Assembly: GCA_964016885.1 (NCBI GenBank)
Contig: OZ024743.1
Location: 202,616,001 to 202,680,000 of the forward strand
Source: Eledone cirrhosa
Lineage: Eukaryota
DNA length: 64,000 bases
Reading direction: 5' to 3'
Shown here: piece after piece, positions 1 to 64,000 of the stretch
Position numbering within the stretch: position 1 is the stretch's first letter
How the letters are laid out: each line of letters opens with the position of its first letter
The notes under the pieces: generated by a model
Told to the model about the DNA's origin: nothing
The model's database searches: none
Seen by the model: the letters and a program-made list of their open reading frames with translations, nothing else
Program-made: the position numbers and the translations under genes

Positions 1-565
1 AACGCCACCATCTTGAAGTCTCCAATGTTTTCCCAATTGTACTGGTTGTATTGCAGAGCGTCTTAGAGGACTTTCACACTAGTAATCTTCCTTTAGGCAG
101 GCTGAATGAGCTAGGGGCAGTGTCGGGAACTTGTTACCATTGTGGAGAAGGACAGCCTTCAAATTTGTGGTGGAGCTGTCTATAAATAGCCTCCACTCTT
201 TGGGCAGAAACGGCACCCAAATAATGTCAAACAGTCCATTAAATCTCTTTAATCCACCTTTTAACAATGTTATACTTTATTGCACTTTTATAATTTTCTT
301 TAGGTATTACTCTTTATTTTCAAATTTTAATTTAACCTGAAACATATATAAACAAATTATTTAACATAAGCAAATTAAATTTACAGACAGTGTAACATCC
401 AACATACAAATAATTCTAGTGAATAGCTTAGAATTTTTACAAACCCAAACATTTAACTGTTTAATAGCACTTTTTTTTTTATTTATTTGGGACCTAAGCA
501 ACACAAAAAAGTGATTACAATCCAGGAACAGAGAAAATATTTTTTTTTTTTTTTGTTACACGGTG
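1..565 (-). mobile_element. Degraded, internally deleted Chapaev/CMC-like DNA transposon (transposase fragment plus one terminus)
   Basis: Minus strand 1-220 reads EWRLFIDSSTTNLKAVLLHNGNKFPTLPLAHS then, after a frameshift, VKVL*DALQYNQYNWENIGDFKMVA, a motif block I recall from Chapaev3-type transposases. The terminus reads CACCGTGTAACAAA on the minus strand from 565. Confidence 0.6.
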
Positions 566-577
566 TTATTAGAACAT

Positions 578-740
578 GTGCGGTGGATTCGCAGTATCGG
601 TAGAGGGTCAGCATATTTGCATCACTTTACGGTCTGAGTTCAAATCCCGTCGAGGTTTCATCCTTACGGTGTCGATGGAATAAAGCACCATTAATGCATT
701 GGGATAATTGCTGGCTTTGTGCCAAAAGTAGAAACAATTA
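578..740 (+). mobile_element. tRNA-derived SINE (Meta-domain-like), diverged copy
   Basis: A-box-like gcagtatcggtagag, B-box gagttcaaatccc, core catccttacggtgtcgat and 3' end agtagaaacaatta, shared with more than 10 copies in the window. Confidence 0.8.
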
Positions 741-2171
741 TGAAAACATTTGCATTTCACCAGCCATCTTTATTCATATATTTCCTCAAAGAAGCCCATC
801 GGACCATAAACATTATACTCCATTTTGTTTTTCTCTTTGGGAAAAGGGATTTTAATTATGAAATATCAATAAATATGAGGTAGAAATGTGAAATTTTGTC
901 TTATTTATTGCCCTTTTTTTTCAATATTTTGTATCTAACTTGCATATGTTTCTTTGTATGTGTGTGAGTGTGCGAATGGCTTCTGGGCAATTTATGCTTC
1001 GCAAATTCATTTACATGTCATTTGTTCACACAAATTTCTGGTGGATGACACTTGCTTAATGTGTTGTGTAGATGGATTAAACTCAGCCCTGTGGATGCAT
1101 ATTAACTTTCTGAAATACGACACGATGATTAATCATAGAGTTTGAAAAAATTCAGAATAGGATTTAAAATTAGAAGAATACGGTTAGTTATATCAGGTTT
1201 AAAATATATTATATTCTCATATGGAATACTGAAAAGAAGTATATAATTAACATTGGCCTCTTTTGTGTAAGCAAATTTATGTATATATATATGCAGGAAT
1301 ATGCATATATATATGCAAAACTATGTAAGCATGAGTCATTATATACAAGTTTATGAAGATATATGCGAGTATTTAAAGACATGGTAACATGTATTCATTA
1401 ATATATAGAATAATGAACATTTGTATCTAAATATACATAAAATGTTTGGGCAAATAGGATGTTTCATATGATATAGATTATAACATATAACATTTCGTTT
1501 TCAGTGACACAAATTTATTCATGAAATGCAAAGAAATTCATGCGCTTGAGATACAATATTTTCGTCAGTGTTAACAGGTGTAAGATATGCATATTACGTT
1601 AATATTATATACAAATAAACCTATACACGTTTGTATGTATATATATATATACATATTTCTCTTAATTACCTGTATACAAACAGAGAGAGGGGTGTGAAGG
1701 GAACATAAATATTCCAGTAGCATATTCATAAGCAATGAGTTGTCATGATTACATAACCAATTCCTTTTCATAGGCGGTACCAGATGAAAGAATGACAACA
1801 TTGAAGTGTGTGGGATTTGAGACTGGCTTGTAAAGAGCAGAATCAAATACCACAGACGCTCTAACATTTCTACCAATCCATTACATTAATAAGAACATTG
1901 GCAATGACAATAATAGTAATAGTATTCCTTTCTCTATTACATACAAGGTATCACACAGAAAATACAAGAAACACTATAAGGTGTAGGCTAAAATACGCGT
2001 GGGCGCAGGTCAAACAGGCTTATATAAAACGAGTTTGATTTTGTACAACAGAGGAATAAGATTTGATGAAACATGAAATAAGAAGAAAGATTCTATAACA
2101 CTCAATAATTCGAATAAGTTATATTGTAAAAGATGAACAACATTGGCTTAATCTGAACATACTGACTGCCA

Positions 2172-2350
2172 TGAATTGGCAGTGTCGGTAGAGGGTCGGA
2201 CATGCTTTCCAGCATAGTTACTTCCCTTTACGATCTGAGTTCAAATCCCGCCGAGGTTAACTTTGCCTTTCATCCTTACACGGTCGATAAAATAAAGTAC
2301 CAGTAATGTACTGGGTATTTGCTGGCCTTGTGCTAAAAGAAGAAACAATA
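2172..2350 (+). mobile_element. tRNA-derived SINE, same family
   Basis: tggcagtgtcggtagag...gagttcaaatcccgccgaggttaactttgcctttcatcc...agaaacaata. Confidence 0.85.
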
Positions 2351-2439
2351 TATTATATATGTAACGGCGATCAACGAAATCACCATAAGCAATTTTGCGG
2401 TCGCTTTGATGATGAAAGAGTCTATATATCCTAAAGAAA

Positions 2440-3110
2440 AGAATTTTATTCATTCTGATATGGTCTCACTGTTGAAACTCGAATTCTGTCTTTCCGAAAC
2501 CTAGGTAGAACTTCACCAATACCTGTTCCTTCCACATATTTGATAGCTGTACCACTACAAATCCATATATATATTTGCTAGAAGGCAGCATTTCCCTGGT
2601 TCTTCTCATGAAGTGAAACTTGAAAAACTGGTAAGAACTTGGCAAAATAAGAATGTGTCTATCATCAGCCCATTCTAATCTTTGTATCACTTTCTGGGGC
2701 CATGGCCACCAAAGAAAGAAAACCTACGTAGTAGCTATCCCGGCCAAAAGAAGATGGTGGGATGATCTTCTCGATGAAATCAATTCGTAGCCGAATCTGT
2801 TCTACAGTCATCGTAACTGCTAGGCATATCCCTATTAGTCAGCAATTCCCGGGCACTGGATGAGTGCGTGTATACATGGTTCGTACACCTTGAACAGGCT
2901 CAGCTGAGAGTGCATTGGTGACCTTAAAGTTCATCGCAAACTGGCAAAGGGCTGATGTAGAACTGCCCGATTGCTGGAAATTATCCACAGACTAATTACT
3001 GAATTTCCTCCTGAAAACAATAGCCAGTTCATTATCCTTGACAATCTGGTCTTGTTGGAGAATGTTGTGGCTATTGTCCTCTAATAATTCTCTAAAAACC
3101 AATCATTCAC
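2440..3110 (-). pseudogene. Degraded L1/Tx1-like LINE ORF2 3' fragment
   Basis: Minus strand gives DNFQQS..PLPVCDEL*..ACSRC..HALIQCPGIA across frameshifts, resembling the C-terminal CCHC zinc knuckle region of L1/Tx1 ORF2. Confidence 0.4.
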
Positions 3111-3249
3111 GTAGAGGGTATTAACAGAAGTCGAACAGAAGGAGAAAGAAGAAGCAGAAAAGATGATATACAACAAGTAAACCATTTGACCTAATCAAGT
3201 AACATAAGTACTAAAACATCAGCAACTTGTCATCACCCTCCACCACCAT

Positions 3250-3250
<1 letters not shown>

Positions 3251-3313
<63 letters not shown>

Positions 3314-3358
3314 GTTGCTGCTGCTGCTGCTGATACTGCTACAACTACTACTACTACT
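3251..3358. repeat. (ACT)n/(GCT)n trinucleotide microsatellite
   Basis: Directly visible; explains the poly-Thr ORF 3227-3532. Confidence 0.95.
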
Positions 3359-3894
3359 CAACATCATGAGAGAATAATCAGTAAAGCGTCAACTAACACA
3401 ACATCATCGTCCTCGATTATAACTAATACTAATACTAATTTTTCTTCTACTACTATAACCACAGTAAACCAATCTCAACTCCACACAGTCAGTTCGCTAA
3501 ATTTCACAGTTTTAATTACCACTTCATTTTGAAACTGTTCGATCGAAAGCAATCAATTTGCCGTAAAAACAGAATCTGCCTGAACAACATTGATTGGCGT
3601 GCGAATTCATTAGAGTTTTTAAGAAAACCAAATCCAATTTCCTTTCTACGATGAGTGGAATCTGTTTTATAAATAATATTGATTACTTGTCTAGCCACAA
3701 AAGTCGTCAAATTTACAGAATGCCAATTTTGAAAATTCTATAATATTCTTGAGTCTCTTTTAGGAGAGGTCAGCCGAGGTGTAAAAGCGAAAATTAACTT
3801 ACACTGAATGAGAATTGAAACCAAAAGAGAACTGGATTTGCTGCGTTTCTAACTGCGCAGCATCTTGTACAAACACATATGTATATATATATTT

Positions 3895-3925
<31 letters not shown>

Positions 3926-6100
3926 CATAAAGTTTAATAAAGAAATGGCTTCTACAGGACTAGAATTGTTTCATTCAAAATAAATCACCAGGTTGATTTC
4001 TTTTAAATGAAACAGTTCTGGACTGAGAGACACAACATACTTCCTCAAAATAATAATAATAATAACACACAGGCAAAGGGCCAGCCCCCAGAGAGGTAGA
4101 AGACAATAAAATTATATCTAGATAAAGAAGGGGCGTGTGGAAGAGGGGTAAACAGAGAAAAAGAGAAAGAAAGAATGAAAGGGTATTGAGACAAAACAAA
4201 GAATAGAGGAGGAAGTTTGTCACTCAAAAGATGTCACGTGTTAAGTTAATAGCTATAAATATCACATCAGCATAACATTCACACAGTTACATAAGAAGAA
4301 CAGGCAGTCTATTTCGAATAAAATATTTTGCCGTTAAAATAGGTTGAAAAAATACAGAATACCACAATTGGTTTAGAAATCACGCTCCAGAAATTATACA
4401 TCAAGTACCGTATGCACTCAACCATTTCATATCTAACTGTGGATATTGCTTTCTAACACACGTAATTACCATCTATCATTCCTTGTTATTTGCATTCTTC
4501 TATCTGGATTGATATCGTTGGCGAAATCTAATATGGCAGCTGTCACTTGTTCGCTGATTTACAAATGGTTTGATGTGATTCTTCATGACACTACGGCTAT
4601 TTAACGACACAGAATCTTACAATCTTTTTGTTTTAGATTCATACCGATTATACGATCTGGAAGTCATAGAAAACAACATATTAGCTGGAAAATGGCCAAA
4701 TGTTTTGTGTTATCGTAAAATAAATGACTGATTTGAATATATTGACATACTAAATGGGTTGTTACATTAGGAAGTATACATAATCATGTCTTCATAAGCT
4801 AAATTAAATGTCCACATTTAGTATACCAAGATAGCCAATGTCGCTGAAGACAATAAGACAACAGTCAGAGATCAGAAGAAACGAGGGCGAAGGTTGTCAT
4901 GAACAGTGGGATTTCATCGTGACAATGACACTAGTAAGACGCTAGTAATTTAGATGTAAACTGATTTCATGGTGAGGTAGTACTATAGAATGTAGAAAGA
5001 GAACATAATGTATAATATTTATCTTGTATTGGTACATTGTTGTCAATTAATGTTGTTAAATAATGGTATTCAATTATCTACAAGAACTGATGTTTAGACT
5101 GATGTTTAGCTGCTCTTCAACTCATATTTTGATCACTTTCTATCATTGACAAATACATTATCCAATGAGACATTCATGTTTGTAGTTGGGTGTAATTTAT
5201 ATTTAATTTAGCAGTCTTATGTAATTGGATGAACGACATTCCTAAGGCTTCTTATAGCTATAACTAATACACAACAATAACTGTTCGTGTTATCCTAAAA
5301 TAGCCTTAATACGTCAACCAGAGTAATATCACCGCTGGCACTTAGATAACTTTAACGGAGTTCAATCTGTTTCAAGCACTCGAATCAATTCCGAAACCCA
5401 TTGATACATTTCTCGATTCCTCAAAACATTGTGAGAATCTCTAAAAAGCTTATGGTTGTGGCAATACTTCCTTTGATAAGCCATTAAAAAGAGATTGGCT
5501 TTAATAATATGCCTCGGGAATATAGCTAAACAAGAAGAGCAGTAACGTTATCTTAATGTACTGAAGAATTTCAATGTCTTAAAATGGCGGTCAGCTTCCG
5601 GCAAACTGCATTTGCTATGACTGTTCAATTTCCTATTTTATCAGTTCACTACACTTATTGCTTATCCCTGTGCTTTTTTGACATAATCAATAACCCGAAG
5701 ACTGCAATATATAGCGCAAAGGATTTAAGTATTGCCAACATACTTTAACGGAAGCGTTTCGATTTGGATGATTCAACGAATTTGAAGGGTTAACCCAATT
5801 ATTTGTTGCCATGCTCTGAATAATAAATATCTATATTCTATATTGAGATACTTGCGAAATAACTTATATTTGTTCAGTAAATGATTGGCATGGATACAAC
5901 GTTTACAGATACAGTAAACCAAATCCAAACAAGTAAAATTATGTACCAATCTGACCGAAAGGAAATGAATACATAGAAGAAATAAGTCTTTTGTGTTTTA
6001 CTCACTATTCTGTCCCCCCCATCTGTCTCTGTCTCTTTCATGAATTCGCCGCGCCTCTCTCTCCCTCTCTCTATATATATATGTATATATATGTATATAT

Positions 6101-6146
<46 letters not shown>

Positions 6147-7425
6147 CGATGGTTTATTCAACTGACCTACCTACTCGTTGAATTGGCGCTTATTCGATCG
6201 AGTGTTCTATGGATACATATATACTTAATGTAATACTTGAGCTGAAGCAGTGTGAAATATTTAGTAGTAAGGCAACTTCATAGAGCTCGATTGATCTTTG
6301 TGTTAGGACACGAGTAAATTTTATATATGTTCATCTATATATGAGGTTAATTTACTTTAAATAGAACTTCATTTGTTTTGTCCGTTCGACACATCAATCT
6401 GCCATACATGGTAGTGGTTTAAAAGTAAATGAAATGGAATGCCTGTGGGAAAAAGCCAGATTAATTCCAACGCAGAATTGGAAATCTAGAGTCACTGAGA
6501 GATCGCAAGTAACATGTGCGCACTGCTAAGTTAAATACATTCAGGAAGGGAGAAAAGTCTTATTAGTTTTATGTTACGAAATAACTCCATATAACTTATG
6601 AATTATAATTAAAGGTGAACTCATCTAGAAATGCTCTTATGGATAGAAACAATTATATATTTCAGGTTACTTCCCCTGTTTTAGGCATCTCCATATCACC
6701 AACTAGATTTGTCCTAATCCCGTCCTAATCAACTTGATGTCATTGTGGCATTAACATTTTTTTTTAATGAGATAAAGCCTGTACTATGAAAATACAATAG
6801 TATACATAAACAAACTCATTAACTGCTTAATGAACACATCCACAAGGATATGGTCCGAACGTGGAAGAGCCGAACATCCACTCTCACCGCCGCCCTCAAG
6901 GGAAACGCCTTCTCCATTCTCTCCGCCAGGGCAGTGGGGAGGCCAGCACGTGGGACCCCCTTTGCTCACCATATAGAGAAATTCTCTTATTGTAGCAAAA
7001 CTATAATTTTAATGACAAAAGCCACACCTAAATGAATAACACACGAGAGTGACTCCAAAGATTTACTCTATTCTGTAAACAATCATTTCATACAAAGCTG
7101 CTTACATATACGGAAAACTGCAGCGCCACTCGAAGAAATGGTCCGGATTATAATCATTAGTTATCTCAAAGATTAACAAATACAGACAAACACAAACACA
7201 CATATGTATGTATGGAGGTATGTATGTGTGAACGCCACATTTGTTATTGTTTTACCTGAAACATCTGTAGCAAATTATCTAAGTACAGTATATTTTATAT
7301 ATACAAACACACACACACATATATATATATAGTAATAATAATAAATTTGAAGACTAAAATCCAAAGAGGGCTCGATAAGGATAAATATATATCAAATATA
7401 TAAGAACCGTAGAGCAAATATTGAT

Positions 7426-7751
<326 letters not shown>

Positions 7752-7820
7752 AATATATATATATGAGAGTGTGGGGTTGTACGTGTGTATGTGGGTGTGC
7801 GCGTTCATTTCTCTCTCTCA

Positions 7821-7889
<69 letters not shown>

Positions 7890-9825
7890 CGATATGTTGA
7901 GACTCACTCATGTCTTCAACCTTCGTAGGATAATGAACAACTCTCTGGCTATTATTCCACATAATTAACTTTTCTTTAAACTAGTTAATGAACAGATATG
8001 TGACATGAATCTTTTACAACTAAAATATGTTTAGTCATTAGCTATTCATACTCCTAGAAATTCTAACCTTTGTTGCTTTACAATCTGACACTTTAACAGA
8101 CGTCTGATAATAGCAATATTGTGTTGCGACCTTTCCCACGAGAAGATGAGTAAATTGAAAGAATAGAAATGTGTGATAATATTGCTATCATAGTAACACA
8201 CAAACTGTTTTGAAGTTTTACTACAAAGATGATCCCTTATAATACTTTCGTAAATGACGTCTTTATTTAATTGTTTGAGATACCGACTAAATAGATAGAG
8301 AGGGTGGGGGGAGAAATGTGTGAGTTTGTGTAGTAAAATATCGGTGAATGTGAAAAAGGAAGAGACGCAAAAGAGTGCGCAATCTGGTGCAAGAGTGGAT
8401 ATATGATGGACCTGGGAAGCGTAGGTCGTCCCCTTTGTTCTGTGCATGTAAATTTCAAGTTGAGCTAACTTACACAACTCCATATACAAATCAAGCTAAT
8501 CAACCCATCTACACAGGCAGAAAAACTATAGTTTCGCCTGTTTCATTTTCCAGCAGAGAGCAGAGTAAGCACTGTTTTGATCATGACCAGAGCCTGAACT
8601 ATACATTGACTGGAGCACTTTTTTAGAGATCTTTGACAGATCTTCGGCAAGTTTCTGTGGAGAGACCCAAAGATTGGCTTCCTCGGCGTCGTGATTACTT
8701 TGGGCGCTGTTTATCAGACTCCTGGACCATCCAATAATTTCCTGTATACCTTGCCTGGATCACCCAGGATGTGTGGGACGTTCCTCAGAAATTATATATT
8801 TTTATATATATCTATGGTATCAATAATGTCATTGATACGACATTGTCAGACAGTTATTATGCCATTTTTTAATAATGCGATATGTCCCTGTCGATTATGT
8901 TTGATTAAGATAGGAATCTTGGTAAAAGGTACCCTAGCTAGTACCACTTGGGGGACGTCCACCAGAACCATTGTTTGATTGTAATTTACCTATGTTCGGA
9001 TCTAAATTCTGACCTCCTTATTAATAATTAGAAGGGTAATTGACATTTTATGTATATTTCAAGTTTATTATTAGACGTCAATCAGGTGGCGGGAGCTTTA
9101 TTTATTGACACCCGGTCTAAGAAATGGCTGGTAATTCCAGGATCCCAGGCAATTATAAATTCCATTAGTCGGTGGGCGTGTTTTAATATGTATATCAAAT
9201 TTTGTTTAACCTGATAACACAAATAGAAGTGTTGCGGAGTGATATTCAAAATAGTAGAATATCAGCAACGGGAACAACATCAACACCAACGACAGCAACA
9301 ACAGCCACAACATTATCAACAGAGGAATGATGGATAAGCATGAGAAGCATAATACTTATTTGATCGTATTATAGACCAAGCATTTTCCGTATTATCAAAT
9401 GCCCTTTTAGCGTGGTATAGACAAGGGATGGATATGAGTGAGTAAATATGAATTGATATGAATGTAAGTATAAAAATAATCAGGACCATATTAAAAAAAT
9501 GAATATATACCTTTATAAGGCACAAGCAAGATGCAAAGAACAAAAGAAATCCTCGAGGTAACAAGCCAAGCATGATGATTCTAACAGTGGCAAAATAGTC
9601 CTCTAGCATTGCATGTGTCCGAAGAACCCGCAGCTGTAGAATCAGACAGATCCATACAATGATCGTGTCTCGAGCCATCTGCCGGCGAAACAATTGTAAC
9701 ACACAATAAACTGAGTCTAGATGCATCACTGACATTTCGTTTTGTATTATATCACACTCTGCTCTGTAAGAACATAGAGTGCTCAACTGGCATACCGCCT
9801 ATAGAAGCACTCTAACTACCATTAA

Positions 9826-9883
<58 letters not shown>

Positions 9884-10294
9884 GACTAAGGAGAAAAATT
9901 AGGTAAATTTTATCTGACTGTTCTTCAAACTTATATTTTTTATATATAATATATGTAGATATATGATGTCTCGGAAGCCCTTATTAACCTACACACCAGG
10001 GAAGTGTTGGAAATTGCATCAACTCCAAATTTCCACGCTGGGAAACACGTGTTAGTTGTAAATCTATATCATAAGAACACGGGTTACGGAAATACAATCA
10101 CGTAGGAATCCATCCCCTTATCAATATCTCATATTAAAATTAACTGAAGTTAATATCTAATGAACTTGTGTTGGTAGTTAGGTTATGATTGCATTGAGTA
10201 ATCATGAAATCCATAAAAATGTGCATTGCAGTAGAATCTGATTACCATGTGTTAGAACTTTGTACATCTGGCCCTTATACATATAATTAGGTAG

Positions 10295-10478
10295 TTGATT
10301 GGCAGTATAGGTAGAGAGTCGGACGCCATACTTTGCAGTATAGATTTATGTCCCTTTACATTCTGAGTTCAAATCCTGTCGAGGTTAACTTTGCCTTTCT
10401 TCCTTACGAGGTCGATAAGATAAAATACCATTAATGCACTGGGAAATTGCTGGCCTTGTGCCAAAAGTAGAAACAATT
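10295..10478 (+). mobile_element. tRNA-derived SINE, same family
   Basis: Full A-box, B-box, core and 3' end match the other copies. Confidence 0.85.
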
Positions 10479-10599
10479 ATTGTATGTATTCTCTGCCGTG
10501 GACTTCCAAATAGTTTCGGAAGGGTACATATGTCATCAAATGCTTGACTTTAATTGTATCACACTTTACAGATAGTAGTACATACACAGCCTGTTTGGT

Positions 10600-10655
<56 letters not shown>

Positions 10656-10684
10656 CTCTCACACATTCTCACACTGCCCCCACC

Positions 10685-10734
<50 letters not shown>

Positions 10735-12770
10735 CTTTTAATATGTTTTGTAAGATTTCTTATCTTTAATTTGTAGATTAAATGGAGCATTATACCAAGT
10801 AACTCGTCTATTACGGTTTCGATGTTGTTTTCTATATTTATACGATGTATCAGGATGTTTATTATGAGAGTTAGTATTAGTGAATTTATTATATATAGGT
10901 TTAGTTAGATTAACTGATTTAGGTGTTTTAGTCTGATTATTAGGAATTTTGTTAGTAATATTATTAACGTATATTGGAGTATTAAGATGAATGGTTTTTC
11001 GAAAGTTATTATATTTTATGTGAGCAGAGGTAGAGAAATTAAGTTTTAGGTTGGTATTTCGGGGTGTAGTGTGAGTGGCATTTAGGTGTGTGCTTTCCAT
11101 TTGGTGTTTGTTGGTAATATTGGGTTGTATGTTTGAAGTATTATTGGTGCAAGGTATATAGACTAATTTGTTTCTGTGTCCGCTTCGAGCTAAAGCTTCT
11201 TTATAAACATCCTGATACATCGTATAAATATAGAGAACAACATCGACACCGTAATAGACGAGTTACTTGGTATAATGCTCCATTTAATCTACAAATTAAA
11301 GATAATATCCCTAAAATATGTTTACTATCCTAGAGAAACACTTCCCGCCAAACCATAAATACAATCAAATTTTAAATAGATCAACTGTCAAACTTTCCTA
11401 CGCCACTACTAAAAGTATACAACAAAATATAAGTGCGTACAATGCATATAAATGTAAAAAGAAAATCACGAATATACCACCAACACATCAAACCAACCAT
11501 AATACTAAAATAAACCGCAACAAACCACCATCTCCTTCACATATAACAAGTCGGAGTAAATTCCACACCAAATTTGACTAACTCCCCTGATATAATATTC
11601 ACAAATGGTTGTAACTGTAGAAATAAAAGAAAAAAGAAATTGCCCATTAAAGGGAAATTGTCTTATTAATAACATAGTATATAAATGTAAAATTAGACAC
11701 TAAGGACTCAACTTATTCATATATAGGAGCTCTGTCTAACCAATTTAAAGTAAGATTTAATACCTACAAACATAGTTTTTAAAATGCCGCATTAGCTAAT
11801 ACAACATCCTCCTTGGCTGAAATAATTAATAATTATAGAAAAAAGAATATCGATTACAACCTGACCTGGAGTGTGCTCAAAAGGGCCACCCCTTATCAGA
11901 ATAACAGATATGAGTGTAGATTATGCTCGCAGGAAATTTTTGAAATAATGAAATCTAAGGATATCCTCTTAAATAAGCGACAAGAATTAATTATATCTTG
12001 CAATCATAGAATTAGAAGAACTTTCAAATATTATAAACCTAATTAATATACACCTTACACTTATATTTTACATATTATTATAATTAGTTTTTTTTAATTT
12101 AGTTAACCTATACTTAGTACTTTACTACAGAGAACTTCATAATTGTATTTCCCTCTTACTCTTTTCTTAAAATTAATACCTAAAACTATACATATAAATT
12201 AATTTAATTTCCTGTTATGAATCTAGATTCCGTGTTGTCTATATAAGATTGGTATTTCTCACTACTACATTTATCCCACAATTTTAATTTTCTTCGTTTT
12301 TAACAACATTTTTAATAACATCTAACTCTTATTTATCACATCCATATGAATTAATATAAATTTATCCCTATAAGTATGCCTATCAATTAATGTAATTTCT
12401 TGTTATAGATCTAAATCCCTTGTGTTTTAAATAAGATTGGTATTTCTCACTAACACCTTTAGCCTGAAATGTTATTCTCCTTCGGTTTTAACATTAACAT
12501 TATTCTTTAATAACATGAAATTTTCGTGTACCCTTCACCGGTTGACCTCTTTTCATCCCAAAGTATTCTTTTCATTCAAAGTATTCTTTCCATTCAAAAT
12601 TTAAGTCTGCATTCCTCTACCCCTAAATTAAATTTCTACTACTACTATTCTATCAACTTGACTTCTTACTACTTTTCCATTGGTCAATTCAAAACATGTT
12701 CCCAAACAGACCTATTATATTAAATCTTTGTTGTTTTTTTTCAATAAACAAATATCATTATTTCTGAAGA

Positions 12771-13064
12771 GGTTAACTTTGCCTTTCATCATTACGGGGT
12801 CGATAAAATAAAGTACCAGTAATGCACTGGGTAATTGCTGGCCTTGTGCCAAAAGTAGAAACAATTATTTCTTAAGGGCGGTGAATTGGCAGTGCCGGTA
12901 GAGGGTTGGACGTCATGCTTTCTAGCATAGTTACGTCCCTTTATGGTCTGAGTTCAAATCCTCTCGAGGTTAACTTTGCTTTTCATCCTTACGGGGTCGA
13001 TAAAATAAAGTCCCAGTAATCTACTGGGTAATTTCTGGCATTGTGCCAAAAGTAGAAACAATTA
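12771..13064 (+). mobile_element. Partial plus full tandem SINE insertion with 14-bp TSD attatttctgaaga
   Basis: 3' half copy 12771-12867 followed by a full copy 12874-13064; TSD at 12757-12770 and 13061-13074. Confidence 0.85.
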
Positions 13065-13192
13065 TTTCTGAAGACAGCATATATATATGAAGGTAGGTAT
13101 ATTTCCTCTGATAGTTTGTAACATTTTTACAGAGATCTATATGGTATCCCTACCAACACACATATCTATCCTAGAAACGATCGTAAAATGAT
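13061..13192 (+). ncRNA. Type I hammerhead ribozyme with ~100-nt stem II (family F)
   Basis: attattt-CTGAAGA(13068-74)-long stem II (ggtagg/cctacc, ctctg/cagag)-GAAA(13174-77)-CGATCG-TA-aaatgat; palindromic stem III and GUA site at 13185. Confidence 0.7.
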
Positions 13193-13248
13193 GAATTTTT
13201 TTAATATAAGGAACTTGTTCTTTGTTTGTATTCATTGTTTTTATTAAT

Positions 13249-13310
<62 letters not shown>

Positions 13311-13492
13311 GAAAGGTATATATATATATATATGTATATATATAATATTGAGGGAAATGACAGACTAAGTTCCGCCCGACCAACAGAATTCACCATCAAG
13401 GATAGATGAGTTGCATAACATCGTGTCCTTTTTTTAACATTGCATCATCATGGAACGGCCAATTCTATCCGGTGGTGAACCACCAAACTTCA

Positions 13493-13565
<73 letters not shown>

Positions 13566-13574
13566 CATATATAC

Positions 13575-13615
<41 letters not shown>

Positions 13616-13617
13616 CA

Positions 13618-13795
13618 AATAATTGTTTCTACTATTGGCACATGGCCAGCAATTAACCAGTACATTACTGGTACTTTATTTTATCGACCCCGTAAGGATG
13701 AAAGCAAAGTTAACTTCGGCGGCATTTGAACTCAGAATGGCAAGGGCCGTAACTCTATGCGTCAAACTGACCCTCTACCGATACTGCCAATTCAC
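13618..13795 (-). mobile_element. tRNA-derived SINE, same family
   Basis: Reverse complement of the family consensus. Confidence 0.85.
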
Positions 13796-14392
13796 CATAC
13801 AAATAATGAATCAAAACATATGAAATATGTTTAGAATTTGTACTTTCTCAATAGACAAGCCCAATAAACATTATCTTCAGCCATAATAACCAAATAAAGA
13901 GATATATGTATATATATAAAGAGAAAGGGCCATATATAATAAAGAAACCCAGTCTATTGTATATACACCAAATACATTACTCTATACTAGAATATGTACA
14001 CAGGGGAATCATATGTCTCACCATTCTAAGGGTAATATAGAATGAAGATGGTAAATAAATCAATATACCTGGGAATATCTGATGAGTATCTGAGTCACAT
14101 GTGGTTTAATCATAATCGAGAGTTTGTCTTCGATGATCGAATATATTGATTGAATATTTTTTTCTTAGGATGATCGATTATATTGATCGATTTTTAGCCA
14201 TACTCTCCAGGTATGAAATAGCGCTACAAGGTTTCACTTATGATTATACCTGTGTACATAATCTTCTATAGAATATGTATTAGGTATATATACAATATAC
14301 CGTGTTTCTTGTGCGATATATGGCTCTGTCTCTCTCTGTATATACATATATCTCTTTATTCGGTTATATATGCACACACACACACACACACG

Positions 14393-14497
<105 letters not shown>

Positions 14498-14999
14498 GTA
14501 TATATATATATATATATTATAAAGCTGAGCGTCGTATGTATGTATTATGTATGTATCCTACACACCTTCCTATATTTTCTTAGCTTTACTCTCCCCGTCG
14601 CTCTCCCCTCTCTCTATAATAGATCACACAAATACACATACTTTCACACCTGATTTCGCCAATTGCCGGATAACATCAGAACAAAACCCACAGACACACA
14701 CATGCACATGCACACATACACAAACACACATACACATACACAAACACACACACATATCTATACGGAAGAGTCAACGGTATAAGAGTCAACGGCCATCCAA
14801 AAGTGTGTAAAAATGTATCTACACATGTACATATGTATGTATATGTATATGTGTGTATGCTTGGGTGCATTTATGCGAGGGGATATAGAAATAGTCGGGC
14901 TGGACACCCGATCGTGCGGTTAAACCACTGGGAGTGAAGGACCCCTAGCCTTTCTCGGGGCATTCTTCTAGGAGAAGGCAACTCAGGAAACTGGAATAA

Positions 15000-15120
15000 C
15001 TGCGATATAAAACCTGCGGCTCAGGAGTTAACGATGGTGTTGATATTTTCTTCTTTTCGGGTTATAGCTACTGTCGCTCAGAGATTGGGATTGGCTCAGT
15101 GCACAGTCTTTCCTCACGCA
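15000..15120 (+). repeat. Dispersed repeat of unknown class, homologous to 23175-23285
   Basis: Shared blocks attttcttctttt..gg..ta and gctcaga..a.tggg.ttgg...agtgca....cttt..tca at both loci. Confidence 0.55.
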
Positions 15121-15479
15121 CAGGCATTGCACGATAGCATTAATTAATTATTATTAATAATAGTATATCGTGCAATGGCCATACTCGATAAAGTGGGGGC
15201 AGCCATCATCATCATCATGTATGTATGTATGTATATTAACAACACAGCTTAACTCTTTATTGTTAAACTCATTTCTACGGTACCTCCTCCCCTTTGTTAC
15301 GATGTCGGAAGGACAATGTGACACTGGAGGGTGTGTGGTATATTTGCAGTGGAGTGGTGGGGGCAGGTATACCTAGCCGGGCGCCAGCCAGACGGGTCAG
15401 CTAGTATATATATTTTTAACAACTCCGTTACGCTTGGCCGTATATTATTAACCATCTTGCCGTATATTATTAACCATCT

Positions 15480-15668
15480 AGGGCGGTGGATTGGCAGTAT
15501 CGGTAGAGGGTCGGACGCCATGCTTTCCAGCGTAGTTACGTCCCTTTACCATCTGAGTTCAAATCCCGCCGAGGTTGACTTTGCCTTTCATCCTTACGGG
15601 GTCGATAAAATAAAGTACCAGTAATGCACTGGTAATTGCTGGCCTTGTGCCTAAAGTAGAAACAATTA
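15480..15668 (+). mobile_element. Full tRNA-derived SINE with 14-bp TSD attattaaccatct
   Basis: TSD at 15466-15479 and 15665-15678. Confidence 0.9.
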
Positions 15669-16050
15669 TTAACCATCTTGCCAATAAGAACCTAGAGCAC
15701 CTTTTTGAATTCCATGTGTCTAACACCCGTGGGCATGCCTACAAATTCAAAAAAAACAGCACTGCTCCTATGACTTTCGGAAACATTTTTTCCCGCTCAG
15801 GGTTGCTCAAGCATGGAACAAACAACCTGCATCAGTTGTTAACTGTCGAGAAATTACATCCTTTAAAACCTCAATGCTTCCTGAGATTCGCCAACACTGC
15901 ACCTAATGTCTCCGTCCATACACACGTACACATGTATTTCATGACTCGTACATTGTTAATTTTACTCATATTTGAACATTGTTCTATGTACTATACATGC
16001 ACCTTTGATGAGTTGTACTGCACCTGAGCACTGTACGCAATAATTTTATT

Positions 16051-16081
<31 letters not shown>

Positions 16082-16083
16082 TA
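15669..16083 (+). mobile_element. CR1-type LINE 3' end with (ATT)n tail
   Basis: LEHLFEFHVSNTRGHAYKF then (frameshift) KQHCSYDFRKHFFPLRVAQAWNKQPASVV, the CR1 ORF2 C-terminal TRGH/RV..WN.LP signature; ends in (att)n. Confidence 0.75.
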
Positions 16084-16593
16084 TCTGGTTATATTGGCGC
16101 ACCAGTGCATATATATTCAATTGTTACCCTATTGGCGTTCGTGTAGTATGTATATCTATATATTTGTCTGCATGTATGTATATGTGTGTATAAGTGTATA
16201 AGTGTGTGTATAAGTCTAAATAATTGTGTGTTTTTGTAATTGAACTCATGCTTTCTACTATTGTATTTCATGTATAAATGGATCATTTTATGTACACAGA
16301 AGTATAATTTATCATCCTAATTTTATTAGCCCTTAAAGGCACATCCCCTGCATAACTCCGACATTTCAATAGGCTTCGTTTAAAGGGAGCCATTATTTTT
16401 GCATAAACTATTCACCATAAGATTTACCATTCCATTGGGTATCAGGTAAGAAATGAATTAATAAGAAAATACGCTAATTCTTTGTCTAGCTCAAATTATT
16501 TTCCTTTTTAATAATAGTGAATGAAGGTTTTATGTTTGTTTGAAATTATTAGTCAAGTAATTGAAGGAAGAGTTTTCAATATTTAACTGTTTT

Positions 16594-16801
16594 AGGGCCG
16601 TGGATTGGCAGGATCGGTAGAGCGCCATACACCATGCTTTGCAGCATAGAGTTAGGGTTCTTTACGTTCTGAGCTCAAATCCCGCGGAAGTTAGCTTTGC
16701 CTTCCATCCTTATTGGGTCGATAAAATGATGTACAAATAAGTACTTTAATCGACTTCCCCACCCTTCAAATTGCTGGCGTTGTGCCTCTAGTAGAAACAA
16801 T
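16594..16801 (+). mobile_element. tRNA-derived SINE, older or longer subfamily
   Basis: Same head and core, with an extra taatcgacttcccc block before the 3' end. Confidence 0.8.
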
Positions 16802-17143
16802 ATTTGGCTGTCTGAATTAGTACAGTAAAAGGTTGGGTAGGTGGTTCATTTTCCTCAACCCTACAGACTACTGACAGGTAAATATTCATTGGCAAAAGTT
16901 TAATCTTATAACTATACCTCTATAGATCATCAATTTGTTGAAGTTCAAACACAGATCTTCTGGCTGTTTTCGGGCATTCAACGTATAAAAATCTATGAAA
17001 AGGAACATTCCATGTTTCACTTCGGAGTAATACGAACTGGAATCTACATTATTCATATTGGGATTTATCTAATTTAATCTAATTACATTTATTCACTATA
17101 TGACAAACAGGATAAACACAGACACATATACATATGTATTTAT

Positions 17144-17195
<52 letters not shown>

Positions 17196-17292
17196 TTATA
17201 ACGAAGGAAATGTGGTAAGGAACCAGGTGGACCATAACGCACCAAAGTACTCAATACTTGAGGTAGTAGAGTGGGTAATAGGAACCAGTAAG

Positions 17293-17386
17293 ACCCCGAC
17301 AGCTGAGTTCAAGCCGTTTCGACGGCTAATTCTGGACTAAATGAAAATTTATCCTGGTATTTAAATAGCCGATCTTCTCAAGGGGT
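17293..17386 (-). ncRNA. Type I hammerhead ribozyme, U3-A8 variant (family B)
   Basis: Reverse complement of 18618-18711. Confidence 0.8.
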
Positions 17387-17751
17387 AATTCCATATATGG
17401 TCAAAGTGATTGTCAAAAATCAGTAGTAATTCTGTGGTTGCAAATTAGTAGGGGAGATGGTGGCTAAACCTGCCAGTAGGAGAAAGAGGGGAGGGGGTGG
17501 AGTAGACCCAATCAAGCGTTGGTAGTGCCAGCTACAGCTGGGCATGAGGTCAAAGAAGATACAGGGGAGGGGGAGGGGGAGGAAGTCGGAACGGTAGGTA
17601 GAACAATGGGGGGTAGAAATAGGAAAGAAAAAATACTGAGAGTGAAGAAAAGCAAATAAGTGTAAAGAAAAAAGTAAAGTAAATTAAATTCTACGACCTA
17701 GGTGTCAGGCTATTGTTAGGCTAGAATAAAATAAAGAAAGAAAGAAAGAAG

Positions 17752-17782
<31 letters not shown>

Positions 17783-18617
17783 CGAAATAAGTAAAAGAAC
17801 TAGGTGGGACGGGATAGGCAAGGACCCTTTTAAGAGGTATAAGTACGTAAATGATACGGTGACGGGTCAACAAAAGGGGCCAAAATACTAAAGAGACTAC
17901 CACGAAATAAACAATAAAGGCTTCCATCCCGGGCCAGCAACGACCCAGTGCAGCAAAGTGAACTTGTACGAGATAATAATTCTGAGTCCCGAGAAAAATA
18001 TATACTAATGCTAACTCTAAAAGATCTAAAACAAGCTACATGAAGGTTCGTACGAAATAAAGGTAGAAATACGGAGAAATAAATTCAGAATCCACCCCGC
18101 CCAGAAGAAAAGCGAAGCAAGAAATACTGAAACGAAAAAATAAATAGTACCCCCACCAAAAATAAATACCACCCCCTCCCCTAGTCTATGATAGATTTGG
18201 CGGACTCCGCCCTTTATAGCAGTTGGCTTAGACCCCGGATACTTGCCCCCTTTTTCCGTCCGCTCCCACTATTCTCTGTGCCCTCTATATTTCTTAGTGG
18301 CATTTATGCCTTATTTTTTCGTTTCAGTATTTCTTGCTTCGCTTTTCTTCTGGGCGGGGTGGATTCTGAATTTATTTCTCCGTATTTCTACCTTTATTTC
18401 GTACGAACCTTCATGTAGCTTCCTCCCCCTCCCCCTCCCCTGTATCTTCTTTGACCTCATGCCCAGCTGTAGCTGGCACTACCAACGCTTGATTGGGTCT
18501 ACTCCACCCCCTCCCCTCTTTCTCCTACTGGCAGGTTTAGCCACCATCTCCCCTACTAATTTGCAACCACAGAATTACTACTGATTTTTGACAATCACTT
18601 TGACCATATATGGAATT

Positions 18618-18711
18618 ACCCCTTGAGAAGATCGGCTATTTAAATACCAGGATAAATTTTCATTTAGTCCAGAATTAGCCGTCGAAACGGCTTGAGCTCA
18701 GCTGTCGGGGT
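18618..18711 (+). ncRNA. Type I hammerhead ribozyme, U3-A8 variant core TTGAGAA (family B)
   Basis: ACCCC-TTGAGAA-gatcggcta...tagccgtc-GAAA-cggct tgagctc agctGTC-GGGGT; GUC site at 18706. Confidence 0.8.
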
Positions 18712-18765
18712 CTTATTGGTTCCTATATATATTTATATATAAGTTTATATATATATATGTATATA

Positions 18766-18815
<50 letters not shown>

Positions 18816-18819
18816 TATA

Positions 18820-18876
<57 letters not shown>

Positions 18877-18945
18877 GTGTGTGTGTGAATATGTATGTAT
18901 GTAAATATATATGTATATATATATATATATAAATATATATGTATG

Positions 18946-19076
<131 letters not shown>

Positions 19077-19692
19077 TATATATATATACATACAGAGAGA
19101 GATAGAGAGGGGTAGAGAGGCATATAGATATACACATCTGTGTGTCCGTATTTATGTGTGCATGTGTGTGTGTGTATGTGTAACACTGTATGTGTGCGTG
19201 CGTGTTTCTGAGTTGATGCCAAGCTTGAACATTTATTCATATATTATATGGAAAACCTTAACAGGTTTTCCTGCTAGTGTTGTGGCTTATTCATTAATAA
19301 ATATTGGTGTCATATGCTTGGAACTCTCTTAGCATTTCACTGGAGCACATTTTACACAAAATTATATATTGGATTAGTATATTTCTCTAATTTGCCGCGA
19401 GAATGATTCTTTTCAAATACGATAGTATTTTATTGTCCTCACAGACATAGGTGATATAAGACGCACATTGGATTATTGGTCGACTGAACAGCAAAGGAAA
19501 CTAATTCCCAACGCTAAAATCAATAAATAAATATCAATTAATAATGGCGAATATTTTTGATCATATGCTTGATAAATATACCAACTAAATACAATTATAT
19601 TTAGTGCCGATTTTTAGAGGTCAAAGAGGGCGTTTTTATCTGCACTCTTGTTTTGGTAGAAGTAGAATTTGACTCTCACTCTTATACTAGAA

Positions 19693-19850
19693 CAGTTTTT
19701 CCCAAACCTTTTCAAAAGCGGAACCATTTTTTATTCAGAAACCTTTGGGGTAACCCCAAAGACTAATACTGTTATATGATCGTAATATAAATATACTCCT
19801 GTACCGTTTTTCTCTGAACTCCTTTGCGGAACCAACATTGGGAACGACTG
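19693..19850. mobile_element. hAT/Charlie-type MITE
   Basis: TIRs cagtttttcccaa / ttgggaacgactg; 8-bp TSD tactagaa (19685-92) / tactagag (19851-58). Confidence 0.75.
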
Positions 19851-21349
19851 TACTAGAGTAATATTTTAACTAAGTAACGCTCATTGCGAATCATCGTCAG
19901 AATCGTTATGCCTCTAAACATAGGTTGGTCGGAGATCTTTGACAGGGTGGGCTAAACAGGAGAAACAGCGACATTAATACCGTATTCAGAAAAGGAAGCC
20001 TCAAATTTATGGAATGGGGAACTATTAAATGGAGACACAATTATATAATTCCTACTTAAGTTACCGAGCCCTGAACGAATAATATAAGATGTAAATCGAT
20101 GGGATATGAATTCAGAATGTAATACAATACATTGGAAGAGTGTATCTCTATTATACTTTCAACATACCTCTCTCAAAAGATACTGTTGTCATCTTAATAT
20201 ATATTAATGCCTTGGATTGGTAAAAGGTCATATATTCGGTGAAAGAGCATAGTCAAATATGGTTTTCTACCATTGATATGCGGTTACATATGATGGGAGA
20301 AGGATGCAGTTGAATCTATTCACTTGATGAATAATTTATTTATTTCTACCACGGAAGAGTGAAATGCAGAGTTGATCTTATCAGGATGTAATTCAAATTG
20401 AAAAACACCACCATAAGTAAATAAATATTTATTTTATTTTATTTTATTATATTTCATACAAGGTATTTTTTCGAAAGTTTTAGCAATTCTGTCTCTGACT
20501 ACATTCAGAATTGTAATAAATACTGATGGTTAATGCGCATAATGCTTCGGATACCTTGAAACGGAAAACCGTTTAGAGAACCACCAGTACTTAATCGATA
20601 AGAGAAGATGACTTCAGCATTTTAAACACTCAAACTGAAAAGTGAAACAACTAAATACAGCTAAGCGATTAATACGTTAGATTATCTGCCAACACTCTAT
20701 CATCTTCCTATAATTGTCCTTAATATTAGCATAACGGAATCATAATTTATGTGTAGGCGCAACCAAACCCCTAATCGACCTGATTCTGCATTGTATCTAT
20801 GCCATCCATAGGCCTAGAGCTCCTGGTGGTGTCGTAGGAGCGACGTTGTGGTATGTAGGGGAACCTATTCCTCTCCAGATCTGAACAGGCTCCATTTCAT
20901 CTAGGCAAAAAGACGGAAAATTCTGAAAGTTATATAGTTGACGAATTCAGCACAGTAATTGACTAACACTTTGTTTATAAGCCCCACAATGATAGACAGC
21001 AACATTGGTTTCGAGAAAGATTCAACTCAGAGTACAGAGAGCCAGAATAAATACAATTGAGTAGATAGAAAATATGTAAAATGTCATTGTATGAGCCATA
21101 TTTTTTCTTCCGTCGTTGGCTTATTCATTCACCAGTTTTAACATTACATAACATGTGGTTGTTTTAGATTATTGTAATCTGTCATGATATGACATGACAT
21201 AGACACTGAATTTCAAATGGATTCACAGAGGTGCCGTCATGGGACGGTTTCGACACTTATAATTGGCGAAGCCCAGCCGTCTCTACGTTAGATCACTCCC
21301 GAATTCTTTCAGAGACAGAACACATGAAAAGTGAGAAAGAGATATATTA

Positions 21350-21640
21350 ATTATTGTTTCTACTTTTTGGTACAAGGCCAGCAATTACCCAGTACGTTAC
21401 TAGTAATTTATTTTAATAATAACGACAATAAACAACAACAATTCTTTCGACTTTAGGTACAAGGCCAGCAATTTAAAGTGGAGAGGCAATTCGATTAAAT
21501 CGACCCCAGTGCATTACTGGTGCTTTATTTTATCGAGCTCGTAAGGATGAGAGGCAAAGTTAACCTCAGCGTGATTTGAACTCAGACTCTAAAGTGATAT
21601 AACTATGCCAGAAAGTATGGTGTCCAACACTCTGCCGAAA
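21350..21640 (-). mobile_element. Two SINE copies (3' fragment 21350-21410; near-full copy 21445-21640)
   Basis: Reverse complement matches to the SINE consensus. Confidence 0.75.
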
Positions 21641-21641
21641 C

Positions 21642-21905
21642 TTCTAGTTGATGTATCAATCTCCGCAAACGACAATGTATCTACCAAGAAAACAACTATC
21701 CAAATATAAATATCTAGGGATACAAACGATCCGACTGCGGATGATGAAGACAGAAACTATACCTGAAATAATAGGTGTTCTGAGAACGATAAAAGAAGTA
21801 CAGACAGAGACATAAACAAAATCCCAGGACTTACAAATATATACAGCATACCAAAATTACCAAGACTAGGCACTGCACATGTTAGGAAGATTAATCTCAA
21901 TATAA
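21642..21905 (+). pseudogene. R4/Dong-like non-LTR retrotransposon 3' fragment (REL endonuclease)
   Basis: LVDVSISANDNVSTK..LSKYKYLGIQ..MKTETIPEIIGVLRTIK..KIPGLTNIYSIPK..LGTAHV resembles the REL C-terminus of R4/Dong elements. Confidence 0.65.
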
Positions 21906-22609
21906 TAGAAACAACAGTAAGGAAACCTATCGTGCTAAGCTGATAATCATTATCATCGTCTTAATTAACTACTACTACTAAGTGATTTTGATCTTCGTCC
22001 TGCTGACTCTGCCCTACACGATGTTGATTAATTCACCCCTGACACCCTTATATGCAGATATCTTATTCTGGTGGTGCCTTTCTTGTTGTTGTTTTCAGAT
22101 TTCAAAAGAATGCCTAAAGGGTATTTTCGTCTATTAGAATTAAGCCTAATGTCACTTGACCGAAGTTATCCAACTATCTATATTACATATTTGAATTATG
22201 TATACAGAAAACCTCCTGAGATATTTTATCAGTTAATGTTTGACGAGCACGTAATTGACGTCCCATGAAATTGTTTGTAAGTTTGAATGTAGACAGCTGT
22301 TGAATAACCTATCGAAATTAATTATGCGGAAATGCTACAATTAAATAAAAGATACACGAACGCGCAATTGGAATGGATGGGAGAGAAACATGGAGTCCAT
22401 AGGGACTTTACATAAAAGTGTTAAATGAATCCATTAATTATGCAAAGATTCTAACATCCGCTTCTCTGTCACTGGTGTCTTCCAATGTCTAAGGATACAA
22501 ACATATTCAATCAATTGACTGAAGTGCTGTATTTACAGACAAGTAGAAACGGATAGATGTATGATGGATTGATACAATATACATATATATATATATATAT
22601 GAGTATATT

Positions 22610-22648
<39 letters not shown>

Positions 22649-24344
22649 ACGTGTGTGTGAGAGAGTGTTTGTGTGTGTATATTTTTTCCATTAAAGTTAT
22701 ATACATTTTTTTCTCTTCGTGGTGGCCGTCACATCAGTTTTCATATCACCAGATAGAAAGCGAAATGCATTTTTTGCTTATATATTGATACTATCAATGT
22801 AAACATTACCATGTCAACTGTTAGTAGACCTAGCTAGAAAGGATGAAAGAAATTTGGGAATCGAATGTTGAAGAATTCTTGATTCTAATAGATTGGTTTC
22901 TCCATTATTTGTGAAGGAAGATATGGAAACATATTTCGTAGTTTGGGTTTTCCTTTATCCTCACTCTTTTTAGTTGAACAAGTTTTAAACGAGACATTTG
23001 AAGATATATGTATGAATATGTATGTTTGTATGTATGTATGTAAGTATAGTATGAATATGTACGTATGTATATATGCATGTATGTGGGTATGTAGGTATGC
23101 ACATAGCCCACCGAGAGTCAGAGAACCCTAGTTCAAATTAGAGCGTCATTCTAGAACTCTGATATAGTCCTAGAACCTACGACTCAATGGCCGCTAATGA
23201 TGTAGACATTTTCTTCTTTTTGGATACCTGTCACCGTTGCTCAGAAAATGGGTTTGGTCCAGTGCAAGGCCTTTCTTCAATCACACACATCATTTGACCT
23301 AAACGACTTCATGTTCTGTCGCGTGAGCATGGCAACTTCCACTTTTCTTTCGCCTCAGCATTTGAAAAACGTCATGTTCGTGCCACCCATATATGAGAGA
23401 AGCGTCAAAGGATGGCCCTTTTCTTCGAAACCGAGATGTAGCCATTATGTACGTATTTATGTATGTATGCAGCATGTGTGTGTAAAAAAGTGTGGTTTAT
23501 TGAAATAAATTGTTTGTCTAACTCTTGTAAGCTCATAAGTTCGATTCCCAGCGGTGCATTGTGTCGTTGAACCCTAAAATTAATTTTTGGTTCTTCCAAT
23601 CCACTCAGCTTGCAAAAGTGAATTGTACCTGTAATTTGAAAGAGCAGCCATACCACACATCGTGTCACGCCGTATTTCCCTACAGTATTACACAGCATGT
23701 TAGCATAACATAAGTACCTGAAAAAATATATAAACGCATATAATACGTTTATATACAATAAAGGTATGAGTAGCCACGCTGCCGAAGAAAAATATTTATT
23801 CGTAACGAGGCGAAACAAAAAAATATATATATTTTTCTCTATTTTCCTTGTTGAATATATCCCTGATTTGCTTGTGTGTTCTGAGAATATCAGAAAGCGC
23901 TGATTCAAGTTTTGTAAATCTTTCATCAGAGACAACCACTCAAAATGTACTGACGTGAAATAGACTATAGGCTATACATGTATATAATTGGGTGTGGGTA
24001 TGCATGTAGTATGTATGAATGTGTCATGCATTTCATGTGTGTGTGATTACACGTGAAGTAGATACCTTTGATGTTGATGATTAAATTAGCAATGTAAAAT
24101 AGTGGACTGCTTGTATTGTTAGATAATCGGGCGCATTGTTTGCATATGGTAGTTCAAATCCTAACGGGTGTTAGGTGTATTGGTCTGCCTTAACAACCCT
24201 ACCTAACGGTTGGTGACATTCAGTGGTGTAAACTCTGTTGCGTACCAGGTTTCCGACATTCCAATCAGTTTTTAAAGCACCTGAAATGTGCCATGCCACC
24301 TGCCTATAGGTTATGAAAAATTAGTTTAGATTACCCTCTGAAAT

Positions 24345-24605
24345 GTGGAGGCGCTTGGATTAAGGTGTTGGATTTGAAATCATAATGTCGGGGATTCGAT
24401 TCCTGGACTGGTTTGTGTGTTGGACTGGTTTGCTCCAGAACACTCAGCTAAAAATATGTTCCAGCAATAGCTGGAAATTTTGCCCTGCGATGGACTGGTG
24501 TCCTCACCAGAGGTTGTCTTGTATTCTCAGTTACTTCCCGCCACAGAAAACGAAATAAGCACCAGCTTGGTGAATCTCCGGGCTCACGAGTGGCTTTAGA
24601 CTTTT
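24345..24605 (+). mobile_element. Old tRNA-derived SINE of a second family
   Basis: B-box-like gattcgattcct and a ccctgcgatggactgg motif. Confidence 0.45.
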
Positions 24606-25053
24606 AGAATGTATGAATCGAAAGAAGACAGAAACATTGTCACCATTGGAATTGGTCCATTCTATGAAGCCCATTGATCTCTAGAAGCCTTTAGATGCGC
24701 TCACTGCAATAGTCAAAGTCTGAAGAATAAGCTGTGTAATATGCAATTCTGGTCTCTCTAAGTTAGAAGAAACGGAGAAGGAAAGAAAGAATGAGTAACT
24801 TAAACGATTTTATCAATAGTCGGTTAGGTCAGAGTCAATCTCTGGCTAAACAACAACTATCGCAACAATGACAATACAAATATAATTACTACGTAATAAG
24901 ATAAAGCCGACTACAATGACAAAGTACACCATTGAAATGTTGAAGATACGTATACAATTCGCTTGAGTGGGTCTACTGTAATAGGATAGAAAGAGTGATA
25001 TTTGAGTATACATACACACATATGTTATACTCAGACATATATGCACACATATG

Positions 25054-25276
<223 letters not shown>

Positions 25277-25523
25277 AGTGTGTATGTTACTGAATGTTAG
25301 TGTGCGTGTGTCTATGGGTGTTTGTTTTGTTGATTGGTAATAGCAATGCTATTTTATTTCACTGGCTATTTGTGTGAGAACAGTGTGTATGTAGATAGGT
25401 TACTAGATATATACTATTATATAATGGCTTCAGCCTCTAAGGCAGTGTTTGTTTACTGTACTCATTGTTTTATATGATTTCAATATATTCAATATTGTGT
25501 GTGTATGTATGTATATACACAGA

Positions 25524-25561
<38 letters not shown>

Positions 25562-25833
25562 TGATGTTGTCTGTGTGTCCCCATTTTTGCAAAGTCTATA
25601 CAAATGTACATTTCTAGTCCGATTGACTTCAAACTTGCATTTATATATTCCTTGCGGTCTAAAGATATTAAGTGCCGCTATTTTTTTTTCAATTTTCTGT
25701 TTTAAAGGGTGTTAGGCGCCGGTTATCCATCTCCGTCGCGCTCTTATAATATCTGTATGTATGTCTGATTGTCTGCATAACGTCATTCTGACGTATTATC
25801 TTCGCTACATTCACACACAGACACGCGCGCGTA

Positions 25834-25972
25834 CATAGTTACGTCCCTTTACGGTCTGAGTTCAAATCCCGCCATGGTTAACTTTGCCTTTCATCCTTAC
25901 GGGGTCGATAAAATAAACTACCAGTAATGTACTGGGTAATTGCTGGCCTTGTGCCTAACGTAGAAACAATTA
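25834..25972 (+). mobile_element. 5'-truncated SINE
   Basis: catagttacgtccctttacggtctgagttcaaatccc...tagaaacaatta. Confidence 0.85.
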
Positions 25973-26031
25973 TATATACATATATATATATATACACATA
26001 TATACATATACACACACATATATACACATAT

Positions 26032-26111
<80 letters not shown>

Positions 26112-26605
26112 ATACTTTGGGAGGGTCATGTTGCCAATAAGAAACACACGCACCAGTTGCTTTCACTTCAATTTAATTTATTAAATATTTATAAGTTTAC
26201 AAATTTATAAATTTATAAATTTCTGGTTGGTTGGTTGGTTCCACAACCAGATAGTTGTTTATATATATATAGTCATAGTTCTTTCGTCACACACTCTGTG
26301 ACCTCTTCAGTGACTGGGGATTTCTTTCTTCGTTTCTGTGCCTTTCCTTTCTTCTATCCTACGCCATTTTGTTTGTGTGTGGGTTGCGTGCTCAGTTTGC
26401 GCATGCGCCACATCCGGGTGTCTGTGTGTGTGTTTGTGTTCATTTTTCTATTTTTCTATTTATATTTTTCTATTTGTTTGTTTATTTATTTATTTATTGT
26501 TGGTTGGTTGTTTGTTCTATGTGTGTGTGTGTTTTCATTTTGTCTTGTGTGTGTTTTCAATTGTAAGTTGTTTGTTCTATGTGTGTGTGTGTTTTCATTT
26601 CGTCC

Positions 26606-27496
26606 TTAATTGTAAGTTGTGATGTTGCTGTTCCACTCATATTTTCTATTTAATTTTGGTTTTAATTCTTTTATGCTTACTGCCTCTGTAATTTGCCTAA
26701 ACATTGCGTCTTTCTTGTGTGTGGATTCTATTTTTATTTCTATGCTCTCTAATTTACCCCTGTGTTCTATCTTAGCATGTTGGTAGAGCACAGATGATTC
26801 TTTACTATTTTGGAGGTCTCGCCAGTGTTCATTTATTCGTTCCCCTATACTACGAGCTGTCTCACCTATGTACACTACATTTTTGTTTCTACATTGTCCT
26901 TCAGTACATCTTATGCTATAAACTACATTTCTAGTTTTACAGTTAATATGGGGGCTTATTTTACAGGTTATGCATTTCTTATCTATACATGAGGGTCTTT
27001 GGAACGGGTATGTCTTGCTAATAAGTGTTTTTACGGAGGTACCAGGTCTTTCTACTATCTTAATATTGAGATTATGTTTCTTTAGGGCCCTTCTAAATTT
27101 GTAGGCTAGTTCGCCTCTAGGGGTTGTATTGATGAACATTACACTCTGGTATTTATTGCTATCATACCATGAGTTTATTCTATTGGCCTTGTTCTTAGTT
27201 CTTTCTATTCTATTCCAAAATTTGCTCCTATACAAGGGGCAGGTCCCATTTATGTCATTATTTACCATTTTTTCCCATTTGGTTCTGGCTCCTTTATACA
27301 CTCTGATTCTATCTCTCTGATTGTAGCCAGAGAACTGCATACGGTGGATGAAGTGTTGTATGTGTCTCTCTAGTTCTTCGGGGTTGCACATGCGGGACAC
27401 ATTTCTCATCACCCGTACCAAATCCGCAATCAGTATGTTGATTTTGGTATGGTCCGAAATGGCCGAGTTTCGGTGGATCAGATGTTTGGAAGTCAT
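26606..27496 (-). CDS. Penelope-like (Neptune-type) RT thumb, linker and GIY-YIG endonuclease, 5'-truncated (left arm)
   Basis: HRNSAISDHTK (thumb), CIDKKCITC Zn motif, NVVYSIRC...YIGETARSIGERINEH, ITEAVSIKELKPKLNRK. Confidence 0.85.
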   Translation of the reverse strand: MTSKHLIHRNSAISDHTKINILIADLVRVMRNVSRMCNPEELERHIQHFIHRMQFSGYNQRDRIRVYKGARTKWEKMVNNDINGTCPLYRSKFWNRIERTKNKANRINSWYDSNKYQSVMFINTTPRGELAYKFRRALKKHNLNIKIVERPGTSVKTLISKTYPFQRPSCIDKKCITCKISPHINCKTRNVVYSIRCTEGQCRNKNVVYIGETARSIGERINEHWRDLQNSKESSVLYQHAKIEHRGKLESIEIKIESTHKKDAMFRQITEAVSIKELKPKLNRKYEWNSNITTYN

Positions 27497-27516
27497 GGGT
27501 TTGTCATGACAAACCC

Positions 27517-28407
27517 ATGACTTCCAAACATCTGATCCACCGAAACTCGGCCATTTCGGACCATACCAAAATCAACATACTGATTGCGGATTTGGTACGG
27601 GTGATGAGAAATGTGTCCCGCATGTGCAACCCCGAAGAACTAGAGAGACACATACAACACTTCATCCACCGTATGCAGTTCTCTGGCTACAATCAGAGAG
27701 ATAGAATCAGAGTGTATAAAGGAGCCAGAACCAAATGGGAAAAAATGGTAAATAATGACATAAATGGGACCTGCCCCTTGTATAGGAGCAAATTTTGGAA
27801 TAGAATAGAAAGAACTAAGAACAAGGCCAATAGAATAAACTCATGGTATGATAGCAATAAATACCAGAGTGTAATGTTCATCAATACAACCCCTAGAGGC
27901 GAACTAGCCTACAAATTTAGAAGGGCCCTAAAGAAACATAATCTCAATATTAAGATAGTAGAAAGACCTGGTACCTCCGTAAAAACACTTATTAGCAAGA
28001 CATACCCGTTCCAAAGACCCTCATGTATAGATAAGAAATGCATAACCTGTAAAATAAGCCCCCATATTAACTGTAAAACTAGAAATGTAGTATATAGCAT
28101 AAGATGTACTGAAGGACAATGTAGAAACAAAAATGTAGTGTACATAGGTGAGACAGCTCGTAGTATAGGGGAACGAATAAATGAACACTGGCGAGACCTC
28201 CAAGATAGTAAAGAATCATCTGTGCTCTACCAACATGCTAAGATAGAACACAGGGGTAAATTAGAGAGCATAGAAATAAAAATAGAATCCACACACAAGA
28301 AAGACGCAATGTTTAGGCAAATTACAGAGGCAGTAAGCATAAAAGAATTAAAACCAAAATTAAATAGAAAATATGAGTGGAACAGCAACATCACAACTTA
28401 CAATTAA
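27517..28407 (+). CDS. Penelope-like (Neptune-type) RT thumb, linker and GIY-YIG endonuclease, 5'-truncated (right arm)
   Basis: Identical to the left-arm protein apart from one N/D difference. Confidence 0.85.
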   Translation: MTSKHLIHRNSAISDHTKINILIADLVRVMRNVSRMCNPEELERHIQHFIHRMQFSGYNQRDRIRVYKGARTKWEKMVNNDINGTCPLYRSKFWNRIERTKNKANRINSWYDSNKYQSVMFINTTPRGELAYKFRRALKKHNLNIKIVERPGTSVKTLISKTYPFQRPSCIDKKCITCKISPHINCKTRNVVYSIRCTEGQCRNKNVVYIGETARSIGERINEHWRDLQDSKESSVLYQHAKIEHRGKLESIEIKIESTHKKDAMFRQITEAVSIKELKPKLNRKYEWNSNITTYN

Positions 28408-28697
28408 GGACGAAATGAAAACACACACACACATAGAACAAACAACTTACAATTGAAAACACACACAAGACAAAATGAAAACACACACACACATAGAACA
28501 AACAACCAACCAACAATAAATAAATAAATAAACAAACAAATAGAAAAATATAAATAGAAAAATAGAAAAATGAACACAAACACACACACAGACACCCGGA
28601 TGTGGCGCATGCGCAAACTGAGCACGCAACCCACACACAAACAAAATGGCGTAGGATAGAAGAAAGGAAAGGCACAGAAACGAAGAAAGAAATCCCC

Positions 28698-28742
28698 AGT
28701 CACTGAAGAGGTCACAGAGTGTGTGACGAAAGAACTATGACT
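28698..28742 (+). ncRNA. Minimal type I hammerhead with an extra base after A9 (family D); mirror copy 26271-26315 on the minus strand
   Basis: agtca-CTGAAGA-g-gtcaca gagtg tgtgac-GAAA-gaac-TA-tgact, in the 3' UTR and sense to the ORF. Confidence 0.75.
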
Positions 28743-29212
28743 ATATATATATAAACAACTATCTGGTTGTGGAACCAACCAACCAACCAGAAATTTATAA
28801 ATTTATAAATTTGTAAACTTATAAATATTTAATAAATTAAATTGAAGTGAAAGCAGCTGGTGCGTGTGTTTCTTATTGGCAACATGACCCTCCCAAAGTA
28901 TAACAATATCGGTTTCAACACACGATTTCAGATAAAGAATCTTGCTAAACAAATTCAGAAACGAAATATATATATATATATATACATATACAAACACATA
29001 TACACATATATAGATATACACATATACACATATATAAATATACACATAAAAATCTATGTATATATACACACACACATATATATTTACATATATACCTACA
29101 TACACACACACATATAAATATGCATCCATACACACACAAACACACACACACACACACATATATGTATATATACGATATTGTCAGATGGAAACTATATTTA
29201 TAAAACCATATT

Positions 29213-29277
29213 TATTTCATTATACATATTTCAAGGACACCAAGTTAAATTATTGTGTGCTTTCGTCAGATAAAATA
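29213..29277 (-). ncRNA. Type I minimal hammerhead in a solo pLTR fragment (family A)
   Basis: tattttat-CTGACGA-aagcacac..gtgtcctt-GAAA-tatgta-TA-atgaaata; flanks match 43160-43270. Confidence 0.7.
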
Positions 29278-29653
29278 TAATATAGAGCAGTTTTATAAAT
29301 AAATATTGACATACCCTTAAAGAATGCAACCATTACTGTTTGAAGCTCCCGGATAGGATATATATATATATACATATATATATACAGATACATTGTAGGT
29401 CGCTTTAACCCGTCTTTTATTATTCAAAAGAATTCTTGTCAATAAACATTAACCCTTTGTGCCCCATTCATATAACTGTAGACCAACAAATACCAAGCAA
29501 ACGGAGCCTTGACAAGAACGATGGCGAATGAATCTTCGAGGTAAGCAGTTACCTCCCGAGCCGTTAGTTCACGCGGGATTCCCTGCTACACCTTTTCGTA
29601 ATAATACCGAACAACGTACTGCTGGTCACTCCTTCCTCCAAAAGCCGTACAAA

Positions 29654-29706
<53 letters not shown>

Positions 29707-29716
29707 TCTCTCGCTA

Positions 29717-29756
<40 letters not shown>

Positions 29757-29924
29757 ACTCTCTCTCTCTCTCTCCCCCTCTCTCTCTCTCTCTCTCTTTA
29801 TATATTTGATATATATTTATCCTTATCGAGCCTCGTTAAATAAATACGTTTGTTTATATTTTGTTATTGTGTATGCAAACAATCTGAACACAAATATATA
29901 ATTATATATATATATATATATATT

Positions 29925-30260
29925 AAAGTAACAGATTAAAGTGTAAGCAAAGAATCGCTGCTTTCAACATTAACGGGATCTTCTGAAACTAAAAAATTTA
30001 ATCTGTGAACACAGAAATAAATATTTCGTGAAACTTTGCAACCGAAGGAAAACAGGAAGACGATATTCTGGTTCGTGAAGACGTTTCCTGGTAATGAACG
30101 GAAAAAAAGAAAATATAATACGTCGTTATGTGGACCGAGAAGAACAATTTCATGCAAAGACAAGACCAAGTTTATGGTATAAATGGAGTCGTTAGACTAA
30201 TATTCTATTTAAAATAACCGAATGATTTCCAGCCCCGGAGTTTAAGAATGATGTAAATAA
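29925..30260 (-). mobile_element. Solo pLTR fragment, family C (CAGAAGA motif at 29934-30003)
   Basis: Colinear homology with 55840-56200. Confidence 0.75.
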
Positions 30261-30354
30261 AATTGAAAACGAAAATGACAGAGGTTATTAAAATAGTAAA
30301 AGTAAATAGTGAAGAATTAGGCCAGTACATACGTATGCCCCGACGGACATACGC

Positions 30355-30843
30355 ATACATACGCACACACAAATACATACACACCCACAAACACACACAC
30401 ACGCGCGCGCTGTATAAACCTTATGCATTTCTACAGCATTTTCACCAAACTTAAGACATAGGTTACTTATGTACTCCGGATGGTCATGGGCACTTTCATT
30501 TTTCCAGATATTTATTATAGGGCCTCCCGGCAGAAAACCCCCTTTATCCACTTTCTTGGAGTCGACTGAAGCACTGCAATGCATTGCAACAAAACGTCAT
30601 AACTTCTGGAGTTCCCAACCGATTTTCACAAAACTTGACACATGGGCTACGTTTGTCCTACAGATGAATGTGGACTCTCAGAATTGGCACATATTGAGTA
30701 GGGGAACCATGGGATCAGGAACCCCCTTTTGGAAAAAGCCGATGATTTTGTAAAAATATAGTTTTCGAAGAAGCACTGAAGTATTGACATAAATGTTATA
30801 CACAACTGCTATTTAATACCCGAGCAACGCCGGGTACCTCTGG

Positions 30844-30845
<2 letters not shown>
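30355..30845 (+). mobile_element. Non-autonomous Helitron/HINE-like element
   Basis: accgattttcacaaaacttg core; 3' hairpin cccgagcaacgccggg followed by CTGG. The same end occurs at 41572-41599 (CTAG) and inverted at 32746-32773. Confidence 0.55.
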
Positions 30846-30928
<83 letters not shown>

Positions 30929-30957
30929 CATATAATTATATATATATATATATACAC

Positions 30958-31008
<51 letters not shown>

Positions 31009-31012
<4 letters not shown>

Positions 31013-31213
31013 AACGAGTAGGACCCCGACGGCTGAGCTCGAGCCGTTTCGACGGCTGATTCTGGACTAATTCTGGAGTCCAGAATTAGCCGTCGAAACG
31101 GCTTGAGCTCAGCCGTCGAGGTTCTACTCGTTCCTATTACCCACTCTACTACCCTAAGTATTGAGTACTTAGGTGCGTTATGGTCCACCTGGTACCTTAC
31201 CACATTTCCTTCG

Positions 31214-31215
<2 letters not shown>
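31009..31215. mobile_element. Short fold-back of the family-B pLTR 3' end in (TA)n
   Basis: Arms about 31009-31068 and 31077-31136, 8-nt spacer aattctgg. Only the 3' half of the HHR is present; the right arm carries an ~80-nt extension. Confidence 0.85.
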
Positions 31216-31269
<54 letters not shown>

Positions 31270-31739
31270 AGAGTCAGGTCAGTACACCGACGGCAGAGCT
31301 CAAGCCGTTTCGACGGCTATATACCAAGGAGGCAAGAATCGAACAAACAAAATGAATCTTTAATATGAAGTATATATATATATGTATGTATACATTCATG
31401 CATACATACATACATATATATATAAATATATATATATAAGGGATAACAAAATATCGTTATAGGTAATCCAGTTAGAGGTTGTGAATACCTAGTATTATGG
31501 ATAGTTTTAGCGTACGGCGTTGTTTGACTCAACAAGAAGTTTACGTACGTGGCGAGTTTATGAGTGCTCTTGTACTCCTATGTAAGTTTATCTTGGAGTA
31601 ATAATATTGAAAGAGTGAATAATAACATGGTCAACAGTACAAAAAAGGGTTTTATTTACAGTCTGACAATTGTTTCAATATATATATATATATATTATGT
31701 ATATATATACTTATACATACTCACACACACACGTCGTCG

Positions 31740-31786
<47 letters not shown>

Positions 31787-31787
<1 letters not shown>

Positions 31788-32130
31788 TAGCGTCTAAAAA
31801 TAACGTTTTTTCAGCCCTATACCTCAACCTCATTTGCATACTCATCTTAATAATTTGAAATATCTGACTTTTCTTCTCTTTTACTTAACTATCCAAGAAA
31901 AAATTGAACTGCTACGATATCTTTTCTTGGTTACGTCAACATTTATAAAACAAACTTTGTATTTTATCTGATGAGGGCGTACCAAAATTTTGGTACCCTT
32001 GAAATAGAATAAATATAGTTTTATGAAGATAGTTTCCATTTATTTAAAATCATCGAATATTATACTCCAGAAAACCTGTCAAGTCCTCTGAATCAGTTAA
32101 ATATATTTTTTAGATGTAGATTGATAATCT
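31787..32130 (+). mobile_element. Non-coding pLTR fragment with HHR (CTGATGA 31968-74, GAAA 32001-04; stem III partly deleted)
   Basis: Direct repeat of 37272-37549; its 3' part is homologous to the end of the 43043 pLTR. Confidence 0.75.
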
Positions 32131-32745
32131 TTAATTGACATTCTGAAAGTTTATCCTCTTTACGATAGTTCTTCGAAATGCACATTACTTTTTTCCTCTT
32201 CTTTCATCTTCAAACTTTCACACATCTTTCGACTAAAATAATATATAATTCAAACTTATGCTCACACAAAATAATAATAATATATAATTTTCTCTATACA
32301 TTTTCTGAGTAAATCATTCATCAAATGTAACGTTAGCAAACAAGATTGGAGTTATCTTTTCCTGTTCAATCGGGAAAACATAAACATTATATTATAATAT
32401 AATATGTATGATAAACTATATAACTTCGCTAAGTTAACAATATTCTGAAAATATTTTCAATGTTGGAACAAACTATTTGAATCTACAAATTGTTCCCTTC
32501 TTACAACTTGAACTATGTATTTTTTTATGTAAAATGCAGAATCAATATCCTTCGTAACTCATATGAGAAATGTAAACAACTAATAATTGTAACTTATTTC
32601 TATTTCTATAATACTTATACATGCACAATTATTAATCTATATAGATATATACTTACAACCTGTTGTAATGTAATAAGGTTAAATCTACTTACAACCATAT
32701 TTTTTCATATAATCTAATTGATTATATATACAATTTTATAACTTA

Positions 32746-33675
32746 CTAGCAGTGGTACCCGGCGTTGCACGGGATAAGGTATTTTGGAACGCGGGCTGCC
32801 CACAGACCTAATCGTGGAAAAGCTGCATGCCTGGACAATATGTAAAGAAAATAAACCGAATACTCTGATGGCTGGATAATCTTTAAGATTTTGCTCGGCG
32901 AAACATGAAAAATGGAGGTTTTCACCTAATGCGAGCCCTATGGGATCAAGAAAATGAATTTGTTTTTATGTGCATAATATGCCTTTAAATTTCGGTAAAA
33001 TCGGCTAGACGTAACGCCTCCAAAAAACGCTAAGAAGCTGAAAAAATGAAGTTCTTCACCTAATGCGGCCCCTATGCCATAAGGAAGTTGGATTTTCTTT
33101 GCTTACGGTATGAAGAAGAGACTGACTAATACATAGTTACAATTTGAAGGAAATCGGTCTGAGGTAACGCCTCAAAAATTCTGTAAAAAACGCAGATTTT
33201 CACCTAGAGTTGAATTTTTTATGTGCGTAACACTCCCTGAAACATAAGTAATACACATGTAAAGTTTGAAAAAATTCGGTTGAGTACTTCTCGAGTTTTA
33301 GGGATTCACGCACACACACACACGCGCACACACACAAACACACACACACGCACACCCACTTACACACAAACATCCTCAGGGAAGTGACGTAATGCAGACG
33401 GCCAGACATACAGACAGATATTATAAGGGCGCGTCGTCATATGTATGTATCTATCTAAAAAGAGAAAGACTAAGAATTATAGAGCGAGATCGCTAAATCG
33501 CCTAATGCGGTCCCTAGGGCATTGAAAATTTGAATTTCTTTTTGCTCAGAACACCCACAGGACCATGTGTATTACATGTGTAAAGTTTGAAAACAGTAGG
33601 TTGGGTAGTTGTCGAGTTTTAGAGATTCAAACTCACACACACACAGACAGACACCCACAGTTTTATATATATAGA
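32746..33675 (-). mobile_element. Helitron-like non-autonomous element(s)
   Basis: Minus strand begins TCTATATATATAAAA at 33675 and ends with hairpin cccgtgcaacgccggg...CTAG at 32746; internal ~120-bp degenerate repeats (cacctaatgcg.ccctatg). Confidence 0.65.
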
Positions 33676-33712
33676 CTAGCAGAAAACCACCCACCGGGTG
33701 GTTTACTGCTAG

Positions 33713-33965
33713 TATATATATATATTTCACACACAGAAATGTATATATATTTCTGTGTGTATATATATATATTACACACACAGAAATGTATATATATATT
33801 TCTGTGTGTATATATATATATATATATTACACACACAGAAATGTATATATATTTCTGTGTGTATATATATATATATTACACACACAGAAATGTATATATA
33901 TTTCTGAGTGTATATATATATATTTCTGTGTGTGTATATATATATATATTACACACACAGAGAAA
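33713..33965. repeat. Minisatellite of palindromic units acacacagaaatgtatatatatttctgtgtgt separated by (TA)n; recurs at 34878-34995
   Basis: About 4-5 units directly visible. Confidence 0.85.
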
Positions 33966-36910
33966 TGTAGTCTGTCTCTTTATTTCACTCTCCCTCTCTC
34001 TCTACGCGTGCGCAAAAAACATTCGCTCGCGCGCATGTGTTTTAGCGTCTATTCACTCTCTCTCTCTCCCTCCCGCTATCCCCCTCTCGTAGTCTGTCTC
34101 TTTCTTTCACTCTGACTCTCTCTCTACGCGTGCGCAAAAAACATTCGCACGCGCGCACGTGTTTCCACTGTCGGACAGACAGACAGAGAAATTGCTGGTT
34201 ATATATTATAAGGAGATTACAAATTCGATTTTTACACTTGGCGTGGGTCGATTTGAAACATTTTGACTCCGCCGGACCTTCATCTATAAGTGTAGCAATT
34301 TCACCGAAATTTGAACGTACGGTTTAAGAGGAGATGTGTGCCGAAGGTTTTAGTAGACAGTCAGACAGACAACCTCAGTTTTATATATATAGACTAGCAG
34401 AAAACCACCCGGAGGGCGGTTTTCTGCTAGCAAATCTAGTGTATATACTGATATTGTTGAGATTTGGATGAGAAATCTTTTCGGCACCACGTGTTCACCG
34501 TCTCTCGGTGTGTCTTTTATGCATGAATAAATATATATGTTATCTATACGGTGAAATCTTTGAAATAAATATATGTTAAAACGAAAAAGGAGAAAAAGAG
34601 ATTAGTGACGGAAATATAAACGTTATGATATAACGATGGAAATATATCTTCAAATGGTCCTTGGCATGGTGTCAAGTCAGAACAGCCTCGAACTGGTTAC
34701 TTATAGCTTGTGCAATGTGTCTCTATAGCAACCAGCGATTCCCTCGGCCTCAGTGACCAAAGTCAGTGGAGAGGGGCAGGTAATGTTTCTATAGCGACAG
34801 TGTTTCTCTTGGTAGTACCAAAGTGGAGAAAGGAAGGGGAAGGTACAGACAGACAGACAAACAGAGAAATGCCCATGTATTTCTGTGTGTATATATATAG
34901 ATATATATATATATATATTACACACACAGAAATGTATATATATTTCTGTGTGTATATATATATATATTACACACAGAGAAATGTATATATATTTCTTAGA
35001 ACAAAATTATTATTAATGTTTTGCTGTTCATAACAATTGGAATTGAAAAATTACTTTTGAAATTATTAGTTATTTTACTAATGCTTAGATATGTAAAAAT
35101 GAAGCAATGTTTCTAATAATTGTTTCTACTTTTGGCACAAGGCCAGCAATTACACAGTACATTGCTGGTACTTTATTTTATCGACCCCGTGAGGATGAAA
35201 GGCAAAGTTAACCTCGGCGGTATTTGAACTCAGACCGTAAAGGGACGTAACTCCATTCTATGAAGCATGGTGTCCGACTCTCTACAGATTCTGCCAATCC
35301 ACAGCCCTAATGTCTGTATGTAATGAGGGAGTGAGAGGGGAGAGAAAGAAAGGCAGAGGTGAAGTGACGAAGTGACTCTCTCCTCCTCCTCCTCCTCCTC
35401 CTCCCCCATCTCCCCATTCGTCACAGAGAGGAGGAATGTTAGTGTGTTACAAAGAGAAAGAGTGAGAGTGAGAGAAACAGACAGACTAAAAGAGAGGGAT
35501 AGCTGGAGAGAGAGAGATAGCAACCACGCGCGCACGTGTTTCCACTGTCGGACAGACAGACAGAGAAATTGCTGGTTATATATTATAAGGAGATTACAAA
35601 TTCGATTTTTACACTTGGCGTGGGTCGATTTGAAAACGTTTTTGACCGAAGACTCCACCGGACCTTCATCTATAAGTGTAGCAATTTCACCGAAATTTGA
35701 ACGTACGGTTTAAGAGGAGATGTGTGCCGAAGGTTTTAGTAGACAGACAGACAGACAGACAGTGACTCCGCTGGACCTTCATCTATAAGTGTAGCAATGT
35801 CCCCGAAATTTAAACGTACGGTTTAAGAGATGTGTGCCGAAGGCTTTAGTAGACAGACAGACAGACAACCTCAGCTTTACATATATAGACTTCAAAGTCA
35901 AGAAATGGTGATTGTCGAAAATAACGCCAACAGAGGCAGTCTCATTAGAGCCAATAGAATTTTCCCAAAAATAATATGGGCCGAAGCCGAAAAAAATTTT
36001 GTTTGGCAGCTCTAATTGCGCCTTAATTTTATTCAAAAAATTGTATACTAACATATTCGAATACCAGGCACTATTAGAATCAACAATAGCAGCGTCCTGA
36101 GGGTCATTACAAAACCAAAATTCGCGAGAATTAGTGTTTAAGGCTTGGAAGGTGGTAAAAAAATCCACAAAATCTTCCATTCTTTTAAAAAAAAAATTTA
36201 TTTTTAATAATATTCAAATAACTGGCGGTTAGAAAAAAATATTCCTATGAAATTTTAATCATACCATTAGGTGTGAATAAGGAAATATTTTTTTTATTCT
36301 CAAAACAAATGTTCAAAATTTAAACTTCAATTTTTTGAATTATTTCCAAATTTTTCATAAAATTGAACACTGGACATTGGCTGCTGGAAATGGACATTAA
36401 ATCGTATTTAATTGTATTTAAATTTCTAACCTTATTTTATTATTTATATTTTTTCAATAAGAAATAAAAAAAAAAATTGAAGAAAAAAATTGAACAAATC
36501 AAACGTAGGTTATGGAACTGCGCAATCTGATTAATAAATTACCTCATCAGAAACAACCTTCTTCAAATGGTCCTTATTATCAGCAGCAACAACCACAAAT
36601 TCAATGGCAACCTTCTTCAAACCACATGGTGTCAAGTCAGAACCGCCTCGAACTGGTTACTTCTGGCTTGTGCAAGGTGTCTCTATAGCAACCAGCGATT
36701 CCCTCTGCCTCAGTGACCAAATTCAGTGGAGAGGGGAAGGTACTGTTTCTATAGCACGCGTTTTAGCGTCTATTCACTCTCTCTCTCTCCCTCTCTCCCT
36801 CTCGCTATCACCCTCTCGTAGTCTGTCTCTTTCTTTCACTCTCACTCTCTCTCTACGCACGTGTTTCCACTGTCGGACACACAGACAGAGAAATTGCTTG
36901 TTATATATAT
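33966..36910 (-). mobile_element. Mosaic of duplicated Helitron-like segments
   Basis: 34148-34370 matches 35526-35760; 34265-34393 matches 35764-35889; 34666-34795 matches 36626-36755; 34040-34205 matches 36760-36908. Confidence 0.65.
35117..35308 (-). mobile_element. tRNA-derived SINE, same family
   Basis: Reverse complement of the consensus. Confidence 0.85.
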
Positions 36911-36917
36911 AAGTAGA

Positions 36918-37108
36918 TAATTGTTTCTACTTTAGGCACAAGGCCAGCAATTACCCAGTGCATTACTGGTACTTTATTTTATCGACACCGTAAGGATGAA
37001 AGGCAAAGTCAACCTTGGCGGCATTTGAACTCAAATCGTAAAGGGACGTAACTATGCTGGAAAGCATGGCGTCCGACTCTCTACCGATACAGCCAATTCA
37101 CCACCCTT
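36918..37108 (-). mobile_element. tRNA-derived SINE, same family
   Basis: Reverse complement of the consensus. Confidence 0.85.
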
Positions 37109-37443
37109 TATATATATAGATAATATAGCTAAATAAATTTAAATTCAGGAATCATATTCCACCATTCCCGCAAATTGTTAATTTCTTTTAAATTAACGTA
37201 AATACAAGCTCTTCTTTCTTTTTTCTTATTCCTACTTATGCAGACATATATCCTAATTATTTAAATTCTGCATAGCGTCTAAAAATAACGTTTTTTCAGC
37301 CCTATACCTCAACCTCATTCGCATACTCATTTTAATAATTTGAAATATCTGACTTTTCTTCTCATTTCCTTCACTATCTAAGAAACACTTGAACCGTTAA
37401 GGTATCTTTTCTTGGTTATGTCAACATTTATAAAACAAACTTT

Positions 37444-37505
37444 GTATTTTATCTGACGATGGCATACCAATGTTTTGGTACCCTTGAAATATATATAATA
37501 GAAGA
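37444..37505 (+). ncRNA. Type I minimal hammerhead (family A) in a solo pLTR 37272-37549
   Basis: ttttat-CTGACGA-tggcatacca..tggtaccctt-GAAA-tatata-TA-atagaa. Confidence 0.65.
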
Positions 37506-37548
37506 AATATGGTTTTATAAATATAGTTTCCATTTTTTTAATATCATC

Positions 37549-37614
<66 letters not shown>

Positions 37615-37750
37615 ATATATATGTACATGTATATGTATATGTATATATATTTATATATATAAGTATATATGTACATATATATATGTGTGTATATATATAT
37701 ATATGTATATGCATATATATACATATATATATATACATATATATATATAC

Positions 37751-37783
<33 letters not shown>

Positions 37784-37836
37784 CGTATGTGTGTATATAT
37801 ATATATGTGTGTGTGTGTATGCGTGCGTGTGTGTGT

Positions 37837-37919
<83 letters not shown>

Positions 37920-38135
37920 CTATACATGAATGTAGAATTGATTCATTTATTTATTTTGTAAATTTTCTCCCTCGAGAGAGGAAAACGAATTCTTACACTA
38001 CATTTAACCACTGACATCCTTCCGGTCAATGCCAAGTAATCATTAAATAAGTTCTTCTAAACGATTGAACAATTTTAGGTCTGAATATCGAGCTTGAGAG
38101 CCGCGGAAGCAAGTTATAGAAAATGTATATATATA

Positions 38136-38181
<46 letters not shown>

Positions 38182-38427
38182 ATTATGGCTATCCGCAAAA
38201 TGGCTATCCGCAAAATACGTATAGTTAGAACCCCAAACGTATAAGTGGGATTATACTAAGGTACATCCTAATGTTTGTTAAGTGAGACGGAAGCCGGTCA
38301 GAGTATTGCTTAAAACTTTCTCTGTTAATTTATTAAATATATATATATATATATCACTTGCCACACATCTCGGAGATTGTTTTTCGTTATTTCGTAGGCC
38401 GATGTACGATTCTCGTTAATCTATATG

Positions 38428-38459
<32 letters not shown>

Positions 38460-38465
38460 ATATAT

Positions 38466-38562
<97 letters not shown>

Positions 38563-38645
38563 ATGTATGTATATATATATATATATATATCTATATATAT
38601 ATATATAAATACATTTGTATTGATTTTATCTCTCTCTTTCTCTGA

Positions 38646-38711
<66 letters not shown>

Positions 38712-39193
38712 CTCGCTCGCTCCGTATATATACATACATGTTTTTAAATACACCCATACACAGGCATAGCATTTCTCGTCATGTTGTCACGTGACTTTCG
38801 GTCAGATTTCCAAGTACCAATGTCCTAGCTCCAGTGGTTGTTATCCGAAATCATACTGTGTGGTGTTTTAACTACGATAAATGCCAGTATATAATATTAA
38901 TAACAGGTGCCATGCTCAGTCCGTAGGTAATAACACTGGCTAGCACTAATAATGCGACAGTGGATAAGCCACGACTTTGTTCGGATAAATATCAGAATAC
39001 ACCGATAAATAAGTACAATATAGAAATATATTGGAGTTACGGTGTGTTTTATAGATAAATGATGCTCGGTTCAATTCCATAATCAGGTGTATTAAGAGCA
39101 ACGGTACCAGCTAATCTAGTATAATAACGTACAATTTTCTAACTTGTCTAAATATTAACTAGATATTCTGGTGGAGGGGAAAGTCGATTAAAT

Positions 39194-39480
39194 GGGGCTA
39201 TTGTTTCCTCCGATGCAACGGGAGGAAACAATAGCACCACTGACGATGTTGCAGATGTGCAACGAAAGAACTTTGATAAACTATATATATGTGTTTGTGT
39301 CTATAATGTATCTGTATTGTTGACCGTTGGTCAGTCAATGGCAACATTGAAGACCGAATAAATTAAATTAACCGATATAAAAAACACAGAAGCGAAAAGC
39401 GAAAACCAACCAAACAGTGAGTGTGTTCTGTTATTGATTCTGGCAATATTACACAAATATGACCCTCCCCAAGTATAAAA
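39194..39480 (+). mobile_element. Solo Neptune-type pLTR with 5' hairpin and a family-D HHR (39236-39277)
   Basis: Hairpin gctattgtttcctcc/ggaggaaacaatagc, then ca-CTGACGA-t-gttgca gatg tgcaac-GAAA-gaac-TT; ends atgaccctccccaagtataa like 28884-28903. Confidence 0.7.
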
Positions 39481-39873
39481 ATATTTATATACACATATAT
39501 ATATTTATTTATATATATATATATATTTATTTGTTTATTTGTATATAATTATAGTAATAAAATTTCAACACCAATGCATACTACATAAGAACGTAAACAG
39601 AGTTCATAAACATTCATTATCTGTTAGCTTAGTTATCTTCAGGCAAAACCTGGTTGGCTTATCGTTATTTCATACATCGTTTATATAAAGGCGGTGATAA
39701 TGTGATATTACATTTGATAATTTATTTATAGAGAGAAAGCCACTCACGTGTCTGCAAGTCATGTACACACATTCACACGGATATACTCACACACATACCC
39801 ATACACACACACGCAAACACACACATACACCTATAAATACATAATATATATGTATATGTACATTCATATAAAG

Positions 39874-39904
<31 letters not shown>

Positions 39905-39914
39905 TATATACACG

Positions 39915-39989
<75 letters not shown>

Positions 39990-42073
39990 TAATATATATA
40001 ATATATATGTGTGTGAGTGTTTGTTTGCATGCATGTATGAGTGTATAAGTGTGAGCGTGTGTGTTTGTAGAATTGTGCGTATATACATTTTCTGTTTTGT
40101 TTAAACTAGCCGATATAGAGTGTGCTATCTTGGTTGAAGTTTGAAATCTTAGAGAGCATGCACGTTTTGAGATCATATTCATATATATTTTCGCTCTGTA
40201 CATGACATAAACCGTTTTCCCCCTTGATCTATGTATATGTATATGCATATATATATGGGAGTATATATATATATATATTTGAAAAATATATATATATACT
40301 AGCACTATAGACTGCAAAGCGACCGTCGCCAGCAACAACAACAAGTCCAAGAAACAAAATGAAAATAAAAACAGCAACAGCAGCAATGGTAAGAGTGACG
40401 ACAGCAGCAAAAACAACAACGGCTGCAGAACCAGCATCAGCAACAACGTGCACAAAAACAACACCACGGCCAACAGCATCAACAACAACACTACATATGC
40501 AGCCACAACTGCAAAATCGCAAGAATATTTAAATCTCGACATATCGGGCAAAGAAGCACGTTTGGTCCAAGCAACCCAACTAATGCACAAGGAGTTGTCG
40601 AGACATACATGACCATACAAGGCAAGCTATCTCTCGTTATCCCTTCGCAAGGAGTGTTTAATATGTATCAGCTTATGTTTTAACTTCTGCCAGACAAAGC
40701 TATTCGTTTTGTGTTCCGTGCCGGGGATGTGTAGCAATCTTCTGAAGCTCTTCTGTACGATTTGGTGGGTTCTCCGTTCTATGTCAGCTGCGGGTGTGCA
40801 ACTAATATATATATATATAGTGGTAGAACACTGGAAGGTAATATCCGTAGTGGTAGAGCACTCAGTCCATGGGACGAGTTAGGTAGAAGTGGTTACACAA
40901 CAGTTTGTTCACCATACCGCGACCAATTGTTTCACCTTAGCGGATCCTCAGCTCGTAATGGACAGGGTTATACAATTAAACAAACACACACACATCTACA
41001 CATACAGATATATATGTGATGACACTCAGCTGTGCGTGAATGTGTCTGTGTGTGTCACTCTTAGTATATGTATGTGAGTTTATGTGAGAGTGTATGCGTG
41101 TGTGAATGTATTCGTGATAATTTCTGTCTTAACGTTAGGCGTCAGAGAATTAAACACACACACATATATAGTGTTAGTAAGTTGCATACACATGATCTTC
41201 ACACACAGCCAATTAAACACACACACACATCTACACATACAGATACATATGTGTTGACAGACAGGTGTGCGTGAAGGTATGTCTGCGTGTGACTATCTTA
41301 GTACATGTATGTGAGTGTATGTGAGTGTGTGTGAGTGTATGTGAAAGTGTATGTGAGTGCGCAGCAATTTATTCAACAAAAAATGACACAATGAATATTT
41401 TTTTTATCGTAAGGTGCTTCAAGTTTGACAGATTTTCATTTCTAAATTCTATTATCATTACAATTTTGATATTTTTTTTTTTACAAAATATAGATATTTT
41501 GAAATAATTATGAGAAAAAAATATATATTTCCATATTTATTGTTTACTAATCTGAATAAGAACAGCAGTAACCAGGGCATCGCCGGGTAATTCAGCTAGT
41601 TCTTTATATATGTCGATACATTAAACTTGCCACTGATTTGATTTATTATTGTTCACATAAAAAAGGTAGAGTATCGAAAGGTACATTAAAGCACCGGAGA
41701 AGATTCTTTGCGGAATTGATTTACATACTTTTACTGTCAGATTTTTATTCTGCCGACATCAACTTTGCCTTTCACCATTCCGGTGTCGTTAAAATTAAGT
41801 AACAATTAAGATCTGGGTTCGTATAATCGACTTTTTCCTTTAAATTTCTGTCTGTTTCCACAGAAAGTAGCAGGGAGGCAATGTCTCGATGAGAGCCATT
41901 GGGTTGAAATGTGCATAGAAATGCTTCTGCTGGAATCCGCTAGACGGCGCTGGCCCCCAGCCTTTATTCATAGCTGCAAACACATATATACAAACACACA
42001 TATATACAAACATGTATTTAATGTAAAATGAATTTGAAAGGTCCATTTATATGTGTGTGTATATGTATGCGTG

Positions 42074-42890
<817 letters not shown>

Positions 42891-42914
42891 TATCTCTCTC
42901 TCTATATATATATA

Positions 42915-43018
<104 letters not shown>

Positions 43019-43186
43019 TATATATATATATATATATATATATGGAACGTTATATTTAAATTGTTGGGTTACAACTAGTAAATATTTATAACTGATATAA
43101 AAGCACTCGACAAGTATTTGGAGTATATTTACAATATTAAATATTAAATATTAAATAAATGGAAACTATATTTATAAAACCATATT

Positions 43187-43252
43187 TATTTCATTATATA
43201 TATTTCAGGGATATCATATTAACAATATGCTATGCCTTCCTCAGACAAAATA
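43187..43252 (-). ncRNA. Type I minimal hammerhead in the 3' pLTR (family A)
   Basis: tattttgt-CTGAGGA-aggcatagcatatt gtt aatatgatatccct-GAAA-tatata-TA-atgaaata. Confidence 0.8.
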
Positions 43253-44581
43253 CAATATAAACAGTTTTATAGATAAATAGATTTGACATACCGTAACAAC
43301 ATCGACTTGTATTTGAAAAATTTGAATTGGCAGTGAAAAGATTGTACACAGAGAGAAAGAAAGAGAGAAAAAAAAGGAAAGAAAGACAGAAAACGAAGAA
43401 AAAGAAGAAAAAGAAGAAATGCATGGAACAAAATAGAGAGATGGAAAGATAGATAAAGAGAAGAACTTCATGTAAAGAAACAGAGAGAGATATATATATA
43501 TAGAGAGAGAGGAAATAGAGATAGATATACATATATAGAAAACTAGGTAGTGGGACGTCCGTTGAGTAAACGTATCAATGATACATTTATTTATTTATTT
43601 ATTTATTTAGCTCTAGTATTAATGTAAGGGAGATATATGGAGAGAAACCAGCTGTTATATAGAGAGAAAAATTTAAAAATAACCAGACATAGGCGAGGCG
43701 TAAAAACCCTGTTTTAATGTAGAGGCATTAGTATGTATAAAAACCAGCCACTACATTGTAAATATCAGTATTCCTGAATGAGACATGTATCCACAATGTG
43801 TGAAAAGTAATGATCTTATGTTTAGTTTTTTTTTTTAAATTCATATGTTTATGTGATAACTACAAACATCTATGTGAATTTACATGATCAACTCTGCAAA
43901 CCCTAGGTTCACGGAAAACATTCTCATTGTGGTATAAAAATGTAAGTATACATATATGTGTATATATATACACACAAATATATATAGAGTCAATATTACT
44001 ATTATTCCTGTCTTTACTCTACAAGATTATCTATCAAGCAGAAATAGAGAGCAGATTTCAATATACTAATAAAAATATATATCAGAAACAAAACTAAAAA
44101 AAATAACAATAATAATAATAAGTAATAATAAAATAGAAAACTTAAAAATATTACGAAAGAATATTACATATTAAAAATATTAAAAATAAAAATATTAGAA
44201 AATACTACAATAATAAAAATAAAAATAAACCACAAAGATCAACCCTTCAAAATTAATTGACAATATATTGCCAAGTTCATTATAAGCATCAGAGTCGAAA
44301 AACAGATAAAGCCAAAAATTATCTATCAAATCGCATCTAGCAAAGATCATTTCAGAAAGTTTAGGATGCCCATTTGGTCTACATGTGTTCTTATATTTAA
44401 TATAGAAGTTTATCTAGTGTAACGTTTATTCGAAATATTTGGAGCATCAACTTTTAGGGTAGCTTAATTTTTCATGAAGAATGTTTAAATAAAAATAAAA
44501 ATAAAAATAAAAAGAATAAAAAGAAGAAATCAAAGATTTATCGGCTAGTTTCCCATATAATTATAAATCAAACTAAATATA

Positions 44582-46795
44582 CTACATTTTAAATTTAAAT
44601 TTATATTTAAACGCTGAGTTTAATCTATGTTTGCAGCAACTGAATACATTTGTCCGTAGATTAAGGGAATTTTTAGATTTTAGTATAAAGAATATCTCCT
44701 CTGCGCAGAGGTCACATGTCTCAGAGGATGAATTAAAAGGAATCCGTCTTGAGACTATATTCCAAGCCGTCGAATATCTAACGTTATCTAGCTTAAGTTG
44801 CCAGAGTACGCCTGATAGTGCCGTTGAAGATTTTTTGCTTGGATCTGTGAAAGAATTCTTGTGGTTATTATAGCGAAGTTTAAATTCCGTCGATGTGGAA
44901 CCGACGTAGTTAAAAGAATTAGAGTCAGTATTAACATTACAATTGTATACTATATTTTTAACTAAGCAGTTGTTATTTAACGGACATTTAGATCTATCTC
45001 TACAGTTACATTTGTTAACTTGTATATTATGTATGCTATTATCACTAGGTTTTAAGTTCCTATTATTTATTCTATTAATATTTTGTGCTAAATTTTTGGT
45101 GGATGAGTAGGTTAATTTTATTGTATGTCTATTGAAAATTGAGTGATACCTATGTGTTCTAGGGAAGCGATTATCAAGACCTTTAAAAAATATTTTAGCG
45201 ATGTGGGTTCTAATGTTTAGTGAGAAAGGGGGGGCAAACCAAATTATGTTCCTAGTTCTATTTCTTTTTTGGCCTTTGGAATTATTGTAATGCTTTCTAT
45301 TATAGTTGTTAAGGTTGTTGCCGTAATTAAAATAGTTGTTATTTTGTTTAGTTTGTCTATCATTATCTATGTACACAATCTTATCAGCATATCCTGCTCT
45401 AGCTAATGCTTCATTGTAGTATTGGGCTTTTTCGTCGAAAATCTTTCTATTCGACGAAATCCTAGAGATACGTTTTTGAACAGAGTTTACTATAGTGTTT
45501 TTGACAGATCTGGGGTGGTTAGAGTTAAAGTTGACATAGTTTAAGTTTTCATTCAACTTGTGAAAAGGATAGTGAAGACATGTGTTGAGATTTAATGTTA
45601 TATCTAGGAAATTGACTATTCTATGGTTGTTCTCAATTTCTATTTTAAGATTAAAGTAATTAAAAAATTGTGTAATTTGTTTACATTTTCTATTTAGTTC
45701 AGAGTTATTATTATCAATAAGTAAAAGCATGTCATCTCTATATAAACCTCCGGTAGTACCAGGTATTTTCCTATGTAGCGAATTGATTAAAAATAAGCCC
45801 ACAAGGTCAGTTACCTGAGCTGAGTCGGATGATCCCATAGTAATGTCAAAATTGCTATCTCTATCTGCTCTGGTCCATAGTTGGTCATTAAATTCTATCA
45901 AAGTTTTCCTAGCCGATAATATAATATGCATTTCATTGCTAGTTAGGTCAGTATGTTTGAATGCGTAATTTAGTGCCTTATTTAGTAGATTAGGGGTAAT
46001 AGAAGAATAATAGTTAGCTATATCAAGTTGAATAAACTTATTATTATTGTTATATTTAATTTGCTTAAACCACTCAACAACCTCTCCAGTTCCCTTCCAC
46101 AAGCTCAGGTTAGATAAACAATCCAAGTTCTTAATTTGCTGTATCACCCTGTCAAGAATGTTCTTGCTTAATTTGCCCAGGTCCGATTTTGATGGTGCGA
46201 TCAATCTAACTGGCAAGTCATTTTCAAAATACCTCTTGTGATCTTTCATATTGATCTTCGGTTTCCTGGGCACGAAAGGTTGTGTTCTGTTCTCAATTTC
46301 CAACTCGTGCATTATACAAGATGCTTCGACATTCATTTTCTCAAGCTCGGCCTTATCTGCTACCTTGTACTTTTTCCTCAGCTCCTTCTGTATGAGGCCA
46401 TTATACATGTCTTTCTGCACTCCATAGAGGTTGTTGGTCTTGTCAGATTTCACCAAGATCTTCTCAGTTTTCTCTAAGCTCTCAATGTTATCCTTAATGC
46501 CTTTCAGATATTCCTGGCCTTTGAAGTTTCTCTTGAATTTGACCCCTTGTATGATGGAAATTATATCGTTTTCAAAGTCAGATAAAAGTTTGTTAGGGGG
46601 TGGATTTCTTTTAGATTTGAAAACTTTGTTTAAGTCCGAGACATTTTCATTTATATTAGATTTATCAAAGTGGAATGCTCGCCACCTGATTCTCCTTATA
46701 AAAGAGTCAGATTTATCTATTAATTGTTTTATAAAGTCTTTGTTTCTAGGTAGAGGTATGTCTTTTAAAGAGGAAGTAATCTTAAAGAATTCCAT
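44582..46795 (-). CDS. PLE reverse transcriptase plus C-terminal GIY-YIG endonuclease, 737 aa, apparently intact
   Basis: KSDKT, QLDIANYYSSI, ITMGSSDS, GLYRDD, FLDITL, SNHP, WFAPPF, CNCRDRSKCPLNNNC, IVYNC..YVG..FKLRYNNH, CDLCAEE. Confidence 0.95.
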   Translation of the reverse strand: MEFFKITSSLKDIPLPRNKDFIKQLIDKSDSFIRRIRWRAFHFDKSNINENVSDLNKVFKSKRNPPPNKLLSDFENDIISIIQGVKFKRNFKGQEYLKGIKDNIESLEKTEKILVKSDKTNNLYGVQKDMYNGLIQKELRKKYKVADKAELEKMNVEASCIMHELEIENRTQPFVPRKPKINMKDHKRYFENDLPVRLIAPSKSDLGKLSKNILDRVIQQIKNLDCLSNLSLWKGTGEVVEWFKQIKYNNNNKFIQLDIANYYSSITPNLLNKALNYAFKHTDLTSNEMHIILSARKTLIEFNDQLWTRADRDSNFDITMGSSDSAQVTDLVGLFLINSLHRKIPGTTGGLYRDDMLLLIDNNNSELNRKCKQITQFFNYFNLKIEIENNHRIVNFLDITLNLNTCLHYPFHKLNENLNYVNFNSNHPRSVKNTIVNSVQKRISRISSNRKIFDEKAQYYNEALARAGYADKIVYIDNDRQTKQNNNYFNYGNNLNNYNRKHYNNSKGQKRNRTRNIIWFAPPFSLNIRTHIAKIFFKGLDNRFPRTHRYHSIFNRHTIKLTYSSTKNLAQNINRINNRNLKPSDNSIHNIQVNKCNCRDRSKCPLNNNCLVKNIVYNCNVNTDSNSFNYVGSTSTEFKLRYNNHKNSFTDPSKKSSTALSGVLWQLKLDNVRYSTAWNIVSRRIPFNSSSETCDLCAEEIFFILKSKNSLNLRTNVFSCCKHRLNSAFKYKFKFKM

Positions 46796-46973
46796 TTTTC
46801 CAGTTATAATATAAAGCGCTCAACAGTATTGGAGCAAGATACATGGAAAGTTATATTTAAATTGTTGGGTTACAACTAGTAAATATTTATAACTGATATA
46901 AAAGCACTCGACAAGTATTTGGAGTATATTTACAATATTAAATAAATGGAAACTATATTTATAAAACCATATT

Positions 46974-47039
46974 TATTTCATTATATATATTTCAGGGATA
47001 TCATATTAACAATATGCTATGCCTTCCTCAGACAAAATA
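46974..47039 (-). ncRNA. Type I minimal hammerhead in the 5' pLTR (family A)
   Basis: Identical to 43187-43252. Confidence 0.8.
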
Positions 47040-48406
47040 CAATATAAACAGTTTTATAGATAAATAGATTTGACATACCGTAACAACATCGACTTGTATT
47101 TGAAAAAGTTGAATTGGCAGTGAAAAGATTGTACACAAAGAGAAAGAAAGAGAGAAAAAAAAGGAAAGAAAGACAGAAAACGAAGAAAAAGAAGAAAAAG
47201 AAGAAATGCATGGAACAAAATAGAGAGATGGAAAGATAGATAAAGAGAAGAACTTCATGTAAAGAAACAGAGAGAGATATATATATATAGAGAGAGAGGA
47301 AATAGAGATAGATATACATATATAGAAAACTAGGTAGTGGGACGTCCGTTGAGTAAACGTATCAATGATACATTTATTTATTTATTTATTTATTTAGCTC
47401 TAGTATTAATGTAAGGGAGATATATGGAGAGAAACCAGCTGTTATATAGAGAGAAAAATTTAAAAATAACCAGACATAGGCGAGGCGTAAAAACCCTATG
47501 TTTTAATGTAGAGGTATTAGTATGTATAAAAACCAGCCACTACATTGTAAATATCAGTATTCCTGAATGAGACATGTATCCACAATGTGTGAAAAGTAAT
47601 GATCTTATGTTTAGTTTTTTTTTTAAATTCATATGTTTATGTGATAACTACAAACATCTATGTGAATTTACATGATCAACTCTGCAAACCCTAAGTTCAC
47701 GGAAAACATTCTCATTGTGGTATAAAAATTTAAGTATACATATATGTGTATATATATACACACAAATATATATAGAGTCAATATTACTACTATTCCTGTC
47801 TTTACTCTACAAGATTATCTATCAAGCAGAAATAGAGAGCAGATTTCAATATACTAATAAAAATATATATCAGAAACAAAACTAAAAAAATAACAATAAT
47901 AATAATAAGTAATAATAAAATAGAAAACTAAAAAATATTACGAAAGAATATTACATATTAAAAATATTACATATTAAAAATATTAAAAATAAAAATATTA
48001 GAAAATACTACAATAATAAAAATAAAAATAAACCACAAAGATCAACCCTTCAAAATTAATTGACAATATATTGCCAAGTTCATTATAAGCATCAGAGTCG
48101 AAAAACAGATAAAGCCAAAAATTATCTATCAAATCGCATCTAGCAAAGATCATTTCAGAAAGTTTAGGATGCCCATTTGGTCTACATGTGTTCTTATATT
48201 TAATATAGAAGTTTATCTAGTGTAACGTTTATTCGAAATATTTGGAGCATCAACTTTTAGGGTAGCTTAATTTTTCATGAAGAATGTTTAAATAAAAATA
48301 AAAATAAAAATAAAAAGAATAAAAAGAAGAAATCAAAGATTTATCGGCTAGTTTCCCATATAATTATAAATCAAACTGCTTGATAGATAATCTTGTAGAG
48401 TAAAGA

Positions 48407-48489
48407 CTGGTGGCATTTTGCTAGAAATCGCAGCACAATACAGCCAAAATTGCATCTCAATCTAAGGGAGATTATTACATATAAAGGTT

Positions 48490-48540
<51 letters not shown>

Positions 48541-49170
48541 GTGTGTTTTGCAATGGGTCACTTTGTTGCTCAATGAAGAGATAATAAATTAAATAATCAG
48601 AGCTATATATCATAAAACGTGTCTATAGAATCACCAGATAAAATATATACCATTTCCTCTCCCAACTAGCATAATTAACCATATAAAAATCGATTAGACC
48701 AAGCTATAAGAATAGAGGTTTCTATGAAGAAATCTCCGACAAATAACCAAAAGCAGCCCTTCGCGCCGGCTGCGACGAGGCATTTATCCAGTATTTCGAC
48801 AGCGTGTACAAATCGCCCAGATATACAGTCAACAAGCAGAGTCAGGTGTAAAATAAACTAGGAGAAAAGTGAACATATTTAGTTACCTCTACCATGGTTT
48901 CGTCCGCATTTTAAGATATCCGATAACATCGGGCATCCAGAGCACCGGACTCTTCAGGAAGTTAACTCAAACTTAGACAATGAATTTTCCAAAGTGATCG
49001 CGCCAAGTATACATTAAAAAATGGGTAAGAATCGTGACGTAGCAGTGGTCAGGTTAGAAAGAATATGATTGGTTGCTTACGGCTGGTGGCATTTTACTAG
49101 AAAGCGCTACACAATGCAGCCAAAATTGCACCTCAACCTAAGGGAGATGATTACATCTGAACGTTTGCAT

Positions 49171-49255
<85 letters not shown>

Positions 49256-49494
49256 ACAACGGGTCACTTTGTGGCTCAATCAAGAGTGAATAAATTAAAT
49301 AATCAGAGCTATTTATCCCCTTGAAAAGTTCGGCTATTTATTCACCAGGCTAAAAATTCTAATTTAGTCCAGAAATAGCCGTCGAAACGGCTTGAACTCT
49401 GCCGTCGGGGTCATACTTTTTCCTATTTCCCACTCTACTACCCTAAGTATTGAGTACTCAGGTGCGATATGCCTTACCACAATTCCTTTGTTAA

Positions 49495-49495
<1 letters not shown>
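48407..49495 (+). mobile_element. Family-B pLTR (49083-49495) preceded by a diverged partial direct copy (48407-48606)
   Basis: ctggtggcatttt.ctagaaa...aaataatcagagctat occurs twice; the second copy runs into the HHR and the family-B 3' end. Confidence 0.7.
49317..49410 (+). ncRNA. Type I hammerhead, U3-A8 variant core TTGAAAA (family B)
   Basis: cccc-TTGAAAA-gttcggctattt...aaatagccgtc-GAAA-cggc ttgaactct gccGTC-gggg. Confidence 0.8.
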
Positions 49496-49525
<30 letters not shown>

Positions 49526-49561
49526 GTTATGTAATAAACAACATAAACAACATAAGGCAAT

Positions 49562-49626
49562 TATTCCATTTACCAGTGGTTTCTTAAAAGCCAAAAAATT
49601 TGCTTTCAATCATCAGAATGAAAATA
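49562..49626 (-). ncRNA. Type I hammerhead (family E)
   Basis: catt-CTGATGA-ttgaaagc..gcttttaa-GAAA-ccactgG-TA-aatg. Confidence 0.8.
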
Positions 49627-49762
49627 TCCTGGTCTGTTTATTGAATTTTGAATTTAAAAAAACAAAAATGCAATCTATAAGAAAGTGAGGCTGGAGAAAG
49701 AAGAAGGAAAGGAAAAATAAAATAAAAACACACATGCAAACACACACACACACACACACACG

Positions 49763-49822
<60 letters not shown>

Positions 49823-50051
49823 AGCATACATACACACATATATGGATATATATATATATAAGCAAATTATAAACGTAAAAATGTAAATATGTTTTTGAAA
49901 CGGTGCGCGAGTTTGAAATTAGAAATTAGAAATTATAAGCTTGCACCGTATTTTAGACTAAAGACATACTTACATGTTTACGTTTATAATTTGCTTGTTT
50001 ATCATTCACTTGCTAAGTTCATAGCTTCTAATTCGAATGGAAGGAGACGGG

Positions 50052-50123
50052 ATGTGTATTGATGTAATGGTAGCACAGTGGTCTGAATAACCAAAGATGT
50101 GGGTTCGACTACCATGTACGGCA
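50052..50123 (+). other. tRNA-like (Pol III A/B box) remnant inside a fold-back insertion 49860-50212
   Basis: tgatgtaatggtagca, anticodon arm tggt-ctgaata-acca, ggttcgact, T-run shortly downstream; poor acceptor stem. Confidence 0.4.
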
Positions 50124-51009
50124 ACACTCATCTTTTTCTATTTTTCCGAGGGTTATAAACCCCACTATCAGGCTAGACATCTCTTTAGTCTAAAATACGG
50201 TGAAAGCTTATAATATATATATATATATATACATACACTCATACATACACACACACATATACACATATATATGTGTATATAAATACACACATACACATAC
50301 ATATACACATACATACATACGCACATAAATATCAACACATCCATACATACACATACATATATACAACCACACACACATATATACACACATATATATATAG
50401 AAACATAAATATATATATATATATATATGCATACACATACACATATATAGTCATACACACATACATATACATACATACATACATGCACACAATCATACCT
50501 ATATACACACGTACATACATACACATACATAAATGCATACATATGCATGTACAAAATTAGAAAAAAATATATACACACACCTCTACATATTCACACACGC
50601 AAATTAATATAAGGAAAAAATATATATATAAAAAAATAAAATCATAAAGACTATTGTACAGTTGACAGCGATACAAACGACGAATAGATGAACAGACACG
50701 CGTGGTAAGCAATACACACAAATGCACGTACACATACGTACGAAAAAGTAAATACATACACACACACTCTCACACATAAATATACATATACAAATACATA
50801 AACACATACATACGCATACACAAATACATACACAAACACACACACACACACATATACATATATACACCCACATATACACATACATATATATATATATATA
50901 TAAATACACACACACATATATCTACACACATATATATATATATATACATACACACACACGTACAATGGGTTCATATGAGAGTGCGGATGTGTGCGACTTA
51001 GTAGGATCA

Positions 51010-52380
51010 TTCCTTCTTCACACCCCCAAAGAGAAATTTCCTTCCCATAATATCGGTTTATAACGTGATGACGGATTGGCAGTCTCTCATACCACCAACG
51101 GCCATAACCTTGATAAATTCCATAAAGATGTAATCAATACTTTTGCTAATCTTAACCTTAAAATCACTATAGATACGAACCTTTCCAATGCCAACTTTCT
51201 TGATGTTAATCTTGATCTACTTACCGCCTCTTTTAAACCTTATCATAAACCTAATGAAAATCTTAGGTATATACACAAAGAGTCTTGCCAACCCCCTATA
51301 GTTTTTAATAATCTTATTCCTAACATTAGCCGTAGGATTTCTACCTTATCTTCGTCTATAGACATTTTTAATAAAGCCACCCCTTATTATAATAAAGCCC
51401 TTAAGAACAGCGGTTTTACAGAATTTTTTTTTATTTATCTACCCCCCCCCCCCTAAAACTAACCACTATATCAGGAAAAGGAAAATTATTTGGTTCACAC
51501 CCCCCTTCTCTCTAACTGTCAAAAATAATGTAGGAAGGACATTCCTTGAACTCTTAGACAAACATTTTCCTCCTAATCATAGATATTGTAAGATATTTAA
51601 TAGGAACGTAGTTAAGATCAGTTACTCTTGTTGCCCATCTATGAAGTCTAAGATCACTAGTTCAAATCATACGAGAACAAATCCAGGATGCAGTTGCAGG
51701 AAGCCGGATGAATTCCCATTGCAGGGTAAATGTAACACCAAATCTGTTGTTTATGAGGCTAAAATAACACCGGTAATCAACAACCAGCCAGCCAGGAGTG
51801 AGCGATATGTCGGTATGACCGAGGACAGGTTTAAAACCAGAGTTTACACACATGTCGCTTCTTTTAAGCACTCCGATAAACGAACATCAACGGCCCTCGC
51901 AAGTAAGGTGTGGGAATTCAAGGATAGTAACATCACGTACTCTATCGATTGGTCTATCTTAGACCATTCGAGGGAGTACCAAAGGGGCACAAGAATTGTT
52001 CTTTGTGTACCACTGAAAAATATAGGATTTTGCTAAACTTGAGAGCCACTTATGCTTGCCTAAACTCAAAGACCGACATCTTCAGATGTTGTCCTCATCT
52101 GAAATCACAGCTGATCTGTAACTGGATTTATACTCCTATGATAAATCAACCGCCTTGAACTCCTTCTCTGCTCTTTACTTCTACTACGGTTTTTTTATTT
52201 TTTTATTTACTGAATCCACGTTCTGTACCCTTGTATTCTTTTTCTCCCTTATCTCCCCTTATATTTCACCTTTTCCTATGTCTTTCCCCGCCCCATATAT
52301 TCTTTTTGCCTTACCCTTCACATGCCAAAATGTATGTGCATGTATGTGTATGTGTATATATATATATATATGTATATATA

Positions 52381-52447
<67 letters not shown>

Positions 52448-52580
52448 ATATATATATATATGCAGATAGACCAGATTTTTTTTTTTTCATTCTGATAATT
52501 GAAGGCAAAGTTTTTTTGCTTTTAAGAAACCACGGGTGAATGGAATACTTGCCTTATGTTGTTTATTACATTACTATATA
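51010..52580 (+). pseudogene. Decayed 5'-truncated Naiad-like PLE with a damaged family-E HHR (about 52487-52545)
   Basis: IGL*RDDGLA (stop in the YRDD motif), NFLDVNL, WFTPPF, CSCRKPDEFPLQGKC, VVY..YVG, CSLCTTE; frameshifts at about 51450 and 51990. Confidence 0.85.
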
Positions 52581-52663
52581 TATGTATATGTATATTTTGG
52601 AGTTATATAAGGTTCTTATGAATTATCTAAGATTGAGTTTTACACACACACACACACATATAT

Positions 52664-52764
<101 letters not shown>

Positions 52765-52875
52765 TATTTGGTTGTGCATGTTTGTGATATGTACGTATTT
52801 GTATGCGTATAATTGTATAGCTATGTATGTGTGTGTGTATGTATATACATATATGTGTGGATATATGTATGTGTG

Positions 52876-52910
<35 letters not shown>

Positions 52911-53347
52911 ATATGTGTGTGTATATATGTATATGTGTGTGTGTGTGTGTATGTATTTGTGTATGCGTATGTATGTGTTTATGTATGTGCATATATGTAT
53001 ATTTATGTGTGAGAGTGTGTGTATGTATTTACTTTTTCGTACGTATGTGTACGTGCATTTGTGCGTATTGCTTACCACGCGTGTCTGTTCATCTATTCGT
53101 CGTTTGTATCGCTGTCAGCTGTACAATAGTCTTTATGATTTTATTTTTTTATATATATTTTTTTCCTTATATTTATATGTAGAGGTTTGTGTATATATAT
53201 TTTTCTAATTTTGTACATGCATATGTATGCATTTATGTATGTGTATGTATGTACGTGTGTATATAGGTATGATTGTGTGCATGTATGTATGTATGTATGT
53301 ATGTATATGTATGTGTGTATGGCTATGTATGTGTATGTGTATGTGTA

Positions 53348-53410
<63 letters not shown>

Positions 53411-53663
53411 CTATATATATGTTTCTATATATATATGTGTGTATATATGTGTGTGTGGTTGTATATATGTATGTGTATGTATGGATGTGTTGATATTTAT
53501 GGGCGTATGTATGTATGTCTATATGTATGTGTATGTGTGTATTTATATACACATACACATACATTTTTTTTTATTTTTCCTTCCTTCTTCTTTCTCCAGC
53601 CTCACTTTCATATAGATTGCATTTTTGTTTTTTCAAATCCAAATTCAATAAACAGACCAGGAT

Positions 53664-53729
53664 ATTATCATTCTGATGATTGAAAGCAACATTTTTTGCT
53701 TTTAAGAAACCACTGGTAAATGGAATAAT
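53664..53729 (+). ncRNA. Type I hammerhead, canonical core (family E)
   Basis: attatcatt-CTGATGA-ttgaaagcaa..ttgcttttaa-GAAA-ccactgG-TA-aatggaataat; GUA site at 53718. Confidence 0.85.
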
Positions 53730-54537
53730 TGCCTTATGTTGTTTATTACATAACTATTAAGCTCTGTTACCTACATAGAGCACTCTTTTTTCCTGGACTT
53801 TTCCGACGGAATTACTTCATTTACACACACATATATATATATACATATATATATATATGCACGCATACATTTAGCAGGAAATATGATACAAACGATTTAA
53901 CATTCAGTCACCTAATTCGAGTTAGATACAGTAATACTGGGATTCCATTCTTTGAAGTCACTTGTTATAATTTCATTCCACAACACCGCCAGCTCTCTCT
54001 CTCTCACCCTCTCTTTTATTTTCCTTCTCTATCTCCTTCTTTCTCTCCCTCTCTATGTCTCTCTTTCAATCTACTCTCTCACAACCAGCATCTCTTTCTC
54101 TCTATCTTTCTCTCTCTTTATTCATGAAGGTACCCTGAAAAATACCGTATCCCGGGAACACGTGCTCCGATTTACGCGATTCTTGTTTTATTCCATTTGT
54201 ATTCCCATTTCAGTGGCAACATCCTTTCAAAGTATTTTCCCATTATGCCCCGTTTTGGATGTATTAAACTACAGACAAGTAGACAATCACAGAGTTTTAA
54301 TAATATATATATATATACATATATTGTTTTTATATACAATTTCCCATGTGCGAAATATTGAATATTTATTAATTTTATCTCTTTTTGAGAATGTATTAAA
54401 ATCGTATCCAGTCTTTTCTAATTTGTTTGCAACGAAATAAATATTGGTTTGTTTTTTTGTAGATTCTCTTGATTTTCTCAGACACACATGTGAGCGGGCA
54501 CAGACATATATATATACACATTTGCTACACAAATTGT

Positions 54538-54617
<80 letters not shown>

Positions 54618-55168
54618 AATATACACACATAAATCGAAAGCGCACACAAACACGAACACACATGTAAACACACACGCATACACAAATAAGCACACGGACC
54701 CAAACACACATACACATAAACACACACACAGACACAAACACATCCACATAAACTCACACACAAAACATACACACAAACTCACACATATACAAACACATAT
54801 ATATATATATACATATAAAAACAGATATACACACACATACACACACATGCACACAAACAAAAATACACACATATATACACATACACACACACGCGCCTAT
54901 ATTTCTCTCATAATCCTATTCTGTTACTCTTTCTGCAACACTTCTTCAACTGCGAACTATCATTATATATGCAATATTTTTTCAATAGATCCTCATTACA
55001 ATTCTAAAGATTTGACAGATGAAATTATAGAACATTTAATCCGGAATTTCTCTCATTTCATTGAATATGTGTGTATGTATGAAAGTATGGATCTGTATGT
55101 ATGCATGTTTATGTATGTATGTATATACATATCTATAAATATCTATATATGTATATAAATATATATAC

Positions 55169-55283
<115 letters not shown>

Positions 55284-55351
55284 TATGTACAAAAATCGAT
55301 ACATACACACACGCGCGTACACACACACATATATATATATGTATATATATA

Positions 55352-55609
<258 letters not shown>

Positions 55610-55795
55610 GCAGTAAGAAACACAGTCAACCGTGTGTCTATTATTACAAGGGTTGAAAAACCACATTTGTTTGAAATATTTAACCAAGAGGCAGACAAAA
55701 TGATAAAATAAAGATATATTATTATACAAACCGCCTCAATAACCAATATATCTCTCGGGCAGATTATCCCTAATCTGTTTCGCCCTCTAATTTTC

Positions 55796-55839
<44 letters not shown>

Positions 55840-56052
55840 TAAAATAACAGATTAAAGTTTAAGCAAAGAATCGCTGCTTTCACCCTTCACGGGATCTTCT
55901 GAAACTAACAAAGTCAATCTGTAAACGCAGAACTGGATATTTCAAAAAACGTTGCAACTGGAGGAAGACAGGAAGACGATACTTTGGTTCGTGGAAACGT
56001 TCGCTGGCAAAGAACGGGAAAAAACGAATAATACGTCATTAATAGGAGCGGT

Positions 56053-56119
56053 CGATAAAATAAAGTACCAGTAATGCACTGGGTAATTGCTGGCCTTGTG
56101 CCTAAAGTAGAAACAATTA
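56053..56119 (+). mobile_element. SINE 3' fragment with 15-bp TSD attaataggagcggt
   Basis: TSD at 56038-56052 and 56116-56130. Confidence 0.85.
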
Positions 56120-56890
56120 ATAGGAGCGGTGAAAAACAATTACGCGCAAAGACAGAACCACGTTTATGGTATAAAAGAGGTCGTAGACTAATGTTCTCTT
56201 AGGTGGTGCATAGAGAAGTTCTCTGGCAATGAACGAAAAAACGAAGATAATAAGTCATATGTGGAGCGAGGAGAACAATAGCACGCAAAGACAAAACCAC
56301 GTAAATGGTATAGCAGAAGTTGTAGACTAAAATTCTAACTAGGAGACCAAATGAATCTCCGCTACAGGGTTAAGAACAAAGTAAATAAATACAATACAGA
56401 AGTAATAGAAACAAATAAATACATACACGCAAACAGATACGTACATACACAAGCATCAGCAAAACCTTACCATAGGTATACAAAACCACGCACATATAAA
56501 TATGTGTGTGTGTGTATACTTGTGTACAAATAAATAAATAATTATATAAACGTATATAAGTAAATAAATACGTATATAACAAGCGCACACACATACCTAC
56601 AAATAAATACACGAATGTTCGGAGACGTACACATATACACACACCCACCATACGTACGAGCCTGCATACTCACGCAGACGCACAACTCCCGTATGCACAT
56701 AGCCAAACCCTAAATGCCAGAATATGTAAAAATTATACGCCATAACAGTCAAATATACATACGAGAAGGTATACATACCTTCACAAAACATACGGTAATA
56801 TATACTTACCTATGCAAATAAGTAAAGGAATGAACAAAACATATACTTAGCTCCCACATCAAGACGTAAAATATCCACGTATAGATCGTG

Positions 56891-58601
56891 CTATCCGTTA
56901 GGGTATAACGTGGGGCTGTAGTACAGGAAAGTTTTGTGCAATTTATGTTTACAAGCCGAAATTGCCTCAAACTTTTTGTTTAAGATGTGGTCTGTGGCGT
57001 AGAGTATTTCCAGGGCCTCAGCGGCGCAGAGGTCACATGGTCTTTTATTTCCGTTATACGATCTAGCCCTAGCTAGGATCTCCCAGTGTAACTTATATTG
57101 GGTGTGGTTGTCTTTTAGACTCCAGATATAAGCTGAAAGTGACGTCATATTCCTTTCTAAAGGGTAACGAAAAGAATGGGTATGCATGTAAAGACGCTGC
57201 TTGAAACTATTTGCGGTTAACCCTATGTAGGCCCTACGGGACATGTGTGTTACAACCTTACATTTGTAGACAATGTTACTAGAGAGGCATTTCCCGGATA
57301 GGGGGTAATCAGCCCGATTCCTACAATTACAGTTAGTACTAACTACAGGGTTGCACGTGTTCCTACGGCTAGGTAGTTTAGCTAAATTTGAAGCTGTGAT
57401 GTTATGTGCAAGGTTAGGAGTCGTAGAGTAAGACATTTTAATAGTATTTCTATTAAAAATTTTACTATATTTATGTGTAGGGGGAAAATACTTCGTAATA
57501 AGGGAAAGAAAGATCTTAGCTAATGGTGTGGCCACCTCCATATTATATGCTGGGTTAAACCAACAAATGCGACGGGATCTATTTCTTCTAGGTCTATTTT
57601 CGTACTCTGTATATGCTACCCTATCGACAAATCCACTTCGAGCAAGAGTTTCATTGTAATAAGTGGAATGGTCGTTGAAAATGCGCTCGTTGGTGGAAAG
57701 ACGGGAAAGTCTCAACGAAACGTTTTTTACCAGGTTCTTGGTTATGCTGGCAGGAAGTTTGGAATGCTTACTTATGTAATTAAGCGTATCATTCGGCTTT
57801 CTATACGGGTAATACAACCCATTCAATAAATTGAGGGTAACGTCGAGGTAATTAACGACCGAGAGATTGGCCTCAACCTGTATAGAGAGGTTGAAGCCTT
57901 TAAAGAAGGCTGTGAGTTCTTTTCTGAACATGTCGCAAGCACGAGATCCGCACTTAGTCATGGTCAAAAGACCATCGTCACGGTATAAACCACCGCCCGC
58001 GTTGGGGAATTCGTCCTTGATAGAGAAAAGAAGGAAAAGGCCAATAAGATCAGTAACCTCCGCAGAGTCACCGGCGCCCATACTCATGTCGAATGGGGTA
58101 CTATTGGATTTTTTAATCCAAATAGAGTAGTCGAAATTAATCACCGACTTTCGGGCATTAAGGATGACATCAACTTCGAAATCCTTAACCACTGTGAGTG
58201 TTTTAGCGAAATTGATAGTTCTAAGGAGAAGTGGTAAAGTGATGGAGGAGTAGTAATTGTTGATGTCGAATTGGATAAAACGGCAATGTTCCTTGTTACA
58301 TATGCCGTTGAACCAATCAATCACCGCGAAAGAATTGTTCCACAGTGCGAGAGGGGCCAAACTTCTAATTTCAGGTATAATTCTATCAAGAATCGTTTTA
58401 CTAAGTCTACCTAAATCGGACTTGGTAGGGTTAATAAGCCGAATAGAGGGGTTGTTCGGAACATTGGATTTGTGATCCTTCAGGGTAAAGTGGGGAGAGA
58501 TAGGGTCCAGAGGTTCGGTCCGGTCCAGGATGTTGAGATCAGATGTGATTTTAAACCCAGCATCGTTGATTTCATTGATGACACACCGATTAGTTTTACG
58601 G
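56891..58601 (-). CDS. PLE RT plus GIY-YIG, open but N-terminally truncated (first 9 aa of the 578-aa track ORF are microsatellite)
   Basis: TLKDHK, RLINPTKSDLGRLSK, QFDINNYYSSI, GLYRDDG, WFNP, CNCRNRADYPLSGKC, IVYKC..YIG, CDLCAAE. Confidence 0.9.
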
Positions 58602-58622
58602 TATATATATATATATATATAT

Positions 58623-59230
<608 letters not shown>

Positions 59231-59575
59231 TAGATGTATGCATATAAACATATATATATATATATATATACACAGTTCAAGAGTAACCAATCTTAAAGAG
59301 AGAGATTGAGATAGTAGAGGAGATATGAGAGGAAAGATTGGTGAGTTAGTTAGAAGCCAAAGCGTAAAGGTATGTGCTCAATGTGCAATATGCAGTAGAT
59401 ATTTGTGAAATTTGTGGTCTTGTTTTGCTTAACTAATGAATATATATATATATATATATGTATATAGTGGAAGAATGAAGAGTAACATGGTTGGCTGTAC
59501 AACAAGGGGCTTTATTTCAGGTATTGACAATTGTTTCATTGATCAGGTGAGTCTAGAGGTCGCAAATCGCTGGAA

Positions 59576-59852
59576 GTTGCGTCACTCTATCTCTATTACA
59601 TTATTTATCTCTGATCAACATGTCAGAGTACGTAGATATAAAAATAATTCACTCGGGACAAGATATATATAGAAGAGTAGCGTATAATCAAAACAATAAC
59701 ATGAATAATAAAATATATATGGTAAATACTTACAGAAGTTAAAGATGTAAAAGGTAAAAAGTAAATTATTTTCGAGTGAATTATTTTTATATCTACGTAT
59801 TCTGATGTGTTGATCAGAGGTAAATAATGTAATGGAGATCGAGTGATGCAAC
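59576..59852. repeat. Inverted repeat with ~80-bp arms and ~117-bp spacer
   Basis: agttgcgtcactc...aataattcactcg versus cgagtgaattatt...gagtgatgcaact. Confidence 0.85.
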
Positions 59853-60058
59853 TTTCACTATTATTACTCCAAGTATAACCTACATAGGAATTACCGCGAA
59901 ATCGCTGCCTAACTATGGAAACATCTTGTTGAGTTAAACAAAGCCGTACGTTAAAACTATCCACGACGCAGGGTACTCACAACCTCTAACTGGATTACCT
60001 ATAACGATAACTTGTTATCCCATATATGTATATATATATATGTATATATATATATATG

Positions 60059-60109
<51 letters not shown>

Positions 60110-61186
60110 GTTTGTGTATGTGTGTGTATGTGTGTGTGTGCGTGCGTGTGTGTGTGCGTGCGTGTGTGTTTGTGTGCCTGCGTGTGTGTGGGTGTGCATC
60201 ATTCGGTGTGTGACAAGCATGGATCATTGAGAATATAAGGAAATCTCAATGCAATTAAGATGGTCCAATTTAGATTCAGATGCTGCGTACGTTTGATGCC
60301 CGCATGTTTTCAAAGCATTGGCTTGTGAGTAGAGTTGGTTAGAAAGGAGATAATGGGGAAACCTTCTGAATGTTTGTACTTCTTCTGCAAGATCACCGTC
60401 TCTACAAACGCCATGTAATGCTGATTCTGCACGAGGTTATCATGAAATCCACAACAGTCTCATAAATACCCAGAAACATGCGGAAAGTTTAGTAGATCAA
60501 ACCATAATAATGCATATTATCAATAGCGGTAGATGGGGTATCTATACATTTAGAGTCAGTCTGTATTTATTTGCTAGTTGTGTACGTTCGCTAATGAGTT
60601 TCTATTTCACAACGCCTCCTCTGTTCAAGTTACTGAGTTCATTTTTATTCCTTTTGTGTTTCATTTTATTTTAGAGCTTCTATTTTTTCACATCGAAAGA
60701 CGCTTTTTAGTTAAGAATGGTAGAAGTTTGCAAGATAATGTCAAAATTCTAAAACATCTAAGATGAAATACACGTGAAGTTTACTTTTTATATCTAGCTC
60801 ATACGGAATGTATAATTATTGGTTAATGGAAAGACACATTGAAAAAGAATGAGGTGGGAGAGAGAAAGTGGGAACAAAGCAGACAAATGAAGCGGGGATG
60901 GAAGAAACTGAGATAGAATAGAAGAAAATGAGATTATGAGAAAATATATGGCTAAATCGATCGATATATAAACAGATACAGCAACACACCCGTAAAAACA
61001 GACATATACGTTATTAGGAAGCTATTTACACAAACAAACACAGAAACACATACCCACACATACACACACATACACGCGAGCACAGATATCTGAATATATA
61101 CATGATATATATATATATATATTCACATATATGTATATATGTAATGTATAGGTATATATATATACACACACACAGACACATATACA

Positions 61187-61230
<44 letters not shown>

Positions 61231-61258
61231 CGTGTGTATATATATATATATATATATG

Positions 61259-61316
<58 letters not shown>

Positions 61317-61424
61317 CATATGCATATATGCGTATACTCTCACTCATGCACGCACATTCACTCGATAACACACGCACACACCACACACAAACACACAAAC
61401 ACACTCACACTCTCACACATACAC

Positions 61425-61480
<56 letters not shown>

Positions 61481-62086
61481 ATATCGTAATAAAGCATTTC
61501 AAAATGCTGGAGAAGTTTTTCGTCTTACGAATTAAATTAGCATTGTGGCAAAAATAAAGAGAATATTATTATTATTATTATTATTGACAATATTAGTATT
61601 ATCATTATTATCGTCTTTGTTGTTGTTGTTCTTTGTAATGTTATCTTTGCCGTTGATTATTTTTATTTTTATTGGTAGTGTTTATTACGTAATATTTCAT
61701 GTTTGGGATTAAATACGCATTATTATTAATTTTTATTTTTATTGTAGTTGATTTTTTTTAGTATCGTTATGAAGTAATTCGTTCAAAATTGTGTTCTAAA
61801 AATATGAAATAGTTTCAAATAATATATAAAATATTTTTGAAAAAGAAAAAAGAAAGTAATGTCGAAATTTATTGAAATTGCAAAACAAAAGCGAAATGAA
61901 AGTTATTAAAGGTCTGTAGGATTATATTGTGAGTGTTACTGGTTGGTAAAATGTGGAAACTCTAGATTTTAATATAGATTTTCTCATGCACACATTCTTT
62001 GGAATTTATCAAAAGAACAACGAAAACATAACACACACAAACATTTACACATTCACACATATATTTTTATCTTTGTATATATACAG

Positions 62087-62149
<63 letters not shown>

Positions 62150-62266
62150 GTTTGTAGATGTTGTGCGGATGGCTGTGCGTGTGGTCATATAAATATATTT
62201 ATATATATATATATAGCTGTGCGTGTCGTCATATATATATATGACCACACGCACAAACACCTAGAA

Positions 62267-62516
<250 letters not shown>

Positions 62517-62574
62517 ATAAAGAGATACACAGATATATACATATTTGTGTTCAAATAGTAAGGGACCAAATCAT

Positions 62575-62900
62575 GCGAGGCTGATCAAAAATTCACTCGT
62601 TTCCTGTCAGATATGTCATTAAAATAACTAGGTGTGCGATATTGGAATCGCATATGACAATTAGCTAATAATTATGTAGAAAGCAAGGTGAAGCGGTTGA
62701 AGAAATATATGGATATTTGTGCAGATGTTTGTTTTGTGTTGTTTGTGAGTTTGTAAAACTGATGTTGAGGATATCTGTGAAGAGTGCCATGTGGGTATAA
62801 GAAGGGAGGTACGATAGCTCGAAGATGGAAATCAAAATTTGCATGAGGTATTGAAAAATGAAGGTTTCCTAAAGCATAAATCTGTGATGAGCGATGATAG
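62575..62900 (+). mobile_element. Degraded mariner-like transposon 5' part
   Basis: TIR-like cgaggctgatcaaaaa; peptide EEIYGYLCRC..ARRWKSKFA*G resembles a mariner HTH. Confidence 0.4.
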
Positions 62901-63385
62901 AAAAAGCTGATATTTTCACAGCAAGATTTGACAGAATTATAAATATTCCTATTATGTTAATAGTTGTTACTAAAGTTTTTGTTTTTATATTAATTCTTAT
63001 TATTGATATTCCTCTAATTTCACTCTTAGCACTCTTCTCGTTGTAGTTCTTTCGCTATCGAGAATTATTTTTTTGTTAGGTCATAATATATTTTTTCCAT
63101 GTTACTTCAGATCATTGCGATTTGGGTTCAATACCGATTAATTCAACGTTGAATTTCATCTTTTTGTAAACAATGTCAATTGGATCCTCACAGTTCTGCC
63201 TACAGGCAACTCGTAATGAGAACCCGCTCCTCAAAAAAGTTGTCGAACTTATCTGAGTGATACGCGATACGATTTCTCAAAAGCGACTCGTTTTCTCTGT
63301 GCTGCACTATTATATATTAATTTCACATTTTCCTACTCCATTTTAAAATTAACTGGAAATTTGCATGTATACATATTCATACATG

Positions 63386-63440
<55 letters not shown>

Positions 63441-63538
63441 TTGTTAAACAATATTCAATGATTATGTCAAATAATGAGTTTTACAGTAGATTGGAAGCAC
63501 TCAACAGTTAAAAATAATTTTCTAGAGTTATTAATATA

Positions 63539-63842
63539 AAAATATAAGTATTAATAACATATATGTTCTTTTGATCAATTACATTTTATTATACATATTT
63601 CGGATGTACAACAGTACGTCCTCATCAGACAAAATACAATGATACATGACATACCCTGAGATGTTAAATGGTTAAGATTTAATCAAGGTAGTAGACTACA
63701 TTGATTAAATCTTAACCATTTAACATCTCAGGGTATGTTATGTATCATTATATTTTGTCTGATGAGGACGTACTGTTGTACATCCGAAATATGTATAATA
63801 AAATTTAATTGATCAAAAGAACATCTAGTTTATTAATACTTA

Positions 63843-63847
<5 letters not shown>
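63539..63847. mobile_element. Fold-back pLTR with a canonical HHR in each arm (63583-63635 minus, 63752-63804 plus)
   Basis: Arms of about 148 bp, 14-nt spacer 63687-63700; attttgt-CTGATGA-ggacgtac tgtt gtacatcc-GAAA-tatgta-TA-ataaaat. Confidence 0.9.
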
Positions 63848-63913
<66 letters not shown>

Positions 63914-64000
63914 AATGTAACGTGCAGTTACTGAAGATTCACCCGAGTGAGCACTCGATGCGTAGTTCCTAGTCAGTAAAGTGGGTAGAATTAAGGACCG

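What the first reader, a model, noticed from the sequence alone, without database searches (positions are those of the whole stretch)
18618..18711. Natural U3-A8 compensatory hammerhead (UUGANAA) with branched stem II
Seen: in three complete copies (17293-17386 minus, 18618-18711, 49317-49410) the core is TTGA(G/A)AA. Both partners of the C3-G8 tertiary pair are swapped, and only N7 varies. Stem I (cccc/gggg), stem III and the GUC site are intact, and stem II encloses an extra hairpin (ggataaat/atttagtcc). Known: the 3-8 pair tolerates U-A at reduced rate and such natural variants are uncommon. Inference: a high-copy mobile family fixed this variant, perhaps to slow cleavage.
Basis: partly seen in the sequence, partly recalled or inferred. 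Interest (0 to 1): 0.8.

Follow-up and report, generated by a model that had tools for sequence, protein, structure and literature searches.

The report
Mismatch-tolerant hammerhead of Hydra-clade Penelope element
The motif is the hammerhead RNA motif at the end of a very abundant Penelope-like jumping gene; its U-A core swap is already in print, but a quarter of the complete copies spread with that pair broken, and a few hundred inserts begin exactly at the predicted cut site, which suggests it likely cuts slowly in living cells.

Summary
The motif is real. It is the pseudo-LTR hammerhead of a Hydra-clade Penelope-like retroelement (intact 719-aa RT/GIY-YIG ORF in L120), with 7,145 exact matches to the 5' core and 39,611 to the 3' half. 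U3-A8 cores are published (2011; about 1,300 in Schistosoma PLEs, 2014), so the headline is not new, and helix II is long and bulged, not branched. 'Only N7 varies' fails genome-wide: A8 is fixed (7,045 of 7,145), but 1,730 copies are C3·A8 mismatches and only 10 are C3-G8. An ORF tree puts the C3·A8 copies as a ladder between older and younger U3-A8 subfamilies (AU p 9e-66 against one clade). About 370 inserts begin exactly at the scissile bond versus 40-64 at three neighbouring positions, 15 of 57 with both arms starting there: a likely footprint of in-vivo cleavage. Against a simple reading, these stubs come from C3·A8 subfamilies about as often as expected. Most copies (84 of 99) are half-ribozymes ending at a likely transcription start inside helix II. 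Earlier scan notes saw U3-A8 cores and cut-site arms in other genomes. No activity was measured.

The parts
18612..18723 (+). Complete type I hammerhead motif, youngest subfamily; extended stem I (GGAA 18612-18615 with TTCC 18720-18723; ACCCC 18618-18622 with GGGGT 18707-18711)
18623..18629 (+). Core strand U3 U4 G5 A6 G7 A8 A9
18630..18683 (+). Long unbranched helix II: G10.1-C11.1, A10.2-U11.2 (this subfamily only), bulge, CGGCUA/UAGCCG (18633-18638/18676-18681), internal loop, distal hairpin 18650-18670
18664..18669 (+). Conserved YYAGTY motif; A 18666 is the hard 5' boundary of half-ribozyme inserts, likely the transcription start (inferred)
18684..18706 (+). G12-A15.1, helix III (ACGGC/GCUGU) with palindromic loop TGAGCTCA 18693-18700, cleavage triplet GUC, C17 = 18706
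18168..18723 (+). Short-ended arm of the insertion: 3' UTR fragment plus hammerhead, ends 17 nt after the cut site at (TA)n
17198..18143 (-). Long-ended arm of the same insertion: 3' UTR fragment, hammerhead (17293-17386, core 17381-17375, C17 17298) and about 100-nt tail, ends at (TA)n
49317..49493 (+). 5'-truncated copy of an older U3-A8 subfamily: hammerhead (core 49321-49327, C17 49406) and tail; lacks the 5' strand of the outer stem I
31008..31215 (.). Head-to-head stub of two half-ribozymes: short arm 31008-31070 (-), long arm from 31077 (+), starting at the A of the YYAGTY motif
31284..31319 (-). Further half-ribozyme fragment
56894..58775 (-). Decayed sister-family element: RT/GIY-YIG ORF part 56894-58600 (54% identical to L120), tail 58618-58703, inverted half-ribozyme 58714-58775 (+) with the CAGCTA/TAGCTG helix II variant

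Best explanation
It is the pseudo-LTR hammerhead of a Hydra-clade Penelope-like retroelement family, likely a slow and conditional self-cutter whose cleavage is likely not needed for transposition. Shown: it sits at the 3' end of an RT/GIY-YIG element in tandem and head-to-head arrangements within (TA)n; inserts end 17 or about 98 nt after the cut site; all complete copies span the scissile bond; the main lineage amplified with U3-A8, then C3·A8, then U3-A8 again; a minority of inserts start exactly at G1.1. Inferred: transcription starts inside helix II (A 18666), so the RNA's 5' copy is a half-ribozyme and only the 3' copy is whole; the element's RT primes on both nicked target strands at the two internal sites; priming on the 5' half gives the abundant stubs, priming on an uncut 3' copy gives long inserts, and priming on a cut RNA gives the G1.1 stubs. 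Because cutting would separate the priming sites from the ORF, a weak core (A8, a 2x1 loop after G10.1-C11.1, competing folds) would be tolerated or favoured. The G1.1 stubs of C3·A8 subfamilies would come from residual, perhaps protein-assisted, activity or from cutting in trans by a U3-A8 core strand, since all subfamilies share stem I and lower helix II.
For: Element identity: tandem unit 3,581 bp in L031, intact ORF 274 nt after the core in L120, Hydra motifs in alignment. Motif under selection: 12 core and junction columns identical in 28 of 28 aligned copies while N7 takes all four bases and 6 of 33 loop columns are invariant; helix II has 3 pairs with changes on both sides, 92.8% cells paired vs 29-54% when slid (relatedness inflates this). 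Core states: 7,145 / 100 non-A8 / 1,730 C3·A8; 24% C at 18623 also in run X1 (may be the same sample). Ladder: pLTR tree with positions 3 and 8 masked and independent ORF tree of 40 rows; one C3·A8 clade rejected, p-AU 9e-66. Cut-site ends: 687 matches at G1.1, 54 of the 100 listed are true junctions, about 370 (300-440), vs 60 at -3, 64 at -1, about 40 at +1 (14 of 100 listed of 287); 15 of 57 have both arms starting at G1.1 with filler A 7, T 6, AA 1, G 1; two run on into ORF-side sequence (L298, L321). Start inside helix II: 84 of 99 copies end 0-18 nt upstream of AGCCG, 3 between, 12 complete. Two priming sites: 56 short, 36 long, 7 other of 99; 20 of 21 head-to-head stubs pair one long with one short arm. 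Agrees with PMC11167929: two internal RT starts, both strands cut, hammerhead mutants insert normally, cleavage needs the protein.
Against: No cleavage, transcript or start site was measured. G1.1 stubs do not track the core: C3·A8-type tails 13 of 54 vs 31 of 100 intact copies (Fisher p 0.46), and the subfamily predicted to fold best (window type) 13 of 54 vs 26 of 100 (p 0.85); only pooled young U3-A8 tails are mildly enriched (36 of 54 vs 47 of 100, p 0.027, one of four tests). 11 of the 54 junctions have 1-2 nt microhomology (my reading). Only three control positions were tested. RNAalifold's consensus is a non-hammerhead fold, and G10.1-C11.1 is predicted at probability 0.10 or less in 11 of 12 subfamily majorities. 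PMC11167929 found no reads ending at the cut site in its element. No cap signature was found at A 18666. The return to U3 is one event and could be neutral C-to-T drift.
Confidence: 0.6

Rival explanations
1. The motif is a catalytically dead or near-dead hammerhead-shaped structure kept as a protein-binding or promoter scaffold; the G1.1 ends come from an RT stop at the three-way junction, a second transcription start or a host nuclease.
For: G1.1 stubs are independent of the 3-8 pair; the lineage amplified to 1,730 copies with C3·A8; competing folds dominate predictions; mutants that cannot cut still insert in vitro.
Against: A stop at helix III should keep C17 (position -1), yet -1 has 64 against about 370 at G1.1; fillers are A/T, not a cap-like G; U4, G5, A6, A9, G12-A14 and C17 are invariant in 28 of 28 aligned copies; only 2 of 99 copies end in the 4 nt next to lower helix II (L227, a misscored complete copy, set aside), so helices alone do not stop this RT.
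Confidence: 0.22
2. One reading: U3-A8 is a true compensatory pair fixed by selection to tune an efficient cis-acting monomeric ribozyme that processes the element's RNA, possibly into circles.
For: 74% of complete cores and the youngest subfamilies are U3-A8; helix III is stable enough for a monomer; the youngest subfamily gained A10.2-U11.2, raising predicted G10.1-C11.1 pairing to 0.62; circles would explain copies that span the cut site.
Against: C3·A8 lies on the trunk of the tree (p-AU 9e-66) and U3·G8 subfamilies also amplified; C3-G8 never did (10 of 7,145); the best-folding subfamily shows no excess of cut-site stubs.
Confidence: 0.13
3. The 5' boundary inside helix II is not a transcription start: it is an RT stall at the distal hairpin or at bound protein, or the conserved YAG is a splice acceptor of a pLTR intron.
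For: TTTAG/TTCAG with an upstream pyrimidine run resembles an acceptor (recalled consensus); PLE pLTRs hold introns; no cap signature seen.
Against: The boundary falls in the middle of the hairpin's 3' strand and is kept in subfamilies whose distal hairpin differs; only 3 of 99 end further upstream short of the core; stubs keep the G or AG that splicing would remove and show no constant upstream exon.
Confidence: 0.25

Closest known systems
U3-A8 minimal hammerheads of Cercyon PLEs, Schistosoma mansoni (Cervera and De la Pena 2014, PMC4209133)
   Same: Type I hammerhead in a PLE pseudo-LTR, U3-A8 core, over a thousand dispersed copies, opposite-strand pairs a few hundred bases apart, 4-5 bp helix I, G10.1-C11.1, palindromic helix III region.
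   Different: Full 5-bp helix III with a 9-nt loop (not minimal), 54-nt bulged helix II, no extra base between A9 and G10.1, large C3·A8 and small U3·G8 subfamilies, other PLE clade.
Hydra-clade PLEs and their hammerheads (Craig et al. 2021, PMC8557442, section 11 and File S2)
   Same: RW-basic motif, DKT, CxCX5C linker, C-terminal GIY-YIG, (TA)n target, hammerhead in the 3' region.
   Different: All 26 Hydra-clade rows of File S2 (6 novel, 20 Repbase) have a ctgaNga core and short helix II; here none of the amplified subfamilies has C3-G8; unit 3.1-3.6 kb with a long 3' UTR.
PAc Poseidon element of Anolis (Frangieh et al. 2024, PMC11167929)
   Same: Two internal RT start sites that define an optional tail, AT-rich target, both strands used, hammerhead upstream of the start sites, cleavage not needed for insertion in vitro.
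   Different: Here the hammerhead lies wholly upstream of the ORF, the tail is about 80 nt longer than the short end, the core is non-canonical, and genomic copies do begin at the cut site, which that paper did not see in RNA reads.
Natural U3-A8 hammerheads (Perreault et al. 2011, PMC3088659)
   Same: The same 3-8 covariation, reported in several natural examples and stated to be active in vitro.
   Different: Those were presented as compensatory; no amplified mismatch state was described in the passages read.

Membership tests
Type I hammerhead ribozyme | Three helices round the core with stem I open | tested here: met
   competing folds are also predicted
Type I hammerhead ribozyme | Core U4 G5 A6 N7, A9, G12 A13 A14, A15.1-U16.1, H17 | tested here: met
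   identical in 28 of 28 aligned copies
Type I hammerhead ribozyme | Watson-Crick pair between positions 3 and 8 | tested here: inconclusive
   met in the three window copies and about 74% of cores; not met in 1,730 C3·A8 of 7,145
Type I hammerhead ribozyme | Match to an Rfam hammerhead model | tested here: not met
   no match at gathering score or E<=10
Type I hammerhead ribozyme | Self-cleavage after H17 | not testable with these tools
   indirect only: excess of insert 5' ends at G1.1
Type I hammerhead ribozyme | Stem I - stem II tertiary contact | not tested
   an outer stem I with an asymmetric bulge is predicted; no contact was tested
PLE minimal hammerhead (min-HHR) | No or 1-2 bp helix III, dimer-dependent | tested here: not met
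   5-bp helix III; loop keeps a GAGCUC palindrome
PLE minimal hammerhead (min-HHR) | Located in the pseudo-LTR of a PLE | tested here: met
   L031, L118, L120 tandem units
Hydra-clade Penelope-like element | RWK-type motif, DKT, YxDD RT core | tested here: met
   LRWRTFF, SDKT, YRDD in L120 (features); RWR rather than RWK
Hydra-clade Penelope-like element | CxCX5C linker, C-terminal GIY-YIG EN with CxxC and CxH | tested here: met
   CNCPDRSIC, VIY..YIG, CNLC, CKH, read by eye
Hydra-clade Penelope-like element | Insertion into (TA)n, pseudo-LTRs, inverted 5'-truncated copies | tested here: met
Hydra-clade Penelope-like element | Phylogenetic placement with reference Hydra RTs | not tested
Non-LTR retrozyme | Short non-coding tandem repeats with one hammerhead each | tested here: not met
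   units of 3.1-3.6 kb with an ORF

The most novel reading that the evidence does not exclude
This family records in genomic DNA that a Penelope-element hammerhead cuts in living cells, and that it does so without needing its own 3-8 core pair: the element starts transcription inside its own ribozyme, making a half-hammerhead substrate that is cut in trans or with protein help, while the main lineage passed through a C3·A8 mismatch for several subfamilies and 1,700 copies before re-forming U-A.
Probability: 0.3. Interest if true: 0.78.

Novelty: new variant of a known kind. Interest (0 to 1): 0.5.

Why it matters
[quoted passage not shown] This family offers a natural allelic series at the 3-8 pair (U·G, U-A, C·A) in dated order, an intact ORF, and a countable genomic readout of RNA ends. 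That makes three questions directly testable: whether the ribozyme cuts in cells, whether cutting matters for transposition, and whether a core pair regarded as essential can be bypassed in an RNP or in trans. The U3-A8 swap by itself is ordinary.

Tried and rejected
Rfam: no hammerhead hit (only microsatellite noise). Pfam and PDB: nothing for the ORFs. Sequencing runs: no RNA holder listed, no evidence either way; contigs of X5 and X6 (3 and 5 laid) were too few to say anything on other species; the second laying gave no usable junction profile. Alternative core registers (inserted bases giving C3-G8) were rejected by eye because G12 must follow C11.1. 'C3·A8 is one derived side branch' rejected. 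'C3·A8 is sporadic mutation' rejected: both arms of pairs share it and it marks whole subfamilies. A conserved off-switch (AGYUC with loop III GAGCU) is suggested by RNAalifold but its predicted probability ranges 0-0.98 among subfamilies: not claimed. A cap-derived G at A 18666 was looked for and not supported: the 3 G cases are explained by partner sequence. The first folding script had an off-by-one in helix II and was replaced. Rates for G8A or C3U/G8A mutants could not be read: Przybilski and Hammann 2007, Nelson and Uhlenbeck 2008, Lunse et al. 2017 and Arkhipova et al. 2017 were not available, and searches found no usable numbers; that C3·A8 is strongly impaired is recalled, not shown. 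A positive control with the genome's canonical C3-G8 hammerhead families and a fuller position profile were not run.

Full report
Observation. The three motifs are in the sequence as described. In the + copy the core is 18623-18629, G10.1-C11.1 is 18630/18683, GAAA 18684-18687 and C17 18706. Folding gives stems I, II and III; helix II is one long helix with internal loops and a distal hairpin, not a branch. The copies at 17293 and 18618 are the two arms of one head-to-head insertion between (TA)n runs. Rfam does not detect the motif.

What carries it. The genome is a 3.0-Gb AT-rich eukaryotic assembly. Neighbouring loci hold RT/GIY-YIG frames next to the motif. L031 shows inverted pLTR, pLTR, ORF, 1.2-kb 3' UTR, hammerhead and tail, unit 3,581 bp. 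L120, of the same subfamily as the window arms, has an uninterrupted 719-aa ORF with RWR, SDKT, YRDD, CxCX5C, GIY-YIG, CxxC and CxH. These are the Hydra-clade features listed in PMC8557442 section 11. Clade placement rests on motifs read by eye; no tree with reference families was made.

What is known. PMC4209133 (parts 1-2 of 4 read) reports a U3-A8 core in Schistosoma Cercyon PLEs with about 1,300 hits. PMC3088659 (passages) reports natural U3-A8 pairs. PMC8557442 (passages, section 11, supplement part 2) lists only ctgaNga cores for its 26 Hydra-clade rows. PMC11167929 (parts 1-2 of 4) shows two internal RT starts, protein-assisted cleavage, and normal insertion by C3G or G8C mutants. I saw passages only of PMC6765202, PMC7151607, PMC2377424 and PMC7761336, and part 1 plus passages of bioRxiv 10.64898/2026.07.22.740005 (its supplements are closed). 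Searches found no paper on amplified C3·A8 cores or on genomic PLE copies starting at the cut site; the library lacks most subscription papers, including four that bear on this.

The core is not a fixed pair. Pattern CCCNTGANNAGNNCGGCTAT has 7,145 exact matches (control 0). Position 8 is not A in 100 (10 of them C3-G8, counted by eye). C3 with A8 occurs 1,730 times. The remaining 5,315 are U3-A8 apart from rare A3 or G3; 76 of the first 100 rows are U3-A8 and 24 are C3·A8. An older sister group with CAGCTA/TAGCTG in helix II (149 matches) is mostly U3-A8; G8 copies (61) include small U3·G8 subfamilies. In a pLTR tree of 157 of 200 copies (43 dropped for non-homologous upstream sequence) with positions 3 and 8 masked, and in an ORF tree of 40 copies (overlapping duplicates and rows under 300 columns left out, rooted on two sister-group rows), C3·A8 copies form a ladder between old U3-A8 copies and a young U3-A8 clade (100/98). 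Holding 13 C3·A8 rows together (L093, a lone C3 inside a young clade, left out) is rejected, p-AU 9e-66. C3·A8 copies carry ORF sequence in cis. So the main lineage kept transposing with the pair broken. Divergence from subfamily majority runs from 0.9% (window type, n=12) through 2.7% (main C3·A8, n=26) to 10-13% (sister group) (samples are biased by how loci were fetched). The rest of the core is invariant in 28 of 28 aligned copies chosen as close to subfamily majorities, and helix II shows three pairs with changes on both sides.

RNA ends written in DNA. The 3' half has 39,611 exact matches. In 99 distinct copies from the first 100 rows, 84 end 0-18 nt upstream of AGCCG, 57 of them at or inside the A of YYAGTY (window 18666), the rest extended by letters that the partner arm can supply; 3 end further up and 12 are complete (L227 rescored by eye as complete). 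I read this boundary as the transcription start, inside helix II (inferred; an Inr-like look is recalled; Penelope has an internal promoter). 3' ends fall 13-22 nt (56) or 85-102 nt (36) after the cut site, 7 other, and 20 of 21 head-to-head stubs join one long and one short arm, as expected if both target strands prime at two internal sites.

Ends at the cut site. Among tail-bearing copies 20,887 span the site intact. Three mismatches right before G1.1 give 687 matches. Of the 100 listed, 43 read TCG or CGG and were dropped as extra-G copies (7 of 7 viewed were such; 36 not fetched); 57 were viewed, 3 dropped as indels, 54 kept, about 370 genome-wide (300-440). Controls: 60 at -3, 64 at -1 (both unfiltered upper bounds, and 5 of 15 viewed at -1 have both arms at or within one base of G1.1), about 40 at +1 (14 of 100 listed rows of 287, by eye). 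In 15 of 57 both arms start at G1.1 with one or two filler bases, 13 of them a single A or T. This is what an RT running off an uncapped RNA end would leave, and it falls on the predicted scissile bond.

Results against. The stubs do not follow the core. Tails of C3·A8 subfamilies make up 13 of 54 against 31 of 100 intact copies (p 0.46), and none of those with the shared tail carries the marker seen in the 3 of 3 U3 copies with that tail. The best-folding subfamily is not enriched (13 of 54 vs 26 of 100). Eleven of the 54 have 1-2 nt microhomology. Predicted folds often favour non-hammerhead pairings. So either C3·A8 RNA is still cut (protein help or trans cutting) or the end has a non-catalytic cause. 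No RNA data were available.

Verdict. Identity as a PLE pLTR hammerhead of Hydra type is near certain. The mismatch-tolerant trunk, the cut-site footprint and the start inside helix II are what deserve follow-up. I put slow in-vivo cleavage that is dispensable for transposition at 0.6, and interest at 0.5. Earlier scan notes on other genomes describe U3-A8 cores, stubs at transcript starts and arms at cut sites; I saw the latter two after my own tests and they are not independent support.

Noticed in passing
window 43244 and 47031 (-), ORF 44585-46795 (-): A second Hydra-type element with an open 737-aa RT/GIY-YIG frame (42% identical to L120), flanked by two identical canonical C3-G8 minimal hammerheads 3.8 kb apart; a natural positive control for the junction test.
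   Followed up: partly
window 63628 (-), 63759 (+), 31968 (+), 29269 (-): Further CUGANGA minimal-type hammerhead motifs with AT-rich palindromic helix III, one as a head-to-head pair.
   Followed up: no
window 48957 (-): Canonical CUGAAGA core with a long (about 48 nt) helix II and short helix III; family not identified.
   Followed up: no
window 26606-27571 (-) and 27442-28407 (+): Near-perfect inverted pair of a 321-aa frame with a GIY-YIG-like C-terminus (VVY..YIG) from another PLE lineage.
   Followed up: no
window 580-744, 2172-2355, 10294-10481, 12875-13066, 13604-13797, 15479-15671, 25834-25990, 35113-35308, 36902-37107 and others: A roughly 190-bp dispersed repeat with more than ten copies at 74-95% identity, SINE-like in size; not characterised.
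   Followed up: no
window 50962-52098 (+) and 11232-12049 (+): Broken fragments of further Hydra-type RT/EN frames.
   Followed up: no
L208, L209, L321: Inserts with repeated restarts at the cut site or jumps between G1.1 and internal ORF positions, suggesting template jumping at an RNA end.
   Followed up: partly
searches lists: About 1-1.5% of tail-bearing copies have one G more or less in the G4 run right after C17; slippage or a scar of rejoining across the cut is not told apart.
   Followed up: no
L033 1272-4859 (-), L032 3732-4772 (-): Fragments of LINE-type reverse transcriptase frames next to the window and in a related locus.
   Followed up: no

Follow-up and report, generated by a model that had tools for sequence, protein, structure and literature searches.

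An A4 core variant of a hammerhead motif, fixed genome-wide in a Hydra-type Penelope-like retrotransposon of Eledone cirrhosa

A variant hammerhead and its host element

The window analysed here is a 64,000-nt stretch of the Eledone cirrhosa genome (GCA_964016885.1, contig OZ024743.1, forward-strand positions 202,616,001 to 202,680,000). Inspection of the sequence places a type I hammerhead fold on the minus strand at 55847..55922, with three helices around the core and with stems II and III closed by loops. The fold consists of: a distal stem I of 9 bp, a 7-nt 5' bulge and a proximal stem I of 5 bp; a stem II of 3 bp with a 5-nt loop, followed by GAAA; and a stem III of 4 bp with G15.2-C16.2 and a 9-nt loop. 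When hammerhead numbering is applied to the sequence, the predicted scissile bond follows U17 of a CUU triplet (55861/55860). G12, A13, A14 and A15.1 occupy 55881-55878 (G12 at 55881), with U16.1 at 55862 and U17 at 55861, as expected of a hammerhead. The core segment C3-A9 (55895..55901) departs from the canonical C3 U4 G5 A6 N7 G8 A9 at one position: adenosine replaces U4 at 55900, next to C3 at 55901, and the other six positions are canonical. The 10.1/11.1 pair, canonically purine-pyrimidine, is U·U (55894 and 55882).

A three-stem descriptor that leaves position 4 free returned 54 matches when applied to evenly spaced genome stretches totalling 700 kb, against 0 in the reversed control, so hammerhead motifs of this kind are not chance occurrences. 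A covariance model built only from 15 other, metagenomic, Hydra-type hammerheads, whose stems covary, detects three of the four A4 copies in the window at 18.7-19.2 bits (rough E 0.005-0.007) and misses the copy at 29.9 kb. Copies of this family with a natural U4 reach 26.2 bits against 19.2 for A4, so that A4 costs 7 bits. The initial annotation had described four A4 motifs with three-stem geometry and a bulged distal stem I; all four are present with full folds. Rfam searches at both thresholds match neither the A4 copy nor a natural U4 copy, which indicates that Rfam does not cover this type of hammerhead. ViennaRNA does not rank the hammerhead fold of the focal copy first (-12.3 against a minimum of -15.1 kcal/mol; z -0.57), and it also misfolds the canonical-U4 control family, returning no hammerhead fold. 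An antisense or permuted hammerhead was rejected, as a window-wide core scan found no opposite-strand core at these places.

The surrounding sequence identifies the focal motif as the pLTR hammerhead of a Penelope-like element (PLE) of the Hydra type that is both young and very abundant. A full copy is about 3.2 kb long and runs in the order: pLTR with hammerhead; an ORF encoding a 709-aa RT-GIY-YIG protein; a 0.9-kb 3' UTR; hammerhead; and (TA)n. The hammerhead is sense-oriented in both pLTRs, and its predicted site lies 158 nt before the ATG. Assignment to the Hydra clade, as PMC8557442 defines it, rests on protein motifs. Full copies encode RWR, SDKTG, GLYRDDG, CNCRNRADC, VY..YIG, CDLC and CKH, which supply the C-terminal GIY-YIG, the RWK-like and DKT motifs, the CxCx5C linker, and the CxxC and CxH near the C-terminus. 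The pLTRs, inverted 5'-truncated arms, optional tail and insertion at (TA)n also correspond to that clade. The canonical pLTR hammerhead is the trait that departs, its position and fold being present but with A4. As the motif carries the traits of a PLE pLTR hammerhead but not the strict core, it is classed here as a variant, short of a proven ribozyme.

Exact 20-mer matches number 37,333 in the 3.0-Gb genome, with the arms of inverted insertions counted separately. Of the 77 best ORF matches, 19 keep a stop-free 713-codon frame and are about 95% identical to the copy in the window. By these sequence measures the family is young and abundant. A Pfam search with three proteins gave nothing relevant. 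Domain order, motifs and organisation rule out a Naiad or Neptune/Nematis identity, and a non-LTR retrozyme was likewise rejected: the copies are scattered and belong to the 3' ends of a coding element, not to non-coding tandem hammerhead units. No closer sister family emerged when the genome was searched with the closest protein in the database (57% identical): the matches were 53-57% identical and had the frame lengths of the A4 family.

The copy in the window carries a 5'-truncated RT and GIY-YIG ORF (56891..58600, minus strand), corresponding to residues 141-709, with (TA)n at its upstream end. Residues 1-140 are missing, and with them RWR and DKT; in the CxCx5C linker a C>Y change removes the third Cys. 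The frame is open, as had been pointed out for the RT-EN ORF, but truncation and the linker change leave the argument from it weaker than stated. The 3' UTR and pLTR body (55923..56890, minus strand) contains donor-like AG/GTAAGT near 56810 and G/GTAAGG near 56470, and is interrupted at 56050..56119 (minus strand) by about 70 nt of an inserted, abundant repeat of unrelated sequence, next to which lies a short duplication. Fragments of this very abundant repeat also lie at 36918-36986, 12798-12867, 15600-15671 and elsewhere in the window. The element ends at 55832..55846 (minus strand), about 29 nt past the predicted site and followed by the (TA)n target; this is the major 3' end of the family.

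The other A4 motifs in the window, each with the 9-bp distal stem I, are found at 7433-7508 (minus), 7547-7622 (plus) and 29931-30006 (minus). The first two are the arms of one short inverted insertion of the same family. Its inverted arm (7330..7508, minus) includes a tail to the +117 end, and its forward arm (7516..7637, plus) ends at +29 in (TA)n. The four motifs thus represent only three insertions, which weakens the argument from copy number within the window. The third motif belongs to a composite non-autonomous repeat that ends in the PLE 3' end (29920..30846, minus). The extra stem mismatches previously noted there are real, and they are a fixed trait of the composite: A4 is kept, and stem II is broken at 23 of 30 loci (one other variant, six not scored). 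This abundant repeat comprises about 600 nt of unrelated 5' sequence, a GT microsatellite and the PLE 3' end; its start is presumably HINE/Helentron-like. Some versions carry the broken-stem hammerhead, and sister composites have none at all.

Position 4 across the genome and the origin of A4

When ten upstream bases are held fixed, position 4 reads A in 11,660 of 11,750 copies genome-wide, T in 32, C in 28 and G in 30 (C and G counted from the list of matches). T is no more frequent than the C or G errors. Twenty T4 loci that were fetched are spread over several subfamily backgrounds, which marks them as scattered mutations. Hammerheads beside the best ORF matches read CAG in 28/28 and 29/29 cases, and of 88 copies chosen through an anchor that lies outside the motif, 83 read CAG and none CTG. 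A4 is therefore fixed in this family, at more than 99% of matched-context copies. The proposal of a lineage-fixed state, as opposed to random decay, holds for A4 in these matched-context copies and in all ORF-adjacent copies counted; the consensus check suggested with it gives a dominant A, and CUGAAGA is not the state of most copies. Contigs from four sequencing runs showed no variant at 55900 above a 10% threshold; three of these runs are of very low depth, perhaps trace DNA, and are not used as cross-species evidence.

A looser pattern, lacking the upstream context, returns 22,677 A against 735 T. As a measure of U4 the 735 CUGAAGA matches are misleading: all 12 that were sampled are fold-back junctions at the palindromic TTC-A-GAA, centred on A4 and lacking the 5' strand of stem I. 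Hundreds of such perfect fold-back insertions recreate a CUGA core in one arm and form a trap for consensus counts. They possibly reflect a stall or switch point of the RT at the junction of stem I and core.

Comparison with related hammerheads points to a derived origin. Among 77 related metagenome loci, the 41 with a hammerhead match divide into 39 CUG, 2 CCG and 0 CAG. File S2 of PMC8557442 gives CUGA in all 25 Hydra families and A4 in none. Within the 700-kb genome sample, the 54 matches comprise 44 CUG, 2 CCG and 8 CAG; the A4 family accounts for seven of the eight, and the eighth comes from a canonical family and has decayed. With A4 in 0/41 metagenome and 0/25 published Hydra hammerheads, these sequences indicate that A4 is derived and is this family's own change. 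Among the papers returned by the literature searches, neither a natural A4 hammerhead nor this PLE family was found.

The U·U pair has a different status. It closes stem II in 18 of the 41 metagenome hammerheads and occurs in 14 of the 25 Hydra families of File S2, and it is present in other hammerhead families of the same genome. PMC3088659 describes U·U at 10.1/11.1 as a known, tolerated natural variant and the best-tolerated mispair there. On this sequence evidence U·U is a habit of the Hydra clade and no novelty of the lineage. The core variant advanced by the initial annotation as a lineage novelty thus stands for A4 and falls for U·U: it is a real, genome-wide, derived core variant in a thriving retrotransposon, and the U·U half of the claim is ordinary.

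Cleavage, retention of the fold and rival readings

If the motif cuts, it likely does so poorly. A4 would remove the uridine of the U-turn, and it is predicted to be able to pair with U11.1, lengthening an alternative helix over G12-A15.1. The predicted probability of the C3:G12 off-pair is 0.40 with A4 versus 0.02 in natural U4 copies at 37 C, and 0.27 versus 0.01 at 20 C; this off-helix prediction is soft, since ViennaRNA misfolds the canonical control too. In comprehensive mutagenesis of one hammerhead, single and double mutants of the CUGA turn had low activity except for a C3-G8 swap (PMC9901934). Against attenuation, no further core residue is altered, a loop closes stem III, and stem I has the length and bulge of monomer-competent ribozymes. 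Two precedents also bear on the question: a U4C variant found naturally in a viroid has weak activity in vitro and suffices in vivo (cited in PMC3088659), and a PLE ribozyme of Anolis cuts only in the presence of its own protein (PMC11167929). Taken together, the evidence leans to strong attenuation, and A4 likely leaves self-cleavage strongly reduced or lost.

Genomic 5' ends were also considered. Among the matches listed, and counted by eye, starts no more than 4 nt upstream of the site make up about 1/100 in the A4 family and about 5/100 in the canonical control. None of 19 ORF-bearing insertions that keep an upstream hammerhead remnant starts at the site (by eye; duplicates and a locus masked with Ns are not counted), while 12 more start downstream of the motif. 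The canonical-U4 family of the same architecture has its site read through in about 95/100 copies among the matches listed. Because the canonical family reads through its site too, genomic 5' ends do not discriminate cutting from non-cutting.

The 3' ends form two main clusters, 29 and about 117 nt downstream of the site. Among 228 aligned copies (of 229), 134 have their end between +20 and +33 and 69 between +106 and +125, and only 4/228 end at the predicted site or within 2 nt of it. With priming beyond the site, any copy in which the core survives would have been reverse-transcribed across an uncut or re-joined bond; loss of cleavage would then cost little and may even help. The family expanded while carrying A4. 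We favour, at a probability of roughly one half, the reading that cleavage is attenuated or lost and that stems and core are retained as a 3'-terminal cis-element for reverse transcription. In such a pathway, the 709-aa RT-EN protein would bind a read-through RNA that derives from a tandem copy, the (TA)n target would be nicked, and cDNA would start at either of two sites downstream of the hammerhead. Cleavage would have become dispensable or damped, and the fold would persist as part of the 3'-terminal RNA signal. PMC11167929 reports that catalytic mutants of the Anolis hammerhead have no effect on insertion in vitro. As a point against the cis-element reading, it locates the required RNA in the first 172 nt of the ORF, and the hammerhead fold per se is not implicated there.

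Retention of the fold was assessed across five subfamily consensuses (116, 46, 27, 17 and 13 copies). Compared with the youngest, the most diverged has changes at 23 of 294 upstream sites and at none of the 69 hammerhead sites outside the bulge (P=0.011). Only two motif changes separate the consensuses, both in the unpaired bulge. With the bulge included, the comparison becomes 2/76 motif sites (P=0.13); exclusion of the bulge was chosen after inspection of the data. These sequences provide moderate evidence of constraint on stems and core, and conservation of this kind does not separate catalysis from recognition by protein.

The alternative that survives best, itself unlikely, is that A4 is tolerated in a slow but used ribozyme, rescued by a tertiary contact between loop II and stem I or by the PLE protein; slow cutting would permit RT read-through while part of the RNA is still processed. 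The remaining core is intact and invariant over the five consensuses, the independent Hydra model fits except for the 7 bits charged to A4, and stem III carries a compensatory G15.2-C16.2 where the model sequences have C-G in 15/15. The U4C viroid variant, the tolerated U·U and the protein-assisted Anolis ribozyme are precedents for such a motif. Against it stand the predicted A4-U11.1 off-helix and the occurrence of A4 in no related family examined. The CUU site also counts against it, as CUU is a weak cleavage triplet. The mutagenesis data add that the low activity of single mutants in the CUGA turn was not relieved by a second mutation, the C3-G8 swap apart (PMC9901934). Should this doubtful possibility hold, the family would contain the first natural hammerhead that cuts with A4, compensated by the stem I-loop II contact or by the RT-endonuclease; it would be a tuned, protein-gated ribozyme within a retrotransposon that ranks among the most successful of this genome.

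It is improbable that the motif is a neutral hitch-hiker, left by a master copy that lost the ribozyme by chance, needed neither cut nor fold, and has not yet decayed. The composite repeat spread with its broken stem II (23/30 loci) and has sister composites without a hammerhead, Naiad PLEs thrive without canonical ones (PMC8557442), and the conservation is non-significant once the bulge is included. Set against this, no stem, core or loop site changed as compared to about 8% of the upstream UTR, with both motif changes confined to the unpaired bulge, and the composite may use a different mobility mechanism. Least probable is fixation of A4 as part of a CAG 3' splice acceptor (C3-A4-G5), through which removal of a pLTR intron would strip the 5' half of the ribozyme from the translated mRNA and leave unspliced RNA as template: the local sequence (a preceding pyrimidine run and branch-point-like motif), a perfect donor-like AG/GTAAGT ~80 nt after the stop codon, and a D. 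virilis Penelope intron ending at helix I of its hammerhead (PMC4209133) and a pLTR intron common to Penelope and Chlamys (PMC8557442) favour it, but three other YAG sites no more than 35 nt upstream make A4 unnecessary as an acceptor, the donor-acceptor junction occurs in 0/255 genomic copies (though PLE copies usually retain introns), and YAG is not enriched beside the core (12/40 in related hammerheads vs 8-9/40 in their control windows).

The preferred reading, attenuated or lost cleavage with a retained fold, bears on what the hammerhead does in PLEs, nearly all of which carry one. It has been proposed to process precursors, to be a passenger, or to give the RT an RNA handle. The young A4 family multiplied to tens of thousands of copies once a near-invariant base of the catalytic pocket had changed and with the remaining fold kept, which makes it a natural test of whether PLEs need the hammerhead to cut at all. 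If the A4 motif is dead, cleavage would be dispensable in vivo and the fold would serve some other function; a motif that cuts would mean that the core consensus, and descriptors based on it, are too strict. Searches based on CUGA would rate this family hammerhead-free. As controls, the same genome offers natural U4 copies and a canonical family of the same architecture.

Known systems and neighbouring motifs

The element shares with the Hydra-clade PLEs of Craig et al. 2021 (PMC8557442) the C-terminal GIY-YIG, the RWR, DKT and CxCx5C motifs, (TA)n targets and a sense type I pLTR hammerhead. The published families, with CUGA throughout, near-always have a short near-palindromic stem III starting GAAAC and a GUH site; the present element instead combines A4 and G15.2-C16.2 with a loop III of 9 nt, a CUU site and a stem I that is long and bulged. 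Poseidon of Anolis carolinensis (Frangieh et al. 2024, PMC11167929) likewise places its hammerhead at the pLTR-ORF junction and inserts at an AT-rich target, and its two RT start sites downstream of the hammerhead, with an optional tail, parallel the two 3' ends of the A4 family; its cleavage is dispensable for insertion in vitro. Poseidon differs in its canonical core, in its demonstrated protein-assisted cutting and in a hammerhead that overlaps the start codon, whereas the A4 family has a core altered in the wild and a predicted site well upstream of the ATG.

Rare core departures are described among natural hammerheads (Perreault et al. 2011, PMC3088659), including U3-A8 in Schistosoma PLEs (PMC4209133). 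A at position 4 is absent among the variants in the sections of these two papers drawn on, and those variants are mostly rare cases as compared to the genome-wide fixed state here. Naiad and Chlamys PLEs are likewise high-copy and have spread without a canonical hammerhead; they differ in their N-terminal endonuclease and in having no recognisable fold, whereas a nearly complete fold persists in the A4 family.

Further PLE pieces lie in the window. A second Hydra-type ORF at 44582-46819 (minus) has a 745-codon frame and is 41-42% identical to the A4 family; no hammerhead directly follows its stop, and the core closest to it lies at 43229 and looks like that of another family. Hydra-type ORF fragments occur at 10738-11262 (minus) and 51362-52036 (plus). 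A near-perfect inverted duplication at 26606-28407 contains the 3' part of another PLE-like ORF; each of its arms bears a minimal hammerhead of canonical type, near 26310 (minus) and 28703 (plus).

Nine further hammerhead-like motifs, at 53665-53726 (plus), 49563-49624 (minus), 48882-48965 (minus), 42362-42446 (minus), 31960-32016 (plus), 37445-37505 (plus), 63751-63805 (plus), 63585-63636 (minus) and 40914-40959 (minus), represent several families, and the core is canonical CUGA in most of them (seven of the nine were inspected); Rfam at the gathering threshold finds none of the nine. Across the 700-kb genome sample there are roughly a dozen hammerhead families and about 77 motifs per Mb. Elsewhere in the genome, retrozyme-like tandem arrays of ~310-nt units carry a minimal CUGA hammerhead in each unit. 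A second abundant family, with 10,283 exact matches, carries a hammerhead with the canonical CUGA core whose architecture matches that of the A4 motif (U·U, closed stem III, 8-nt loop). Its stem I covaries among subfamilies, and many of its copies are truncated at the 5' edge of stem I, where CAG also occurs.
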